Below, one piece after another: positions 1 through 64,000 of a stretch of DNA of 64,000 bases (position 1 is the first letter of the stretch; each line of letters begins with the position of its first letter). The position numbers were made by a program, and so were the translations under genes. Source of the stretch: Capsulimonadales bacterium (GTDB taxonomy: Bacteria; Armatimonadota; Armatimonadia; Armatimonadales; Armatimonadaceae); assembly GCA_033762295.1 (NCBI GenBank), contig JANRLW010000075.1, positions 1-64,000 of the forward strand, read 5' to 3'. A model generated the notes under the pieces. It did no database searches. It worked only from the letters and a program-made list of their open reading frames with translations, and was not told the origin of the DNA.

Positions 1-1289
1 TGCAGCGGCGTGCGCCCCGCCAGACAGAGGTTGTGGTACGCATGCCCGAGTTCGTGCGCTAGGGTACTGACCGAGTTGAAGGCGGGCCGGTAGTTCTGGA
101 GAATCCGCGATTCGTCTCCGCGCAGCGACATGCAGAACGCGCCGTCTCGCTTGCCCGGACGGGGTTCGGCATCGATCCATCGTTCGGCGAAGGCCCGTTC
201 GGCCAGCGCCCGCATCTTCGCGGAGTAGCTTCCGAACTGTTCGGCGACGAACCGCTCCGCGTTCGCCCAACTCCACCGTCCGCTTTCCTGCCCGAGCGGA
301 GCGAACAGGTCGTACCAGGGAAGCCGATCCTGACCGCTGACGATCCGCGCCTTCGCCCGCAAATACCGCCGAAAATCGGGGAAGGACGCCCTGGCCGCCG
401 TCAGCATGGCGTCCAGCGTCGCCTGATCGGTATGATTGTGGAAGAGGGCGGCATCGAGCGGCGTCCCCCATTTTCGACGGCGCGCCAGCACGGCGGCTTC
501 GAATTTGACGCTGTTCATCGCGGCGGCCAGCGGGAGCGCGTTCGTCTTCCATGCGGCCAGTTCGGCCAGATACGCGCGGTGACGAACGGTCCGGTCCGAA
601 TCATAGGCCAGCGAGCGAATGACGCTCATCGGCAGACGCTCGACCTCGTCCTCCCGGAGGACGACCGGCATTTCGGTGACCGACGACACGCCTTTGGGCA
701 GAGGCACCACCATCTGTGATGTCACGTCCGAATACAACCGGGACCAGGCCGACCCTCCGGAAAGGCTCAACTCCGCCGCCAGTTCCTCCTCGGCCGGCGA
801 TAGGAGATGATCGGAGACGATGCGGGCCTCCCGGAGATAGTACGCATGATCGGCGGCCAGAGGCGAAGCGGCGATCAGTTCCTCGACCGCCAGCGATCCG
901 ACCCAGGCGGTGTACCGCGTCGACAGCAGAGAGAGCGTCACCCCCGCACGGCGCATTTCGCTCGATTTTGCCTGGGCGAGCGCATCGCGGGAATCGACGG
1001 CCAGATATGCCCCGATATAGGCTCGAACGGTGCGAATCTCGTCCAGAACCGAATTGAAGCCCCGGGTCACGCGTTCGAAACGGGTGACCGTCGCCTCATC
1101 GACGGACGGGGAGGTCGGCAGCGCGCCGATCTCCGCCTCATCGAAGAGACGGGCCAGATCGTCGATGCCGCGGAGGACCGATTCGAAAGCGGCTTCGAAT
1201 TCCGGGGAGGAGAGCGACGGATAGACGACGGAGACGTCCCAGTGCGGCAGAGAGGCGGAGGAGGACAAAAGTGCGGAGGCGGTGTTCAT
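1..1289 (-). CDS. pepF: M3 family oligoendopeptidase F (partial, runs off window start)
   Basis: Hand-translated, not in ORF track. Starts MNTASALLSSSASLPHWDVSVVYPSLSSPEF at 1289; in-frame zinc motif TLAHELGHAYH (HELGH at 42-56). Confidence 0.88.
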   Translation of the reverse strand, partial: MNTASALLSSSASLPHWDVSVVYPSLSSPEFEAAFESVLRGIDDLARLFDEAEIGALPTSPSVDEATVTRFERVTRGFNSVLDEIRTVRAYIGAYLAVDSRDALAQAKSSEMRRAGVTLSLLSTRYTAWVGSLAVEELIAASPLAADHAYYLREARIVSDHLLSPAEEELAAELSLSGGSAWSRLYSDVTSQMVVPLPKGVSSVTEMPVVLREDEVERLPMSVIRSLAYDSDRTVRHRAYLAELAAWKTNALPLAAAMNSVKFEAAVLARRRKWGTPLDAALFHNHTDQATLDAMLTAARASFPDFRRYLRAKARIVSGQDRLPWYDLFAPLGQESGRWSWANAERFVAEQFGSYSAKMRALAERAFAERWIDAEPRPGKRDGAFCMSLRGDESRILQNYRPAFNSVSTLAHELGHAYHNLCLAGRTPL

Positions 1290-1335
1290 GTGCGATTGTA
1301 GCACATGGAATGCCCGGGCGGACCGGTCGAACCGG

Positions 1336-3294
1336 TCAGACCGCTTTCAGCACGAGCAGAGCGAGGTCATCCTGCCGGTCGTTATCCACGTAGTCGGTGA
1401 CCGCGGCGTAAATGGCCGCGGCGATCTCCTGTGCGCTCAGGTGGACGTTTTCCTGGATCACACGCACCAGACGCTCCTGGGCGAAGAGCGTTTTGTGGCG
1501 ACGCGCCTCGATCACTCCGTCCGTATACATCACCAGGACATCGCCGGGAGCCATACGAATCTCCTGTGTGGGATAGTCCTGTTTGTGGAGGAAGCCGGCG
1601 ATAAGGCCGGGTTCGGTGCCGACCGCATGGCAGCAACGGCTGTTCGCCTGACAGTGCAGCGCCGGAGGATGCGCGGCGGAGGCGAGGGTGACCCGGCGGG
1701 ATTTCGGGTCGATCAGGGCGAAGCAGCAGGTGAGGAAGGTGGAATCGGTCGTTTGCTCGACCAGGGCATCGTTCATCCGCGAGAGAACGGAGGAGGGGTG
1801 CGGATTTTCGAGAGCGTAGGCACGGACGGTGTATTTTGCCATGATCGCCTGCGTCGCCGCATAGGTTCCCTGGCCGGAAACATCGGCGATCAGGGCGGCG
1901 ATCCGTCCGTCCTGAAGGGTGAAGACGTCGTACGTATCGCCGCCGACCGCCGAGACGCGACTGCCCGGCGAGTAGACGCGGCCGATTTCAAAGCCCGTGA
2001 TATTGGTGGGCAGTTCCGGAAGGAAGGCCTTTTGCAACGTTTCCGCGATACTGCACTCCTGGGCATAGAGGCGGGCGTTTTCGACGGCGACCGCGGCCTG
2101 ATGGGCGAAGGCGACCAGAAGTTCCGCATCTCGCTGGGCGAACGCCCCGGTGGTCGAACCGTACTGCTCCAGGACGCCCAGAGCGCGGTCGCCGATGATG
2201 AGCGGGACGCAGATAACGGAGCGGGTCTCGGCGGTCTCATCGAGCGACAGGCGCAGGGTCGGAAAGGCGATGTCCGTGACCCGGCGGGTATCAGTGACGA
2301 TGACCGCGCGCCGTTCCTGCATCGCCATGCGGGCGACCTGCGAAACGGCGGCGACACGGAACCGTCGCACGGATCGGCGATCGATCCCGCGCATCTCGGC
2401 CAGGCGCAGGCCCGCCCCCTCGTGCGGATCGCAGAGCATGTAGATCGCTCCGGCATCGGCGCGCGTCATCGAAACCGACTGCTGAAGAATGATCCGCAGC
2501 GTTTCCGCGACATCGAGCGAGGCGGACAGGGCTTCGCCGACCCGCTGGAAACCGGCCTTGATCTCGGTCGCCTGCGCCTGCAGTTCGTGATAGGCGTGCG
2601 CATTGGTCAGCGCGATCGCTCCCTGCGCGGCCAGCAGGGACAGCAGATGAAACTCCTCCTCGGTGAACCGACGGAAATCGTTACAGTAGATATACAGGAT
2701 GCCGACCGTCTGTCCGCTAAAGAGCAACGGGGCGCAGGCCGAGGAGACGATATGGTCTCGTTTGGCCGCCTCCGCCAGGCGGGCATCGGAATGGCTGCGC
2801 ATATCCCAGGTCGCCAGGGAGCGTCCTTCGGCGATCGCCAGACTGACCACTCCCTGTTCGACCGGACCGGCCAGGGCGGCCAGAAAGGAACCGGACAGAC
2901 CACGAGCGGCCGCCACGCCGAGCCACTGCTGTTCGTCGGCAAGCAGCACGGCGACGCCGGAGACGCCGAAAAGATCGACGGTCCGTTCCGCCAGAATCCC
3001 GGCCACCTGGGCCGGCTCCAGCGTGCTGCTGATCGCGTGATAGGCCGAGACGAGTTTTTCCAGCGGATGACCCTGCCCGGGTCCGGCCGGAACGAGTTCG
3101 CTCGGCGGCGCAAGGGCGATCGACGCGGGGGAGATCACGGGGGCGCTGATCGCGGAAGAGGGGGACAGGGGATTCTCCGCCGGAGCCCCCAGGGGCGCTT
3201 CGGCGGTCGCGGAGCGAACGGTAAGACGCCGCAACAGGGTGGACGGCGACGTCACTCTGGGAAAACGAATTGGTTCCACGACAGATTCACCCAT
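1336..3294 (-). CDS. GAF-GAF-PP2C (SpoIIE/RsbU-like) serine phosphatase
   Basis: Two GAF-like segments followed by PP2C motifs LQKAFLP, VGGDTYD, IADVSGQG, YTDGVIEA, DDLALL. Confidence 0.9.
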   Translation of the reverse strand: MGESVVEPIRFPRVTSPSTLLRRLTVRSATAEAPLGAPAENPLSPSSAISAPVISPASIALAPPSELVPAGPGQGHPLEKLVSAYHAISSTLEPAQVAGILAERTVDLFGVSGVAVLLADEQQWLGVAAARGLSGSFLAALAGPVEQGVVSLAIAEGRSLATWDMRSHSDARLAEAAKRDHIVSSACAPLLFSGQTVGILYIYCNDFRRFTEEEFHLLSLLAAQGAIALTNAHAYHELQAQATEIKAGFQRVGEALSASLDVAETLRIILQQSVSMTRADAGAIYMLCDPHEGAGLRLAEMRGIDRRSVRRFRVAAVSQVARMAMQERRAVIVTDTRRVTDIAFPTLRLSLDETAETRSVICVPLIIGDRALGVLEQYGSTTGAFAQRDAELLVAFAHQAAVAVENARLYAQECSIAETLQKAFLPELPTNITGFEIGRVYSPGSRVSAVGGDTYDVFTLQDGRIAALIADVSGQGTYAATQAIMAKYTVRAYALENPHPSSVLSRMNDALVEQTTDSTFLTCCFALIDPKSRRVTLASAAHPPALHCQANSRCCHAVGTEPGLIAGFLHKQDYPTQEIRMAPGDVLVMYTDGVIEARRHKTLFAQERLVRVIQENVHLSAQEIAAAIYAAVTDYVDNDRQDDLALLVLKAV

Positions 3295-3450
3295 GTTCCG
3301 CCAAACTCAACAAATTGGAGTGGGTTCGTAGTACGCTGAGCGTCTATTGAATTATTCTACTGTGCTAAGTTTGGAGCGTCAATTATACGAAACGATTTAT
3401 CAGAACAAATAGTGCGACCATTTTGTTTAGTAAATATTTATTAACGCCCG

Positions 3451-3498
3451 AAAAGGCGAAAACGGCGGTCGGAAGTGCCGACCGCCGTCTCGCTTTTT
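3451..3498. terminator. Intrinsic terminator hairpin, probably bidirectional
   Basis: AAAAGGCGAAAACGGCGGTCGG-aagtg-CCGACCGCCGTCTCGCTTTTT; lies just after the stop of the 3512-3766 ORF. Confidence 0.7.
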
Positions 3499-3511
3499 GA
3501 TTTTCCATCGC

Positions 3512-3766
3512 TCAAACGCCGTTCAACAGCGCGTTCAACTCGTCCCAGCGCGTGATATCGAACGGAATCTGCCAGGCGAATGGCCGTCCCTTGCGGTCGG
3601 TATACACCGCCATCGCCGTTCCCAGCGCTTTTTCGCTGTCCGACGGCGTTTTCTGAGCTACCCCTGTCGTCCGCCCGACCACCGCCAGCACTCGATCCGC
3701 CTGCTCTCTGCCCTCGATATACGCGATTCCCCGACGCGTCCCATCCTTCCACATCCGAGAAGCCAT
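3512..3766 (-). CDS. Small hypothetical protein (84 aa)
   Basis: MASRMWKDGTRRGIAYIEG...AWQIPFDITRWDELNALLNGV; strong SD (AGGAAGGAGG) before ATG; followed by a terminator. Confidence 0.65.
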   Translation of the reverse strand: MASRMWKDGTRRGIAYIEGREQADRVLAVVGRTTGVAQKTPSDSEKALGTAMAVYTDRKGRPFAWQIPFDITRWDELNALLNGV

Positions 3767-3861
3767 CTCCGCCTCCTTCCTCCTGCAGTATAGCAAACAT
3801 CCGTTTGCCATGCAAGACGCGGGCGAAGACTCCGGAGCCGTTTTCCCTACCGGAACGGCGT

Positions 3862-4830
3862 TCAGTCGGCGATCACCGGGTTGCGCAGTGTGCCGATACC
3901 CTCGATCGTCGCCTCGACGACATCGCCCGGTCGGATCGGACCGACGCCCGATGGCGTGCCGGTCGCGATCACGTCGCCCGCATGTAGCGCGAACTGCTTC
4001 GACAGGTACGCGATCAGGAAAGGAATCGAGTAGATCATCGAACCCGTGGTATCGTTCTGCTTCGTCTCGCCGTTCACCGTCAGTGAAATCCGGAGGTTTT
4101 GCGGGTCCGGGAGGTCGTCTTTGGTCACCAGCCACGGACCGAGCGGGCCGGATGTGTCCATGGACTTCGCCAGGAACCAGGGCTGCTTCTTTTCCTGCGC
4201 CGCGCGTTGCCGTTCGCGCGCGGTAACGTCATTGAAGACGGAGTAGGCGACCACATGGTTCATCGCCTCCGACTCCGGGATATGCCGCCCGCCCTCGCCG
4301 AGAACCACCAGCAGTTCGGCCTCGTAATCGACGCGCCCGACCCACTCCGGAATCCGGATCGGTTCGTTCGGTCCGATCACGCACGTCGACGCCTTCAAAA
4401 AGACGATCGGCTCCTCCGGCACGGCGTTTCCCAACTCCTTCGCATGCTCGCCGTAGTTTCGTCCGATCGCCAGCACCCGTTTCGGACGCGGGAACGGACA
4501 GAGCAGAGGGGTGTCCGCCGGAAAGAGAAACGCCTCCCGTTCGACGTTCGTGCGTCCCCGGTCGAACTCCTCGACTGCCTCGTTCACGATCGGAGCCATC
4601 TCCGGCCAGACCTGCGCCAGGTGGAACGGCTGAACTCCGTAGTAGGGATGCCGCATCTCCGCCCAGTTTTCGTAGATATGAGAATCGCGGATGATATCGC
4701 CGAAGGTACGCAGTCCGGTTCCGGCGATACGGGCATCGACCAGTCCGAGGACATCGAGCAACGTTTCGTCGGGCCGGACCGCGACCGCACAGAAGCTTCC
4801 CTCCGGCTTTTGAATGTAACCGATGCGCAT
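3862..4830 (-). CDS. Fumarylacetoacetate hydrolase family protein
   Basis: AIGRNYGEHAKE, PIVFLK, DYEAEL, FNDVTARE, AKSMDT, GDVIATGTPSGVG. Confidence 0.92.
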   Translation of the reverse strand: MRIGYIQKPEGSFCAVAVRPDETLLDVLGLVDARIAGTGLRTFGDIIRDSHIYENWAEMRHPYYGVQPFHLAQVWPEMAPIVNEAVEEFDRGRTNVEREAFLFPADTPLLCPFPRPKRVLAIGRNYGEHAKELGNAVPEEPIVFLKASTCVIGPNEPIRIPEWVGRVDYEAELLVVLGEGGRHIPESEAMNHVVAYSVFNDVTARERQRAAQEKKQPWFLAKSMDTSGPLGPWLVTKDDLPDPQNLRISLTVNGETKQNDTTGSMIYSIPFLIAYLSKQFALHAGDVIATGTPSGVGPIRPGDVVEATIEGIGTLRNPVIAD

Positions 4831-4841
4831 GTCTCCGCCGC

Positions 4842-5549
4842 CTATTCCTTTTTGAATTTTGCCGCCCGGACCAGAAAGCGTTCGGTCGCCGCCGCCAGCG
4901 TCGAATAGGGCGCTTCGGCCACCAGTTCCTCGCCATTAAAAATAAAGGACGGCACGTGCCGTATGCCGTTCGCATACGCGTCATCGTCGTACGGCAGGAT
5001 CATCTCATCGAACTCCTCGCTCACGATCGACGCTCGCAGGGCGTCCGGATCGAGTCCGATGCCCGCGCCGAGCCGGGCCAGGACAGCGAGATCGGCGATA
5101 TCCTCCCGTCGTTCCCAGTAGGCGCGATAGATCGCTTCATGGTAGGCGTCGGCCATCTCCGGTCCTTGCGTCCGGGCATACTCGGCGCCGAGCAGGGCGG
5201 AATGGGTGCGGACGAACGACGGTCGCGGCGTCGGCAGTTCGATGCCTTCCGATTGCAGGAACAGATCGAAGCGCGACGGTGGTTTGGGCGGCGCGTTCGG
5301 GTCGACCGGCGTCGGCGGCCCCGGTTCGTAAGCCATTCCCGGCGGAATCAGTTCCGCGCCGCGCCAGTCGAACGTCACCCCGAACTCCTGTTTCAGTCGG
5401 ACGGCGTGGATCCAACCCGCCCAGCACCAGGGGCACAGGTAGTCATGGTAGATCGTGATCGTGGTCAGCGTTCCGAGGCTGAACTTCGGCGATTTATAGT
5501 TTCTTTCATCGGGATCGCCCGAGGGGGCGACCGGCGGAGGCATTCGCAT
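4842..5549 (-). CDS. DsbA/FrnE-like thioredoxin-fold oxidoreductase
   Basis: HDYLCPWCW (CxxC) and GIRHVPSFIFNG cis-Pro motif; start moved to MRMPPP after an AGGA SD. Confidence 0.82.
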   Translation of the reverse strand: MRMPPPVAPSGDPDERNYKSPKFSLGTLTTITIYHDYLCPWCWAGWIHAVRLKQEFGVTFDWRGAELIPPGMAYEPGPPTPVDPNAPPKPPSRFDLFLQSEGIELPTPRPSFVRTHSALLGAEYARTQGPEMADAYHEAIYRAYWERREDIADLAVLARLGAGIGLDPDALRASIVSEEFDEMILPYDDDAYANGIRHVPSFIFNGEELVAEAPYSTLAAATERFLVRAAKFKKE

Positions 5550-5703
5550 GACGGTGGTTCCTGACACTTTCCAGCGCCGTTCTCGCGGCACGGGTAAACG
5601 GTATACGTGAATGGTACCCGAACCACGCCGACGAAATTCCCGAATATTCACCGCATGCGAGCGCAGGAGCGTCCGAAAGTCCCGCCGGTCTACCGGAGAG
5701 GAA

Positions 5704-6849
5704 TCAGGGGGTGTTGGCGATGATGAGGATATCGACCGAGCGCAGTTCGCGGGTGATCCGGTTGATGATCGAACCCTTTACGAACTCCTGCCACCGCGAA
5801 CGGTCCGAATGACCGAGGACGATCTGTGTGATGCCGTTCTCCCGCGCATAGCGGATCAACTCCGTCGCGATATCGCCGTGCAGGGTGGTCACCGGGATTT
5901 TCAGCCGATCCGCCAGGGCGAAGTCGTTCCGGAGAATCTCCTGCTCCCGTGCGTTGGGCGGACGACTCTCCACATAAACAGCGACGATGCTGCCTTTCAA
6001 ACGCTGTGCGATCCGCCATCCCCGGCGGAGCAGGCGCAGGGAGGATTGGGTCGGGGACAGGCAGACCATGATCCGGTCGTGCGTGGCGACGGGTCCCTCC
6101 AGATGGTGTTCCCGCCGATACGCGGAGATGTCCTGATCGACCTCGTTCGCGATCTCCCGCAGGGCGATCTCGCGCAGCGCGGTCAGATTCCCCTCGCGAA
6201 ACCAGTTGGACCTGGCCTGCTCGATCTTCTCCGGGCGGTAGATATCGCCCCGTTCCAGACGGTGGAGCAGCGCGCGCGGCGTGATATCCACCATCACGTA
6301 CTCATCGGCGTCCCGCAGCACATGATCCGGCACCGTCTCCCGCACCCTTACCCCGGTCACCTCGTACACCGCGTCGTTCAGACTCTCCAGGTGCTGAACG
6401 TTCAGCGTCGAAAGGACGTTGATGCCCGCGTCGAGAATCACCAGGACATCCTGCCAGCGTTTTTCCCGCTCGGACCCCGGAACGTTGGTATGGGCCAGTT
6501 CGTCGACCAGGACGGTGTGTGGCTGACGCCGCAGAATGGCGTCGGTGTCCATCTCCTCCATCGTCGTCCCCCGGTACTCGACCCGTTTCCGGGGAATCAC
6601 CGGCAGGTCGCCGAGCTGTTCCTCGGTGCCTTTGCGCCCATGCGTTTCAACATAACCGATGACGACGTCCTGGCCCCGCTGGCGACGACGGTTCGCCTCC
6701 GTCAGCATTTCGAACGTCTTGCCGACGCCTGCCGCAAACCCGAGGAAGATTTTGTGCCTGCCCCGCCCCGTACGGCGTTCCTCCTCGCGGCAGAGAGCGA
6801 GTGCCTCCTCCGGCGAGATGCGTTTTTCCTCGAAAGCGGGTCCGGTCAT
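5704..6849 (-). CDS. kdpD: Stand-alone KdpD N-terminal sensor domain + USP domain (no TM or kinase part)
   Basis: GRHKIFLGFAAGVGKTFEML, VETHGR, LVDELAHTN, KRWQDV, NVQHLESLND, then a USP domain (RIMVCLS...IVLGHS). Confidence 0.88.
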   Translation of the reverse strand: MTGPAFEEKRISPEEALALCREEERRTGRGRHKIFLGFAAGVGKTFEMLTEANRRRQRGQDVVIGYVETHGRKGTEEQLGDLPVIPRKRVEYRGTTMEEMDTDAILRRQPHTVLVDELAHTNVPGSEREKRWQDVLVILDAGINVLSTLNVQHLESLNDAVYEVTGVRVRETVPDHVLRDADEYVMVDITPRALLHRLERGDIYRPEKIEQARSNWFREGNLTALREIALREIANEVDQDISAYRREHHLEGPVATHDRIMVCLSPTQSSLRLLRRGWRIAQRLKGSIVAVYVESRPPNAREQEILRNDFALADRLKIPVTTLHGDIATELIRYARENGITQIVLGHSDRSRWQEFVKGSIINRITRELRSVDILIIANTP

Positions 6850-6866
6850 GGCGTCTCGAATCCCGA

Positions 6867-7631
6867 TTACCGGTTCCCGCCGACGGCGTTCGGCGCGGAA
6901 AGCACGGCATCGATCCAGTGTTTCTGTCCGCTGGTCAGGTCGTTGACCGTCAGAACGCCCGCGGGCGGAAGCTCGGCGTGCTGCCAGAGCCAGTTCGCCA
7001 GGGTTTCCGCGCACAACGCCTGCCAGAAATCGTCCCCATCCGGCATCTCCTCCCGATCCGCGTACGCCTTTACCAGCTCGATCATGTACGGTGGCAGGGA
7101 AACCAGACAGGGTAAACCGTCCCCGGTCGCCGTAAGAACGAGAAAGGAGACATCCATCTGCCCCTCTTTTGTTTTCCGGGGCGCGGAAATCGCCCGCAGG
7201 CGAAAACCGTTGACCGTGGTCACATCGAACGAGTACGGGGAGAAGAACCTGCTGCCGGCCCGTTCGTCCCGTCCGGTCAGGGCGGTCGTTACCGCGCCGC
7301 GCAGCGTTTCGACCGTGAACGGCTTGCGCAGGAAATCGACCGCGCCGGCCGCCATCGCTTCCGTTGCCAGGTCGATGGTGCCGAACGCGGTGATCATCAT
7401 CACCCGTGCGTCCGGGCGTCGCTGACGCATGGTCCGCAGTACCTCCAATCCTTCCATGCCCGGCATCCGCTGGTCCAGCAGGGTCAGTTCCCAGTCCGCG
7501 CCGGAACCGAACCGTTCCAGCCCCTCAAAGCCGTCGGCTGCCGTTTCGACCGCATGGCCGACCGCCGTCAGAGCAAGCTTCAGCATCGTTCGAATGTTGC
7601 TCTCGTCATCGATTACCAGAATGCGTGCCAT
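6867..7631 (-). CDS. Response regulator: receiver domain + unrecognised C-terminal domain
   Basis: ILVIDDE...LLDQRMPGMEG...MITAFG...DFLRKPF; the C-terminal ~120 aa has no obvious wHTH or AAA motif. Confidence 0.85.
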   Translation of the reverse strand: MARILVIDDESNIRTMLKLALTAVGHAVETAADGFEGLERFGSGADWELTLLDQRMPGMEGLEVLRTMRQRRPDARVMMITAFGTIDLATEAMAAGAVDFLRKPFTVETLRGAVTTALTGRDERAGSRFFSPYSFDVTTVNGFRLRAISAPRKTKEGQMDVSFLVLTATGDGLPCLVSLPPYMIELVKAYADREEMPDGDDFWQALCAETLANWLWQHAELPPAGVLTVNDLTSGQKHWIDAVLSAPNAVGGNR

Positions 7632-7655
7632 ACGCCCACCTTTCCTCACAAGTCC

Positions 7656-9518
7656 TTACAAGTCCTTACGAGAAGTCCCTTCGACTCGGATATCACGGAA
7701 TGTCGCCGGCAGCGAGAAGCGGAACACGCTGCCGTTCCCCGGTTCGCTCTGCGCCCGTATCTCACCACCATGCGCCCGAACGATCGTCTGTGCGATCGAC
7801 AGGCCGAGGCCCGCCCCGCCGCGCGTCGCTCCGGGCACCTGCACGAAACGGTCGAAAATCCGTTCCAGGTAGGCCGGAGGAATGCCCGAACCGGTATCGG
7901 CGACCTGAAAGACGACCCGATCGCCCTCGGTGTTCGCGCTGAGCGTGACCCGACCGGCGGCGGGGGTGTGGCGGATCGCGTTCGATGCCAGGTTGATCAG
8001 GACACGGACCATCTGACTGCGGTCCGCCCGAACCGGCGGGAGCGTTTCGTCCGTCGTCGCCTCCAGTATCACGTTCCGGGTTCGCGCCTCCGCTTCCACG
8101 CTACGTCGAGCGGCCGTCAGAAGTTCGTTCGGGGCGACGACCTCGAAGCGGGGCGGGGTTGCGCCCGATTCCAGCCGCGTCAGATCGAGCAGTTCATGCA
8201 TCATCCGTTCCAACCGAAGCAGGTCCTCGCGCAGCACGCTCACAATCTCTCGCTGCGCCGGCAGCAGTGCGCCGGCCGCCCCTTCCGCCAGCAGATCGAC
8301 ACCGAGAAGGAGCGAGGTGACGGGGGTTCGCAGTTCATGGGAGGCAACCCCGATGAACTCGGTCTTCAGGCGGCCCACCTCCTGCTGATAGGTGACATCC
8401 TCCAGAACGGCGACCGCCCCGAGCGGCATGGCGTCCTCGTCGCGAATCGGCGTCGCCCGCAATCGGTAGGCGCGACCGGCCAGGGACACCAGCCCGGCGT
8501 CCCCCTCCTCAGCCGAAACCTGCGCCTCCCGGGCCGCGCGCCGGATCGCCTCCGCCAGACGATTCTCCTGAACGACCGACTGCACGAACTGCCCGCTCGC
8601 CCGAACCCCCGGCCCGAACAGGCCCTCCGCCGCGCGGTTCAGACGGACGACGCGTCCTTCCTGGTCCGTGACGATGACCGGGTCATACAGATCGGTCAAC
8701 GCGGCGTCGCTGAGCCGCTCGGCGCGATGCAGTCGCTCCTCCTCCCGACGCCGGGCCTCCTGAAGGCGTTCCGCCATGCCGTTGAAGGTCGTCGCCAGAA
8801 GGCCGATCTCGTCGTCGCGGCGCGCTTCGATCCGCTGGTTGAAATGGCCCGAACCGATCTCCTCCGCCTGCCGGGTCAGCGAAATCAGGGGCGTCATCAG
8901 CGTCGCGATGTTCCGTCGCGCCCATCCGAGTCCGAGGACGACGGCCAGAGCGGTAATCAGCACGCTGGCAAGGGCCGCGACCCGCGCCTCCTCTCTCGCC
9001 CGCCGGTCCGCACGGACAATCGCGGCCTGATTCAGGTCGAGGACATCCTGAACACGGCGTTTCACCCGGGAGAACTGCGGCTGCAGAACGGAGAAGTAGA
9101 AAGACCGGGTCCGACCCGACTCGTCCGGAGCCGTCGAAAAGAGCAGACCTTCGACCTGCCGCCGATAGCGGGCGAATTCGCGGGTCAGGTCGTCGGAAAT
9201 CTCCTGCTCGCCCACCTCCGTGATATTGTCCGCTTCGATCCGGGCGGCGTTCAGAAACAGGGGGAGGTTCTCCCGATACTGTCGTCGCGCCCATTCCCGC
9301 TGTCCGGTCACGAAGAAGGTCGAGGCGCTGTCGATCCGCTCCAGAGCTTCTTTCATGTTCTGCGCGGCGATCACGCTCTTGTAGTTATCTTCCAGAATAC
9401 GGTTGACCGACTGGCCGAGACGGAAAAAACCGGCGACCGCGATCAGGCAGACGCCGAGAAGCAGTCCCACCAGTAAAAGGTGGGACTGGAGCAGTTGCGA
9501 CCGCAGGCTCTTTCGCAT
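7656..9518 (-). CDS. Membrane sensor histidine kinase (periplasmic helical domain-HAMP-PAS-HisKA-HATPase)
   Basis: Two TM segments, HAMP (DEIGLLATTFNGM), PAS, H-box ASHELRTP, N-box NLASNAIRHT, G-boxes DTGSGI and GAGLGLSI. Confidence 0.93.
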   Translation of the reverse strand: MRKSLRSQLLQSHLLLVGLLLGVCLIAVAGFFRLGQSVNRILEDNYKSVIAAQNMKEALERIDSASTFFVTGQREWARRQYRENLPLFLNAARIEADNITEVGEQEISDDLTREFARYRRQVEGLLFSTAPDESGRTRSFYFSVLQPQFSRVKRRVQDVLDLNQAAIVRADRRAREEARVAALASVLITALAVVLGLGWARRNIATLMTPLISLTRQAEEIGSGHFNQRIEARRDDEIGLLATTFNGMAERLQEARRREEERLHRAERLSDAALTDLYDPVIVTDQEGRVVRLNRAAEGLFGPGVRASGQFVQSVVQENRLAEAIRRAAREAQVSAEEGDAGLVSLAGRAYRLRATPIRDEDAMPLGAVAVLEDVTYQQEVGRLKTEFIGVASHELRTPVTSLLLGVDLLAEGAAGALLPAQREIVSVLREDLLRLERMMHELLDLTRLESGATPPRFEVVAPNELLTAARRSVEAEARTRNVILEATTDETLPPVRADRSQMVRVLINLASNAIRHTPAAGRVTLSANTEGDRVVFQVADTGSGIPPAYLERIFDRFVQVPGATRGGAGLGLSIAQTIVRAHGGEIRAQSEPGNGSVFRFSLPATFRDIRVEGTSRKDL

Positions 9519-9534
9519 CTCGTCGAATCACCCC

Positions 9535-10662
9535 TCAAAACCGATAGACCGCGCCGTAGGTCAGGGTCGATCGACTTTTCCTCGGGCCGTCGTCCCCGCC
9601 GAAATAGACGTCACTGGAGAAATCCTGTCGAAATTCCACCCGGTTGGTCAAACTTTGCCCGAGCCGGTATTCGTAAGTGGCAGTGACGGAATGAAGCTGT
9701 CGGGAATCGCCCGTCCGCAATCCGTCCGCATCCTCAAACCGCTCAACCCGCAGGGCCGCGGCGGTAGTGGGCGAGAGCGTCCGACGGGCGTAGACGGCCT
9801 GCCCGTTCCACTTCCCGCCTTCCCGTCGATCGTCCGCGGCGTCCGTATAGTAGCCGTCGAAGGCGAACCGGGTACGGCTGTCCGGCGAGTAGGTGGCGAT
9901 AAGGTTGCCCGTATTGACGTTCAATGTGCCGGGCGCGGCGAAACTGACGCCGCCGTAACCGCCGACCGAGTTTTTCGTCTCGCCTCCTTCCGGCCCGCCC
10001 CACCAGCTCAGGGTCAGTCCGAGCCGCGAACCGGGCGCGAACGCCGCGCTCGCGCCGAGGGTCTTTCGTCCGTTCCCGTCCTCCGTCTCATTGTATCCGT
10101 TCGCCACATACACGGTGCCGGTGAGTTGGGGCGAGAAGGGATGACTCACCCGCAACCCCGCCGTATAGTTCGGCTGGCCGAGATTGAAGTTGAACGCCCG
10201 GCTGTAGTTCTCGTTCGCGATACTGTCCAGAGCCTCGTAGCCGATCCAGGCGGCGAACTTTCCGACGTCGGCGGTGAAGTTTCTGCCGGCGTACGTCCCA
10301 TAGACCTGCTGGAGATTCTTATAACGCTCGACCCCGCCCGTATCATAAGTGTGAAGCAGGTCGGCGTTCGCCCCCCAGAGCCATTGGACGGTCAATCCGA
10401 CCGGGTCCCGCTCGGTCGGGGCTTTCCGGAGGTTCAGTCGGGCGGCAGCCAGGGTGAAGCTGTTATGCTGTGTGTCGAACAGACGACCGGAATTTCCCAG
10501 GTCGTTGTCCTGGCGCGGCTGGTTGGCGTCGAACTGGTAGTAGCCGTCCAGGAACCCGTCGATGGTAAAAGCCCCTACCCGGGTCGGTTCCTGCGCCACC
10601 GCCGCGACGGGCAGGGCGAAGCAGAAAAGCGCAAACAGCGCGCGGTGACGAAAAGTGTACAT
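9535..10662 (-). CDS. Putative outer-membrane beta-barrel porin (DUF1597/BBP2-like)
   Basis: Signal peptide ending AVA-Q, alternating aromatic beta-strand pattern, DVGKFAAWIGYE, C-terminal AVYRF. Confidence 0.75.
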   Translation of the reverse strand: MYTFRHRALFALFCFALPVAAVAQEPTRVGAFTIDGFLDGYYQFDANQPRQDNDLGNSGRLFDTQHNSFTLAAARLNLRKAPTERDPVGLTVQWLWGANADLLHTYDTGGVERYKNLQQVYGTYAGRNFTADVGKFAAWIGYEALDSIANENYSRAFNFNLGQPNYTAGLRVSHPFSPQLTGTVYVANGYNETEDGNGRKTLGASAAFAPGSRLGLTLSWWGGPEGGETKNSVGGYGGVSFAAPGTLNVNTGNLIATYSPDSRTRFAFDGYYTDAADDRREGGKWNGQAVYARRTLSPTTAAALRVERFEDADGLRTGDSRQLHSVTATYEYRLGQSLTNRVEFRQDFSSDVYFGGDDGPRKSRSTLTYGAVYRF

Positions 10663-10708
10663 ATCTTAATCCGTTTACTCGGTCCGGGGGCGTCCGCCCC
10701 CGGCCGGA

Positions 10709-11338
10709 TCATCTGATCGGGCGACTCTGATCCAGAGCGTGGTTCAGGCGGACGACGTTGACGCGCGGTTCTCCGAGCACGCCCAGCGTACGCCCCTCGG
10801 TATGCTGCGCGATCAGGGCGCGGACCTGCTCCTCGGAGAGCCCCCGTGTCCGGGCGACGCGTCCCGCCTGCAGGAGGGCATTCTCCGGACCGATATGCGG
10901 GTCGAGACCGGAACCGGAGCGGGTGACCGCATCGGCCGGAACCGGCGCGCCCGCCGACAGACCGTTCTCCTGACGGTACGCCTCCGCCAGTTGCCGCACT
11001 CCGGCATAGGATTCGTCGGCGTCCTTCGTCGCCGGATCGTCCGGCAGACCCTCGATCAGCTTTTTACTCGTCGGTCCCAGGTTCGTGCCGCTCGAGTTGG
11101 CGGCGTCGTATCCGCTCCCCGCCGCCGACGGGCGGGGATGGAAGTATTCCGGACGGGTGAACGGCTGGCCGATCAACTCCGAGCCGATCACCGTGCCGTT
11201 TTGCTCGATCAGACTGCCCCGGGCCTGTTTCGGAAAGGCGACCCGGGCGATACCGGTGACGACCAGCGGGAAAAGGAACCCGGTCAGGATCGTGAAGGCC
11301 AGGACGCTCACCAGCGCCGGCCGCAGTTGCTGCAACAT
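10709..11338 (-). CDS. kdpC: K+-transporting ATPase subunit C
   Basis: [50 protein letters not shown]. Confidence 0.96.
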
Positions 11339-11357
11339 CGTTTACCTCGTTTTTCTC

Positions 11358-13568
11358 TCAGGCCAGGCGAAGCAGGACCACCAGGCGGTCGATCAGCCAG
11401 ATCACCGGGAACGGAGCCAGCAGGCCGCCGACACCGTAGATCCAGAGGTTGCGCCGAAGCACCTGCGCCGCGCTCATCGGTCGGTAAGGCACTCCGCGCA
11501 GGGCGAGCGGGATCAGGGCGATGATAATCAACGCGTTGAAGATGACGCTTGCCAGAATCGCCGACTCCGGGTTGGTCAGGCGCAAAATATTGAGCGCGGC
11601 CAGCGAGGGATAGGTGGAAGCGAACATCGCCGGAATGATCGCGAAATACTTCGCCACATCGTTGGCGATCGAGAAGGTCGTCAACGCGCCGCGTGTCATC
11701 AGGAGTTGTTTCCCGATCTCCACCACTTCGATCAGCTTGGTCGGATTCGAGTCGAGGTCGACCATATTCCCCGCCTCCTTGGCCGCCTGCGTCCCGGAGT
11801 TCATGGCGACGCCGACATCCGCCTGCGCCAGCGCCGGAGCGTCGTTGGTTCCGTCGCCGGTCATCGCCACCAGTTTGCCGCCCTCCTGCTCGCGACGGAT
11901 CAGCGCCAGTTTGTCCTCGGGGGTGGCCTGCGCCAGAAAATCATCGACTCCCGCCTCGTCCGCGATCGCCCGGGCCGTCAGCGGGTTGTCGCCGGTGATC
12001 ATGACCGTTCGAATACCCATCGTCCGCAGGGCGTCGAACCGCTCCCGCATGCCGCCCTTGACGACGTCCTTCAGGTAGATGATGCCGAGGGCTTTGTCGT
12101 TGAGCGAGACGGCGAGCGGAGTGCCGCCCTTTCGGGCGATCTCGTCGGCCATCTCCTGCAGTTCGGTCGGCACCCGACCGCCGAGTTCGACGATCCGGTC
12201 CGCGATCGACTTGACCGCGCCCTTGCGAACTTCCAGACCGTCGATATCGACGCCGCTCATCCGGGTCTGCGCCGAGAAGGGAAGGAAGACGGGTTCGCCG
12301 CCATTGGCGGTGAACTCCCGGTGCCGACGACGGATCTCGCCGGTCGCCGTTTCGAAGGTTTTGGCCAGGACGACGATGGAACGGCCTTCCGGCGTCTCGT
12401 CCGCGAGCGACGACAGCCAGGCGGCATCCGCCATCTCCTCGCGTGTGACACCCGGAAGCGGCAGGAACTCCGCCGCCTGCCGGTTGCCCAGCGTGATCGT
12501 CCCGGTCTTATCGAGAAGGAGGACATTGACATCGCCCGCCGCCTCGACCGCTTTGCCCGACATCGCCAGGACATTGTGCTGCATCACCCGGTCCATACCC
12601 GCGATACCGATCGCCGACAGCAGGCCGCCGATCGTCGTCGGGATCAGACAGACCAGCAGGGCGATCAGCACCGGGACCGTGGGAACGTCGCCCGCGCCGA
12701 CCGATCGTACGGAATAGACGGCATAGGGCAACAGGGTCACGACCGCCAGCAGAAAGACGATCGTCAGACCCGACAGCAGGATCGACAGAGCGATTTCGTT
12801 CGGTGTCTTCTGCCGTTGAGCGCCCTCCACCAGAGCGATCATCCGGTCGAGGAACGATTCCCCGGGATTGACCGTGATGCGGATCACGATTCGGTCGGAC
12901 AGCACCCGGGTGCCGCCGGTCACGGCATCCCGGTCACCGCCGGATTCGCGGATCACCGGCGCGCTTTCCCCCGTGATGGCGGATTCGTCGACCGAGGCAA
13001 TTCCCTCGATGACGATACCGTCGCCCGGAACGACATCCCCGGCCTCGCAGACGACCAGATCGTCCTTGCGGAGGGCGGTTGCCGGAACCGTCTCCTCGCG
13101 TCCGTCGCTTCCGTTGCTGCCGTTGCGTCCGTTCGCGCCGCCGGTCAGTCGCCGGGCGGTGGTTTGTGATTTCGTTCGTCGCAGCGATTCCGCCTGGGCC
13201 TTGCCCCGACCCTCGGCCATCGCCTCCGCGAAGTTGGCGAACAGGACCGTGAACCAGAGCCAGACGGCGACCTGCCCGGTAAAGAGCGGGTTGCCGGTCC
13301 CGGTGACCAGCTCACGGACCCCGTAGAAGGTGGTCAGAACCGAACCGACCTCGACGACGAACATGACCGGGTTCCTTGCCACGGTGCGCGGGTCCAGTTT
13401 CAGAAAGGAATCGACCAGCGCGCGCCGCAGGATCGTCGGGTCAAACAGGGATTTCGGCGCGTTCTTCGGGCGCAACGGTGTGCCGCCGACCGGCCCGTGG
13501 ATCGGCGGGAGCGATCCGGACGTCCGTGCCGTCGACACGGACTCGCTCTTTTCAAGATGCAGTGACAT
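11358..13568 (-). CDS. kdpB: K+-transporting P-type ATPase subunit B
   Basis: [32 protein letters not shown] phosphorylation site, [11 protein letters not shown]. Confidence 0.97.
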
Positions 13569-13580
13569 GTTCTCTCTCCG

Positions 13581-15380
13581 TTACAGCGAAAGGCCCTGAG
13601 ACATTCGGAAGTGTTCGACGATCGGTCCCAGCGCCAGCGCGGGGAGATAGGTGAGCGCCCCGATGATCAGAACGACGCCGATCAGGAGGCCGACGAAGGT
13701 CGCTCCGTCCGTCGGGAAGGTTCCTGCCGACGGCGGGACGAACTTTTTTCGCGCCAGACTGCCGGCGATCGCCAGCAGCGGAATGATCATCAGGAATCGA
13801 CCGATCAGCATCGCCAGCCCGAGCGTCAGGTTGTAAAACGGCGTATTGCCGGTCAGTCCGGCGAACGCCGACCCGTTATTGCCCGTCGCCGAGGAATAGG
13901 CGTAGAGGATCTCGGTGAAACCGTGCGGACCACCGTTGTTGACATTGTTATAGGTCGCGCCGTAAAGCGTATCGCTGCCGCCGTACGCGCCGCCCGGCCA
14001 CCGGTTGAACCGCGCCCAGGCGCTCGTCTCCGGCTCCTTCGGCAGTTCCAGATTCGCGCCGACCGCCGTAAACCCGAGGATGGACGCCGCCAGGACCAGA
14101 GTCGCCAGCATCGCCATCTTCACCTCGTACCCCTCGATCTTCTTGCCGATATACTCCGGGGTGCGACCGACCATCAGGCCGGCGATGAAGACGGCCAGAA
14201 AGGCGAACATGAGCATGCCGTAGAGGCCCGCGCCGACCCCGCCGAAAATGACCTCGCCGGTCATCATGTTGAACAGCGGCACCAGTCCGCCGATCGGGGT
14301 GAACGAGTCGTGCATGGCGTTCACCGCGCCGCAGGATGCCGCCGTCGTCACCGTGGCGAACAGGGCGGACGCGGCGGTTCCGAACCGGACTTCCTTGCCC
14401 TCCATATTGCCGCCCGGAACGCCGAGGGCTTGCATCAGCGGATTTCCCGCCGCCTCCGCGCCGTAGCAGACGAAGACGCCGACCAGGAACAACCCTCCCA
14501 TGGCCGCGAAGATCGCCCATCCCTGCCGGACATTGCCGACCATTCGTCCGAAGGTGTAGCAGAGCGCGGTCGGGATCAGAAAGATCAGCAGCATCTCGAT
14601 CAGGTTCGTCAGCGGCGTCGGGTTCTCGTAGGGGTGGGCCGAGTTGGTGTTGAAGAACCCGCCGCCGTTGGTCCCGAGCATCTTGATCACTTCCTGCGAG
14701 GCGACCGGTCCCTGCGCGATGCTCTGAACGCCACCCTCCGAAGTCACGGCCCGGACGTACGGTTCGAAGTTCTGAGGGACGCCCTGCCAGACCAGAACCA
14801 TCGCAAAGACCAGGGAGATCGGCAGCAGGACATACAGGGTCGCCCGGGTTACGTCGACCCAGAAGTTGCCGATGCCGGCCGCCGACCGTCGGGCGATACC
14901 CCGGGTCAGCGCGAGGGCGACCGCGATCCCCGTCGCCGCGCTCATCCAGTTATGGATGGCCAGCGCCACCATATTGGAGAAGTAGGAGAGGGTCGTTTCC
15001 GGCACATAGTTCTGCCAGTTCGTATTGGTCGTAAAGGAAATCGCCGTATTCAACGCCAGATCGGGTGTCATCTGCGCCGTTCCGAATCCCTGGGGATTCA
15101 AGGGCAGAACACCCTGGAACCGTAGCAGAGCGTAGGTCAGCAGCAGGCCGACGAGACTGAAGGCGAGCAGGGCGTACGCATAGGTCGTCCAGCGCATGTC
15201 CTCCTCTTCCCGTACTCCGAAAAGGCGATACAGCCACCGCTCGACCGGCCCGAAAACCGGCTGGAAAATCGTCCGTTCTCCGGCGAAGACCTTCGCCATG
15301 TACGCTCCGAGCGGAACCGTCGTCGCCAGCAGGATCGTCACGAAAAGAGCGATTTGCAGGATTCCGTTAATTGTCATCAT
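13581..15380 (-). CDS. kdpA: K+-transporting ATPase subunit A
   Basis: [46 protein letters not shown]. Confidence 0.97.
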
Positions 15381-15389
15381 ATTCGCGCC

Positions 15390-15473
15390 TTAAAACCTCT
15401 CCGGGCGCAACAGTGCGTAAAGAAGATAGACCAGCAAAAGAACCGCGATGCCGCCGATGATCGAATATTCCAT
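15390..15473 (-). CDS. kdpF: K+-transporting ATPase subunit F (27 aa)
   Basis: Hand-translated MEYSIIGGIAVLLLVYLLYALLRPERF; the YLxYALLRPExF ending is typical of KdpF; lies directly upstream of kdpA. Confidence 0.9.
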   Translation of the reverse strand: MEYSIIGGIAVLLLVYLLYALLRPERF

Positions 15474-15483
15474 TTCTCAAGCC

Positions 15484-15567
15484 TCACGAGGCATCGCAGG
15501 CGCGCACATAGCCCGCCGCGATACCGAAAAACAGAAGCGCCGTCAAAATCTGGATCAGGTCGCCCAT
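15484..15567 (-). CDS. Small hydrophobic kdp-associated peptide (27 aa)
   Basis: MGDLIQILTALLFFGIAAGYVRACDAS; SD AAAGGA; resembles the small peptides often found upstream of kdpF. Confidence 0.7.
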   Translation of the reverse strand: MGDLIQILTALLFFGIAAGYVRACDAS

Positions 15568-15599
15568 GGGTCGTTCCTTTCTTCCGTGGCGTTTCCGGC

Positions 15600-15740
15600 T
15601 CAGGACCGGCCCCGCCCGACGATTTTTGCCCGGTAGGTCCGCCGACGCAGGTGTTCCCGGGGCGAGCGGCATCCGCACAGCCCTTCGAAGAGCAGCCAGA
15701 GGACCACGCCGATTCCCACCGACACGAAAAACAGAGACAT
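15600..15740 (-). CDS. Small membrane peptide (46 aa)
   Basis: Hand-translated MSLFFVSVGIGVVLWLLFEGLCGCRSPREHLRRRTYRAKIVGRGRS; SD GAGGAGG overlaps the previous stop. Confidence 0.5.
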   Translation of the reverse strand: MSLFFVSVGIGVVLWLLFEGLCGCRSPREHLRRRTYRAKIVGRGRS

Positions 15741-15747
15741 TGCCTCC

Positions 15748-15843
15748 TCACTTCCTCCGCGATCCGGGTTCCTTCGACAGGAACCAGACGGAACCGGTCA
15801 ATCCCGCGCACAGCGGCAGCCACACGACCAGCACTTCCCACAT
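15748..15843 (-). CDS. Small membrane peptide (31 aa)
   Basis: MWEVLVVWLPLCAGLTGSVWFLSKEPGSRRK; SD AGGAGG 8 nt upstream. Confidence 0.55.
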   Translation of the reverse strand: MWEVLVVWLPLCAGLTGSVWFLSKEPGSRRK

Positions 15844-15881
15844 TCGTTTTTCCTCCTGATGACGGCGATCGCCGGGCAAAC

Positions 15882-15953
15882 AAAAAAGGCCGAAGAGGTA
15901 TCCGAGCGGCGCGACGACATGGCGTCGTTTCCGTTCGGACAACCCCTTCGGCC
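15882..15953 (-). terminator. Terminator/attenuator hairpin in the 5' leader of the peptide-kdp operon
   Basis: Minus strand GGCCGAAGGGG...long inner stem...CCTCTTCGGCC followed by TTTTTT, ~40 nt before the first ATG. Confidence 0.65.
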
Positions 15954-16069
15954 TCCCGAAAGACCGACTGTCCGGGACAGTCCTTCTTTCCGGCAACCGT
16001 TCGGTTGCGTCGACTATGCGATTCTTTTACGCGACTCTTCGCGCTTTTCCCGAGCGATTACCGGATCGG

Positions 16070-16486
16070 TTATCCGGATCGTCGCGGGCCGTGATAGGTC
16101 AGTCTGTCGACATCCTGCCGCAGCAGCCGCTTTTCGACATCGACCTCCAGGATGTACATTTCGACCTGCTCGGCGGCCGTCACATCCAGATCGTAGTAGC
16201 TCCGCACGACCGGAGCGGCGACGATGCGGGCGACCAGCGCCTCCGCCTCATCGCGATGAATGGACCGAAGTTCCCGCCGTGCGGACTTGATCAGGCGTCG
16301 CCCCTCCTCCGAGGCGGCCAGATGCGCCTCGGTCGGAGTGAAGATCCCTCCGCTGCGGACGATCAGGAGATCGCCGACCAGGTGCGCTCGAACATCGGAA
16401 GCGCCGCGCCCGTGCTGTTCTCGTTGAAAGCGCACGATCGCATTCGCCACCTCGGCTTCGATACTGCCTTTGGTCGTCCGCTCCAT
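16070..16486 (-). CDS. DUF2294 (MpsC-like) protein
   Basis: MERTTKGSIEAEVANAIVRFQREQHGRGASDVRAHLVGDLLIVRSGGIFTPTE...EGRRLIKSARREL; SD GGAGG. Confidence 0.85.
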   Translation of the reverse strand: MERTTKGSIEAEVANAIVRFQREQHGRGASDVRAHLVGDLLIVRSGGIFTPTEAHLAASEEGRRLIKSARRELRSIHRDEAEALVARIVAAPVVRSYYDLDVTAAEQVEMYILEVDVEKRLLRQDVDRLTYHGPRRSG

Positions 16487-16528
16487 CTCCCCTCCGCGAA
16501 TCGGTCGTGCTTTCCTCGGTGTCCCCTC

Positions 16529-16587
16529 AAAAACACGAAAAGCCAGCATCTCCTCACGGAACGCCTGAAGCGTCGGGAAATGCCGGC
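16529..16587 (-). terminator. Terminator/attenuator hairpin in the 5' leader of the DUF2294 gene
   Basis: Minus strand GCCGGCATTTCC...GGAGATGCTGGC followed by TTTTCGTGTTTTT; no gene on this strand directly upstream. Confidence 0.6.
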
Positions 16588-16764
16588 CTACGGAGGGCAC
16601 CAAACCACGCCGCGAATCGGGCGAGTTCCTTGCTTCCGTCCACCAGAAACGAAAATATGTTACCTCCGCGTTTCGATCCGCGCAACCCCGATTCGCAAAT
16701 CGTTGGCGGAGAATCCGGAGCGTTTCGCAATTCGCGTGAAATGCCCATATAGTAAGTTCAGGAA

Positions 16765-17922
16765 ATGAAGCGTTTCGAACCCCCGCTGCTCTTTGCCCTC
16801 TTTCTGGACCTGGTCGGTTTCGGGATCATGTTCCCGGATATCCAGTTGCGGGCGCAGGAGTACGGCGCGCCGGGCTGGCTGATCGGTCTGACACTGGCCA
16901 GTTACTACCTGGTGCAGATGGCCGCCTCGCCCTTCTGGGGGCGACTGAGCGATCGGATCGGACGAAAGCCCGTTCTGCTCGTCTGCGGGGGGCTGTCCGC
17001 GCTGTCGATGGCGATCTACGCCTTCTCGGCGAATATCGGGTGGATCGTCGTCAGCCGTATTCTGGCCGGTCTGGGCGGGGCGAATGTCGCCGTGGCGCAG
17101 GCGTATATCGCGGACGCCGCCGATCCGGAGCAACGTGCGGGGGCGCTCGGACGGATGAGCGCGGCGATCAGCGCGGGCCTGGTGCTCGGGCCGTCCCTCG
17201 GCGGGTTCCTGGCACAGGCGGGCGGAAACTTTCTCCTGGGCATCGTCGCCGCCCTCGCCTCCGGGATCGGGGTCCTCTGGATAATGATCGCCGTGCCGTC
17301 GCTGCCCCCCCGCCGCGCCGGGGAGACGCCTTCCGGGGACAGGATACCGGCGATCGCCCTGTTCCGGGGAAACCCGCCCCTGTTCCGTCTGTTCGCCGTT
17401 GCCGTGACCGGATGGTTTGCGCTCGCCTGTCTGGAGGGGACATTCGGACGGCTGATTCAGCACAATCTCGGCTACGGTCGTTTGGAGTTCGGTATTCTGC
17501 TATCGCTGGAGGCAGGGGTGGCGGTGATTCAGGGAGCGATCTACCCGTTCCTGGCGAAGCGGTTGTGCGAGGAGACGCTTCTGCGGATCGCGTACGTTCT
17601 CCAGACGATCGGCCTTGGCCTGATGCCCTTCGCGCCCGACTTTCCTTCACTGGTCGTCCTGAGTATCGCCTTCGGGTTCGGAGTCGGCATCGCCAATCCG
17701 ACCATCAACAGTCGGGCGAGCCACCTGGTCTCCCCGGAACGGCAGGGAAGCGTCTTCGGCCTGCTGCAATCGTCGCGGGCGTTCGGTTTTCTGGTCGGCC
17801 CGATGATTGGCGGAACGCTCTTCGACTGGAACTCCGCCGCCCCGTACCTCCTGGGCGGCGCGACCATGCTCCTTGCCGCCTTCGCCGTTCGTAGCTCCTC
17901 ACCTCCCGCCAAACGGATATAA
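16765..17922 (+). CDS. MFS transporter (DHA1/TetA-like)
   Basis: Multiple TM segments; motif A WGRLSDRIGRKPVL; SRILAGLGG; AQAYIAD; GLVLGPSLGG. Confidence 0.9.
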   Translation: MKRFEPPLLFALFLDLVGFGIMFPDIQLRAQEYGAPGWLIGLTLASYYLVQMAASPFWGRLSDRIGRKPVLLVCGGLSALSMAIYAFSANIGWIVVSRILAGLGGANVAVAQAYIADAADPEQRAGALGRMSAAISAGLVLGPSLGGFLAQAGGNFLLGIVAALASGIGVLWIMIAVPSLPPRRAGETPSGDRIPAIALFRGNPPLFRLFAVAVTGWFALACLEGTFGRLIQHNLGYGRLEFGILLSLEAGVAVIQGAIYPFLAKRLCEETLLRIAYVLQTIGLGLMPFAPDFPSLVVLSIAFGFGVGIANPTINSRASHLVSPERQGSVFGLLQSSRAFGFLVGPMIGGTLFDWNSAAPYLLGGATMLLAAFAVRSSSPPAKRI

Positions 17923-17986
17923 CGACGACCGAAACGAGCAAGGTATGCGGGTTGCGACCGCTTTCCGGGGACGGCAACCGGTCCGC

Positions 17987-18988
17987 TCAAACGATACCGG
18001 CTTTAAGGACGTCCTTGAGCATCAGCATGCCGACCGGGCGACGGTCGGCGGTGACGACCGGGATTTCATGGATGTCGGCGTAGAAGTTCCGGAAACGGCG
18101 CAACCCCTCCGCCGCCAGGTCGTCCGGCGCGATCGTCAGCGGGCTCCGCGTCATGATCTCCGTGACACGCTTTGTCATGCAATCGTCGCCGAACCGCTCC
18201 ATCGCCCGGCGCAGGTCACCCGACGTAATCAGCCCGGCGAGCGTGCCGTCCGAAGCCGCGATAATCGCCGCACTCTGGTGGGCGCGCGGCAGAGCGACGA
18301 ACACATCCCGAACGACCGCCGTCTCCGGTAGCAGGGCGATATTCTCCCCCGTCCGCATCACATCCCCAACCCGCAGCAGCAGCCGACGACCGAGCGAACC
18401 GGCCGGGTGCAGCAGGGCGTAGTCCTCCTCACGGAACCCGCGCGCCTCCATCGTCGCCACCGCCAGCGCATCTCCGAGAGCGATCATCGCCGTCGTTGAG
18501 GTCGTCGGGGCCAGTTTCAGCGTGCACGCCTCGCGCGGAACCCGCACATCCAGCACGATATCGGCCGCCTGCGCCAGCGTCGAACCGGTATTCCCGGTCA
18601 TCGCGATCAGCACCGCCGCGCGTCGGCGGATCGCCGGAAGAATCGCCAGCAGTTCGTCGGTCTCGCCGGAGTAGGAGAGAGCGAGAACGACGTCCGTCTC
18701 CGTGACCATGCCCAGGTCGCCATGCAGCGCCTCGGCGGGGTGCAAAAACAGGGACGGCGTCCCCGTCGACGCCAGCGTTCCCGCGATCTTCCGACCGACA
18801 TGGCCCGACTTGCCCATGCCGGTGACCACGACCCGGCCCGGACAGTTCCGCATCCGCTCACAGGCGGCGTCGAAGGAACCGTCGAGCCGTTCGGCCAGAA
18901 GACGAAGCGCCTCGGCCTCTTCATGCAAAACGCGCTGCGCGTGCTCGCGCGGAATCGAGGAGTTTTCTGCGGACACGACTTCCAGCAT
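17987..18988 (-). CDS. kdsD: KpsF/GutQ arabinose-5-phosphate isomerase (SIS + CBS)
   Basis: VVTGMGKSGHVG, STGTP, HPAEALHGDLG, SYSGET, APTTSTT, HPAGSLG, CBS pair. The true start may be the in-frame GTG at 18976. Confidence 0.92.
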   Translation of the reverse strand: MLEVVSAENSSIPREHAQRVLHEEAEALRLLAERLDGSFDAACERMRNCPGRVVVTGMGKSGHVGRKIAGTLASTGTPSLFLHPAEALHGDLGMVTETDVVLALSYSGETDELLAILPAIRRRAAVLIAMTGNTGSTLAQAADIVLDVRVPREACTLKLAPTTSTTAMIALGDALAVATMEARGFREEDYALLHPAGSLGRRLLLRVGDVMRTGENIALLPETAVVRDVFVALPRAHQSAAIIAASDGTLAGLITSGDLRRAMERFGDDCMTKRVTEIMTRSPLTIAPDDLAAEGLRRFRNFYADIHEIPVVTADRRPVGMLMLKDVLKAGIV

Positions 18989-19014
18989 ACCACGCAGGCG
19001 ATGACCGGGATACG

Positions 19015-20055
19015 TTACCGGGTCGGTGTCGGATTCCGCTCCTGGAACGGGTACTGATGCCAGTAGGGATAGGCGCGAACCGTGGCGCTCGCCTCGTCCA
19101 GACGCGCCACCTGTTCGGGAGTCAGACTCCAGCCGACCGCACCCAGGTTCTGCCGCAACTGCTCCTCATTTCGCGCTCCGATAATGATCGTCGAGACCGT
19201 GGGCCGCCGGGCGAGCCAGTTGAGAGCGATCTGCGGCACCGTTTTGCCGGTCTCCGTCGCGACCTCGTCCAGCGCATCGATCACGCGGTAAAGATATTCG
19301 TCCGGAACCGGCGGACCGGCATCGGCGGTCGGCTTATGCGTCAGGCGACTGCCCTCCGGCGGCGGCTGACCGCGCCGAATCTTTCCGGTCAGGCGGCCCC
19401 AGCCGAGGGGACTCCAGACGACCGTCCCTACCTTCTGATCCTGCGCGAGCGGCATCAACTCCCATTCGAAATCGCGGCCGATCAGGGAGTAGTACGCCTG
19501 ATGCGCCACGTAACGCGACCAACCGTACCGTTCGGACACGGCCAGCGACTTCATCAGGTGCCACCCCGAGAAGTTCGAGCAGCCGATATAGCGGATCTTC
19601 CCGGCGCGGACCAGGTCGTTGAGCGTCTGCAGTGTCTCCTCAACCGGCGTCAGCGCATCGAAGGCGTGCAGCTGATACAGGTCGATATGGTCGGTTCCCA
19701 GACGCGTCAGGCTGTCCTCGACCGCCTTGATCAGGTGATACCGGGAGGAACCGACCTCATTCGGGCCGGAACCCATACGAAACGTGCCTTTCGTCGAGAT
19801 CAGCACCCGGTCACGGCGTCCGCGAATCGCCTGCCCGAGGATCGTTTCCGACTGACCGTTCGAGTAGACATCGGCGGAATCGAACATGGTCAGGCCGGCC
19901 TCCAGGCAGATATCGACCAGACGTGTCGCTTCCGCAACATCACTGCTGCCGAAACCCTTGAAGAACTCGTTCCCGCCGCCAAAGGTTCCGGTGCCGAACG
20001 TCAGGAGCGGCACCTTGAAGCCGGAACCGCCGAGTTGTCTATATTCCACGTGCAT
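19015..20055 (-). CDS. Aldo/keto reductase
   Basis: FDSADVYS, SLTRLGTDHIDLYQLH, GKIRYIGCSN, WSPLGWGRLTGK. Confidence 0.93.
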   Translation of the reverse strand: MHVEYRQLGGSGFKVPLLTFGTGTFGGGNEFFKGFGSSDVAEATRLVDICLEAGLTMFDSADVYSNGQSETILGQAIRGRRDRVLISTKGTFRMGSGPNEVGSSRYHLIKAVEDSLTRLGTDHIDLYQLHAFDALTPVEETLQTLNDLVRAGKIRYIGCSNFSGWHLMKSLAVSERYGWSRYVAHQAYYSLIGRDFEWELMPLAQDQKVGTVVWSPLGWGRLTGKIRRGQPPPEGSRLTHKPTADAGPPVPDEYLYRVIDALDEVATETGKTVPQIALNWLARRPTVSTIIIGARNEEQLRQNLGAVGWSLTPEQVARLDEASATVRAYPYWHQYPFQERNPTPTR

Positions 20056-20076
20056 TTCCTCCGGTACGAATCGAAA

Positions 20077-21096
20077 TCACGAAAGGTCGAACGCTTCGGC
20101 CAGCAGTTCGTAGGAACGGACCCGTTCCGCGTGGCCATGCGTAATCGTCGTTATCATTAGTTCGTCGGCCCGTGTTTCCTCCGCCAGAAAGAGCAGACGT
20201 TCGCGGACGCGGGACGGCGTTCCGAGAAGGAGTCGCCCGCGCCCGGCCAGAACGAGTTCCTCCTCGAAGGGCGAGTAAGGGTAGGCGCGCGCTTCCGCCG
20301 GGGAGGGGATCGGACCGGGCCGACCCTGCCGGAGAAGGAGGAACGCCAGATCGGACGCGGCGGCAAGGCGGTCCGCTTCCTCGTCGGTCTCGGCGCAGAG
20401 GACCGAAACGGCGAGGATGGCGTACGGCGACCCACGATGAACCGACGGTACGAACGTTTCCCGGTAGAGGCGCATCGCCGCCTCGGCGTCCTCCGGGTTG
20501 ATATGCCGGGCGAAAACGAAGCCGAGACCGCGGGCGGCGGCAAGGCGCGCGCCGTAGTCGCTCGAACCCAGCAGCCAGACCGGCGGGAGGGACGGAGCCT
20601 GCGGGACCGCGGAGACGCGCCGATAAGGGTGGTCGTCCGGAAAACCGTCGCCGGCGAAGGCGTACAGGTCGTCCAGTTGCCGGTCCAGGTCCTCGGTGCC
20701 CCCCGATTCATGACGCGCGGGGCGGCGAAGCGCACGAGCGGTGATCGGATCGCTTCCCGGCGCGCGCCCGATCCCCAGGTCGATCCGGCCGGGAAACAGG
20801 TTTTCGAGCGTCAGAAACACCTCGGCGACCTTGAGCGGGGCATGGTTCGGCAGCATAATCCCGCCCGAACCGATCCGCAGACGTTCGGTCTCACGCGCGG
20901 CCTGACCGATCAGGATTTCGGGCGCGGAACTGGCGATACCGGGCATGTTGTGGTGCTCGGCAAACCAGTACCGGGTGTATCCGAGACGGTCGGCGCGACG
21001 CGCCAAATCCAGGGAATGGCACAGGGCGTCCCGCGGAGATATCCCCGAACCCACCGGGACCAGATCGAGAACGGACAGAGGCGGCGTTTTGCTCAT
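20077..21096 (-). CDS. Luciferase-like (LLM) flavin-dependent oxidoreductase
   Basis: [45 protein letters not shown]. Confidence 0.92.
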
Positions 21097-21223
21097 GATG
21101 ACGGTTTCCTACCTCCTGTACCCCGTTGGTGTCGATGGGTTCCCGGCAGGAAATCGGTTCCCTGGCGACAAAGTTACCGACGTAACCTGAAAAAGGCGTG
21201 CATGGAACGAGGCGACGGAACGT

Positions 21224-24200
21224 ATGAGGCGGGAACGACGGATCGGGGAACGAATCGGGGCCGTTTTGACACTGGCGGTGTTGACCCTGGCGGTGGCATT
21301 GGCGGCGATGGCCGCGCCGCCGAAAAAGGTGGCCCCGTTACGATTTAACCGGGATATCCGGCCGATTCTCGCTGAGAATTGCTATACCTGCCATGGTATG
21401 GACGCCGACAAGCGGATGGCCGGATTGCGGCTGGACGAACGGGCCGCCGCTCTCGCCCGTAAAGCGATCGTCCCCGGCAAGCCGGAACGCAGTTCGATCA
21501 TCGAACGCATCCAAGTCAGGGACGCCCGGCAGATGCCGCCGGTTCACTCCCGCAAGAGCCTGACCCCACGGCAAAAGACCCTGCTCGCCCGGTGGGTGCG
21601 CGAGGGAGCCGTCTATGAGCCGCACTGGGCGTTCGTTCGCCTGCCCGAGCGGGTACCGGTCCCGAAGGTGGCCAATGCACAGTGGCCACGGAACTATATC
21701 GACTCGTTCGTCCTCGCCCGCCTGGAAAAGGAACGCCTGTTCCCCTCGCCGGAGGCCAGCCGTTCGACCTACCTGCGCCGTGTCACGCTCGACCTGACCG
21801 GACTGCTGCCGACACCGGCGGAGACCGATGCCTTCCTCAACGATACCGCCCCGGACGCCTTCGAGAAGGTCGTCGACCGGCTCCTCGCCAGCCCCCGGTT
21901 CGGCGAGAAGATGGCATCGATCTGGCTTGATGTCGCTCGCTATGCCGACAGTTACGGTTATCAGAGCGACCAACTCAGTCCGACCTGGCCCTATCGTGAC
22001 TGGGTCATCCGGGCGTTCAACGAGAATATGCCGTACCACCGGTTCATCACCGAACAGCTGGCAGGCGACCTGCTGCCGGATGCGAACCGCGAAACTCGTC
22101 TGGCAACGGCGTTCAACCGACTGCACCGCATGACCAACGAAGGGGGGAGCGTCCCGGAGGAGTGGCGGCAGGAGGGGGTCGCCGACCGGGTGCAGACGTT
22201 TGGAATGGCGTTCCTGGGACTGACGGCCGAGTGCGCCCGCTGTCACGATCATAAGTACGACCCGGTGACCCAGCGGGACTTCTATTCGCTGGCCGCGTTC
22301 TTCAACAACATCGACGAGCACGGTCTGTACGATCAGGGCGGGATCGTTCCCACACCCTCGCTGCTCCTGCCGGACGTGGGACAGGCGGCGGCGCTGTCCT
22401 CGGCGAAGGCGGCGGTAATCGCCGCGGAGCGTTCGCTGGCGTCAAAGCGGGCCGAACGGGAGACCGAATTCCGGAAGTGGCAGGAGCGGTCACCCGTCCC
22501 GACCTCGCCCGATGGGGCCGACTGGCCCGATCTGATCGGTCGGTTCGACTTCGAAACGGTCGAGGGGAACAAACTTATCAATCTGGTTCCCGGCGCGACG
22601 AAGCAGGGCGAACGCGCGGAAGGGACGCCGCTGACGCCGGACGAGCGGGGCAATGCGGTCGCCCTCGATGGCGAGAACCATATCCGTTTCCCCGAACTCG
22701 GACGTTTTACCCGGCATACGCCGTTCACCATCGCTTTTCGTATGAAAGATGCCCGGTTGACCGAAGGGGAGGCCGTGGTCTTCCAGGCCTGCAGCGGAAC
22801 GGATACCGGGCCGTACGGATACGATCTGACCGTTCGGGACGGGTATCTGACCGCACGGATCATGCGCCACTGGCCCGGTAACGCCATTGCCGTTCGTACC
22901 CGTCAACCGGTGCCGAAGAACGCCTGGACCCATGTCGCCGTCACTTACAATGGCAGCAGCCGTGCCGCCGGACTGCGGATCTACGTCAATGGCGACGCCG
23001 CGCCGGTGTCCGTCGTTCGTGATCGTCTCTACAAGGGGACCGGCGCGCATACCCTGGTGTTCGGGCAGCGGTTCCGGGATAAAGGTTTCAAGGGAGGCCG
23101 GATCGACGATGTCTCGATCTTCGAGCGAGACCTGTCGGCGTATGAAGTCCTGTTCCTGGCGAAGGAACGTCCCGTCGAGGAGACGCCGGATCGCCGGAGC
23201 GGCAATGAGAAGACCCTGCGCGAGTACTACTTTTCCGCGATCGATCCCGAGACGCGGGCGGCGGCGAAGGCGCTGACCGCCGCGCGGGAACAACAGGTGC
23301 GCGCCGAGGAACCGGCGTTCGAAATCTCCGTGATGGAGGAGATGCCGGGGAAACGTCCGACCTACCGGCTGGCGCGCGGACGATACGACGCGCCGGTGAC
23401 GGAAAAAGATCGCGTCTACCCGCGCACGCCGGCCGGGATTCTGGCCTATCCGAGAAACCTGCGTCGGGATCGGCTCGGACTCGCGCAGTGGCTGACGCAT
23501 CCGGCCCATCCGCTCACGGCGCGGGTGGCCGTCAACCGGTTCTGGGCGATCTGCTTCGGGCGGGGACTGGTGGAGACGCAGGAGGATTTCGGCATTCAGG
23601 GAAAACCGCCGACTCATCCGGAATTGCTGGACTATCTGGCCCGTGACTTCGTCCGCTCCGGATGGAACGTGAAACGACTGCTGAAGCGGATCGTCCTCTC
23701 ACAGACCTACCGGCAGTCCTCGACACAGCGTCCCGACCTGCGGACGCGCGACCCGCAGAACCTCCTGCTGGCCCGGGGACCGAGCCACCGACTGACCGCG
23801 GAGGAGATTCGTGATATCGCCCTCGGCGGAAGCGGACTGCTGTTCGAGCGGATCGGCGGTCCTCCGGTCAGCCCGTATCAGCCCGGCGATCTCTGGCGCG
23901 AGAGCAACTCGATGAGTCCGGCCTACCAGCAGAGCAAGGGGCCGGACCTGTACCGGCGAAGCCTGTACACCGTCCGAAAGCGGACCGCGCCGATGCCGAA
24001 CATGACGGTTTTCGATGCGGTCAGTCGGGAGGTTTGCACGGCGCGTCGCAGCACGACCAATACGCCGCTGCAGGCTCTCGTGCTGCTGAACGACACGCAG
24101 TTCCTGGAGGCGGCGCGCGCCCTGGGGCAGAGGACGCTGAAGGAGGCCGGACCGACGACCCCGCAGCGGGTCACCTTCGCGTTCCGCCTGCTGGCCGTCC

Positions 24201-24409
24201 GTGAACCGACCGCCCGGGAGCTGATGACATTGATCCGTCTGTACGACGATCAGCGGGCGATCTTCGCCGCCGACCCGGAAGCGGCGCGGAAACTGATCGC
24301 GATCGGCGAGAGCCTGCCGGACCCGTCGCTTGCGCCGACCGATCTGGCGGCGGCGACCGTCCTGGCGCAGGCGGTGCTGAACCTGGACGCGGTCGTCTGG
24401 AAGCGTTGA
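21224..24409 (+). CDS. Planctomycete-type cytochrome c / DUF1549 / LamG / DUF1553 protein
   Basis: Signal peptide, [39 protein letters not shown], LamG-like [33 protein letters not shown]. Confidence 0.9.
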
Positions 24410-24527
24410 CCCGACGGCGTTCGGCCGGGACCGTGTCCGTGTCCGCACACGTGGTCACCGTTCTGAAACCCTTCCTGCCGGATTCGGCAGGAATCGCCGG
24501 GCGAACGAAGAGATTTTTGCCGTAAGG

Positions 24528-24556
24528 TTGACAACGGCGCCTGACGTTGCTATAAT
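24528..24556 (+). promoter_or_regulatory. Consensus sigma70 promoter of the LacI-family gene
   Basis: TTGACA (24528-24533), 17-nt spacer, TATAAT (24551-24556). Confidence 0.85.
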
Positions 24557-24561
24557 CGGAG

Positions 24562-24575
24562 TGTTCACGTGTGCA
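24562..24575. promoter_or_regulatory. Putative LacI-type operator
   Basis: Imperfect palindrome TGTTCACGTGTGCA at the predicted TSS; a related CGCACACGTGGTCA lies at 24444-24457. Confidence 0.5.
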
Positions 24576-24609
24576 TAGGGCGCACGCGTGACGATCAGGG
24601 AAGAAAAGC

Positions 24610-25644
24610 ATGTCGGCGACGATCCTCGAAATAGCACGTCGGTTAAATCTGTCCCATTCGACCGTCTCACGGGTCCTTAACGGCAAACGAAACACAGCGG
24701 TCGCGGATGAGACCCGCAGCCGGGTGCTGAAGGCCGCCCGCGAAATGGGGTACCGTCCCAACCTCGCCGCCCGTAGCATGCGCGACGCCCGCAGTAACCT
24801 GGTCGCTCTCTTTGCCTCGCCGATGATCGGCATCTGGAGCAGCATCGCGCCCGACATCGTGCGCGGGATCACGCCCGTTCTTCAGGAACACCGTCTCGAC
24901 CTCTTTTATGCGTTCGCGGGGGAAGCCAACCCCGACGCCATTCCCGCGATTCCGCCATGGCGTTACGATGCCGCCCTCATCTTCCAGTTTCCCACGACGG
25001 AGACGGTCGAACGGTTGCGTGCCTCCGGACGTCCCGCCGTCACCGTCAACGAACGGGTGGACGGGTTCCCCGGCGTTCTCAGTGACGAGGCCGACGGTAT
25101 CCGGCAGGCGATCAAACACCTGGTCGACCTCGGCCACCGACGGATCGCGTACGCCAACGCTTCCGGAGACTTCCATTTTCCGCATTACAGCGTGCAGGAG
25201 CGGCATGCCGCGTACGTTGCCACGCTGCGGGATTACGGGTTATCGCCCGTCCCCGGACACGAACACCGCCCGCCCGACCGACAGCGGATCGCCGCCGTCC
25301 GGCAGGCGTTCGTCGAGGGACACGCCACGGCGGTCATTACCTACGATCATGTCGTCGCCATGGACGTCGTCGCCGCCGCGGAGGCCCTGCGCCTCCGAAT
25401 ACCGGAGGACCTGAGCCTGATCAGCTTCAATAACGCCTTTCCGCTGGAACGACTCCAGCCGGCGGTGACCGTCGTCGATCCGGACGGGACGGCGCTCGGC
25501 GCGGAAGCCGCCCGTCGCCTGATCGCCCGGATAACGGACCAGGCCGACGAACCGACGACGGTCAAGGAATCGCCGTCCGACGTTCCGACGCGGGTTCGGC
25601 CGCGAATGATCCTTCGGGAATCCACCCGGTCGGTCTCCTCATGA
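24610..25644 (+). CDS. LacI family transcriptional regulator
   Basis: TILEIARRLNLSHSTVSRVLNG...MGYRPNLAARS; HLVDLGHRRIAY; IPEDLSLISF. Confidence 0.93.
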   Translation: MSATILEIARRLNLSHSTVSRVLNGKRNTAVADETRSRVLKAAREMGYRPNLAARSMRDARSNLVALFASPMIGIWSSIAPDIVRGITPVLQEHRLDLFYAFAGEANPDAIPAIPPWRYDAALIFQFPTTETVERLRASGRPAVTVNERVDGFPGVLSDEADGIRQAIKHLVDLGHRRIAYANASGDFHFPHYSVQERHAAYVATLRDYGLSPVPGHEHRPPDRQRIAAVRQAFVEGHATAVITYDHVVAMDVVAAAEALRLRIPEDLSLISFNNAFPLERLQPAVTVVDPDGTALGAEAARRLIARITDQADEPTTVKESPSDVPTRVRPRMILRESTRSVSS

Positions 25645-25725
25645 AACCGACCTGCCGCTCCGGTGACCGCGACACGACCGGACGGATATTGTCATTGTCG
25701 CAAACTCTAACGTAAGGACGTACTT

Positions 25726-26556
25726 ATGAAAAACAGAGCGTTTACCCTGATCGAACTGCTCGTCGTCATCGCCATTATCGCCATTCTTGCCGCTATCCTG
25801 TTTCCTGTCTTCGCCCAGGCCCGTGAGAAAGCCCGATCGACTACCTGTCTTTCCAACATGAAGCAGATGGCGCTCGCCACCATGATGTACACGCAGGACT
25901 ACGATGAAACCTATCCGCGGAACTATCTGCGGGGCGATACCACCCGGCCGGACTGGGCGCAGCTGACCTGGCGCGAACTGCTGGCTCCCTACATCAAGAA
26001 CGGCACCTCGACCCCCGGGTACCTGTCCGCCGGGCAGATCATCGCCGACACCGGGATCTTTACCTGTCCGTCCGCACCGGCGGGCCGGTATACCTACCAT
26101 GCGCACCGGGTTCTGTTCGGCGGGTACGACTGGCGCGACGGCAACCCGATCATGCCGTCGCATACGCTGGCCGAACTGCGGAAGCCGGCGGATTTCGTGA
26201 TGATCACCGAAGTCGGCGTCAACCCGGACTGGGGCGCCACCGGGCAGTCCATGGAGACGTCCTGGTGGTGGCACGGCGGCGAACAGTGGCCGCCCGTCTT
26301 CACCGGAGCGAACTCCGGAGCGAAGTTTGACGCCGATAATAATGTCTTCCCGAACTGGCAGATGCCGCGTTACCGACATACCGGCACCATCAATGCCGCG
26401 TTTGCCGACGGTCATGCCAAGGTGATTCACAAGGGACAGCTCAACTGGTGCACCCAGCTCGGACAGCCCGGTCTCTCCTCGGATGACGCGGCGAATCCGG
26501 GGGGCGATGACTGGATCTTCGGCGCGGGCAATCCCTGTGCAGGTGCGGGGAACTGA
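25726..26556 (+). CDS. Prepilin-type N-terminal cleavage / DUF1559, H-X9-DG domain protein
   Basis: [34 protein letters not shown]...CLSN...YTQDYDE...[14 protein letters not shown]. Confidence 0.92.
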
Positions 26557-26560
26557 TCCC

Positions 26561-26818
26561 GTGACGAATCCCGTGACGCAACGCGTACGAATCCCGGTCT
26601 GTCTGATCCTTTTCTGCCTGACCGTCGGACCGGGGGCGTCGACCGGCTGTTCCTCGCCCGCGCCGGAAACGACCGCGGCCACTCCCCGCGTTCAAGGAAC
26701 CATGCCCCCGCAGGCCGCCGCTGCCGTGCAGCAGTTCCAAAGGGGAGCGGAGATTCAGCAGAAGTCGAATGAGGCCATGAATCGCGCCCGAATGGAAGCG
26801 GAAAAGCAGAAAAAATAG
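26561..26818 (+). CDS. Small putative lipoprotein/secreted protein
   Basis: Hydrophobic stretch then STGC (lipobox-like), low-complexity linker and helical tail; GTG start 4 nt after the previous stop. Confidence 0.55.
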   Translation: MTNPVTQRVRIPVCLILFCLTVGPGASTGCSSPAPETTAATPRVQGTMPPQAAAAVQQFQRGAEIQQKSNEAMNRARMEAEKQKK

Positions 26819-26828
26819 ACGGAGATTA

Positions 26829-26864
26829 CCCCTTCGCCGCTCCGGTCTCCGGGCGGCGAAGGGG
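26829..26864 (+). terminator. GC-rich hairpin after the LacI/H-X9-DG operon
   Basis: CCCCTTCGCCGCTC...GGGCGGCGAAGGGG; no U-tract. Confidence 0.5.
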
Positions 26865-26958
26865 ACCACGGTGTCTCACCGACGGAAACAAAAGGAGGGA
26901 ACGGCACGTCCTAACCGGTACACGGCTTTGCCGATGGGGTGGAAGAGGGAAAACACAA

Positions 26959-27212
26959 ATGGTATTGTTTCTGATCGCCTGTCTGATCTCGGTCTGGCAC
27001 TTTGCTCGTCTGTTGCGGCTCGCGGGCGGCCGGACGCGTATCGCTCACGGCTGGCTGTCTCTTGCGGTCTGGCTGGCCTTCTTCGGTCTGCTGTTTTTGC
27101 CCGAGGTGACGACACAGACCCCGCGCCATCTGGTCGTTTCCGCCCTGATGCTGGCCTTGTCCGCGTTCTCGGTCGCCCGTGCGCATCGTGCGGCGGACCG
27201 CGCCAGACGCGT

Positions 27213-27228
<16 letters not shown>
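26959..27228 (+). CDS. Small membrane protein (about 3 TM)
   Basis: Hydrophobic 89-aa ORF with purine-rich SD; its end overlaps the end of glpK by 16 nt. Confidence 0.55.
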
Positions 27229-28712
<1,484 letters not shown>

Positions 28713-28847
28713 CGTTTGCACTTCCTTACCGATCGCGCTTTTCCCGCGATCCCTCTTCGATTTTCCCAAAGGATCGATGAAAGACCTTCCCGGTCCGCTC
28801 CGCCGCGCAAAATCGTTGTGCTACAATAAGGGCGGATCGGAAGAGAA

Positions 28848-29492
28848 ATGAACGAAATGCAACGAACACTGATATGGATGACCCTTCTCGCTCTGCTGAC
28901 CGCAGGGTGTACGCTTCAGGAAGCGCGGGATACGCCGAGTCCGGCGACCGTGCCTGCCGCCGCTCCCGGCTCGGGGATGGCGGCGCAGACGAACGCGGAC
29001 ACCTCGGTGCCGCAGGCGTCCGCGTCCGGGATGGGCGGGACCGGGCTGGGAATGGAAAGCCGTTCTCCGGCCGGACCGACCTCCACCCAGGGCTCGCCCT
29101 CGGTAGAGTCGTCGCCGGGCGCGTCCCCGTCGGTCGAAGCCGGGACGATGCAGGCGGGTGGGCCGGGCGGGGTGATGCCGCAGGGCGCGCCGGGCGCGAT
29201 GCCCGGTATGGCCATGGCCAGTGCGCCGCTGACCAAAACCCCCGAACTCGATCAAAAGATCGCCGATGCCGAAAAAGGCAAGGATAAGAAGAAGATCGCC
29301 GCCGCCTACGCCGAACGTGGCACGTTCCGGATGAACGATGACGCCGCCGGGGCGCGGGTCAAGTACCGCGCGGCGCTCGAGGATTACCGAAAAGCCCAGG
29401 CCGCCGATCCGGGCAATGCCGAGGCCGCCGGAAACAAGAAGATGATCGAGGATATCTACAAGAGCATGGGACGACCGGTCCCCGGCGAATAA
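28848..29492 (+). CDS. Lipoprotein with low-complexity linker and TPR-like C-terminus
   Basis: LLTAGC lipobox; Pro/Ser/Gly/Met-rich linker; YRAALEDYRKAQAADPGNAEA. Confidence 0.7.
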   Translation: MNEMQRTLIWMTLLALLTAGCTLQEARDTPSPATVPAAAPGSGMAAQTNADTSVPQASASGMGGTGLGMESRSPAGPTSTQGSPSVESSPGASPSVEAGTMQAGGPGGVMPQGAPGAMPGMAMASAPLTKTPELDQKIADAEKGKDKKKIAAAYAERGTFRMNDDAAGARVKYRAALEDYRKAQAADPGNAEAAGNKKMIEDIYKSMGRPVPGE

Positions 29493-29630
29493 TCTCTCCC
29501 GAAAGGGAGCGCCGATGCCTCCGCATCCCGGAGAATTCCCGACCCGAATCGAAAAAACCGCCGTAACGACCGCCTGGACGCATGTGTCCGATAGGCAGTA
29601 AACCGAGGCATATCGGTGACGGAGGACGAC

Positions 29631-29990
29631 ATGGGAATTTTCAACGACACGTATCATCAACAGACTCTGGCGCGCGTCGGGACGGAGGCATCACAGGCGA
29701 AGAGCCAGGTACAGGAACTCGAACGGGAAGTTCTCTATATGTCCCGGCGCGTGGAACGACTCTCCATCGCCTGCCAGGCGCTCTGGGAGATTTTGCGGGA
29801 ACGCGCCACGCTTTCCGAGGATGATATTCAGGGCAAAATGCTGGAGATCGACCTGCGGGACGGAGAACTCGACGGCAAAATGACCCGCCATCCGGTACGA
29901 TGCGCGGCCTGCGGACGGATGAGTAACTCCGCGCGCACCAACTGCCTCTTCTGCGGTTCGGAACTCCCGAAGGAAAATCTGTTCGAGTAA
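29631..29990 (+). CDS. Hypothetical protein, coiled coil + C-terminal zinc ribbon
   Basis: SD GGAGG; EIDLRDGELDGK; CAAC...CLFC. Confidence 0.7.
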   Translation: MGIFNDTYHQQTLARVGTEASQAKSQVQELEREVLYMSRRVERLSIACQALWEILRERATLSEDDIQGKMLEIDLRDGELDGKMTRHPVRCAACGRMSNSARTNCLFCGSELPKENLFE

Positions 29991-30040
29991 CCGGAAGGTG
30001 AACGGCAGGAACCCCGGTGCGGCGGGGCGAAACGGCAGGT

Positions 30041-30841
30041 ATGAATGCTGCCGCTGACTTGCGGGTGATGTCTTTCAACCTGCGTTTCGCCTCGCCCGAT
30101 CCGCCGAACGCCTGGCCGGATCGACTGCCGGTCATGACCGCCCTGCTGCGGCGGGAGATGCCCGACCTGATCGGGACGCAGGAGGGGTATTTCTCTCAGC
30201 TCAGGGACCTCGAAGCCGGACTGCCCGAGTACCGCTGGATCGGGACCGGCCGGGACGGCGGTTCGCGCGGGGAGTTCATGGCGATCTTCTATCGCCCCGA
30301 ACGTTTCGAACCGCAGGAGTTCGACCACTTCTGGCTCTCTGACACGCCCGAGACCGTCGGGTCCGCGACCTGGGGCAATTCCAACCGCCGGATGGTGACC
30401 TGGGTCCGCTTCCGCCTGCGCGGGACCGACACCGAGTTCGTCTTTGCCAATACGCACTTCGATTTCGCCGATCCGTTCCATACGAACGCCGGAAACCTCG
30501 TTCTGTCCCGGCTGCGGGTCTTTCCCCCCGAACTGCCGGTGCTGCTGGTCGGTGACTTCAACGCGGCGGCGGAAGCGCCGGGACTGTATTCCCTGCTGAC
30601 CGGAGAGGAGGCGTTTCGTGACGCCTATCGCGAGGCATCGGTGAGGGAAGGTCCGCAGGGGATCGCGACGGCTCACGGGTATCGATCGCCGCATCCGGGA
30701 AACCGGATCGACTGGATTCTGTTGCGCGGCCCGGTGACCGCCCGTTCCGCAGCCATTCTCACCGACTGCGGGGAGGACGGCCAGTATCCGAGCGACCATT
30801 TCCCGGTGACGGCCCGGCTTGACCTGTCAGCATCGGCGTGA
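30041..30841 (+). CDS. Endonuclease/exonuclease/phosphatase family protein
   Basis: VMSFNLR, PDLIGTQE, NTHFD, VGDFN, IDWI, SDHFPV. Confidence 0.9.
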   Translation: MNAAADLRVMSFNLRFASPDPPNAWPDRLPVMTALLRREMPDLIGTQEGYFSQLRDLEAGLPEYRWIGTGRDGGSRGEFMAIFYRPERFEPQEFDHFWLSDTPETVGSATWGNSNRRMVTWVRFRLRGTDTEFVFANTHFDFADPFHTNAGNLVLSRLRVFPPELPVLLVGDFNAAAEAPGLYSLLTGEEAFRDAYREASVREGPQGIATAHGYRSPHPGNRIDWILLRGPVTARSAAILTDCGEDGQYPSDHFPVTARLDLSASA

Positions 30842-30857
30842 CGGTCGGAAGCGAACG

Positions 30858-33200
30858 ATGAGCCTCCTGAGAACGGTGAGCCTGCTGTGGCTGATCGGTG
30901 CCGCGATCGCCGGCGCGTCCGCGCAGACACGACCGTTTCCCCTGACCGTCGACAGTATCATGCGCGGACACGATCTGGTCGGCTATGCGCCGCGCGAAGT
31001 CTACTGGTCGCCGGACGGGAAACAGGTCTATTTCCGCTGGAAACGGGCCGGGGAAAACGGGCGAAAACCGTTCGACCGTTACGTGGTCAACGCGGACGGC
31101 AGCGGACTGCGCCGCCTGACCGACGAGGAGGCGAAGAACGCGCCGCCGGAAGGGGGAGAGAGCGCCTCCGATAAACGGCACATCGTTCTCTCCGAAAACG
31201 GCGACCTGTTCCTCTACGAGCGGGAAACCGGGCGGAAGCGACAACTGACCGCCACGGACGAAACCGAAAGCGATCCGCGATTCGCTCCGGACGGCAACAC
31301 GATCCTTTTCGTCCGCAATAACAATGTCTTCTCCCTGTCGCTGACCGAGTCCGCATGGCGGCAGTTGACCGACATTCGAAGCGGCTCCCCGCCACCCACA
31401 CCCGCCGAACCGAAAAATACCAGTCAGGAAGCCTCGAAGCGAGCCGAACGCGATCTGTTCGAGACGATCCGGCAGCAGGCGCAGGAGCGGGAGGAGCGCG
31501 AGGCGAAGCGAAAGAAGGAAGAGAAACGTCGCCCTTTCTATGTCCCGACCGGACAGTCGGTCGTCGGACTGAACGCCTCTCCGAACGGGGCGTACGTGGC
31601 CGTTCTGATCCGGGAGGGTGAAGCCGGGGGGAGGAATACGATCGTTCCCCGCTACATCACCGAGAGCGGCTATACGCAGGACGAAACGAGCTATGCCCGG
31701 GTCGGTGACCTGCAGGGACGTTTGCGGGTGGTCGTGCTGAAATCGGAATCGGGGGAGGCGTTCCCGCTCGAATTTACGGCCCCGCCCATCACGACGGCCG
31801 GGGTGCCCGACGGGCCGCGTCGCCTCTCCTGGTCCGGCTTTCGCTGGTCGCCGGACGGCAAAACCGGGATGGTCCGGGTACGGGCCGAGGACAACAAGGA
31901 CGACTGGTTGCTTCGGGTCGATCCCGAAACCGGAGAAACGGGTCTGCTGGCGCACCGTCACGACGATGCCTGGATCGGAGGGCCGGAGGTCGGTACCTAC
32001 GGTTTCCTGCCCGATGGCAAACGCGCCTTCTATGTTTCGGAGGAGGACGGATACGCCGGCCTCTACGTCGTCCCCATAGCGGGCGGAACGGCGTCGCGCC
32101 TGACCCCGCCCCGGCGGGAGGTACAGGGGATCCGCCTCTCGCCGGACAGGACGCGCTTTTATTTCACGTCGAACGAGGGCAATCCCGCGGATCGGTTCCT
32201 GTACTCGGTGCCGGTCGACGGCGGCGCGCCGACCCGGATCGTCCGTCTCTCGGGAGCCGAGGAGGATACCGCCATCCCCTCGCCCGACGACCGATTTCTG
32301 GCCGTGGTCCGATCGGAAAGCCATCGACCGCCCGAGCTTTTTCTGCTGCCCAATCGTCCGGACCCCTCCGCCATCGGGATACGGGTCACGCAGTCCCCGA
32401 CGACCGAGTGGCTGAGCCACCCGTGGAGCCGTCCGCCGATCGTGACGTTCCGCGCCCGCGACGGACGAATGGTCCCCGCACGACTGTACCGACCGCCGAA
32501 CTGGCGACCGGGCGGACCGGCGGTGCTGTTCGCGCATGGCGCGGGCTACCTGCAGAACGTTCACCACTGGTGGAGCGGCTACTTTCGTGAGTACATGTTT
32601 CACCACCTGCTGATGGCGCGCGGTTTCCTGGTGCTGGATGTCGACTACTGCGGATCGGCGGGATACGGTCGGGACTGGCGAACGGGCATCTATCGGCACA
32701 TGGGTGGAAAGGACCTGAACGATCTGGTCGACGGCGCGAGGTGGATCGTCGCGAAGTATGGCGTCGCGCCCCGGCAAATCGGGGTCTACGGGGGCAGTTA
32801 CGGCGGGTTCCTGACCCTGATGGCGATGTTCACCACCCCGGAGGTCTTTGCGGCCGGGGCCGCGCTTCGTCCGGTCACCGACTGGGCGCACTACAACCAC
32901 CCCTACACCGCGAATATTCTGAATCAACCGCAACACGACCCGGAAGCCTACCGGCGGAGTTCCCCGATCTTCTTCGCCGGAGGATTGCGGGGCGCGCTGC
33001 TGATCTGTCACGGCATGAACGACAGTAACGTCCACTTTCAGGACTCGGTGCGGCTCGTGCAGCGGCTGATCGAGTTGCGCAAGGAGAACTGGGAACTGGC
33101 CGTCTACCCGGTCGAGGACCACCGGTTCACGGAACCGACCGGGTGGGCCGACGAGTACCGCCGCATCCTGAAACTGTTCGAAACGACGCTGAAAAAATAG
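30858..33200 (+). CDS. Secreted S9 family (DPP IV-like) peptidase
   Basis: Signal peptide, WSPDG propeller repeats, GGSYGG nucleophile, HGMNDSNV, VEDH. Confidence 0.92.
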   Translation: MSLLRTVSLLWLIGAAIAGASAQTRPFPLTVDSIMRGHDLVGYAPREVYWSPDGKQVYFRWKRAGENGRKPFDRYVVNADGSGLRRLTDEEAKNAPPEGGESASDKRHIVLSENGDLFLYERETGRKRQLTATDETESDPRFAPDGNTILFVRNNNVFSLSLTESAWRQLTDIRSGSPPPTPAEPKNTSQEASKRAERDLFETIRQQAQEREEREAKRKKEEKRRPFYVPTGQSVVGLNASPNGAYVAVLIREGEAGGRNTIVPRYITESGYTQDETSYARVGDLQGRLRVVVLKSESGEAFPLEFTAPPITTAGVPDGPRRLSWSGFRWSPDGKTGMVRVRAEDNKDDWLLRVDPETGETGLLAHRHDDAWIGGPEVGTYGFLPDGKRAFYVSEEDGYAGLYVVPIAGGTASRLTPPRREVQGIRLSPDRTRFYFTSNEGNPADRFLYSVPVDGGAPTRIVRLSGAEEDTAIPSPDDRFLAVVRSESHRPPELFLLPNRPDPSAIGIRVTQSPTTEWLSHPWSRPPIVTFRARDGRMVPARLYRPPNWRPGGPAVLFAHGAGYLQNVHHWWSGYFREYMFHHLLMARGFLVLDVDYCGSAGYGRDWRTGIYRHMGGKDLNDLVDGARWIVAKYGVAPRQIGVYGGSYGGFLTLMAMFTTPEVFAAGAALRPVTDWAHYNHPYTANILNQPQHDPEAYRRSSPIFFAGGLRGALLICHGMNDSNVHFQDSVRLVQRLIELRKENWELAVYPVEDHRFTEPTGWADEYRRILKLFETTLKK

Positions 33201-33254
33201 GCTCCGGGTGACCGGCTCGCCCCGGCCCGCTTACCCTCGCCTGCTTACTCTCGC

Positions 33255-33596
33255 CTACTTGCCTTCGGCAACGGCGTCGATCTCGAACAGCAGACCGGGG
33301 GGCAGGCAGTTGACGATGGTCGTGCGGGCCGGATAGGGTTCGGAAAAGAACTCGCGGTAGAGGCGGTTGTAGGTCGGCAGGTCGGCGGCGTTCTGCACGT
33401 AGCCGCGCACCATGACGATGTCGGCATGGGTCACGCCCGCCGCCGCCAGCGTCTGCGCAAACTGCTCCATGGTCGCCCGCATCTGGGCTTCCAGGGTATC
33501 GCCGGCGGTGGGGACGCCATGACCGGCGATATAGACGGTGGTGCCGATACGGCGGAACATCGATAACGGCAGGGCCGGTTTCTTCTCGTCACTCAT
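33255..33596 (-). CDS. RidA/YjgF family protein
   Basis: VYIAGH, YNRLYREFF, PYPARTT, LFEIDAVA. Confidence 0.88.
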   Translation of the reverse strand: MSDEKKPALPLSMFRRIGTTVYIAGHGVPTAGDTLEAQMRATMEQFAQTLAAAGVTHADIVMVRGYVQNAADLPTYNRLYREFFSEPYPARTTIVNCLPPGLLFEIDAVAEGK

Positions 33597-33629
33597 GAGG
33601 GTATCCGTTCGCTTCCTTTTATCGTAAAA

Positions 33630-34436
33630 TCAGGGCTGGCTTTCCAGGGTTTCCGGCCCGAGGGTGTCGGGCCAGGTGGCGAAATCGCGCACGAAGGCGA
33701 CGACTTCGCGGGTCGCTATCCGCAGCAGAGCCTCGCCTTTTTCCGGGTCCGCCCGCTCGGGATAGCCCAGCGCGCCGGTCGGCGACGACTGCTCCAGCGC
33801 GCGCCCGATAAAGACGCGGCTCGGTTTGCGGAAGTCGGCGGACCAGTACGGCGATTCGAACGTTCGCCGCGTCGATGGTCGGTCCGGCCCGACCAGGTCG
33901 GGTGACGTCACCTGCAGGACGCTCGTCTCCCATTCGCAGGCGTGGCTGATCTGCGTTTGCTGCAGGGACGGTGTCAGCGCCGCCAGTTCGTCTTTCGGCA
34001 GCAGATCGAACCAGCTGACAAAGGCCAGATAGAGGTTCGGAAGCTCCTGACGATACTCGATGTTCTTTTCGTTGATCGCCATCTGCGCCGGAACGATATT
34101 CCCGGCATGGGAGTTCAGCAGGAAGATACGCCGGAACCCGGAACCGATCAGGCTGTCGATCAGCTCTTTCAGCACGTTCGTATAGGTCTGCGAGGACAGA
34201 CTGATCGTACCGGGGAACGACCGATGATGGTCGCTCGCGCCCAGCCAGAGCATCGGCAGGAAGACGGCTTCCTCCCCGAGAGCCTCCTCCGCGCGCAGGG
34301 CCACCTCGCCACCGATCAGGCTGTCGGTGAGAAGCGGCAGATGGTGTCCGTGCTGTTCGAACGACCCGATCGGCGCGACGACGACTTTTCCGGTCAGGTC
34401 AGGCACCTGACGCCAGTTACTTTCGCCCAGTTGCAT
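33630..34436 (-). CDS. Creatininase family amidohydrolase
   Basis: PIGSFEQHGHHLPLLTD, SDHH.SFPGT, NSHAGN, HACEWETS. Confidence 0.9.
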   Translation of the reverse strand: MQLGESNWRQVPDLTGKVVVAPIGSFEQHGHHLPLLTDSLIGGEVALRAEEALGEEAVFLPMLWLGASDHHRSFPGTISLSSQTYTNVLKELIDSLIGSGFRRIFLLNSHAGNIVPAQMAINEKNIEYRQELPNLYLAFVSWFDLLPKDELAALTPSLQQTQISHACEWETSVLQVTSPDLVGPDRPSTRRTFESPYWSADFRKPSRVFIGRALEQSSPTGALGYPERADPEKGEALLRIATREVVAFVRDFATWPDTLGPETLESQP

Positions 34437-34442
34437 GCGAAT

Positions 34443-35789
34443 CTATCCTTCCGAAACCGGCCCGCGTTCGGCGCGGGCATAGAGGGACGCCCATTCGTCG
34501 GTCCCGTCGTCCTTGCGAACGATCAGTGTGACGCCCCGTTCCTGCACGGGATGGTTTCCGGCCAGAAAATCCTCCCAGAGCTGACGGCCCGCTTCGGCAT
34601 GGCTGCCCGCGCCGTAGGCAAGATGACTGTACGGCGCGGTGCCGGCCGGTTTGGGCGTGTTGGCATGGGCGTAATGCACCTGTTTGCCATCGGCCCAGCG
34701 AACGGTCAGAAGATGCCGGGGCTCCGGCAGACGGTAGCCACCGGTGGAATCGGGATCGACACGGTACTTTTCCAGAGCCTCCTCATCGACCGTGACGCCC
34801 AGACCGGGAGCCTCCGGAACCCGGACCGCGCCGTGTCGGATGGTGAGCGGCTCGACCAGCAGATCGTCGGCGTAGTTGTTCATGCAGGTAATGGCGGGCC
34901 AGCGGGCCTGGATCAGGACCGCGCCCAGATGCGCCACCATGGCCGTGGTGAGACCGAGGCCGACCTGTTGCAGGAAGAACGGTTTCTCGAACGTCGCGCA
35001 GAGCATCCCCTGGCGAATCACCTCCTGCACCCCTCCGAAGACGACGAAACCGTCGCACATCCGGTTTTGGAGGGCGGTCGGGAACGGCGGCAGACCGAAA
35101 TGAGTGACGAGCGGTTTGGCGACCTTGCGGCGCAGTTCCGCGTAGCCCTCGATATCCCTCTGCGGGATCGGCCCCTCGTAGAGGGCGACCTTCTCAAAGG
35201 TATCGAGTTCCTGCAACACCGGGGCGGCGTTGCCCGCCGAGAGCAGCATATCGTTCCAGTCGATATCGATCTTGTAGCTGGGGCCGGTCGCTGCGGAGAC
35301 ATGACGAACCTGTTCGTAGACATCGAACCAGGGACGAGCCTTGATCTTGTGGGCGCGATACCCCTGCGCATAGGCGTCCGCCGCCTCTTCGGCCAGAACC
35401 TCCGGCGGCATATCGATGTTCCACCAGCCGAGGGGGCACCATTCCCGCACCTTCGGCAGGGGGAGCAGCCGGTAGACAGGCAGTTCCAGCGCCTTGCCGA
35501 CGACATCGTAGAGCGCCATCTGCAGATCGAGTCCGATACCGTCCTCGTTGAGCCATCCGGCGGGATTCTCACCGATCAGACGGGCCATGGCCTCGGGCCG
35601 CGCGTTGCCCGAGGTGTAGTGATACATCGATTCGCCGTAGCCGACGACCTCCGGGTCCTCGGTGCGGACCCGGACGATCTCGGGAATGTGCCACTGATGC
35701 ACCAGAGGAGCGTTCCACTCCTCGCAGCGCGGAGTGAAGGGAACGTTCAGCAAAAGACGGTCGATCGCCGTGATACGCGGCATTCTCAT
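34443..35789 (-). CDS. Mandelate racemase/muconate lactonizing (enolase superfamily) enzyme
   Basis: VGYGES, ALYDVVGKALELPVY, GYRAHKIKAR, IDIDWN, YEGP, PEAPGLGV. Confidence 0.85.
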   Translation of the reverse strand: MRMPRITAIDRLLLNVPFTPRCEEWNAPLVHQWHIPEIVRVRTEDPEVVGYGESMYHYTSGNARPEAMARLIGENPAGWLNEDGIGLDLQMALYDVVGKALELPVYRLLPLPKVREWCPLGWWNIDMPPEVLAEEAADAYAQGYRAHKIKARPWFDVYEQVRHVSAATGPSYKIDIDWNDMLLSAGNAAPVLQELDTFEKVALYEGPIPQRDIEGYAELRRKVAKPLVTHFGLPPFPTALQNRMCDGFVVFGGVQEVIRQGMLCATFEKPFFLQQVGLGLTTAMVAHLGAVLIQARWPAITCMNNYADDLLVEPLTIRHGAVRVPEAPGLGVTVDEEALEKYRVDPDSTGGYRLPEPRHLLTVRWADGKQVHYAHANTPKPAGTAPYSHLAYGAGSHAEAGRQLWEDFLAGNHPVQERGVTLIVRKDDGTDEWASLYARAERGPVSEG

Positions 35790-35973
35790 AGCCTGATTCT
35801 ACCCGTTTTTGCCGCGAAGCAAGACAGCGGGATGGGACGCCGGAAAAATCCCGAATCCGCGCTTCCTCACGCATCGGAATCGGCGGGAAGGCTTCGTTCG
35901 ACGAACTTTTGCCGCGCTCGGAATGTAGTTCCGATGGCTTTCGAAACGAACGAAAACCGGAAGGAACTGTGGA

Positions 35974-36882
35974 ATGAAAGAGAAACGGGCCGATTCCGGG
36001 AGTGTCGCCGCTGATTCCGTGCAACCGGAAACGATCCGGGCGCGTTCGGAAGGGTGGCCCGATGTTCGGCTGCTGATCCGGTCACGCGGACCGGGCGTGA
36101 TATGCCTGCCGCACGGGCATCGTGAACATCTGCTTTTCTGTAAATCCGGAACGCCGGACGGAGACCGCCCGGTCCGGTCCGTCGTCCGAACGGGCGGTCA
36201 GGTGCGCCAGTGGGACGAACTCCCCGACCGGAGCGTGACCTTCCTTCCGGCCGGTTATCCGTTCGAGTGGGAATGGACCTACATCTCACATTCGATCCAC
36301 CTGATTTTGCCGGTCGACGTGATGGCGCGGGCGACGTCCGAGATCGTCGGCGGTGCGGCCTGCGCCGGCGAACTCACTCCGCTGTTCTGCGTCGCCGACC
36401 CCGTCATGGCGTCCCTTCTGGGGCGGTTGGGGGAGGAGTTGCGCGGGAATGGGTACGGGACGTGCATGGCGGTCGCGGCGGTCACCCAGTTGCTGATCGT
36501 GCATCTGTTGCGGGCCGGCGGCGAACGCCCCGTACGCCCGGAAGCGGAACCGTCCGGCCTCTCTCCGAAGCAGCAACGATGCGTTCTGGCGATCCTCGGA
36601 GACCACCCTACCGAAAATCTCCGACTGCAGGAACTGGCGGAAGCGGTCGGATTGTCGCAGTTTCATTTCGCGCGCCGGTTCAAGCAATCGTTCGGCGTCC
36701 CGCCGCATGAATATCAGATCCGCCAACGCATCGAAAAGGCGCGGACGCTGTTACGGGAAGTCGATGAGGAACCGATCGCGAACATCGCCGCTCTGCTGGG
36801 GTTCAACGATGAAAGCCATTTTCGTCGGCACTTCAAACGGGTCGTCGGGGTCACGCCCTGCCAGTATCGGCGTCATCCGTGA
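35974..36882 (+). CDS. AraC family transcriptional regulator
   Basis: LQELAEAVGLSQFHFARRFK...RIEKARTLL...IAALLGFNDESHFRRHFKRVVGVTP. Confidence 0.93.
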   Translation: MKEKRADSGSVAADSVQPETIRARSEGWPDVRLLIRSRGPGVICLPHGHREHLLFCKSGTPDGDRPVRSVVRTGGQVRQWDELPDRSVTFLPAGYPFEWEWTYISHSIHLILPVDVMARATSEIVGGAACAGELTPLFCVADPVMASLLGRLGEELRGNGYGTCMAVAAVTQLLIVHLLRAGGERPVRPEAEPSGLSPKQQRCVLAILGDHPTENLRLQELAEAVGLSQFHFARRFKQSFGVPPHEYQIRQRIEKARTLLREVDEEPIANIAALLGFNDESHFRRHFKRVVGVTPCQYRRHP

Positions 36883-37005
36883 AAACCGGAGCAAGTCCAT
36901 ACCGTCAAACAGCAAAAGCGTTCTTTTCCGACCGCGCGATGGGCGCGTATAACCTAACCGATACCGGGCGCGATGCGCCCTTCAAAACCTCGAAAGGGTA
37001 ACAAA

Positions 37006-38166
37006 ATGAACCTGTCCATCGATCGACGCGGTTTCCTGCGTTCGACCATTCATCTGGTAGCTATTGGTAGTATCGCTGTCTTCACCGCCGGAAACGCTCC
37101 GGCCCATGCCGACGACGGCGCGGTGTTCACGTCCACGAACAGCGCGGGCAGCAATGGCGTCGTCATGTTCCGCCGTGCCAATAACGGCGCGCTGACACCG
37201 GTCGGCACCTATTTCACCGGCGGGATGGGAACCGGCGCCGGACTGGGCAACCAGGGAGCGGTCGCCCTGTCGAAGAACAACCGGTGGCTCTTCGTGGTGA
37301 ACGCCGGCAGCAACGATATCTCCGTCTTTTCGGTACGTTCGAACGGTCTGCGCCTGGTCCATCGAACACCGTCCGGCGGCGTTCGCCCGGTCAGCCTGAC
37401 GCTCCATGATAACCTGCTGTACGTCCTGAACGCCGGGGACCGGACCGATAGCACCGGTATGCTGCCGGGCAACATCGCCGGATTCGTCGTCCGGGATAAC
37501 GGGGGCCTGTCCCCGATCCCCGGATCGGTGCAGGCGGTGAGCGCGGTCAATGCCGGGGCGGCCCAGGTTCAGTTCGATCCGTACGGGGAACTGCTCGTGG
37601 TCACCGAACGCCTGACGAACAATATCGACGTTTTCCCGGTGAATATTCTGGGCGTTGCCGGTCCGGCGGTCGTCGGTCATTCCTCCGGAGCGGTTCCCTT
37701 CGGCTTCGATTTCGATACCGAGGGACGGCTGTTCGTGACCGAGGCGGCCGGAAACCCGAGCAATGCCTCCGCGGCGGGAGCGGTCTCCTCCTATTTCGTG
37801 TCCTCCTTCGGGATTCTGCCGATTTCCGCATCGATTCCGACGAATCAGGCGGCGGCCTGCTGGCTGGTGACCCGCAAGACGCCGGGAAAAACGGGCCTGC
37901 TTTTTACGGGGAATGCGGGCGCGGCGCGTTCGATCTCCGCCTTTGACATCGCGGGCAACGGCAAAGTGGCGAACCTGGGCATCGTCTCCGGGAACCAGCA
38001 GGGTTCGCTCGACCTGGCGATCGGCGGAAACGGTCGGTTCCTGTTCTCGCTGGAGAACTCGGTGGGCGGCGTCCGCTCCTTCCGAATCAACAACGACGGC
38101 ACGCTGAACCTGATCGGCTCGTTCGGCGCCCTGGGTACGGGCTTTACCGGCCTCGCCGCCTACTGA
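37006..38166 (+). CDS. Secreted lactonase-family 7-bladed beta-propeller protein
   Basis: Tat-like IDRRGFL and AHA cleavage site; LFVVNAGSNDISVF, GGVRPVSL, LLYVLNAG, NQAAACW. Confidence 0.8.
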   Translation: MNLSIDRRGFLRSTIHLVAIGSIAVFTAGNAPAHADDGAVFTSTNSAGSNGVVMFRRANNGALTPVGTYFTGGMGTGAGLGNQGAVALSKNNRWLFVVNAGSNDISVFSVRSNGLRLVHRTPSGGVRPVSLTLHDNLLYVLNAGDRTDSTGMLPGNIAGFVVRDNGGLSPIPGSVQAVSAVNAGAAQVQFDPYGELLVVTERLTNNIDVFPVNILGVAGPAVVGHSSGAVPFGFDFDTEGRLFVTEAAGNPSNASAAGAVSSYFVSSFGILPISASIPTNQAAACWLVTRKTPGKTGLLFTGNAGAARSISAFDIAGNGKVANLGIVSGNQQGSLDLAIGGNGRFLFSLENSVGGVRSFRINNDGTLNLIGSFGALGTGFTGLAAY

Positions 38167-38180
38167 TCGCATCACCGGGC

Positions 38181-38218
38181 GACGTCGTCGGGCTACGGCA
38201 CGACGACGTCCTTTCTTT
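38181..38218 (+). terminator. Intrinsic terminator
   Basis: GACGTCGTCG...CGACGACGTC followed by CTTTCTTT, between convergent genes. Confidence 0.7.
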
Positions 38219-38235
38219 GATGTCCGTTCCCGATG

Positions 38236-39162
38236 TCAGTCCTCGCCGTCGATCAGGACCTTACCGGTTCCCCCACCGACCTTGCCCTTGCCGGGAGCGA
38301 CGGCCGCCGGTTTGTTGTCCGACGCTTTGCGATAGATCCGTACATAGTCGATCCGCATCTCCTGCGGGAAGATCGTGGTCTCGTCCGGGCTGCCGGGGAA
38401 GTTGCCGCCGACCGCGACGTTCGTGACGAGGAAGAAGGGGCGATTGAACGCCCAGGGTTTGCCCGGAATATCCGCCGGGGTACGCGTCCGGTACTTTTTG
38501 CCATCCACGTAAAACTCGACGCGATCCTTTTCCCAGAGAATGGCGAAGAGGTGGTAGCCGTCCTTGAAGAAGACGCCCTCGGGCATATCGATATACTCAT
38601 GCAGCGAATCGGCCCCGCTGTAGCCGGGACCGTGCAGACTTCCCTCGTTCCTGCCCCACCATTCGCGCTTACCGATATTTTCCATGATGTCGATCTCGCC
38701 GCATTTGGGCCAGCCGACCTCCGGGTTGAAGATATCCGATCCGAGCATCCAGAAGGCGGACCAGATGCCCTGCCCGTAGGGAAGACGGATACGCGCCTCG
38801 ATATAACCGTACTGGATGCTGACCTTTCCGGCGGTTTGCAGACGGGCGGAGGTGTACTTCCCCGGCCCTTCCGAGGTAACCTTGATCTGTAGCGCCTTCC
38901 GGTCGACCGCCGCCGGATCGGCGACGATCCGGGCGTGTTCGCCATCCTTGACATAGTTCTGAAGTTCGTTGTTTCCCCATCCGCTCGCGCCCGTCTCATG
39001 GTTCCAGAAGCGGGGGTTCGGCGGAGAACCGATCGTGCCGGAAAACTCATCCCGCCAGAACAGACGGTATCCGGGCGGAACGCGCGGGGGCGCTTTCACC
39101 GTGCCGTTCTCCTGTGAAACTATCAGGACCAGAGGCGAAACGCCGGTCAGTATGCTCAGCAT
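38236..39162 (-). CDS. Glycoside hydrolase family 16 (laminarinase-like)
   Basis: WRDEF, GWGNNELQNY, YTSARL, WSAFWMLG, catalytic GEIDIME, NVAVGG.FPG, MRIDYVR. Confidence 0.92.
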   Translation of the reverse strand: MLSILTGVSPLVLIVSQENGTVKAPPRVPPGYRLFWRDEFSGTIGSPPNPRFWNHETGASGWGNNELQNYVKDGEHARIVADPAAVDRKALQIKVTSEGPGKYTSARLQTAGKVSIQYGYIEARIRLPYGQGIWSAFWMLGSDIFNPEVGWPKCGEIDIMENIGKREWWGRNEGSLHGPGYSGADSLHEYIDMPEGVFFKDGYHLFAILWEKDRVEFYVDGKKYRTRTPADIPGKPWAFNRPFFLVTNVAVGGNFPGSPDETTIFPQEMRIDYVRIYRKASDNKPAAVAPGKGKVGGGTGKVLIDGED

Positions 39163-39233
39163 CCGTTTCCGTTTCCTTTCATGCGTTGCCTTTACATTGT
39201 CGGAACGTCGTCGGCCGTTTCGGAGGTCGGGCG

Positions 39234-40097
39234 TCAGAACAGCGCCAACTGCACGGCCCGGGAACGGGCGCGGTAGACCAGGGAGGGGACATCCCGCAGA
39301 GCCACCTCCACCGAAGCCGGGCTGTCACGATGCCCCGCCTCACGATACCGCGTCTTCCAGTAGTTCATCGCCATTTTCGGCGTGTTGTTCACTTCGGAAA
39401 GATGCAGGAGCCAGACGCAGGACGGTCCGCTGCGCTCGGTATGCGCGAGAATCAGGTCGCAGGCGGCATTGTTCGACAGATGCCCGTTCCGGCCCAGAAT
39501 CCGGGCTTTAAGCGCGTCCGGATAGGGGCCGAAACGCAGTTTATGGATATCGTGGTTGCTTTCGATGGCCAGCAACGAGACACCGTCACAGGCCGCGCCG
39601 AACTCCGGGGTCACCGTTCCGGTATCGGTGGCGTAGGCCAGGGCGTTGGTGCCGCACTCGACGCGAAATCCGGTCGGATCGGCGGCGTCGTGCGTGATCG
39701 GTGCGGCGTAGATCCCGAACGGACCGAGCCCGATCTGCTCCTTCGCTTCGAGCACGCGATGCGGTGCGTCCCGGCGGTCGTGTGCGAACAGCATGCGGAG
39801 CGTCCCGGAGGTGGCGATGAGCGGGACATCATATTGCCGGGCGAACGGAATCGCTCCCTGGACGTGGTCGTTGTGCTCATGGGTGAGGAGGATACCGGAC
39901 AGCGCCGCGGGCGCGACCTTCCGGGCTTCCAGTTCACGCTTCAGGGTCCGAACCCCCAGACCGGCGTCGATCAGCAGGGCGGCCCCCCCGGCGACGAGCA
40001 GAATGGCGTTCCCCGTGGAACCGGATGCCAGGCAGTAGACCGAGAACTCATCCGCCGGGAGCGGCGGTCGCGGGGTAGCTGCCTTTCTTTTGCCCAT
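39234..40097 (-). CDS. MBL-fold metallo-hydrolase (YycJ/WalJ-like)
   Basis: LASGSTGN, LIDAG, THEHNDH, HDAADP, ATDTG, ESNHD, GHLSN, HLSE.NN. Confidence 0.9.
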   Translation of the reverse strand: MGKRKAATPRPPLPADEFSVYCLASGSTGNAILLVAGGAALLIDAGLGVRTLKRELEARKVAPAALSGILLTHEHNDHVQGAIPFARQYDVPLIATSGTLRMLFAHDRRDAPHRVLEAKEQIGLGPFGIYAAPITHDAADPTGFRVECGTNALAYATDTGTVTPEFGAACDGVSLLAIESNHDIHKLRFGPYPDALKARILGRNGHLSNNAACDLILAHTERSGPSCVWLLHLSEVNNTPKMAMNYWKTRYREAGHRDSPASVEVALRDVPSLVYRARSRAVQLALF

Positions 40098-40285
40098 GCG
40101 GTCAGTATAGCCGTTTCGACATCGGCCGTCAAACGATGTGTTTGCCCCGACCGTTCGAAACGTCGAGAAAAAGATTCGCCTGACCGGCGGCGGAACGGGA
40201 ACTTTGGCAAAGCGACGGTGTGTTAAGAAATGAATACTGAATTATCTGCAGTGCGGAAAGAAACGCACTGCAAAGGAGCATTGGA

Positions 40286-40945
40286 ATGCGAAACTCCGCT
40301 TTTGCCGCTCGTGTCGTGCTGGCCGTCGGCCTCCTGGCCACCCTGGGAAACGTGGGCGTTCCGGTCCGCGCCGAAGGCGGTCAGTCCGCCGCGCAACCGG
40401 CGAAAAACGTCAAGCCGGCTGATCTGACCGGTACCTGGGCGGTGGACAAGGCTCATACCGACATCAGTTTCTCGGTGATGCACCTGGGTGTCAGCAAAAC
40501 CCGCGGTCGGTTTACGGATTTCGACGGAACCTTGACCGTCGATGGAGTTCGCCCGGAGAAATCCTCGGTCGTCTTTACGATCAAGGTCGACAGCATCGAT
40601 ACGGGGAACAAGGACCGGGACAACCACCTGCGGGGCAAGGAGTTTTTCGACGTGGCCACCTACCCGGAAATCACGTTCAAGAGCACTCGCGTACAAAAGA
40701 AGGGCCGGGAGTATGCGGTCACGGGGGACCTGAGCCTGCATGGCGTGACCCGCCCGGTCACCCTCACCTTCGTCCCGAGCAATCCGCAGGTATCGTTCGA
40801 CAAGAAACTGCACGCGGGACTCGAAACGCGGACCCGGATCAACCGGATGGACTACGGCCTGAAATGGAACGCGCTGATCGAGGGAACGCAGGTGGTCGGG
40901 GCCGACATCGATATCGACATCAACTTTGAGGCCATCAAGCAGTAG
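40286..40945 (+). CDS. YceI family secreted lipid/polyisoprenoid-binding protein
   Basis: Signal peptide; DKAHT.ISFSVMH, SIDTGN.DRD.HL, FFDVATYPEITF, GDLSLHGVT. Confidence 0.92.
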   Translation: MRNSAFAARVVLAVGLLATLGNVGVPVRAEGGQSAAQPAKNVKPADLTGTWAVDKAHTDISFSVMHLGVSKTRGRFTDFDGTLTVDGVRPEKSSVVFTIKVDSIDTGNKDRDNHLRGKEFFDVATYPEITFKSTRVQKKGREYAVTGDLSLHGVTRPVTLTFVPSNPQVSFDKKLHAGLETRTRINRMDYGLKWNALIEGTQVVGADIDIDINFEAIKQ

Positions 40946-40970
40946 TCAGAACCGGTAGTCAGAACCGCAC

Positions 40971-41005
40971 GGACCGGACGGGTTCAGGCAGAACCCGTCC
41001 GGTCC
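40971..41005. terminator. Hairpin between convergent YceI and pseudopilin genes
   Basis: GGACCGGACGGGTTC-aggca-GAACCCGTCCGGTCC, a perfect 15-bp stem. Confidence 0.65.
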
Positions 41006-41018
41006 TGAAGCCGTTGTC

Positions 41019-41432
41019 CTAAACGCCATCGTCCTGGAGACGGACAATGGAGTGCGGAAAATCCGGATTGGAGAAAAAGGAGCAGCGCGGATTCCGGTCC
41101 ACCTGCCGCAACGTATAGGTTCCTCCGCTCGGGCAGGCGGGTTTTCGGCGCAGGTAAAGAGCGTCGCCGAACAGGTCCGCGTCCGTCGGTGTCGCCGTTC
41201 CCGGCCGACGCATTTCCAGGGCCCATTGCTGTTTGGCCGCCCGAATCTGCATCAGATTGGCGATGCAGGCGTTGCGTCTCGACTTCTGCCGTGCGCGAAC
41301 GAAGTTCGGCGTCGCGATACTGAGCAACACCCCGATGACCAGCACGACGATCATGATCTCGATCAGAGTAAAAGCCGTGCGACCCTGCTTCGCCGAACGC
41401 GAAGGAACGTGGGGCGTGTATTTTCGTGCCAT
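41019..41432 (-). CDS. Type IV pilin/pseudopilin-like protein
   Basis: RTAFTLIEIMIVVLVIGVLLSIATPNF...CIANLMQI...CPSGGTY. Confidence 0.85.
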   Translation of the reverse strand: MARKYTPHVPSRSAKQGRTAFTLIEIMIVVLVIGVLLSIATPNFVRARQKSRRNACIANLMQIRAAKQQWALEMRRPGTATPTDADLFGDALYLRRKPACPSGGTYTLRQVDRNPRCSFFSNPDFPHSIVRLQDDGV

Positions 41433-41592
41433 TGAAGTTTAATACCTCTCCAGTAATAAATTCCACTGGCAAGACGCTTTTTGAGATGATTTTTTCACAC
41501 AACTTTTGTGATTTTTTCGGTTAGAACACCCTTCAATGCACTGATATTTGTTGATGTTATATGTACAGGAATAATTCGATCTATGGGGGAGA

Positions 41593-41967
41593 TCAGGGTT
41601 GGACGGAAGCGATCGAGTGGGGGTACACCGGATCGTTTTCGAACGTGCAGATCGGGTGGAGACTGACACGGCGAATGGTATAGGTCCCCCCGCTCGGACA
41701 ACTGGGGGCGGAACGAATATATTGATCCGGTCCGAACAACTCGGCGCTCGTCGGAATCTGCGAACTGTTCTTCCGCGTGTCGATCACCCACTGCTCCTTC
41801 GCTCCCTGAATCTGCACCAGATTGGAGATACAGGAGTTCCGTCGGGACTTCTCGCGGGCCTGGGCAAAGTTGGGGAGGGCGATGCTCAGCAGCACCCCGA
41901 TAATCAGAACGACGATCATGATCTCGATCAAGGTAAAACCGCGAAGCGGTGATTGCTTTCGTGTCAT
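41593..41967 (-). CDS. Type IV pilin/pseudopilin-like protein (paralog)
   Basis: RGFTLIEIMIVVLIIGVLLSIALPNF...CISNLVQI...CPSGGTY. Confidence 0.88.
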   Translation of the reverse strand: MTRKQSPLRGFTLIEIMIVVLIIGVLLSIALPNFAQAREKSRRNSCISNLVQIQGAKEQWVIDTRKNSSQIPTSAELFGPDQYIRSAPSCPSGGTYTIRRVSLHPICTFENDPVYPHSIASVQP

Positions 41968-42110
41968 GGAAATTTAATCCTTCTCCATCACTTTAATTCC
42001 ATCGTTTGACCTTGATTTCACACAATATAAGTGCTTGCTTTTGAGTGTAATTATTTGGTGTGATCCTTCCGGACGGGAGATCTCGCAGCCGACCGAATCG
42101 GTCGGGGCCG

Positions 42111-42140
42111 TTGACACGCGACCGGGCGTTTTGCTACACT
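42111..42140 (+). promoter_or_regulatory. Sigma70 promoter for a probably leaderless transcript
   Basis: TTGACA, 18-nt spacer ending in an extended -10 TGn, TACACT, then 6 nt to ATG 42147. Confidence 0.65.
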
Positions 42141-42146
42141 CGAAGT

Positions 42147-43229
42147 ATGCCGGAAACGAAACTATGGCGAATCGCCGGGATCAATTTCGATCATATGCAT
42201 ATGGGCGATCTGCTGCGCGAAGTGCACGGGCACGCCAACGCCGAGATTGCCGCGATCTGTGACGAGGCCCCCGAACGGATGGCCGCCGCCGTCCGTAATT
42301 TCGCGATCCCGGCCGAACGGCAGTTCTCCGATGTCGCCGTCTGTCTGGAGACGACGAAGCCCGATATCGTGATCCTCTGCCCGAAGACGGCCGCGCACGC
42401 CGACTACGTCGAGCAGGTCGCTCGCTACGGCGTCCATGTGCTGGTCGAAAAACCCTTTGCGGCATCGCTGGCCGATGCCGATCGCATGATCGCGGCGATG
42501 ACCGGAACGGGCAAAACCCTGGTCATCAACTGGCCGCTTGCCTGGTATCCGCCGCATATCACCACCAAACGCCTGATCGGGGAGGGGGTGATCGGCGACG
42601 TGATCGAGGTGCATTTTTACGACGGAAACCGTGGCCCGCTCCGGCATCTGGCCGATAAGGTCGAGGTCTCGCCCGAGGAGGCGAACCGGAAAAAGTCGGA
42701 GTCCTGGTGGTATCAGCCGCCGGGAGGCGGCTCACTGCAGGACTATCTCGGCTACGGCGTGACCCTCGGAACCTGGTTCCTCGACGGGCGCGCGCCGGTC
42801 GATGTAACCTGCGTGGTCGACGAACAGCCCGGACTCTCCGTCGACGAACACAGCATCACGATCTGCCGTTACGCCTTCGGCCTGTCGAAGTTCGAGACAC
42901 GCTGGGGGACGTTCACCGATCCCTGGACGCACCAGCCACAGCCCAAATGCGGCTTCGTCGTGCAGGGAACGAAGGGCACCATCTCCAGCTACGACTACGA
43001 ACCGACCGTCCGTGTCCAGACCGAAGCCCACCCCGAAGGCGAAGTCGTCCCGGTCGATCCGATCGCCGCGCCGAACCGATCGCCGATCGAACACCTGATC
43101 GCCGTTCTGGAAGGCAGAGTCACCCTCCATCCGCCGCTCGACCCGGCCCTCTGCCGCATCGGCCAGCAGATTATCGATACGGCAGTCGTCTCGGCGAAAG
43201 AGAAGCGCACCGTCCCCCTGATCGCCTGA
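42147..43229 (+). CDS. Gfo/Idh/MocA oxidoreductase
   Basis: HVLVEKPFA, INWPLAW, GGSLQDYLGYG; start at MPETKLWRIAGINFDHMH. Confidence 0.88.
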   Translation: MPETKLWRIAGINFDHMHMGDLLREVHGHANAEIAAICDEAPERMAAAVRNFAIPAERQFSDVAVCLETTKPDIVILCPKTAAHADYVEQVARYGVHVLVEKPFAASLADADRMIAAMTGTGKTLVINWPLAWYPPHITTKRLIGEGVIGDVIEVHFYDGNRGPLRHLADKVEVSPEEANRKKSESWWYQPPGGGSLQDYLGYGVTLGTWFLDGRAPVDVTCVVDEQPGLSVDEHSITICRYAFGLSKFETRWGTFTDPWTHQPQPKCGFVVQGTKGTISSYDYEPTVRVQTEAHPEGEVVPVDPIAAPNRSPIEHLIAVLEGRVTLHPPLDPALCRIGQQIIDTAVVSAKEKRTVPLIA

Positions 43230-43245
43230 ACCGGGTCGTACACGT

Positions 43246-44001
43246 ATGCCACTGACCACGCCGCTCAACCATGACATCACCAAAGCGGCCGCCGGGTACT
43301 CGCAGCTTTCGGGCATCATGGCGGGCTTCTCCTTCGCCGTTCTGGTCTGGGTGGTGGAAAGGCTGAATACCCGGGACGATAACCTCCAGGAGGACATCCT
43401 GGTCATCCGGGCGCTTGTCTACCTGGGAATAACCTTTCTGGGGAACCTGGTGGATTCCTTTTTTTGGGCATTGCTGTCGGGAGTCCAGTCGTTGGACTCC
43501 CCGCAAGTCGGCATTCTGGCGCATATTTCAGCCTGGCAGATGGCGCAACTCGCGCCTCTGACAATGCAGGCGATGACCCTGGTAGTGTCCACGGCGGGAT
43601 CGCGCTATGCCGTAACGCTGTTCCGGCGCCTGTTTTTCGTGACGGCCCTTATCGGAGCGGCCTTCACCTGGACCCATACGTACGCGGTGATCCAACGTTA
43701 CTCGGCGAGCCCTGCGATGATGCCTTACATGCCGGTCTGCGTCGCGCTCTTCGCTGCCCTTCTGCTGGGCGGTTTCCTGCTTTCGGGCCGACCGAGCGGA
43801 CAACGTTTCGGGGCGGATACGGAGGCAAGCTTTTCCCGGTTCGTCTCGATCTCCCTGGTGGGGACGCTGCTAGCCGGGGTGGCTTTCGCCTGGGCCACCA
43901 TTTCGCCGAGCGGCATCCCGGTATCTCAGGGGGCGATTGCCATCGCCAATCTTCTCTGGGCGGCGCTGGTAGCCTGGTCCTGCGCCTATCTACCGGATTA
44001 G
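43246..44001 (+). CDS. Polytopic membrane protein of unknown function
   Basis: About 7 hydrophobic segments; ORF fills the gap between same-strand genes. Confidence 0.7.
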   Translation: MPLTTPLNHDITKAAAGYSQLSGIMAGFSFAVLVWVVERLNTRDDNLQEDILVIRALVYLGITFLGNLVDSFFWALLSGVQSLDSPQVGILAHISAWQMAQLAPLTMQAMTLVVSTAGSRYAVTLFRRLFFVTALIGAAFTWTHTYAVIQRYSASPAMMPYMPVCVALFAALLLGGFLLSGRPSGQRFGADTEASFSRFVSISLVGTLLAGVAFAWATISPSGIPVSQGAIAIANLLWAALVAWSCAYLPD

Positions 44002-44171
44002 TTGGGACAATGTCAAAGACCGGTTGTCCGGCCCCGGTGTGTTCACGTCCGGGCATTCGTTATCGTCGTTCGGTGAAGGGAAAAACCCGCCCGCTCCGGA
44101 AATGTAAGGGCGGACCGTGACAGCGCGACGGGAACGAACCCTGACCGCGCCGGTCCGACGGAGGAGCAAGC

Positions 44172-45296
44172 ATGGAACCCATCACCGGGCGGAAGGTCCG
44201 CATCGGCGTCATCGGCTGCGGACAGATCGCGCAGCAGCATTTTACCACCTATAAAGATATTCCCGACGCGGAAATCGTCGCCTGCGCCGACATCAACCCC
44301 GAAGCCGCCGACAAATCCGCCGCGAAATTCGACATTCCCAATGTCTACTACAACGCCCACGATATGCTGCGGCGGGACGACCTCGATGCGATCGATGTCT
44401 GTCTGCATAACAACCTGCATATCTCCGGAACGCTCGCCGCGCTCGAATCCGGTCGGCACGTCTACTGCGAGAAGCCGATGGCGGGCACCTACCGCGATGC
44501 CGTCACCATGCGCGACCGCGCCAAAGAGCTTGGCCTGAAACTCCATATCCAGCTCGGTCAACTCTATTCGGCGGAGACCCGCGCCGCGAAAGAGTTGATC
44601 GATGCCGGACAACTCGGCGAAGTCTACCATGCACGCTCCACCGGACACCGCCGACGGGGCCGCCCCTATGTCGATGGCTACGGCAGACCCGACTTCGTAC
44701 AGAAGGAAAGAAGCGGCGGCGGCGCGCTCTACGATATGGGCGTCTACCACATCTCCCAGATTCTTTACCTGCTGGGCAACCCGACCGTCGAACGTGTCTC
44801 CGGCACCACCTACCAGAAAATCCCCATCGACCCCAAACGGCTCGAACTCTCCGGGGCGAATGTCGAGGAGTTGGGCATGGGCTTCGTCCGTTGCGCCGGT
44901 GACCTGACCATCGATATCATCGAAGCCTGGGCCATTCACCTGGATAAGTTCGAAGGCTCCTATGTGGTCGGCAGCGAGGGCGGCGTCCGTCTCTCGCCCT
45001 TCGGCTTCTTCCGCTCCTTCGGAGATTTGAATGTCAACGGCGGCGGCGATATGGAGACTTTCTCCTACCTCAAACGCAAACTGCGCAGCGCCGACGGCGA
45101 CACCGACGAATACTCCAACTCGCAGCGTCTCTGGGTCGCCGCCCTCCAGGGGAAAGCGGAACTGCTCCCCACCGCCGAGATCGCGCTGACCACCATGCTC
45201 ATCTCCGAGGGCATCTATCTCTCCGCACAGGAACGCCGCGAGATGACGACCGAGGAGATCGTCGCCCGCTCCGTTTCCAAAGCGCTGCCACTGTAG
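44172..45296 (+). CDS. Gfo/Idh/MocA oxidoreductase
   Basis: RIGVIGCGQIA, HVYCEKPMA, GGGALYDMGVYH; SD GGAGG. Confidence 0.92.
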   Translation: MEPITGRKVRIGVIGCGQIAQQHFTTYKDIPDAEIVACADINPEAADKSAAKFDIPNVYYNAHDMLRRDDLDAIDVCLHNNLHISGTLAALESGRHVYCEKPMAGTYRDAVTMRDRAKELGLKLHIQLGQLYSAETRAAKELIDAGQLGEVYHARSTGHRRRGRPYVDGYGRPDFVQKERSGGGALYDMGVYHISQILYLLGNPTVERVSGTTYQKIPIDPKRLELSGANVEELGMGFVRCAGDLTIDIIEAWAIHLDKFEGSYVVGSEGGVRLSPFGFFRSFGDLNVNGGGDMETFSYLKRKLRSADGDTDEYSNSQRLWVAALQGKAELLPTAEIALTTMLISEGIYLSAQERREMTTEEIVARSVSKALPL

Positions 45297-45309
45297 AAAG
45301 AAGAAACCG

Positions 45310-46161
45310 ATGAAAATATCCATCGCCGGTTACAGCGTCCACGGTCTGCTGGCCGAGGGCAAGATCGACATCTTCGGCTACCTCGAATCCTGCCGCTATC
45401 GTTACGGCCTCGATACCGCCGACCTCTGGAACGGTCTCCTCCCAACCCTCGACGAAGACTTCATCCGCAAGGTGCGCCAGGGACTGGAGGAGCGCGAACT
45501 GACGCTCGTCAACTACCATGCCGACGGCTGCCACCTCTGGGAGGACGATCCCGCCGCCGCCGAACGTAACCGCGAACTCGCCTACAAGCACCTGAAAACG
45601 GCGGCGATGCTCGGGGCGAAGACCTTTCGGATCGATACGGGAGGCACGCTGGAACGCATGACCCCCGACCAGCTTACCTTCGTCGCCGATCGCTATCGCG
45701 AGTACTGCGAGTTCGGGCAGCAGCACGGCTTCAAGGTCGGGCCGGAAACCCACTGGGGCTTCTCCCTGATCATTGAGAACATGGAGGAGATCGCCAGAAC
45801 CGTCGATCATCCGGCCTACGGCATTCTGCTGCATATCGGACACTGGGAGAAGGGCGACCCGGATGAGGGAGACCGACGACTGGCTCCCTATACGGTCCAT
45901 ACGCATGTGGACGCCAACATTACCCGCACCAGCCTCGCCGAAAAGATCGACCTGCTGCTGGATGCCGGATATCAGGGCTACTGGGGGGTCGAGCACCACT
46001 CAACCAGGAACGAGTATGCCGAAATCGCGGTGCAAGTGGCGACCGTACGCCGCGTGCTGGCCCGGAAACTCTGGGATCGACAGAACGAGGAGAACCTGTC
46101 GAGCAAAAAGGAGAAAGAAGGCAACCCCCTCCTCACCGAGGAACAGGAAAACAATCTATAA
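45310..46161 (+). CDS. Sugar phosphate isomerase/epimerase (xylose isomerase-like TIM barrel)
   Basis: AAMLGAKTFRID, GPETHWG, VHTH, GYQGYWGVEH. Confidence 0.8.
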   Translation: MKISIAGYSVHGLLAEGKIDIFGYLESCRYRYGLDTADLWNGLLPTLDEDFIRKVRQGLEERELTLVNYHADGCHLWEDDPAAAERNRELAYKHLKTAAMLGAKTFRIDTGGTLERMTPDQLTFVADRYREYCEFGQQHGFKVGPETHWGFSLIIENMEEIARTVDHPAYGILLHIGHWEKGDPDEGDRRLAPYTVHTHVDANITRTSLAEKIDLLLDAGYQGYWGVEHHSTRNEYAEIAVQVATVRRVLARKLWDRQNEENLSSKKEKEGNPLLTEEQENNL

Positions 46162-46166
46162 CTGAC

Positions 46167-46224
46167 ACGAGGCAATGAATTGCCTCGCTGGGGGACGCTT
46201 CGCGCCCAAACGTCCTCACGGACG
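46167..46224 (+). repeat. Left REP-like inverted repeat
   Basis: Hairpin CGAGGCAAT-GA-ATTGCCTCG, a variable middle hairpin, then CGTCCTCACGGACG; its end can also pair with TTCGTCCGTGAGG at 46237-46249. Confidence 0.85.
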
Positions 46225-46285
46225 AATGCAGGAATCTTCGTCCGTGAGGTCATCTAATCCTACACTATCTGTTCTGGGGGCATGG

Positions 46286-46732
46286 ATGCGTCGCAGCCAT
46301 ATTGTTGTACCAGTACATCTTGTCTGGGCGACTTATCAACGTATGCCACTGATTCAGCCAGAATGGGAAGACGATCTTTACCACTGCATTGCCCAGGATG
46401 CGGCTAAATTGCGTTGTGAGATTCTCGCTCTGAATGGGATGCCGGATCATGTTCATCTTGCCGTGATGCTCCCCGCCACGGTCACCATTGCCAGCATCAT
46501 GAAACAGGTCAAAGGAAACTCCTCCAACTTTATCACGGAGCAAATTCTTCCCAAAGACTCCTTCTTCTACTGGCAGGAAGGCTACAGCGCCTATGGCTTC
46601 CACATAAACCTCACGCCCCGAGTCGTCTCCTATATACAAAACCAGAAGAAACATCATTCAGGAGGAACCGTCTGGCCAACCCTCGAAAGCATTGGCGAAG
46701 AATTACCCGAAGAACCCAAAATTAGCCCGTAA
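46286..46732 (+). CDS. tnpA: IS200/IS605-family Y1 HUH transposase
   Basis: VHLVWATYQR, HUH motif PDHVHL, VKGNSS, WQEGY, YIQNQKKHH; no tnpB. Confidence 0.9.
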   Translation: MRRSHIVVPVHLVWATYQRMPLIQPEWEDDLYHCIAQDAAKLRCEILALNGMPDHVHLAVMLPATVTIASIMKQVKGNSSNFITEQILPKDSFFYWQEGYSAYGFHINLTPRVVSYIQNQKKHHSGGTVWPTLESIGEELPEEPKISP

Positions 46733-46745
46733 GGAAACGAAAACC

Positions 46746-46803
46746 CGTCCGTGAGGACGACTGGAGGCTTCGCCTCCCCCAGCGAGGCAATTCATTGCCT
46801 CGT
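46746..46803 (-). repeat. Right REP-like inverted repeat
   Basis: Reverse complement of the left repeat, differing only in the middle hairpin (GGAGGC-TTC-GCCTCC). Confidence 0.85.
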
Positions 46804-46822
46804 ACCCAGAAGGTTAAACACG

Positions 46823-47959
46823 ATGTCCGAACCAGCCAAAGACGACTATGCCCTGAAAGCCGACGCACCCGTGCGGACGGTCGCCGCGCCGGAACTTCCT
46901 TACCGGCCGCGCGACCCGGAGGGGTACCGCCCCAAAATCGGGATGATCGGCTGCGGCGGTATCACCCAGCATCACCTGACGGCCTACCGAAACGCCGGGT
47001 ACGATGTCGTCGCCTTTTACGATCTCCGCCGGGAGCAGGCCGAAAAGCGGCGGGACGCGTTTTATCCGGATGCGACCGTGTACGATTCGCCGGAAGACCT
47101 GCTTGCGCGGGACGATATCGAGGTCGTCGATATCGCCACCCATCCCGCCCCACGCGTCGCGCTGATCGAAGCGGCGCTGGACGCCCGGAAACATGTCCTT
47201 TCACAGAAGCCGTTCGTCGTCGATCTCGACACCGGCGCACGGCTGGCGGATCGGGCGGACGCGCAGGGCGTCCGACTGGCCGTCAACCAGAACGGACGCT
47301 GGTCGCCGCACCACGCCTATCTGCGCGAAGCCGTGCGCCGGGGAATCCTCGGCGACCTGGTCGCCGCGCACATCGCCATCCACTGGGACCACACCTGGGT
47401 CCGGGGAACCCCGTTCGAGGAGATTCGGGAGGTCATCCTGTACGATTTTTCGATACACTGGTTTGACTTTCTGTGTACGCTGCTCGGAGATCGCCCGATG
47501 ACCCGGGTCTTCGCCACCCGGAGTCACGCGGCAGGGCAGACGATCCGGCCCCCGATGCTCGCGCAGTGCCTGGTCTCCTTCGAGGGGGGGCAGGCCAGCC
47601 TGGTTTTCGATGCCCATGTGCCGTTCGGAGCGCAGGACGCCACCTATCTCGGCGGGACGCGCGGGACGCTGACCAGCGTCGGCCCGAACCTGGGAGAACA
47701 GACCGTGACACTGGTCACGGCAGAGGGAGTCGCAACACCGTCTCTCGAAGGAACCTGGTTTCCGGACGGCTTCCACGGAACGATGGCCGAACTGCTCTGC
47801 GCCATCGCCGAAGGGCGGGAACCGCAAAACTCCGCCCGTAATAACCTGAAATCACTCGGACTCTGTTTCGCCGCCATCGCGTCAGCCACGGACGGAACGC
47901 CGAAAACGCCGGGAAGCGTGCGGCGTCTGCCGCCCGGCTCCGCGCCGGGCGTCGAATGA
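46823..47959 (+). CDS. Gfo/Idh/MocA oxidoreductase
   Basis: KIGMIGCGGIT, HVLSQKPF, NQNGRW, LYDFSIHWFD. Confidence 0.9.
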   Translation: MSEPAKDDYALKADAPVRTVAAPELPYRPRDPEGYRPKIGMIGCGGITQHHLTAYRNAGYDVVAFYDLRREQAEKRRDAFYPDATVYDSPEDLLARDDIEVVDIATHPAPRVALIEAALDARKHVLSQKPFVVDLDTGARLADRADAQGVRLAVNQNGRWSPHHAYLREAVRRGILGDLVAAHIAIHWDHTWVRGTPFEEIREVILYDFSIHWFDFLCTLLGDRPMTRVFATRSHAAGQTIRPPMLAQCLVSFEGGQASLVFDAHVPFGAQDATYLGGTRGTLTSVGPNLGEQTVTLVTAEGVATPSLEGTWFPDGFHGTMAELLCAIAEGREPQNSARNNLKSLGLCFAAIASATDGTPKTPGSVRRLPPGSAPGVE

Positions 47960-47972
47960 AAGGAAAAACGCC

Positions 47973-48722
47973 ATGTATCTCACCTTCAAAGAGGTTGCCG
48001 ATTACCAGCGGGACGGATATGTGATCGTTCCGGAACTGTTTCGGTCGGACGAGATCGCCGCCATGATCGCCGATGTCGAGGGGGGCGAACGGGTCGCGAC
48101 ACATACGCGCGGCAAGGAGGACACGACCGGACGCAAGGCGCGGCTTGCGATCTGGCACGAACTGGGCGATGACATCTGGGCGGCCGTCTCCACCAACCCG
48201 CGCGTCGTCAATAATGTCCGTATGCTGGTGGGGGAGGATATCGCCTTTTTCCATGGCAAGGTGATGCTGAAGGAGGCCGGAACCGGCGGCGCGTGGGAAT
48301 GGCACCAGGACTATGGCTACTGGTACAACCAGGGGTTTGTCTTTCCGCGCCTGCTCTCGGTCTTTGTCGCGCTGGATCAGGCGACCATCGAGAACGGCTG
48401 CCTCCGGGTCCTCAAAGGCTCCCATCTGCTGGGACGGCTGGACCATGGAAAGGTCGGCGATCAGACCGGCGCGGACCCGAACCGCATGGGCGAACTGGAG
48501 AAACTCTTCGAACAGGTCTATGTGGAACTGAATCCGGGCGATGCGCTTTTCTTTCACAGCAACCTGCTGCACACGTCCGGCCCGAACGATTCGACCAGGC
48601 ACCGGCGTTCGTTCATCATCTGCTACAACGCCCTGGCGAACCCGCAGCTCGGCGAGAAGCAGACCGCCGAGAAACGCCCCTGTCCCGTCTCCGCCGACGA
48701 CGCCATCCTCCGTTTCGCCTGA
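47973..48722 (+). CDS. Phytanoyl-CoA dioxygenase family Fe(II)/2OG oxygenase
   Basis: YQRDGY, WEWHQDYGYW, ENGCLRVLKGSH, FFHSNLLHTSGPN. Confidence 0.92.
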   Translation: MYLTFKEVADYQRDGYVIVPELFRSDEIAAMIADVEGGERVATHTRGKEDTTGRKARLAIWHELGDDIWAAVSTNPRVVNNVRMLVGEDIAFFHGKVMLKEAGTGGAWEWHQDYGYWYNQGFVFPRLLSVFVALDQATIENGCLRVLKGSHLLGRLDHGKVGDQTGADPNRMGELEKLFEQVYVELNPGDALFFHSNLLHTSGPNDSTRHRRSFIICYNALANPQLGEKQTAEKRPCPVSADDAILRFA

Positions 48723-48733
48723 TCCGAACCGTC

Positions 48734-48773
48734 GACCTCCCATGCCGAAAACAGGCTTTCGGCACGGGAGGTC
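48734..48773. terminator. Hairpin between convergent genes
   Basis: GACCTCCCATGCCGAAA...TTTCGGCACGGGAGGTC. Confidence 0.55.
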
Positions 48774-48815
48774 GGCTCCGGTTTGCGCTGCGGAGGCGGT
48801 CGCCGGTGACGGCCG

Positions 48816-49679
48816 TCAGGCCGACAGGGTGACCGTCCCGGTTCCCGAATCGTAGTGCAGAAGATACGGGCCGCCGGGGAGCAGAGGCGCGATTTCCCGC
48901 AATACGGCCATGGTCCTGCCGTTCAGTTTGTCGTAGAAATCACCTTCCGTCCGGTCGAGCAGCGTCTTGACCCCCGCCATATCGAGGCCGAAATGCGCTC
49001 CGAAGGGGTACGCGGCGACCAGGACACGTCCGCCGATCTCCTCCGTCTCGTCGGGAGCCGTCCCGAAGCGGACGCCATCGGGAAGCAGAACGATCGGACC
49101 CTGCGTCGGCGACGGGGCGGACCCGGGCTGACCGAACGGTGTCATGGACGCCTGGGCAGTACGCACCAGACTGAGAAACCACGCCTTGCCGATCCGGCGT
49201 CCCGGACAGGTTTTCGTGGTGGCCGGGTCATCCCGATGGAACTTCAGCGTGGTTTCGTCGTCGGTCAGGTTCAGGCGGCTCAGCAGCAGAGCGGTCGCCG
49301 CCGCCGAGTTCTCGAGAACACGCCGACCGCGCCCGGTGGCCGGGTCCTCGACGTCGTAATCGCCCAGCATCTCGATACCGAGGTAATGGGCATTGAATCC
49401 TGTCGCGTGGACGCCCCGCTCGTCCGGAGGGCACATACCGAAGATCTGATCCTCATCGATAAAAAAGTGCGGGCCGCTGCTCCAATGCTTTACATCTTCA
49501 TAAAAATCCCGGATGTTGCGAATATGCTGCACGGTCAACCCGCCGACCCGTTGAGCGAGGGAGGGGGCCGCCGTGTGATGAAGGGTAACGCCTTTCCACG
49601 GTCGCATCGGGGCCGTCGTTCGCAGATAATCCTCGAACTCCTTCCGTGTCCAAACCTGACCGACATTTCCGAATCCCAT
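48816..49679 (-). CDS. N-acetylmuramoyl-L-alanine amidase (Amidase_2/PGRP-like) with C-terminal accessory domain
   Basis: TLHHTA, GPHFFID, GVHATGFN, GIEMLGDYD, FHRD, TKTCPG; start MGFGNV after SD AAGGA. Confidence 0.8.
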   Translation of the reverse strand: MGFGNVGQVWTRKEFEDYLRTTAPMRPWKGVTLHHTAAPSLAQRVGGLTVQHIRNIRDFYEDVKHWSSGPHFFIDEDQIFGMCPPDERGVHATGFNAHYLGIEMLGDYDVEDPATGRGRRVLENSAAATALLLSRLNLTDDETTLKFHRDDPATTKTCPGRRIGKAWFLSLVRTAQASMTPFGQPGSAPSPTQGPIVLLPDGVRFGTAPDETEEIGGRVLVAAYPFGAHFGLDMAGVKTLLDRTEGDFYDKLNGRTMAVLREIAPLLPGGPYLLHYDSGTGTVTLSA

Positions 49680-49795
49680 AATCCTTATCCTTTCCAATAA
49701 TCGTCCGTGAACCGAACGGTCATTTTTCGTTACGAGGACTTTTGGAACAGGGTGCCTGTCAGGGAAGAAAACGGAAAGAAAATTATAAAGAAAGC

Positions 49796-50881
49796 TTATC
49801 GCCGTTCCGAGGTGACGGGTTCCGCAGGTTCGACCGCGCCGGGCGGCGGGGTGTCTCCCCCGCCGCTTTGGCCCCAGCCGGGGAAATAATCGACTGAGCC
49901 GTCCGCGTAGGTGACCGTCGTGTTGCCATAGATATCCCAGACGATGGTGACCGGAAGGCCGGGATCGGGACCGGTGATGCGGGCGCGTCCGGAACCGTCG
50001 GCATGGTAGAGGTACTCCGCCGTGTAGCCGTCCGATCCGGTGAACCGGGTGCCCCCGCTGCCGTCGGCCCGCCAGGAGCTGACGCTTTCCGACCAGTTTC
50101 CGTCCGCCGAATCCCAGCGGCTTTTCCCGGTCGAATCGCCGTTTCCGGTCCACGAACTCACCCCGCTCTCCTTGCTGCCGTCGGAAAAGCGGTGTTCATA
50201 ATCCGATCGTCCCGAACCGTCGGCGTTCAGGACATTCAGAGAGCGACCACCGGTTCCGGCGAGGGTGCCTTCGGTGAAGGAGTAGGAGGACTCGTACGTT
50301 TGCGGGTAGATCGAGTAGTCCGTCGGGTGCGTGGTGACGATCCGGCCCGCCGTCCGCGTCTTGCCCTCATCGACGAACAGGGAATAGGTCTGTTTGCCCG
50401 GCTCATTGGTAATCTCCACCCAGAGTCCGAGGAAAAAGTCGTAATAGAAGAAGTCCTCGAACCCGTCAGGACCGGGAGAGGGACCGGGGGAAGCGCCGTC
50501 CTCCCTGCCGGTATCCGCGATCACGAGCCGGGAGAGCGCGGCAAAACTCGCCAGGGAGGCCGCCTGTCGAGCCGGGGGAACACAGGCGACATGACGCAAA
50601 AACGCTCCGACCAACGGCGCTCCGTTCCCTTTGGGAACTCCGGGCCGGGTCGCCGGACCGTTCCGGACGAGCGCGGTGCTCTCGGTCTGAAAACCGGCGA
50701 GTTCCGCGCGTCGGGTCGCGTTTTGATGCAGGGATTGCACCTGGGTGCGAGTGGCCGCGTTCGGCGCGGACTTCGACACCGTCCTCCCGCTGCCCGAGCC
50801 GCCGCACCCGGCGAGCAGTAGCGCGACAACGGCGACGGCAAAAATCAACAAGCGGCGTATCCATAATGTCGGTCGAACCAT
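49796..50881 (-). CDS. Lipoprotein of unknown function, beta-rich
   Basis: LLAGC lipobox; repeated (A)DGSG turns in the C-terminal half. Confidence 0.72.
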   Translation of the reverse strand: MVRPTLWIRRLLIFAVAVVALLLAGCGGSGSGRTVSKSAPNAATRTQVQSLHQNATRRAELAGFQTESTALVRNGPATRPGVPKGNGAPLVGAFLRHVACVPPARQAASLASFAALSRLVIADTGREDGASPGPSPGPDGFEDFFYYDFFLGLWVEITNEPGKQTYSLFVDEGKTRTAGRIVTTHPTDYSIYPQTYESSYSFTEGTLAGTGGRSLNVLNADGSGRSDYEHRFSDGSKESGVSSWTGNGDSTGKSRWDSADGNWSESVSSWRADGSGGTRFTGSDGYTAEYLYHADGSGRARITGPDPGLPVTIVWDIYGNTTVTYADGSVDYFPGWGQSGGGDTPPPGAVEPAEPVTSERR

Positions 50882-51043
50882 AACATACCCCCGGAGAAGA
50901 ATGGCCGACTCTTTCGACCGACCACTCGCTTCCTTTCTTCAAATATACCAAAAAAAGAACGAAACGAACGTTCGGCGCTTCTCCGGTTCGTGCCGAACGT
51001 GAAAACTTGCCGGATGGGGCGTGAGCAGGATAGTCTATAGGGA

Positions 51044-53116
51044 GTGTCTACCACCCGTCGCAGCCGCCTGGAACGTCTTTTCGGAGCGCAGGGGCCGCTC
51101 CTCCGGCACTGGCCCGGCTTCATCCCCCGACCGCAGCAGATCGCGCTGGCGGAGACGATCACGAACGCCCTCGCCGACGGACGCCCCGCTCTCTGCGAAG
51201 CGGGGACCGGGGTGGGCAAGACGCTGGCCTATCTGGTGCCGCTCGTCCATTATCTGAAACGGGGCGGACGCGCGGTCGTTTCCACCCATACGCTCGCCCT
51301 GCAGGCGCAGCTGGTCGAACGTGATATCCCCAACCTCTGCGCGGCGTTCCCCGAACTCGATATCCGGCCCGCCGTACTGAAAGGCCGGTCGAACTATCTC
51401 TGTCTGCAGGACCTCGATATCGCGACCGGAGAACTCTGGACGGTCGGCGACGCCCAGTTCACGCAGATCCGACGCTGGGCCAGGGAGAGCGAAACCGGCG
51501 ATGTCGCCGAACTGGATTTCTCCTATCCGTACTGGAGCGATATCGCCGCCAACCAGGATACCTGCCGGGGACGGGAGTGCCGGTTCTTCGACCGCTGCTT
51601 CTACTACCGCGCCCGACGCGAGGCCGAGGACGCCAACCTGCTGGTCGTCAATCACGCGCTCTATTTCACCGATCTCCGGCTGCGGCGCGAGATGCCGGGC
51701 ATGTCTCACCTGATTCCGGAGCACACGATGGTCGTCTTCGATGAGGCGCATCATGTCGAGGACGCGGCGACCAGGGCGTTCGGTCTGGAATGGGGATCAC
51801 GACGGGTGCCGACGCTTCTCGGACGGGCGCGACGTGTACCGGGGATCGAGCGCGGGACGCTGGATGCGATCGAAACCCTCAATGCCGGCCTGCTCGCGCC
51901 GTTCGCCGGAACCGATCGGCAGGAGGCGTTTATGGAGGAAGCCTTGATCTCCGACAGCGACCGACAGGCGTTCGGGCAGACGCGCGATGAGCTGGCAGCC
52001 TCCCTTCGCGCCCTCTCCCGCGAGTTAACCAGAGCCGCCGATAACGCCGACGCGCCGTCGGACCGGGACCGTGCTCAGGGACTGGCGCGTCTCGCCTCCC
52101 GGACCGCGCTCGAACTCCGGACCGTGACGCGGGCGGAGAAGGGGATGGAGGAGAAGGAGTCCGACGCCGCCGACGAGACCCCTTACTTCCGCTGGTACCA
52201 AACGCGGAAAAGCCGCAACGGACAGGTATTTTCCACCCTGATCCGGACGCCCCTCGAAATCGGAAAGTACCTGCGCGAAACCCTGCTGAAAACCACCCCC
52301 CGCTGTATCTTCGTTTCCGCCACCCTGTCGACGGGCGGCGGATTCGATTATCTGAAGCAGCGGCTCGGAATGAACGAGAGCGCGGTCGAACCGTACGAGA
52401 CGTGTCAGGGGTCGCCCTTCGATTTTCGTAGCAACTGCTTGCTGTACGTTCCCCGAACGCTCGGACTGCCGGTCGGAGGGTTTCGCCAGGGCGGCTCCGA
52501 CGCCACGGACGACTATCATCGCCGCCTCCTCGATGAAGTCGAGCGATTGATCCGGGCCGCGCGCGGGCGGACCTTCGTGCTGTTCACCTCCCATCGGGTC
52601 CTGCGGTTAGCGGAGGAGCGACTGCGAGAGTCCTGCCCCTACCCGTTGTTCGTCCAGGGAGAAATGCCCAATGGCCGGCTGGTCGAAGGATTTATCGACG
52701 CGGGGAACGGGGTCCTTCTCGGAACAAACTCCTTCTGGGAGGGAGTGGATGTTTCCGGACCGGCGCTCTCCTGTGTCGTGATCGATAAACTGCCCTTCCC
52801 GACACCCGACACGCCGCTGCAGCGGGCGCGCGAGCAGGCGATCAAGGAGCGAGGGGGCGATACCTTTCGCGAGTGGTCCCTGCCGCAGACCCAGATCCGT
52901 CTGAAGCAGGGGTTCGGGCGGCTCCTGCGCACGGTGACCGATCGCGGAGTGGTGGCGATTCTGGATGAGCGTCTTCGGACGAAGGGGTACGGGCGCGGCC
53001 TGCTGAACGAACTGCCGCCCGCGCCGCGCACCGACGATTTCGCGGAGGTCGAAGCCTTTTTCGCCGTGGCCGAGCGCGCCGAGTCCGTTTCGACGTCGGA
53101 ACCGGCGGGCAATTGA
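51044..53116 (+). CDS. dinG: DinG/YoaA family ATP-dependent DNA helicase
   Basis: EAGTGVGKT, KGRSNYLC, Fe-S cysteines CRGRECRFFDRC, VVNHAL, DEAH, SATL, FWEGVD, QGFGRLLR. Confidence 0.93.
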   Translation: MSTTRRSRLERLFGAQGPLLRHWPGFIPRPQQIALAETITNALADGRPALCEAGTGVGKTLAYLVPLVHYLKRGGRAVVSTHTLALQAQLVERDIPNLCAAFPELDIRPAVLKGRSNYLCLQDLDIATGELWTVGDAQFTQIRRWARESETGDVAELDFSYPYWSDIAANQDTCRGRECRFFDRCFYYRARREAEDANLLVVNHALYFTDLRLRREMPGMSHLIPEHTMVVFDEAHHVEDAATRAFGLEWGSRRVPTLLGRARRVPGIERGTLDAIETLNAGLLAPFAGTDRQEAFMEEALISDSDRQAFGQTRDELAASLRALSRELTRAADNADAPSDRDRAQGLARLASRTALELRTVTRAEKGMEEKESDAADETPYFRWYQTRKSRNGQVFSTLIRTPLEIGKYLRETLLKTTPRCIFVSATLSTGGGFDYLKQRLGMNESAVEPYETCQGSPFDFRSNCLLYVPRTLGLPVGGFRQGGSDATDDYHRRLLDEVERLIRAARGRTFVLFTSHRVLRLAEERLRESCPYPLFVQGEMPNGRLVEGFIDAGNGVLLGTNSFWEGVDVSGPALSCVVIDKLPFPTPDTPLQRAREQAIKERGGDTFREWSLPQTQIRLKQGFGRLLRTVTDRGVVAILDERLRTKGYGRGLLNELPPAPRTDDFAEVEAFFAVAERAESVSTSEPAGN

Positions 53117-53211
53117 TTTTCGCGAGGAGCGAGCAACAATCCCGGTGCCGTGTGGTTAAATAGGGGAAAATCGGACGTCGGGCGCGTCTCTACGGTTACG
53201 CCTGAACGAAT

Positions 53212-53604
53212 ATGCATATCGGAGTGGTAACGCTGCGTTTGGAAATCGACTCCGCTGACTCACTGAAGGACAAACGGCAGGTCGTGCGCAGCCTGCTGCA
53301 GCATCTTCGCAACAAATTCAATGTTTCCGCCTCCGAGGTGGACGATCTGGGACTGTGGCGGCGGGCGACCGTCGGCGTCGCCATTGTCACCAATGACGCG
53401 CGGTTCGCCAATCAGGTGTTATCGCAGGCCGTCAACCATGTGGAGTCGGACCCGCGCGTGGCTCTGGAAGACTACGCCCTGGAAATCCTTCCTTTTGTTC
53501 CGAGCGGAGACCCGGAAGAAGGGATGCAAGCGATCGGCGACGAACCGGACGACCGGGAGCAAACGGAGTTCCGTCAATGGTTTTTGACGCCGCCGACGGA
53601 TTGA
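53212..53604 (+). CDS. DUF503 family protein
   Basis: MHIGVVTLRLEI...SLKDKRQVVRSL...FNVSASEVD. Confidence 0.88.
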   Translation: MHIGVVTLRLEIDSADSLKDKRQVVRSLLQHLRNKFNVSASEVDDLGLWRRATVGVAIVTNDARFANQVLSQAVNHVESDPRVALEDYALEILPFVPSGDPEEGMQAIGDEPDDREQTEFRQWFLTPPTD

Positions 53605-54375
53605 TGTCGACTAAAGATTGATTTCGGAAACGCAGATAATAGCCAAAGGGGAATAGGAAATGATACCGGGTGCGCCCGCCTGGCGCGGGTAAAATAACTC
53701 GGTGATCCTGTCCGTATACTGGCATGACGATTCCGGAAATTCTTGGTGAGGTCGCGGGCCTTCCCGTGCTGACGGTAGCGGAGACGACGGGTGCCTCCAC
53801 GGACACCCTTGTTTCGCCTCTGACCGTTCTGTCGAAGCAGGGCCGCCTTCTCTTGCGACTCTCCGCCGCGCTCGATACCCTGGAAACTCGTGTCGGCGAG
53901 CTCCGGGCGCAGCAGGAGGCGGAACGTCAGGAGCGAGAGCGGCTGTTGCGGATCGCCGATCAGTGGCATACCGCCGAACGTCGCTTGCGACAGGAGTCGG
54001 AGGAGCGGTTCGAGAAAACCGTTCTGGAAGCGATCCACTTTCTCGATTCGCTGGAGTGGGCGGCGGACGCGCTGGCGGCCAAACGGCATGCGCTGGCGAA
54101 GGAGGTGGCCCTCGCGCGCAAGGATGGCGTTCAGCGTCTGGCATCTCTGGGAGTCACCGAAGTGCCTGCGGTCGGTCCGGCCGACGGGCGTCTGCATGAA
54201 GGAGTGGACACGGTTTCGACGAACACCGTGCCCCCCTATCATATTGTGAAAGTCATCCGGTGCGGATGGCAGGCCGGCGAAAAGGTGCTGCGTCGTGCGG
54301 CGGTCCTCACGGCCGTTCCCCTGACGGCAGGGAAGAATGGAGCGGAGGCCGACTCCGCCACCACGGAAGAAACAA

Positions 54376-56175
<1,800 letters not shown>

Positions 56176-56195
56176 GGAAGAGGAGGAAGAGGTTC

Positions 56196-56717
56196 ATGGA
56201 GAATCGCCAGGATCGCCCGTCGGAAGCCGTGCTGGAAATACCGATCCCGGAGGCCTGCCCCGTGTGCGGCGTCGCCTGGGCGGAAGGCGTTTGCGCCCGG
56301 TGCGGGCTGACGCGCGAGGACATCGTCGGTCTGTTGCGGCGGGGCTGTGATGCCTATGTTGCGGCGCGGACCGCGGCCCGACAGGGCGATTTTGCCGGCG
56401 CACGACGTCTGCTGCACGAGGTGCGTCGCTCCGGCATCCCCGCCCTCTCGGAACATCCCGCCGTCCTCCGTCTCGCCGAACTCTGTGCCGATCCTTTCCT
56501 GGTCCCGGACGATGACATGCCGGCAAAAGGTGATTCCGTTATCCCGGCGGCCACGGCAACGCCCGCCGGGGAATCCGGCGGTCTTCCGGCCTGGCTGACC
56601 CCGTTCGCCGTCGGAGGCAGCCTTTTCGGATTGGCGGCGTTCGTCATGGCGTTCTTCGCCCTGCTGCTGTCCGTCGTCGCTCTCGTACTCGCTCTGATCG
56701 CCTTGCTTCGCTCCTGA
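56196..56717 (+). CDS. Zinc-ribbon / helical / C-terminal membrane-anchor protein
   Basis: CPVC...CARC, a TPR-like helix (AARQGDFAGARRLL) and a long hydrophobic C-terminus; SD GAGGAGG. Confidence 0.7.
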   Translation: MENRQDRPSEAVLEIPIPEACPVCGVAWAEGVCARCGLTREDIVGLLRRGCDAYVAARTAARQGDFAGARRLLHEVRRSGIPALSEHPAVLRLAELCADPFLVPDDDMPAKGDSVIPAATATPAGESGGLPAWLTPFAVGGSLFGLAAFVMAFFALLLSVVALVLALIALLRS

Positions 56718-56908
56718 AAAAACACAGCCCGTTTCTCAGTACATCAGGAATTTACCGGGAATACTGAAGAACCGGGAGCGTTTCGACCGATACTTCAAAT
56801 AGCACTTCCTGGAAATGTTTCTTCGTCGAACCGTTCCGTGGGCGAACGATACCGAAGAACCGGTCCGGGAGCCTCGCGTTTCCGCGGAAAGATAACACTC
56901 TTACCGAT

Positions 56909-58279
56909 ATGTCAGCAGAAGAATCGGAAAACAAAGAAATGGTAAGTGCAGCCACATCCAATACACTGTTGGGCGGTATCTCGTCGGGCGAAAGGGAAAC
57001 GCTATACGATGCACTCGGCGTCGCGGAAAACGCGACGATCGATGAGATCAAACAGGCCTACTACCGTTTGATACGGCAGTACCGACCGAATGACAATCCG
57101 GAACGGTTTCAGAAGTTCAATGAGGCCAGCCGAACGCTCACCGATGCGCGTCGCCGGGGAGAGTACGACCAGCATCGTCGGGTCGGTCGCCGAATCCAAA
57201 CGCTTTTGGATCAGGCCGCCTTCTCGCTGGACAGCGATGCTCAGAAGGCGATTCAGCTCCTGAAAACGGCGATCGCCCTCGCGCCGGATATGCAGCGGCC
57301 GCGCTACCTGCTCGCCCATGTCCTGATGAAGGTGGAGGAGTATGAGCAGGCGGAAAAGCAGTACCGCTGGCTGCTCAAGGCCAATCCTCGCGATGAAACC
57401 CTCTACTATCGCATTGCTCGCTGCCAGTTCTATCAGGAACAGTACGGCATGGCACGCAAGACCGTGGGACGCGCCTTCGCGCTGAATCCGCGGTACTACG
57501 ATGCCTGGGTTCTTCTGGCGAGAATCGAGGAGAAGGTCGGCGACATCGAACGCGCGGTCTCCCTGCTCGAACGGGCGATCTCCAACGACAATGTCGAGAG
57601 CTTTGCCGACCTGGAAGCGATGATCCGACTGCTCTCGCTCGTCCATCGACAGAAGGATTCCACGCTTCAGGACGCGACCTTCGTTCGCCTGAAAGCGATC
57701 CTGCCGGAAGGAGACGTCGAAAAAGCGGGTCGCGCCGTTCGATCCTGTATTCGCCGCGCCATCGAACTGCAACAGGAAGGCAACGTTCACGCCGCCCGAA
57801 GTCTCCTGCGATATGCCGGGCGGATCAATGAGGCCGATCCGCAGGCGCTTAGAGAGGCCGCCCACCTCCAGCGAGAGATCGAACGGAACGAGGAAGTGCC
57901 CGAACTGCTGAAGGATAGCCAGGTTCCCGTGCCGTTGCGGGAAATTCTGCTCACGCACCATACCCACGTAATGACCGAGGATCAGAAGACAGGCTGGCGG
58001 GAAGCGGTGGTGGATAACCTTCTGAAGATGTTTTCGGCGGACCTGAACGGCCTGCAGCGAACGGCGCTCTATGCGCGGATCAAGTATCCGCGGATCGCTC
58101 AGGAAAACGGGATCTTGCTCGATCTGCTCGAACAGCGGATCGATCGGCAGATGAGCGGAATGTTGCAGGCGGCACGTCTCGGCAATAAACTCGATACCCT
58201 CCCCGGCGCGACACCCGTCGTCGAGGAGGAGAAGCCGGCCCGAAAAGGAATCCTCGATATTTTCCGTCGGAAAGCCTGA
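56909..58279 (+). CDS. J-domain (non-canonical, no HPD) + TPR protein
   Basis: LYDALGVAENATIDEIKQAYYRLIRQYRPNDNPERFQKFNEASRTLTDARRRGEYD followed by several TPR repeats. Confidence 0.85.
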   Translation: MSAEESENKEMVSAATSNTLLGGISSGERETLYDALGVAENATIDEIKQAYYRLIRQYRPNDNPERFQKFNEASRTLTDARRRGEYDQHRRVGRRIQTLLDQAAFSLDSDAQKAIQLLKTAIALAPDMQRPRYLLAHVLMKVEEYEQAEKQYRWLLKANPRDETLYYRIARCQFYQEQYGMARKTVGRAFALNPRYYDAWVLLARIEEKVGDIERAVSLLERAISNDNVESFADLEAMIRLLSLVHRQKDSTLQDATFVRLKAILPEGDVEKAGRAVRSCIRRAIELQQEGNVHAARSLLRYAGRINEADPQALREAAHLQREIERNEEVPELLKDSQVPVPLREILLTHHTHVMTEDQKTGWREAVVDNLLKMFSADLNGLQRTALYARIKYPRIAQENGILLDLLEQRIDRQMSGMLQAARLGNKLDTLPGATPVVEEEKPARKGILDIFRRKA

Positions 58280-58302
58280 CGGTAAAACGGTCCGTGACTG
58301 CC

Positions 58303-59484
58303 TCAGTGAGGGGAGCGACGGGCCGTTTTTTCCGCCGGGCGAGTGGTGGCGAACGCCCGGATGCGTGAACGGTTCTCCTCCGAGACCGTCAGATGAAACG
58401 GACGGAACTCCGGCATCTCCTCCAGACCACGCGCCAGCAACGGAACGGCATCGGTGACAATATCCATCTCCCATTGCGCGGTGCCGGCAACAAAGGAACG
58501 GCGCGTGACCTTACGAACCCCGGCGAACCGCTCCAGAGCGTCCTCCAGCTTCCCCGCCTGCGCCGCGCTGCGCAAATGGGTGACCACCAGAGTCATCGGC
58601 TGGGAAAGGGCGGCCGGAAGCACCATCAGCGAATCGATCAGCCGTGGAGCGATCACCCCGATCGCCGTTCGAGCCGTCTCCCCGCGCGCGGTGTGGGCAT
58701 TGATGTGATTGGCGGTATCCTCGGCGGCGAACGCGGCAACGATCTCCCCGGTACCTACCCGAACGGCCTGGACGGAAACTTCTCCCTCAATGGAATACAT
58801 CGTCATCGGACCGGCCGCCGTATCGAGCGGCGTCTCATGCGTCGTCGTGAAGCGCGGTCGAATGCGGACGAGGATATCCGCGTTTTCCGACTGATCCACC
58901 ACGACGAATCCCGCCTCGGCCAGACGGTGGCGAAGTTCCTCCGTGGCGATCGGCTCCTTTTGAAGCGGCTTTCCCGCCGAATCCGCCGTCTCGACCGAGA
59001 GGCGGAAATCGCGCGTCAGCTTCAACGCTTTCAATTCGCGAGCAAGCGGCTTCAATGTCACCAGGGCGCGGACGGTGACCGTCACCTCCTCCGGGCCGAT
59101 CTTTTCACGGACCACCTCTTTCAAAGTGGCGAACCCATCGGCGCGGGTCAATACCTGATCCCGCACGAGCGAATAGTTCCGGGTCAGGGATTGGGCCGAG
59201 ACGAAAACGCCCAGCGCCTTCTCCACCGCATGGCGCAACGCCTGGGCTTCCGCCGCACGCCGCGCGCCCGGCACCCCGCCGACACCGATGGCGGCCGTAC
59301 CTTCCGCCACCACCTCGCGAATCTCCTGCGGCGTCACCGTCGACCGCACCGTCGCCCGCCTCGATAGCGCCGCTTCGTCCGCCGGTCGTTCCGGCGACCT
59401 CCCCGCCTGTGCGAATGCGGACGAGACCGGAGAGGCAAAAAAGGCTGCCAGAATCAACACGATCGGACCATGGGGGAAATTCAT
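58303..59484 (-). CDS. Secreted protein with FlgT-N/LPP20-like domain
   Basis: Signal peptide AFA-Q; VVAEGTAAI...ARRAAEAQALRHAVEKALGVFVSAQS...DQVLTRADG; start coupled (ATGA) to the upstream stop. Confidence 0.65.
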   Translation of the reverse strand: MNFPHGPIVLILAAFFASPVSSAFAQAGRSPERPADEAALSRRATVRSTVTPQEIREVVAEGTAAIGVGGVPGARRAAEAQALRHAVEKALGVFVSAQSLTRNYSLVRDQVLTRADGFATLKEVVREKIGPEEVTVTVRALVTLKPLARELKALKLTRDFRLSVETADSAGKPLQKEPIATEELRHRLAEAGFVVVDQSENADILVRIRPRFTTTHETPLDTAAGPMTMYSIEGEVSVQAVRVGTGEIVAAFAAEDTANHINAHTARGETARTAIGVIAPRLIDSLMVLPAALSQPMTLVVTHLRSAAQAGKLEDALERFAGVRKVTRRSFVAGTAQWEMDIVTDAVPLLARGLEEMPEFRPFHLTVSEENRSRIRAFATTRPAEKTARRSPH

Positions 59485-59933
59485 CGATTTCGACCTTTCC
59501 TCAGAAGCCTGCCGAAAGGAAGCGACGGCAGGGAGAAGAGCGCCTCCCGCCACCAGCGTCCCGCCACCAGCCAGAAAACCGCCTGCACGAGAAGGAGAAC
59601 CGCTTTGTAGGAAAAGTCCACCCACCCGGCAGTCCACCAGCGCTCCAGGTTTTGCAGCCCGGCAAGGAGGCTGACGGTGAACAGGCCGAGCGTCAGAAGA
59701 TGAAAGATCCGCTTCCCTCCACCGGGCAAACGGTAGGGAGCCAGCATCCGCGTACGCTGCGTACGGTCCTGCCAGAGCAGGAGGCCGACCATCGCCACAA
59801 AGAGGAGCGCCGTCAGCCAGACGAACGTCATTTCCCATCCGTGTCCGAAGTAGAGAGCCGCGCCCGCTCCGTACAGGGCGCGATCCAGGCAAATGTATAG
59901 CATCAGTGCCGCGGGGCCAAGAAAACGGGGCAT
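59481..59933 (-). CDS. Membrane protein of unknown function (about 4 TM)
   Basis: Hydrophobic 150-aa ORF starting MPRFLGP with SD AGGAAGGA. Confidence 0.7.
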   Translation of the reverse strand: MPRFLGPAALMLYICLDRALYGAGAALYFGHGWEMTFVWLTALLFVAMVGLLLWQDRTQRTRMLAPYRLPGGGKRIFHLLTLGLFTVSLLAGLQNLERWWTAGWVDFSYKAVLLLVQAVFWLVAGRWWREALFSLPSLPFGRLLRKGRNR

Positions 59934-59990
59934 CGCACTCTCTTTCCTTCCTGGAACCGTCGTTATTCGACCATGCATTCGCCCGGGACA

Positions 59991-62072
59991 CTAATCCGAC
60001 GACCGGGTGACGACCTGACCGGCGGAGAGTCGAGCCTGTAGCGCGACTCCGATATCCGGGTCGATCCGGGCGTCACAGGTGCGCGGACGCACTCGTGTCA
60101 CGGTGGCGCGGACCTGGACGGTATCCGTGACCGAGATCAGCAGGGAATCGCCCTGACGCACTCCGTCCGTCGCGCCCAGTCCGACCAGAGCGCAGTCTCC
60201 GTCGATGTCGAGGACACGTCCCGAGATGCCGGGCGAAGCGGACGAGGCATCCGCCGTCGGCGCAACGACCGGGAGAGAACCCGCCGGTAGGAGAGCGGTT
60301 CCGCGCAGGGCAAGCAGACCCCCGGACAGGGCGGTATCGGCGGCGCGGTTGATCAGATCCGGCGAGACCTCCGACGTCGGTTTGGGCAGGTCTTCCGCCG
60401 TCGGGCGACTGTCCTCACCGATCGTGGTCAGGCTGCGCATCCCCTCCGGCGTTTCGCCCGACTCGGTCGTGGAGAACGGTGTCTCCCAGAGAACCAGACC
60501 GTCGGCCAGATCGACCAGACGCAGACTCCCCGACACGGTTACCGTACTTTTCGCGGTCGTATATTGTTCCCAGGTAATCGGACGCGTCCGGCGTTCCTCC
60601 TGATACCGGGCGACCTGCTGTTGCCATTGCGGAACGATCTCTCGCTGGTAACGCCGAATCTCCCGTTGATACTCCTCATCGTTTTTCGTCCCGACGACCT
60701 TCGCGAGCAGCGGCTCGGCCACCGAGCGAACATTGTCGTTACGGATATTGAGATCGAATCGGAGGCGGGACGGACGGCTCGGACAGGCCGGCGCGGCGGC
60801 CATCCAGGGGGTGACCCGTTTGAATTTGGTCGCGTACTCGGTACGGCCCGTGGTGTCCGTGATTTCGATGAGCAGGAGGGCATCGGCAGCCGCCATCTGA
60901 CGGACCCGCGCACGATCCTTCGCCCGGGTGATGCCGGCCTGATCGAGGGCGATTTCGGAAAGCACCTCCGATAAACCCGACCGCTCCAGAACCTCGAACG
61001 TATTCAACAGACGCAACTCGGTGGCCGCGCGGCTGGCGAGACGGCGACGCAGCGCCTCCTCTCCGGGGCCGCTTTTCACTCCGACGACGGCCACGCGTCG
61101 AACGGACCGGAGGTCCCGTGCCGAGTTCAATACCGTCATCGCCTCCGGAAGGGCGAGCGGGTCCGGATGCTGCCGCAGGACGCCGGTCAACTGGTCGGCC
61201 GTCGGCGCGGAAATGACCACGCGGACGCGTCCGCCCGGCTTGCGCTCCCGCCAGGACACCGTATCCCCCGGCGCGATCGTCCGGCCTGCCGTCAGAGCCG
61301 TCAGCGTCTCCCGGAAACCCTCCGGAGTCGGTGCGCTCCGATCGAGCAGGATCAACTCGTCCATTTCGGCGCACCGGGCGGTCACCTTCGGGTACTCCCC
61401 GGCGGCGACGAAATGTGAACGACGGACGTCCGGGGCGGTCGAACCCATCACGATCCGAACGAACGGCGTCGCCGCCGCGTGGGCTTCGGGCGACGACGGA
61501 ACCACCGCCAGGGAACGAACATTCCGCTTCCGGAACCCGCGAGGCGGTTCGGTCAGACGGCGAAAATCCAGAATCGCCTGTTTGAGCCAGACCGCATCCG
61601 GGGCGGACAGAATCACCTCATAGGTCGGCCCGGAAGAGTAGACGACGCGCGTCACCTCTTGATAGTTGTCGTCCCGTTCCGCCGTGCAGCGTTCCGGGAA
61701 GCGAACCCCGTCGGGCAACCGCTGACGATTGATCAGGTAGACCGCAGAGACAAACCGACGAAGATCGCTCGGAAGTTTGTCCCACTCCTCGGGCGTGACA
61801 ATCCGCCGTTCACGATGCTGGCAGCCCTGCAACAGCAGATCGGCGAGAGCTGGGTCCTCATTGGTGATGACATACACCCGGCTCTTTCGAAAGATATTCA
61901 GGATGTCGCCTTCCCGCTTCGGCGCGGCCTGCGCGGCGGATGGCGGAATGATCAGCGGTGAGATAAATGGCAGAACGCTACCCGGCAAAAGTGCGGGAAG
62001 CGTTGCGACCGCCGCCAGGAATCCGCCTGGGCGTCGCCCGCGGAACCTCGTTGAAGAATCCCCTTGTCCCAT
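59991..62072 (-). CDS. Secreted multidomain protein with CsgG/HfaB-like and FlgT-C-like domains
   Basis: RRVAVV...FEVLERSGLSEVLSEIALDQAG...ADALL...LRLVDLADGLVLW; C-terminal GRVLDIDGD.ALVGLGATDGVRQGD. Confidence 0.65.
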   Translation of the reverse strand: MGQGDSSTRFRGRRPGGFLAAVATLPALLPGSVLPFISPLIIPPSAAQAAPKREGDILNIFRKSRVYVITNEDPALADLLLQGCQHRERRIVTPEEWDKLPSDLRRFVSAVYLINRQRLPDGVRFPERCTAERDDNYQEVTRVVYSSGPTYEVILSAPDAVWLKQAILDFRRLTEPPRGFRKRNVRSLAVVPSSPEAHAAATPFVRIVMGSTAPDVRRSHFVAAGEYPKVTARCAEMDELILLDRSAPTPEGFRETLTALTAGRTIAPGDTVSWRERKPGGRVRVVISAPTADQLTGVLRQHPDPLALPEAMTVLNSARDLRSVRRVAVVGVKSGPGEEALRRRLASRAATELRLLNTFEVLERSGLSEVLSEIALDQAGITRAKDRARVRQMAAADALLLIEITDTTGRTEYATKFKRVTPWMAAAPACPSRPSRLRFDLNIRNDNVRSVAEPLLAKVVGTKNDEEYQREIRRYQREIVPQWQQQVARYQEERRTRPITWEQYTTAKSTVTVSGSLRLVDLADGLVLWETPFSTTESGETPEGMRSLTTIGEDSRPTAEDLPKPTSEVSPDLINRAADTALSGGLLALRGTALLPAGSLPVVAPTADASSASPGISGRVLDIDGDCALVGLGATDGVRQGDSLLISVTDTVQVRATVTRVRPRTCDARIDPDIGVALQARLSAGQVVTRSSD

Positions 62073-62188
62073 GGCCTGAGTATACCTTCCGGAACATGAT
62101 CTGCCGGGAGATGTAGGGCTCCCGGCAGAAAAACCTGCAAAACTTTGGGGAGTCGCCCGTCCGGCGACCGTCTATCGGTAATCGTGCA

Positions 62189-63286
62189 TCAGTAGCGGAC
62201 GGGGTCGACCAGCAGGATGACCCGTGTCTGTTCCAGGAACCGGTCACGGTTGTTCGCCGCCAGAATCCGGTCGGCATCCTCCATCGAGATGACCGGGTTG
62301 AACCTGTGTCGGTCGGCGGTGCGGATGCCGCGGACGATCAGGGGATGGGCGCCCGCCCGGGCGGAGCGGATCGCCTCGCCCATGCTGCGAGGATATGAAA
62401 CGATGCCGGTGTCGATCGCGTACTCGGGAGTGACACGCACGGTGCCGTAGACCTCGCGACCGGTCGTATCGTAGATTTTGGGCGACATGATCGCTTCCAC
62501 ATTCAGCCCCCGGCAGTCGATCAGGACGGAGGTGAAGGGGCCGTTATCGGAGCGAGGGGTCAGCCCGGGCTCGACCGCCGAGTAGATGCGCCCCGAGCGA
62601 ACCACCGGTGGGACGACCTTGATCGCCGGTTTCGCCGGTCCGCGGAAATTGCCGCTCACATCCGCTCCGGCGCCGCCCGCCGGTAAGGCGGACGCGATAC
62701 GCACGCCCGGCCCGGAGAAGGTCGAAGGGGCGGCCGCCGAAAACTCCTCGGTCTCCGTGCGGGGCGCCGTTCGGTTCTTCAGCACCTCCGGATAGACGAT
62801 CGATGCGACCGAACGCGGACCGTACAGCGGCAGTTCCATGACCACGACGGCGGTGCCATCGGCCTGCATCGCTTCCGAAACGACCCGTGGGGATTTCAGC
62901 AGCGCGGACAGGGAGGTGCGGACTTCATCCTTTTCCAGGACGTAATTTTTCACCTTGGTCTCGGCGGTGACCTGGATCGAGGAAACGGTCATGGCGAGAG
63001 TGCGCAGGGCGTCCGCGCGCGCGGCGCCGAGCGCCATCAGCTTCGCCTGGGCCGGAGTGCCGGCCACTCCTTCGGCGGGCGGCGCACCGTAGCCGGTCGC
63101 CTTGACCACGCCCGCCGAATAGTTGATCCGTCCCCGGCCGTTCGATACCGTATCCACCAGGGGGTCGTCCTGCCGCTCCTCCGCGCTAACCGCCACCGGC
63201 GGGACCATCGGCAGCAACAGACCGGCAAGGACAAGCGCCAGCATTCGTCGGCGGGCAAAAACGAAAAAGGAGTGCTTGATAGGCAT
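62189..63286 (-). CDS. LPP20-family secreted protein
   Basis: Signal peptide; INYSAGVVKATGYG, AKLMALGAARADALRTLA...IQVTAETKV, TSVLIDCRGL, MSPKIYD. Confidence 0.72.
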   Translation of the reverse strand: MPIKHSFFVFARRRMLALVLAGLLLPMVPPVAVSAEERQDDPLVDTVSNGRGRINYSAGVVKATGYGAPPAEGVAGTPAQAKLMALGAARADALRTLAMTVSSIQVTAETKVKNYVLEKDEVRTSLSALLKSPRVVSEAMQADGTAVVVMELPLYGPRSVASIVYPEVLKNRTAPRTETEEFSAAAPSTFSGPGVRIASALPAGGAGADVSGNFRGPAKPAIKVVPPVVRSGRIYSAVEPGLTPRSDNGPFTSVLIDCRGLNVEAIMSPKIYDTTGREVYGTVRVTPEYAIDTGIVSYPRSMGEAIRSARAGAHPLIVRGIRTADRHRFNPVISMEDADRILAANNRDRFLEQTRVILLVDPVRY

Positions 63287-63412
63287 CGTGGTCCTTTCGC
63301 CGCAGTTTAGGCAGTTGTGGCGTTATGGGAAGTTGTTCCGTCTGGTAAGACTGTGCCGATCGGAGAACGCTTCAATTTTTCGGCGGCTCTCAGGTCCCGT
63401 CCGCTGCAAATT

Positions 63413-63452
63413 AAAAAAGAAAAGGCGGCGGCAGGGCTTCCCCCGCCACCGC
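63413..63452 (-). terminator. Intrinsic terminator after the H-X9-DG gene
   Basis: Minus strand GCGGTGGCGGGG-GAAG-CCCTGCCGCCGC followed by CTTTTCTTTTTT. Confidence 0.75.
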
Positions 63453-63485
63453 ACGGTCACGAATCGCTCCGGAACCGGTCGCCGG

Positions 63486-64000
63486 TCAGTTGCAGCCCGG
63501 ACAGGCGCCGTCGTCGGCCAGTTTCGCCCCCCGGTAGAAACCGAAGTTATAGGCGTCCTCGGTCGTATTTGGGGTGCGCGTCGGACGCGACCACTTCGCA
63601 TGACCATCTCCGAAGGTAAAGTTCGCCCCGCCGGAGTGGCGCGCCGGTCCGTAGAAGTCCCATCCCCGGCCCCCCTGGTTCCAGTAATACTCGCTTACCT
63701 CGTCCCCGTTGGTGTCCTGGGTATTCCAGAAGTTCCAGGCGTACACGCCGTCTCCGATCAGCGCGATTTCCGCCGGACTCTGCATCCCCGCCTGCGCCAT
63801 GCCGTCGGGCTCGACGCCGGACGCCGTTCCGTTCACCATACCCGTAAAGAACGGCTCGTTCAGTCCGTAACCGACTTCATAGTCGACCGGAACCCCTTCC
63901 GGGTTGGCGGCAGTTCCCGGCTTGCAGTACGAACGCCAGTAGGAAAACGGCGCTTTGAAGGCGTTGCTCGGACAGTTAAAGATCCCCGTATTCTTCACAT
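63486..64000 (-). CDS. H-X9-DG (DUF1559/prepilin-type) protein, C-terminal part
   Basis: KNTGIFNCPS...YGLN...ARHSGGANFTFGDGHAKW; 5' end lies outside the window. Confidence 0.82.
   Translation of the reverse strand, partial: VKNTGIFNCPSNAFKAPFSYWRSYCKPGTAANPEGVPVDYEVGYGLNEPFFTGMVNGTASGVEPDGMAQAGMQSPAEIALIGDGVYAWNFWNTQDTNGDEVSEYYWNQGGRGWDFYGPARHSGGANFTFGDGHAKWSRPTRTPNTTEDAYNFGFYRGAKLADDGACPGCN

Follow-up and report, generated by a model that had tools for sequence, protein, structure and literature searches.

A conserved RNA with attenuator geometry in front of DUF2294 and kdp genes of Armatimonadota, and DUF2294 as its candidate antiterminator

The two leaders that flank the DUF2294 gene in the genome of a Capsulimonadales bacterium, one located in front of this gene and the other in the gap between it and a kdp operon, are copies of one conserved RNA family. 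The sequence-only reading that was followed up here, made on a contig stretch of 64,000 nucleotides (the window), had proposed a new cis-regulatory attenuation system with leaders of shared architecture before DUF2294 and kdp, and this proposal is supported, since the RNA is conserved, covaries and has no match in Rfam. Both the RNA family with its predicted attenuator geometry and its putative K+-uptake regulon are well supported by sequence comparison. That DUF2294 itself is a new antiterminator protein, acting by stabilization of the basal helix P1 of the RNA, is a proposal that we consider about equally likely to be right or wrong. The motif appears to be an uncatalogued RNA that regulates potassium uptake throughout the phylum; its structure and switch geometry are clear, and it offers a concrete function test for the widespread DUF2294/MpsC domain. 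If the protein is the effector, it would represent a new antiterminator family, and Kdp and KimA would be under a type of control that is new in addition to KdpDE and the c-di-AMP riboswitch; with direct ligand sensing by the RNA, the motif would instead represent a new riboswitch class for ion homeostasis. A search of the open literature yielded nothing on this RNA or on a K+ riboswitch, and the matches listed for kdp riboswitches, in the portions available, comprised c-di-AMP work only.

The features of the locus lie on the minus strand, except for a divergent MFS transporter gene (16765-17922, plus strand) that is the 5' neighbour of leader 1. A putative promoter, read from the sequence, is located at 16657..16685 (TTGCGC, a 17-nt spacer and TAACAT) and would start transcription a few nucleotides upstream of the motif. 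Leader 1 (16650-16529) consists of a class 1 motif copy (16581..16650, 53.8 bits with covariance model R1) and, as indicated by sequence and folding, intrinsic terminator 1 (AGGCCGGCAUUUCC...GGAGAUGCUGGCUUUUCGUGUUUUU, 16529..16589), the 5' base of which is formed by the 3' strand of P1. It is followed by the gene for the DUF2294/MpsC-family protein (16070..16486, 138 aa; PF10057 with E 4.3e-28 and 98 bits, the curated cut-off being 23). The gap between this gene and the kdp operon is occupied by leader 2 (16004-15882), which comprises a class 2 motif copy (15946..16004, 46 bits with R1) and, again by sequence and folding, intrinsic terminator 2 (GGGAGGCCGAAGGGG...CCUCUUCGGCCUUUUUU, 15882..15957), which overlaps the P1 3' strand. 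Four small ORFs (15390..15843) lie 3' of leader 2 and encode products of 31 aa and 46 aa, a 27-aa peptide of the FF..A..Y.R.C type and a 27-aa KdpF-like peptide; similar small peptides are also encoded at related loci. Next come kdpA (15380-13581; Pfam KdpA, E 2e-242), kdpB (13568-11358; Pfam E1-E2 ATPase and Hydrolase), kdpC (11338-10709; Pfam KdpC, E 4e-70), a BBP2 porin gene (10662-9535), a gene for a HAMP-PAS-HisKA kinase (9518-7656), a response regulator gene (7649-6867) that encodes a REC domain and a C-terminal domain without Pfam family, and a separate 436-aa ORF for a free-standing KdpD-N/Usp protein (within 7014-5704). For the porin, DUF2294 and a KimA-like protein, NCBIfam gave nothing.

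The strings and hairpins that had been named for the two leaders were all found in place when the minus strand was read. In leader 1, CGGAAGCAAGGA is located at 16638-16627, AGGCCG at 16589 starts the long hairpin, and the U tract ends at 16529, which is 43 nt before the ATG of DUF2294 (16486). Leader 2 carries CGGAAAGAAGGA at 15992-15981, followed by the hairpin GACTGTC-CCG-GACAGTC, and here AGGCC at 15954 starts the long hairpin, of which the closing U6 (15887-15882) ends 38 nt before the next ATG (15843). The two distances agree with the spacing of about 40 nt that had been proposed. The earlier observation that the terminator of leader 1 has no same-strand gene upstream also holds: terminator 1 ends no upstream gene because the only gene in that direction is the divergent MFS transporter. 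The parts of the leader architecture that had been described were thus correct, but the 5' half of the element, a GGUKG box that pairs with AGGCC, had been overlooked. Folding of the whole leaders gave -59.3 kcal/mol (z -2.41) for leader 1 and -73.3 kcal/mol (z -5.11) for leader 2, with none of 200 shuffled sequences as good in either case.

The motif is a rod of about 60 nt that consists of helix P1, helix P1a, a purine loop and hairpin P2, and it is marked by an invariant GGUUG/AGGCC box. In P1, the strand NNGGUUG-AC (class 1) or NNGGUUG-CC (class 2) pairs with GU-A-GGCCNN or GG-A-GGCCNN, which includes two U.G wobbles and a G.A mismatch that never varies. Among 78 copies collected from other loci, G7-C116 is kept in 77 and G8-C115 in 75, the wobble U9.G114 in 74 (otherwise U-A in two and C-G in one), the wobble U10.G113 in 71, and the mismatch G11.A112 in all of them. 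Variation is found at the borders of this box, with pair 12-111 being C-G in 45 and A-U in 31 copies, and pair 6-117 being U-A in 23, C-G in 23 and U-G in 16. P1a has the strands GCA/UGC in class 1 copies and GCGA/UCGC in those of class 2, some of its changes being compensatory, and the AAGG of the purine loop is nearly invariant. Hairpin P2 is freely variable in sequence and shows compensatory changes in all seven pairs that were scored. The share of paired cells was 89.2% over the 78 copies against 73.8% in shuffles, and the covariation score was 0.381 against 0.168, a value reached by none of 500 shuffles, these figures referring to an alignment (A7) that is biased towards the structure by its fitting to the model, and to genomes that are mutually related. 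Controls in which the pairing was slid reached at most 53%. Covariation in other DUF2294/kdp loci, on which the proposal of a conserved element depended, is therefore above both the shuffled and the slid controls. Divergent copies also retain the fold: in genome G109 the strands AGUUACC/GGGGGCU keep pairing with G-C replaced by A-U and G.A by A.G, and in the copies of three other loci a GGCAG variant brings tandem A.G and G.A mismatches with pairing kept.

The models used for searching were R1, built from 14 aligned copies for which RNAalifold had proposed P1 and P2 unguided, and R2, built from the 78 copies in other genomes with the window sequences left out. With R1, the source genome contained only the two copies of the window (150 of 3121 candidates scored). 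R2, run with filters off over the 64-kb window, gave exactly two matches, at 47.7 bits (E 7e-10) for leader 1 and 40.8 bits (E 3.7e-8) for leader 2, a result that is partly circular since the 78 training copies had been collected with R1; the next-best match was at E 0.71. Both leaders are kept in all six of the nearest DUF2294 loci, which are all from Armatimonadota MAGs, the inner hairpin being variable. A wider protein search yielded 56 loci, from records of the Armatimonadota type except for one labelled 'Xenobia' and four labelled plainly 'bacterium', and this set shares species with the 151-genome sample discussed below, so that the two are not independent. In the 56 loci, R1 detected the 78 copies, each of them on the same strand as DUF2294 and in one of two fixed positions: 33 class 1 copies at 70-180 nt upstream of the DUF2294 start (present in 32 of the 52 loci with upstream flank) and 45 class 2 copies immediately past the DUF2294 stop (present in 45 of the 53 loci with downstream flank). 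Conservation of the leaders in other DUF2294/kdp loci, as the original proposal implied, is thus evident from both searches. By eye, sigma-70-like boxes are present upstream of most of the class 1 copies, often with an extended -10 element resembling TGGTAnAAT. A TTGAC within the motif was considered as a -35 box and rejected, as a conserved -10 element is absent downstream of it.

All convincing copies are in Armatimonadota. A pattern scan over all species matched 105 stretches, and the sequence was retrieved for 80 of them; 16 look real, all from Armatimonadota, and the other 64 are chance matches from other phyla. Five weak matches of R1 and two of R2 in further genomes were judged false by eye, as they resemble coding sequence and the terminator is absent. 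The Rfam scan that the sequence-only reading had recommended matched neither leader to any family: there was no match at gathering score in the 64-kb window with Rfam 15, a search at E <= 10 over 1.7 kb gave only unrelated sub-threshold families (E 0.49-9.5), and 20 other kdpA upstream regions were likewise without a match.

The position of the rod with respect to the terminator suggests how the element may act. After 76 of the 78 copies there is an overlapping hairpin of -15 kcal/mol or lower with a T-rich tail (at least five T in nine), starting within the P1 3' strand; in the two exceptions the hairpin is present and the tail is weaker. The hairpins range from -15 to -57 kcal/mol, with a median of -32.5. 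Folded alone, the rods of the window have energies of -28.4 (leader 1) and -29.0 kcal/mol (leader 2). For the complete leaders, the terminator fold is favoured over the fold in which P1 is enforced, with -50.2 versus -43.5 kcal/mol for leader 1 and -66.2 versus -58.5 kcal/mol for leader 2, and in the window folds a closed P1 leaves the terminator without its base beside the U tract. Since the terminator fold is the better one, the default state is predicted to be OFF, and any factor that stabilizes P1 would therefore turn the genes ON. An intrinsic terminator is thus located between a promoter-like site and a start codon, together with a covarying alternative helix, P1, that excludes it, as expected for an attenuator.

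The genes behind the motif point to a common function in K+ uptake. Of the 45 loci with a class 2 copy, 42 have kdpA downstream, and four further kdpA loci have divergent class 2 copies that were recognized by eye. Record AP024152.1 is among those that carry DUF2294, a class 2 copy and kdpA. In loci L113 and L105 the class 2 copy is followed by a HAMP-PAS kinase gene, and the ORF downstream of the class 2 copy in L119 begins with the same residues as that in L113. Genome G059 has a motif with its own promoter-like site, followed by a gene for a KimA homologue (PDB 6s3k, E 6.7e-136) and then the kinase gene. In genome G026, one copy is located 5' of kdpFA and a second one after genes for KdpD-N/Usp and DUF2294 and before that of an APC permease; in this genome, a motif copy is located at 8.6 kb from DUF2294. 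A Chthonomonadaceae genome has a third copy before a 4HB_MCP-type sensor gene, at 3.5 Mb from DUF2294.

In the mechanism that we propose, each leader would be a transcription attenuator in which the nascent RNA folds either into the rod or into the terminator. Unaided, the terminator is predicted from sequence and folding to win, and transcription would end some 40 nt short of the start codon. The co-encoded DUF2294/MpsC protein may bind the rod as a dimer and keep P1 closed, the base of the terminator could then not be formed, and RNA polymerase would read through. Class 1 copies would give positive feedback of DUF2294 on its own gene, and class 2 copies would switch on kdpFABC at the locus studied here and a KimA homologue or HAMP-PAS kinase operon elsewhere. 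K+ shortage is the presumed signal, which might be sensed by DUF2294 directly or be relayed; the co-encoded KdpD-N/Usp, kinase and response regulator proteins, or c-di-AMP, are speculative candidates for such a relay.

The arrangement is reminiscent of the bgl operon of Escherichia coli, which has the order terminator-bglG-terminator-bglFB and belongs to the systems in which antiterminators of the BglG/SacY/LicT type bind RAT hairpins. As with BglG and LicT, the regulator gene in the window is situated between two hairpin/terminator leaders, the hairpin has internal loops and overlaps with its 3' side the 5' arm of the terminator, and the candidate regulator is probably a dimer that would promote its own expression. 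The systems differ in that DUF2294 has no CAT or PRD domain and a predicted fold with no counterpart among solved RNA-binding proteins, in that the RNAs are unrelated in sequence, and in that ion transporter genes take the place of sugar genes as targets. A second comparison is possible with HutP of Bacillus subtilis, a hexamer that acts at the hut operon terminator and recognizes spaced UAG triplets in the RNA. In both cases a small regulator gene is first in the operon, followed by a terminator and the target genes, and RNA binding by DUF2294 would be ligand-activated as well; unlike HutP, DUF2294 has no match to the HutP family, is predicted to form a dimer instead of a hexamer, and would have a structured rod as its target.

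Regarding the protein, the Pfam scan of the 138-aa sequence gave PF10057 only, with CAT and PRD domains absent. The AlphaFold2 model (pLDDT 92.9) consists of a helix, two strands, two helices, two strands and a helix. A sequence search of the PDB returned just two weak and unrelated entries (E 0.01 and 0.96), Foldseek found nothing at E <= 0.001, VIA-align gave a best Z of 6.4 and no clear fold relative, and the ESM Atlas held no usable match; no known RNA-binding fold was recognized with Foldseek or VIA-align. The weak look-alikes were Bet3/TRAPP, H-NOX and V4R-type sensor domains, all of them folds that bind ligands or serve as scaffolds. Modelling supports a homodimer: the predicted pair scored 0.53 against 0.00 for the best of three controls, the runs agreed in 100% of the contacts, and the pLDDT of the partner was at least 86. 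Of 30 proteins solved as pairs, 20 attain this score, as does one of 23 solved as single chains, counts that apply only approximately here since an alignment of our own was used. The predicted interface consists of the sheet and the invariant R95-S96-Y97-x-D99, and conservation of R95, S96, Y97 and D99 need not reflect RNA contact because these residues are inside this interface. A possible coevolution of protein and RNA, seen in G109 where R95C occurs beside the swapped A.G pair, was dropped for the same reason. The DUF2294/MpsC family is named after a sodium/bicarbonate transport system. Nothing on RNA binding by DUF2294 was found in the open literature, and the portions available of the literature on MpsABC of Staphylococcus aureus do not mention it.

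DUF2294 as the effector is suggested by the two terminators around its gene, by the predicted homodimer, by copies that lie remote from DUF2294 (8.6 kb in G026 and 3.5 Mb in the Chthonomonadaceae genome), by leaders with terminator in two of the seven inspected loci of another subfamily, and by co-occurrence. In the 151-genome sample of the phylum, PF10057 is present in 34 genomes and KdpA in 49, and all 20 genomes with a kdp-type DUF2294 carry the motif (12 detected by R1, seven more with filters off, and G109 by eye), R2 recovering 19 of the 20. None of 25 kdpA upstream regions without adjacent DUF2294 has the motif, also with filters off. Nine genomes possess only another DUF2294 subfamily, encoded beside genes for 2-oxoacid:ferredoxin oxidoreductase, GAPDH or PEPCK, and the motif was absent from all seven loci of this subfamily that were tested. 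Together with the finding that all 78 copies are on the DUF2294 strand, this makes DUF2294 the best inference for the effector, and co-occurrence also favours DUF2294 over the odd response regulator. Shared inheritance as one module could fit the same co-occurrence. In one family, the kdpA gene of four genomes adjoins a DUF2294 gene of divergent type, and in G121, the sole locus of this family that was inspected, DUF2294 directly precedes kdpF with leader and terminator absent; thus, a link between the protein and kdp can exist without the RNA. Among the 117 genomes free of PF10057, R2 gave four matches, three of them false and one a variant class 1 copy with terminator (G127), in a genome where neither DUF2294 nor kdpA was found.

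The same two genomes are relevant for the main alternative, which is that the rod acts as an ON riboswitch and directly binds an ion such as Na+, or a small molecule, the level of which increases when K+ is short or under salt stress, with DUF2294 being no more than the leading gene of the regulon. We regard this as less likely than the antiterminator proposal but as a serious rival, and several observations speak for it. The U.G, U.G and G.A positions of P1, together with the AAGG loop, resemble a ligand or metal pocket, and this box could equally well be one. Copies located as far as 3.5 Mb from DUF2294, the copy in G127 and the leaderless DUF2294-kdp locus of G121 also count in its favour. 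The regulon of kdpFABC, a KimA homologue and a kinase is coherent and corresponds to the one described for the Firmicutes c-di-AMP riboswitch in the portions of the literature available. This riboswitch (ydaO/kimA leader, RF00379) controls kdpFABC in Bacillus thuringiensis, according to the available part of the report (PMC6488665). The similarity, as far as that material goes, includes KimA-type transporters in the regulon, an intrinsic terminator in the leader, and occurrence where KdpE is missing. However, RF00379 gave no match at E <= 10 over 1.7 kb nor in the whole genome, with controls being matched, and the motif differs from it in being a single rod of about 60 nt instead of about 130 nt and in a geometry that predicts ON, not OFF.

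Because the geometry predicts ON, K+ and c-di-AMP are excluded as simple ligands, and we know of no ON ligand for K+ uptake. Since the source genome encodes a DAC cyclase, an effect of c-di-AMP by way of a protein is still conceivable. Terminator-coupled ON riboswitches for ions do exist, such as the Na+-sensing DUF1646 motif and the Li+-sensing nhaA-I motif, and these are similar to the element described here in being small and hairpin-type, overlapping a terminator and preceding cation transporter genes; the present motif is different in that Rfam gave no match at E <= 10 in the 1.7-kb region and that it is tied to one protein family. Further arguments against a riboswitch are that the RNA is a simple rod in which a multi-helix junction is absent, and that the motif, except in G127, was never found in a genome without a kdp-type DUF2294 and is present in all 20 genomes of the sample that have one. 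Furthermore, DUF2294 genes of another subfamily are associated with different terminator leaders, which would call for several unrelated riboswitch classes connected to one protein family.

A second protein candidate is the response regulator (7649-6867), which could be an antiterminator with an ANTAR-like function of its 130-aa C-terminal domain, DUF2294 then having another Kdp-related role. Among the places listed, its gene and the motif or kdp locus are indeed on one contig in 17 of the 20 genomes that have the motif, its C-terminal domain belongs to no Pfam family, and the motif directly precedes the gene of the partner kinase in three loci. In the three remaining genomes, its gene is on a contig in which no motif copy was found (G040), on the contig of the motif-kimA locus (G059), or was not found (G139). 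This explanation appears improbable in view of its distribution, as the response regulator also occurs in seven genomes without motif or DUF2294, six of them from one family, and four such loci of 14-17 kb gave no copy when searched by R1 with filters off. Pfam analysis of three of these four loci showed the kinase in all three, the regulator in two, and a KimA-like permease and a KdpD-N/Usp protein in one each. Moreover, an ANTAR domain was not found, REC being the only domain recognized, the C-terminal 137 aa have no Pfam match at E <= 10, and the domain resembles only unnamed 130-aa proteins in the ESM Atlas. ANTAR targets consist of two small hexaloop hairpins, and the single rod is unlike these.

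As for the classical KdpD/KdpE pair, it shares with the present system the controlled operon and the KdpD N-terminal/Usp sensor domain, which is encoded at the locus. The difference is that full-length KdpD and an OmpR-type KdpE are absent, the regulator that is present has no Trans_reg_C domain, and termination would provide an additional level of control. The earlier suggestion that the new system replaces KdpE consequently holds for the absence of the OmpR-type regulator and less so for the locus as a whole, which has retained the HAMP-PAS kinase, the response regulator and KdpD-N/Usp.

It is hardly credible that the leaders hold no more than ordinary terminators or insulators of a constitutive kind and resemble each other by chance or local duplication. 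In favour of this view, a scan flagged just a short terminator-like hairpin (16558-16534) within terminator 1 and did not call either of the long terminators itself, and the one after DUF2294 could simply end that gene. Against it, the motif is kept at two fixed places and with covariation across many families of the phylum, leader 1 has nothing upstream to terminate, the targets are functionally consistent, and R2 matches both copies at E <= 3.7e-8.

If DUF2294 is the antiterminator, a more general role can be envisaged, to which we give slightly less than an even chance. DUF2294/MpsC proteins may form a large family of dimeric, signal-sensing and RNA-binding antiterminators, in which each subfamily has its own hairpin-terminator leader and in which the Armatimonadota branch senses K+ status, either directly or via c-di-AMP or KdpD-N/Usp, and replaces KdpE for control of kdpFABC, KimA and the kinase. 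In five of the seven inspected loci of the other DUF2294 subfamily, a leader with terminator was not seen. In locus L046, from the same phylum, the DUF2294 gene is followed by a promoter, a leader and a terminator before a PEPCK gene; R1 detects no homology between the motif and this leader. In L034, the gene is followed by a GAGAGGCC box and a terminator, located before an ankyrin gene.

Between the class 2 leader and kdpA, the kdp locus of the window carries four small open reading frames on the minus strand (15390-15843), one of which encodes the 27-aa peptide MGDLIQILTALLFFGIAAGYVRACDAS; relatives of this peptide, of the FF..A..Y.R.C type, are found immediately before kdpF in many related loci. 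Further along the operon, at 9535-10662 on the same strand, a gene for a BBP2 (OmpL-like) outer-membrane porin is flanked by kdpC on one side and the kinase gene on the other, and its product may provide an outer-membrane route for K+ entry. The sensor and regulator genes occupy 5704-9518 (minus strand), where KdpD appears to be split: alongside the genes for a response regulator and a HAMP-PAS-HisKA kinase lies one for a free-standing KdpD-N/Usp protein. No Pfam family was found for the 130-aa C-terminal domain of the response regulator. The same trio, whole or partial, also occurs beside a KimA-like permease in Armatimonadota genomes that lack kdp.

In 10 of the 49 KdpA-bearing genomes of the sample (e.g. 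G136:C36, G087:C31 and G075:C70), the Pfam match of KdpA is broken at about position 431-433, which suggests a lineage-specific insertion; nine of these genomes are motif carriers, and the tenth is G045.

Several copies of the leader depart from the usual arrangement. In genome G059 (locus L070:4316-5374), an opposite-strand SIR2-like gene separates DUF2294 from the motif-kimA unit, and the class 1 leader upstream of DUF2294 seems to be reduced to a remnant consisting of CTGGTGGC-GTAGCC only. The class 1 leader and its terminator are duplicated in tandem in L096 (394-453 and 1347-1406) and likewise in L038; behind the first copy lies an apparent truncated start of DUF2294. Genome G127, where neither DUF2294 nor kdpA was found, holds a variant of the class 1 leader with a good terminator (L243:807-1000), in which GGCAGAC replaces GGUUGAC. 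Possible explanations are a relic copy and a gap in the assembly.

DUF2294 genes of a different subfamily within this phylum also have a leader and terminator of their own behind them, in both cases on the minus strand; the next gene is PEPCK in L046 (2952-3150) and one with ankyrin repeats in L034 (2140-2470). In the L034 leader, too, a GAGAGGCC box opens the terminator. In genome G121, a divergent DUF2294 (PF10057 E-value about 1e-5 to 1e-10) lies immediately upstream of kdpF-kdpA (L049:2230-3000), with no leader or terminator between them at this one inspected locus. By gene position, similar DUF2294 genes are also placed beside kdpA in three sister genomes.
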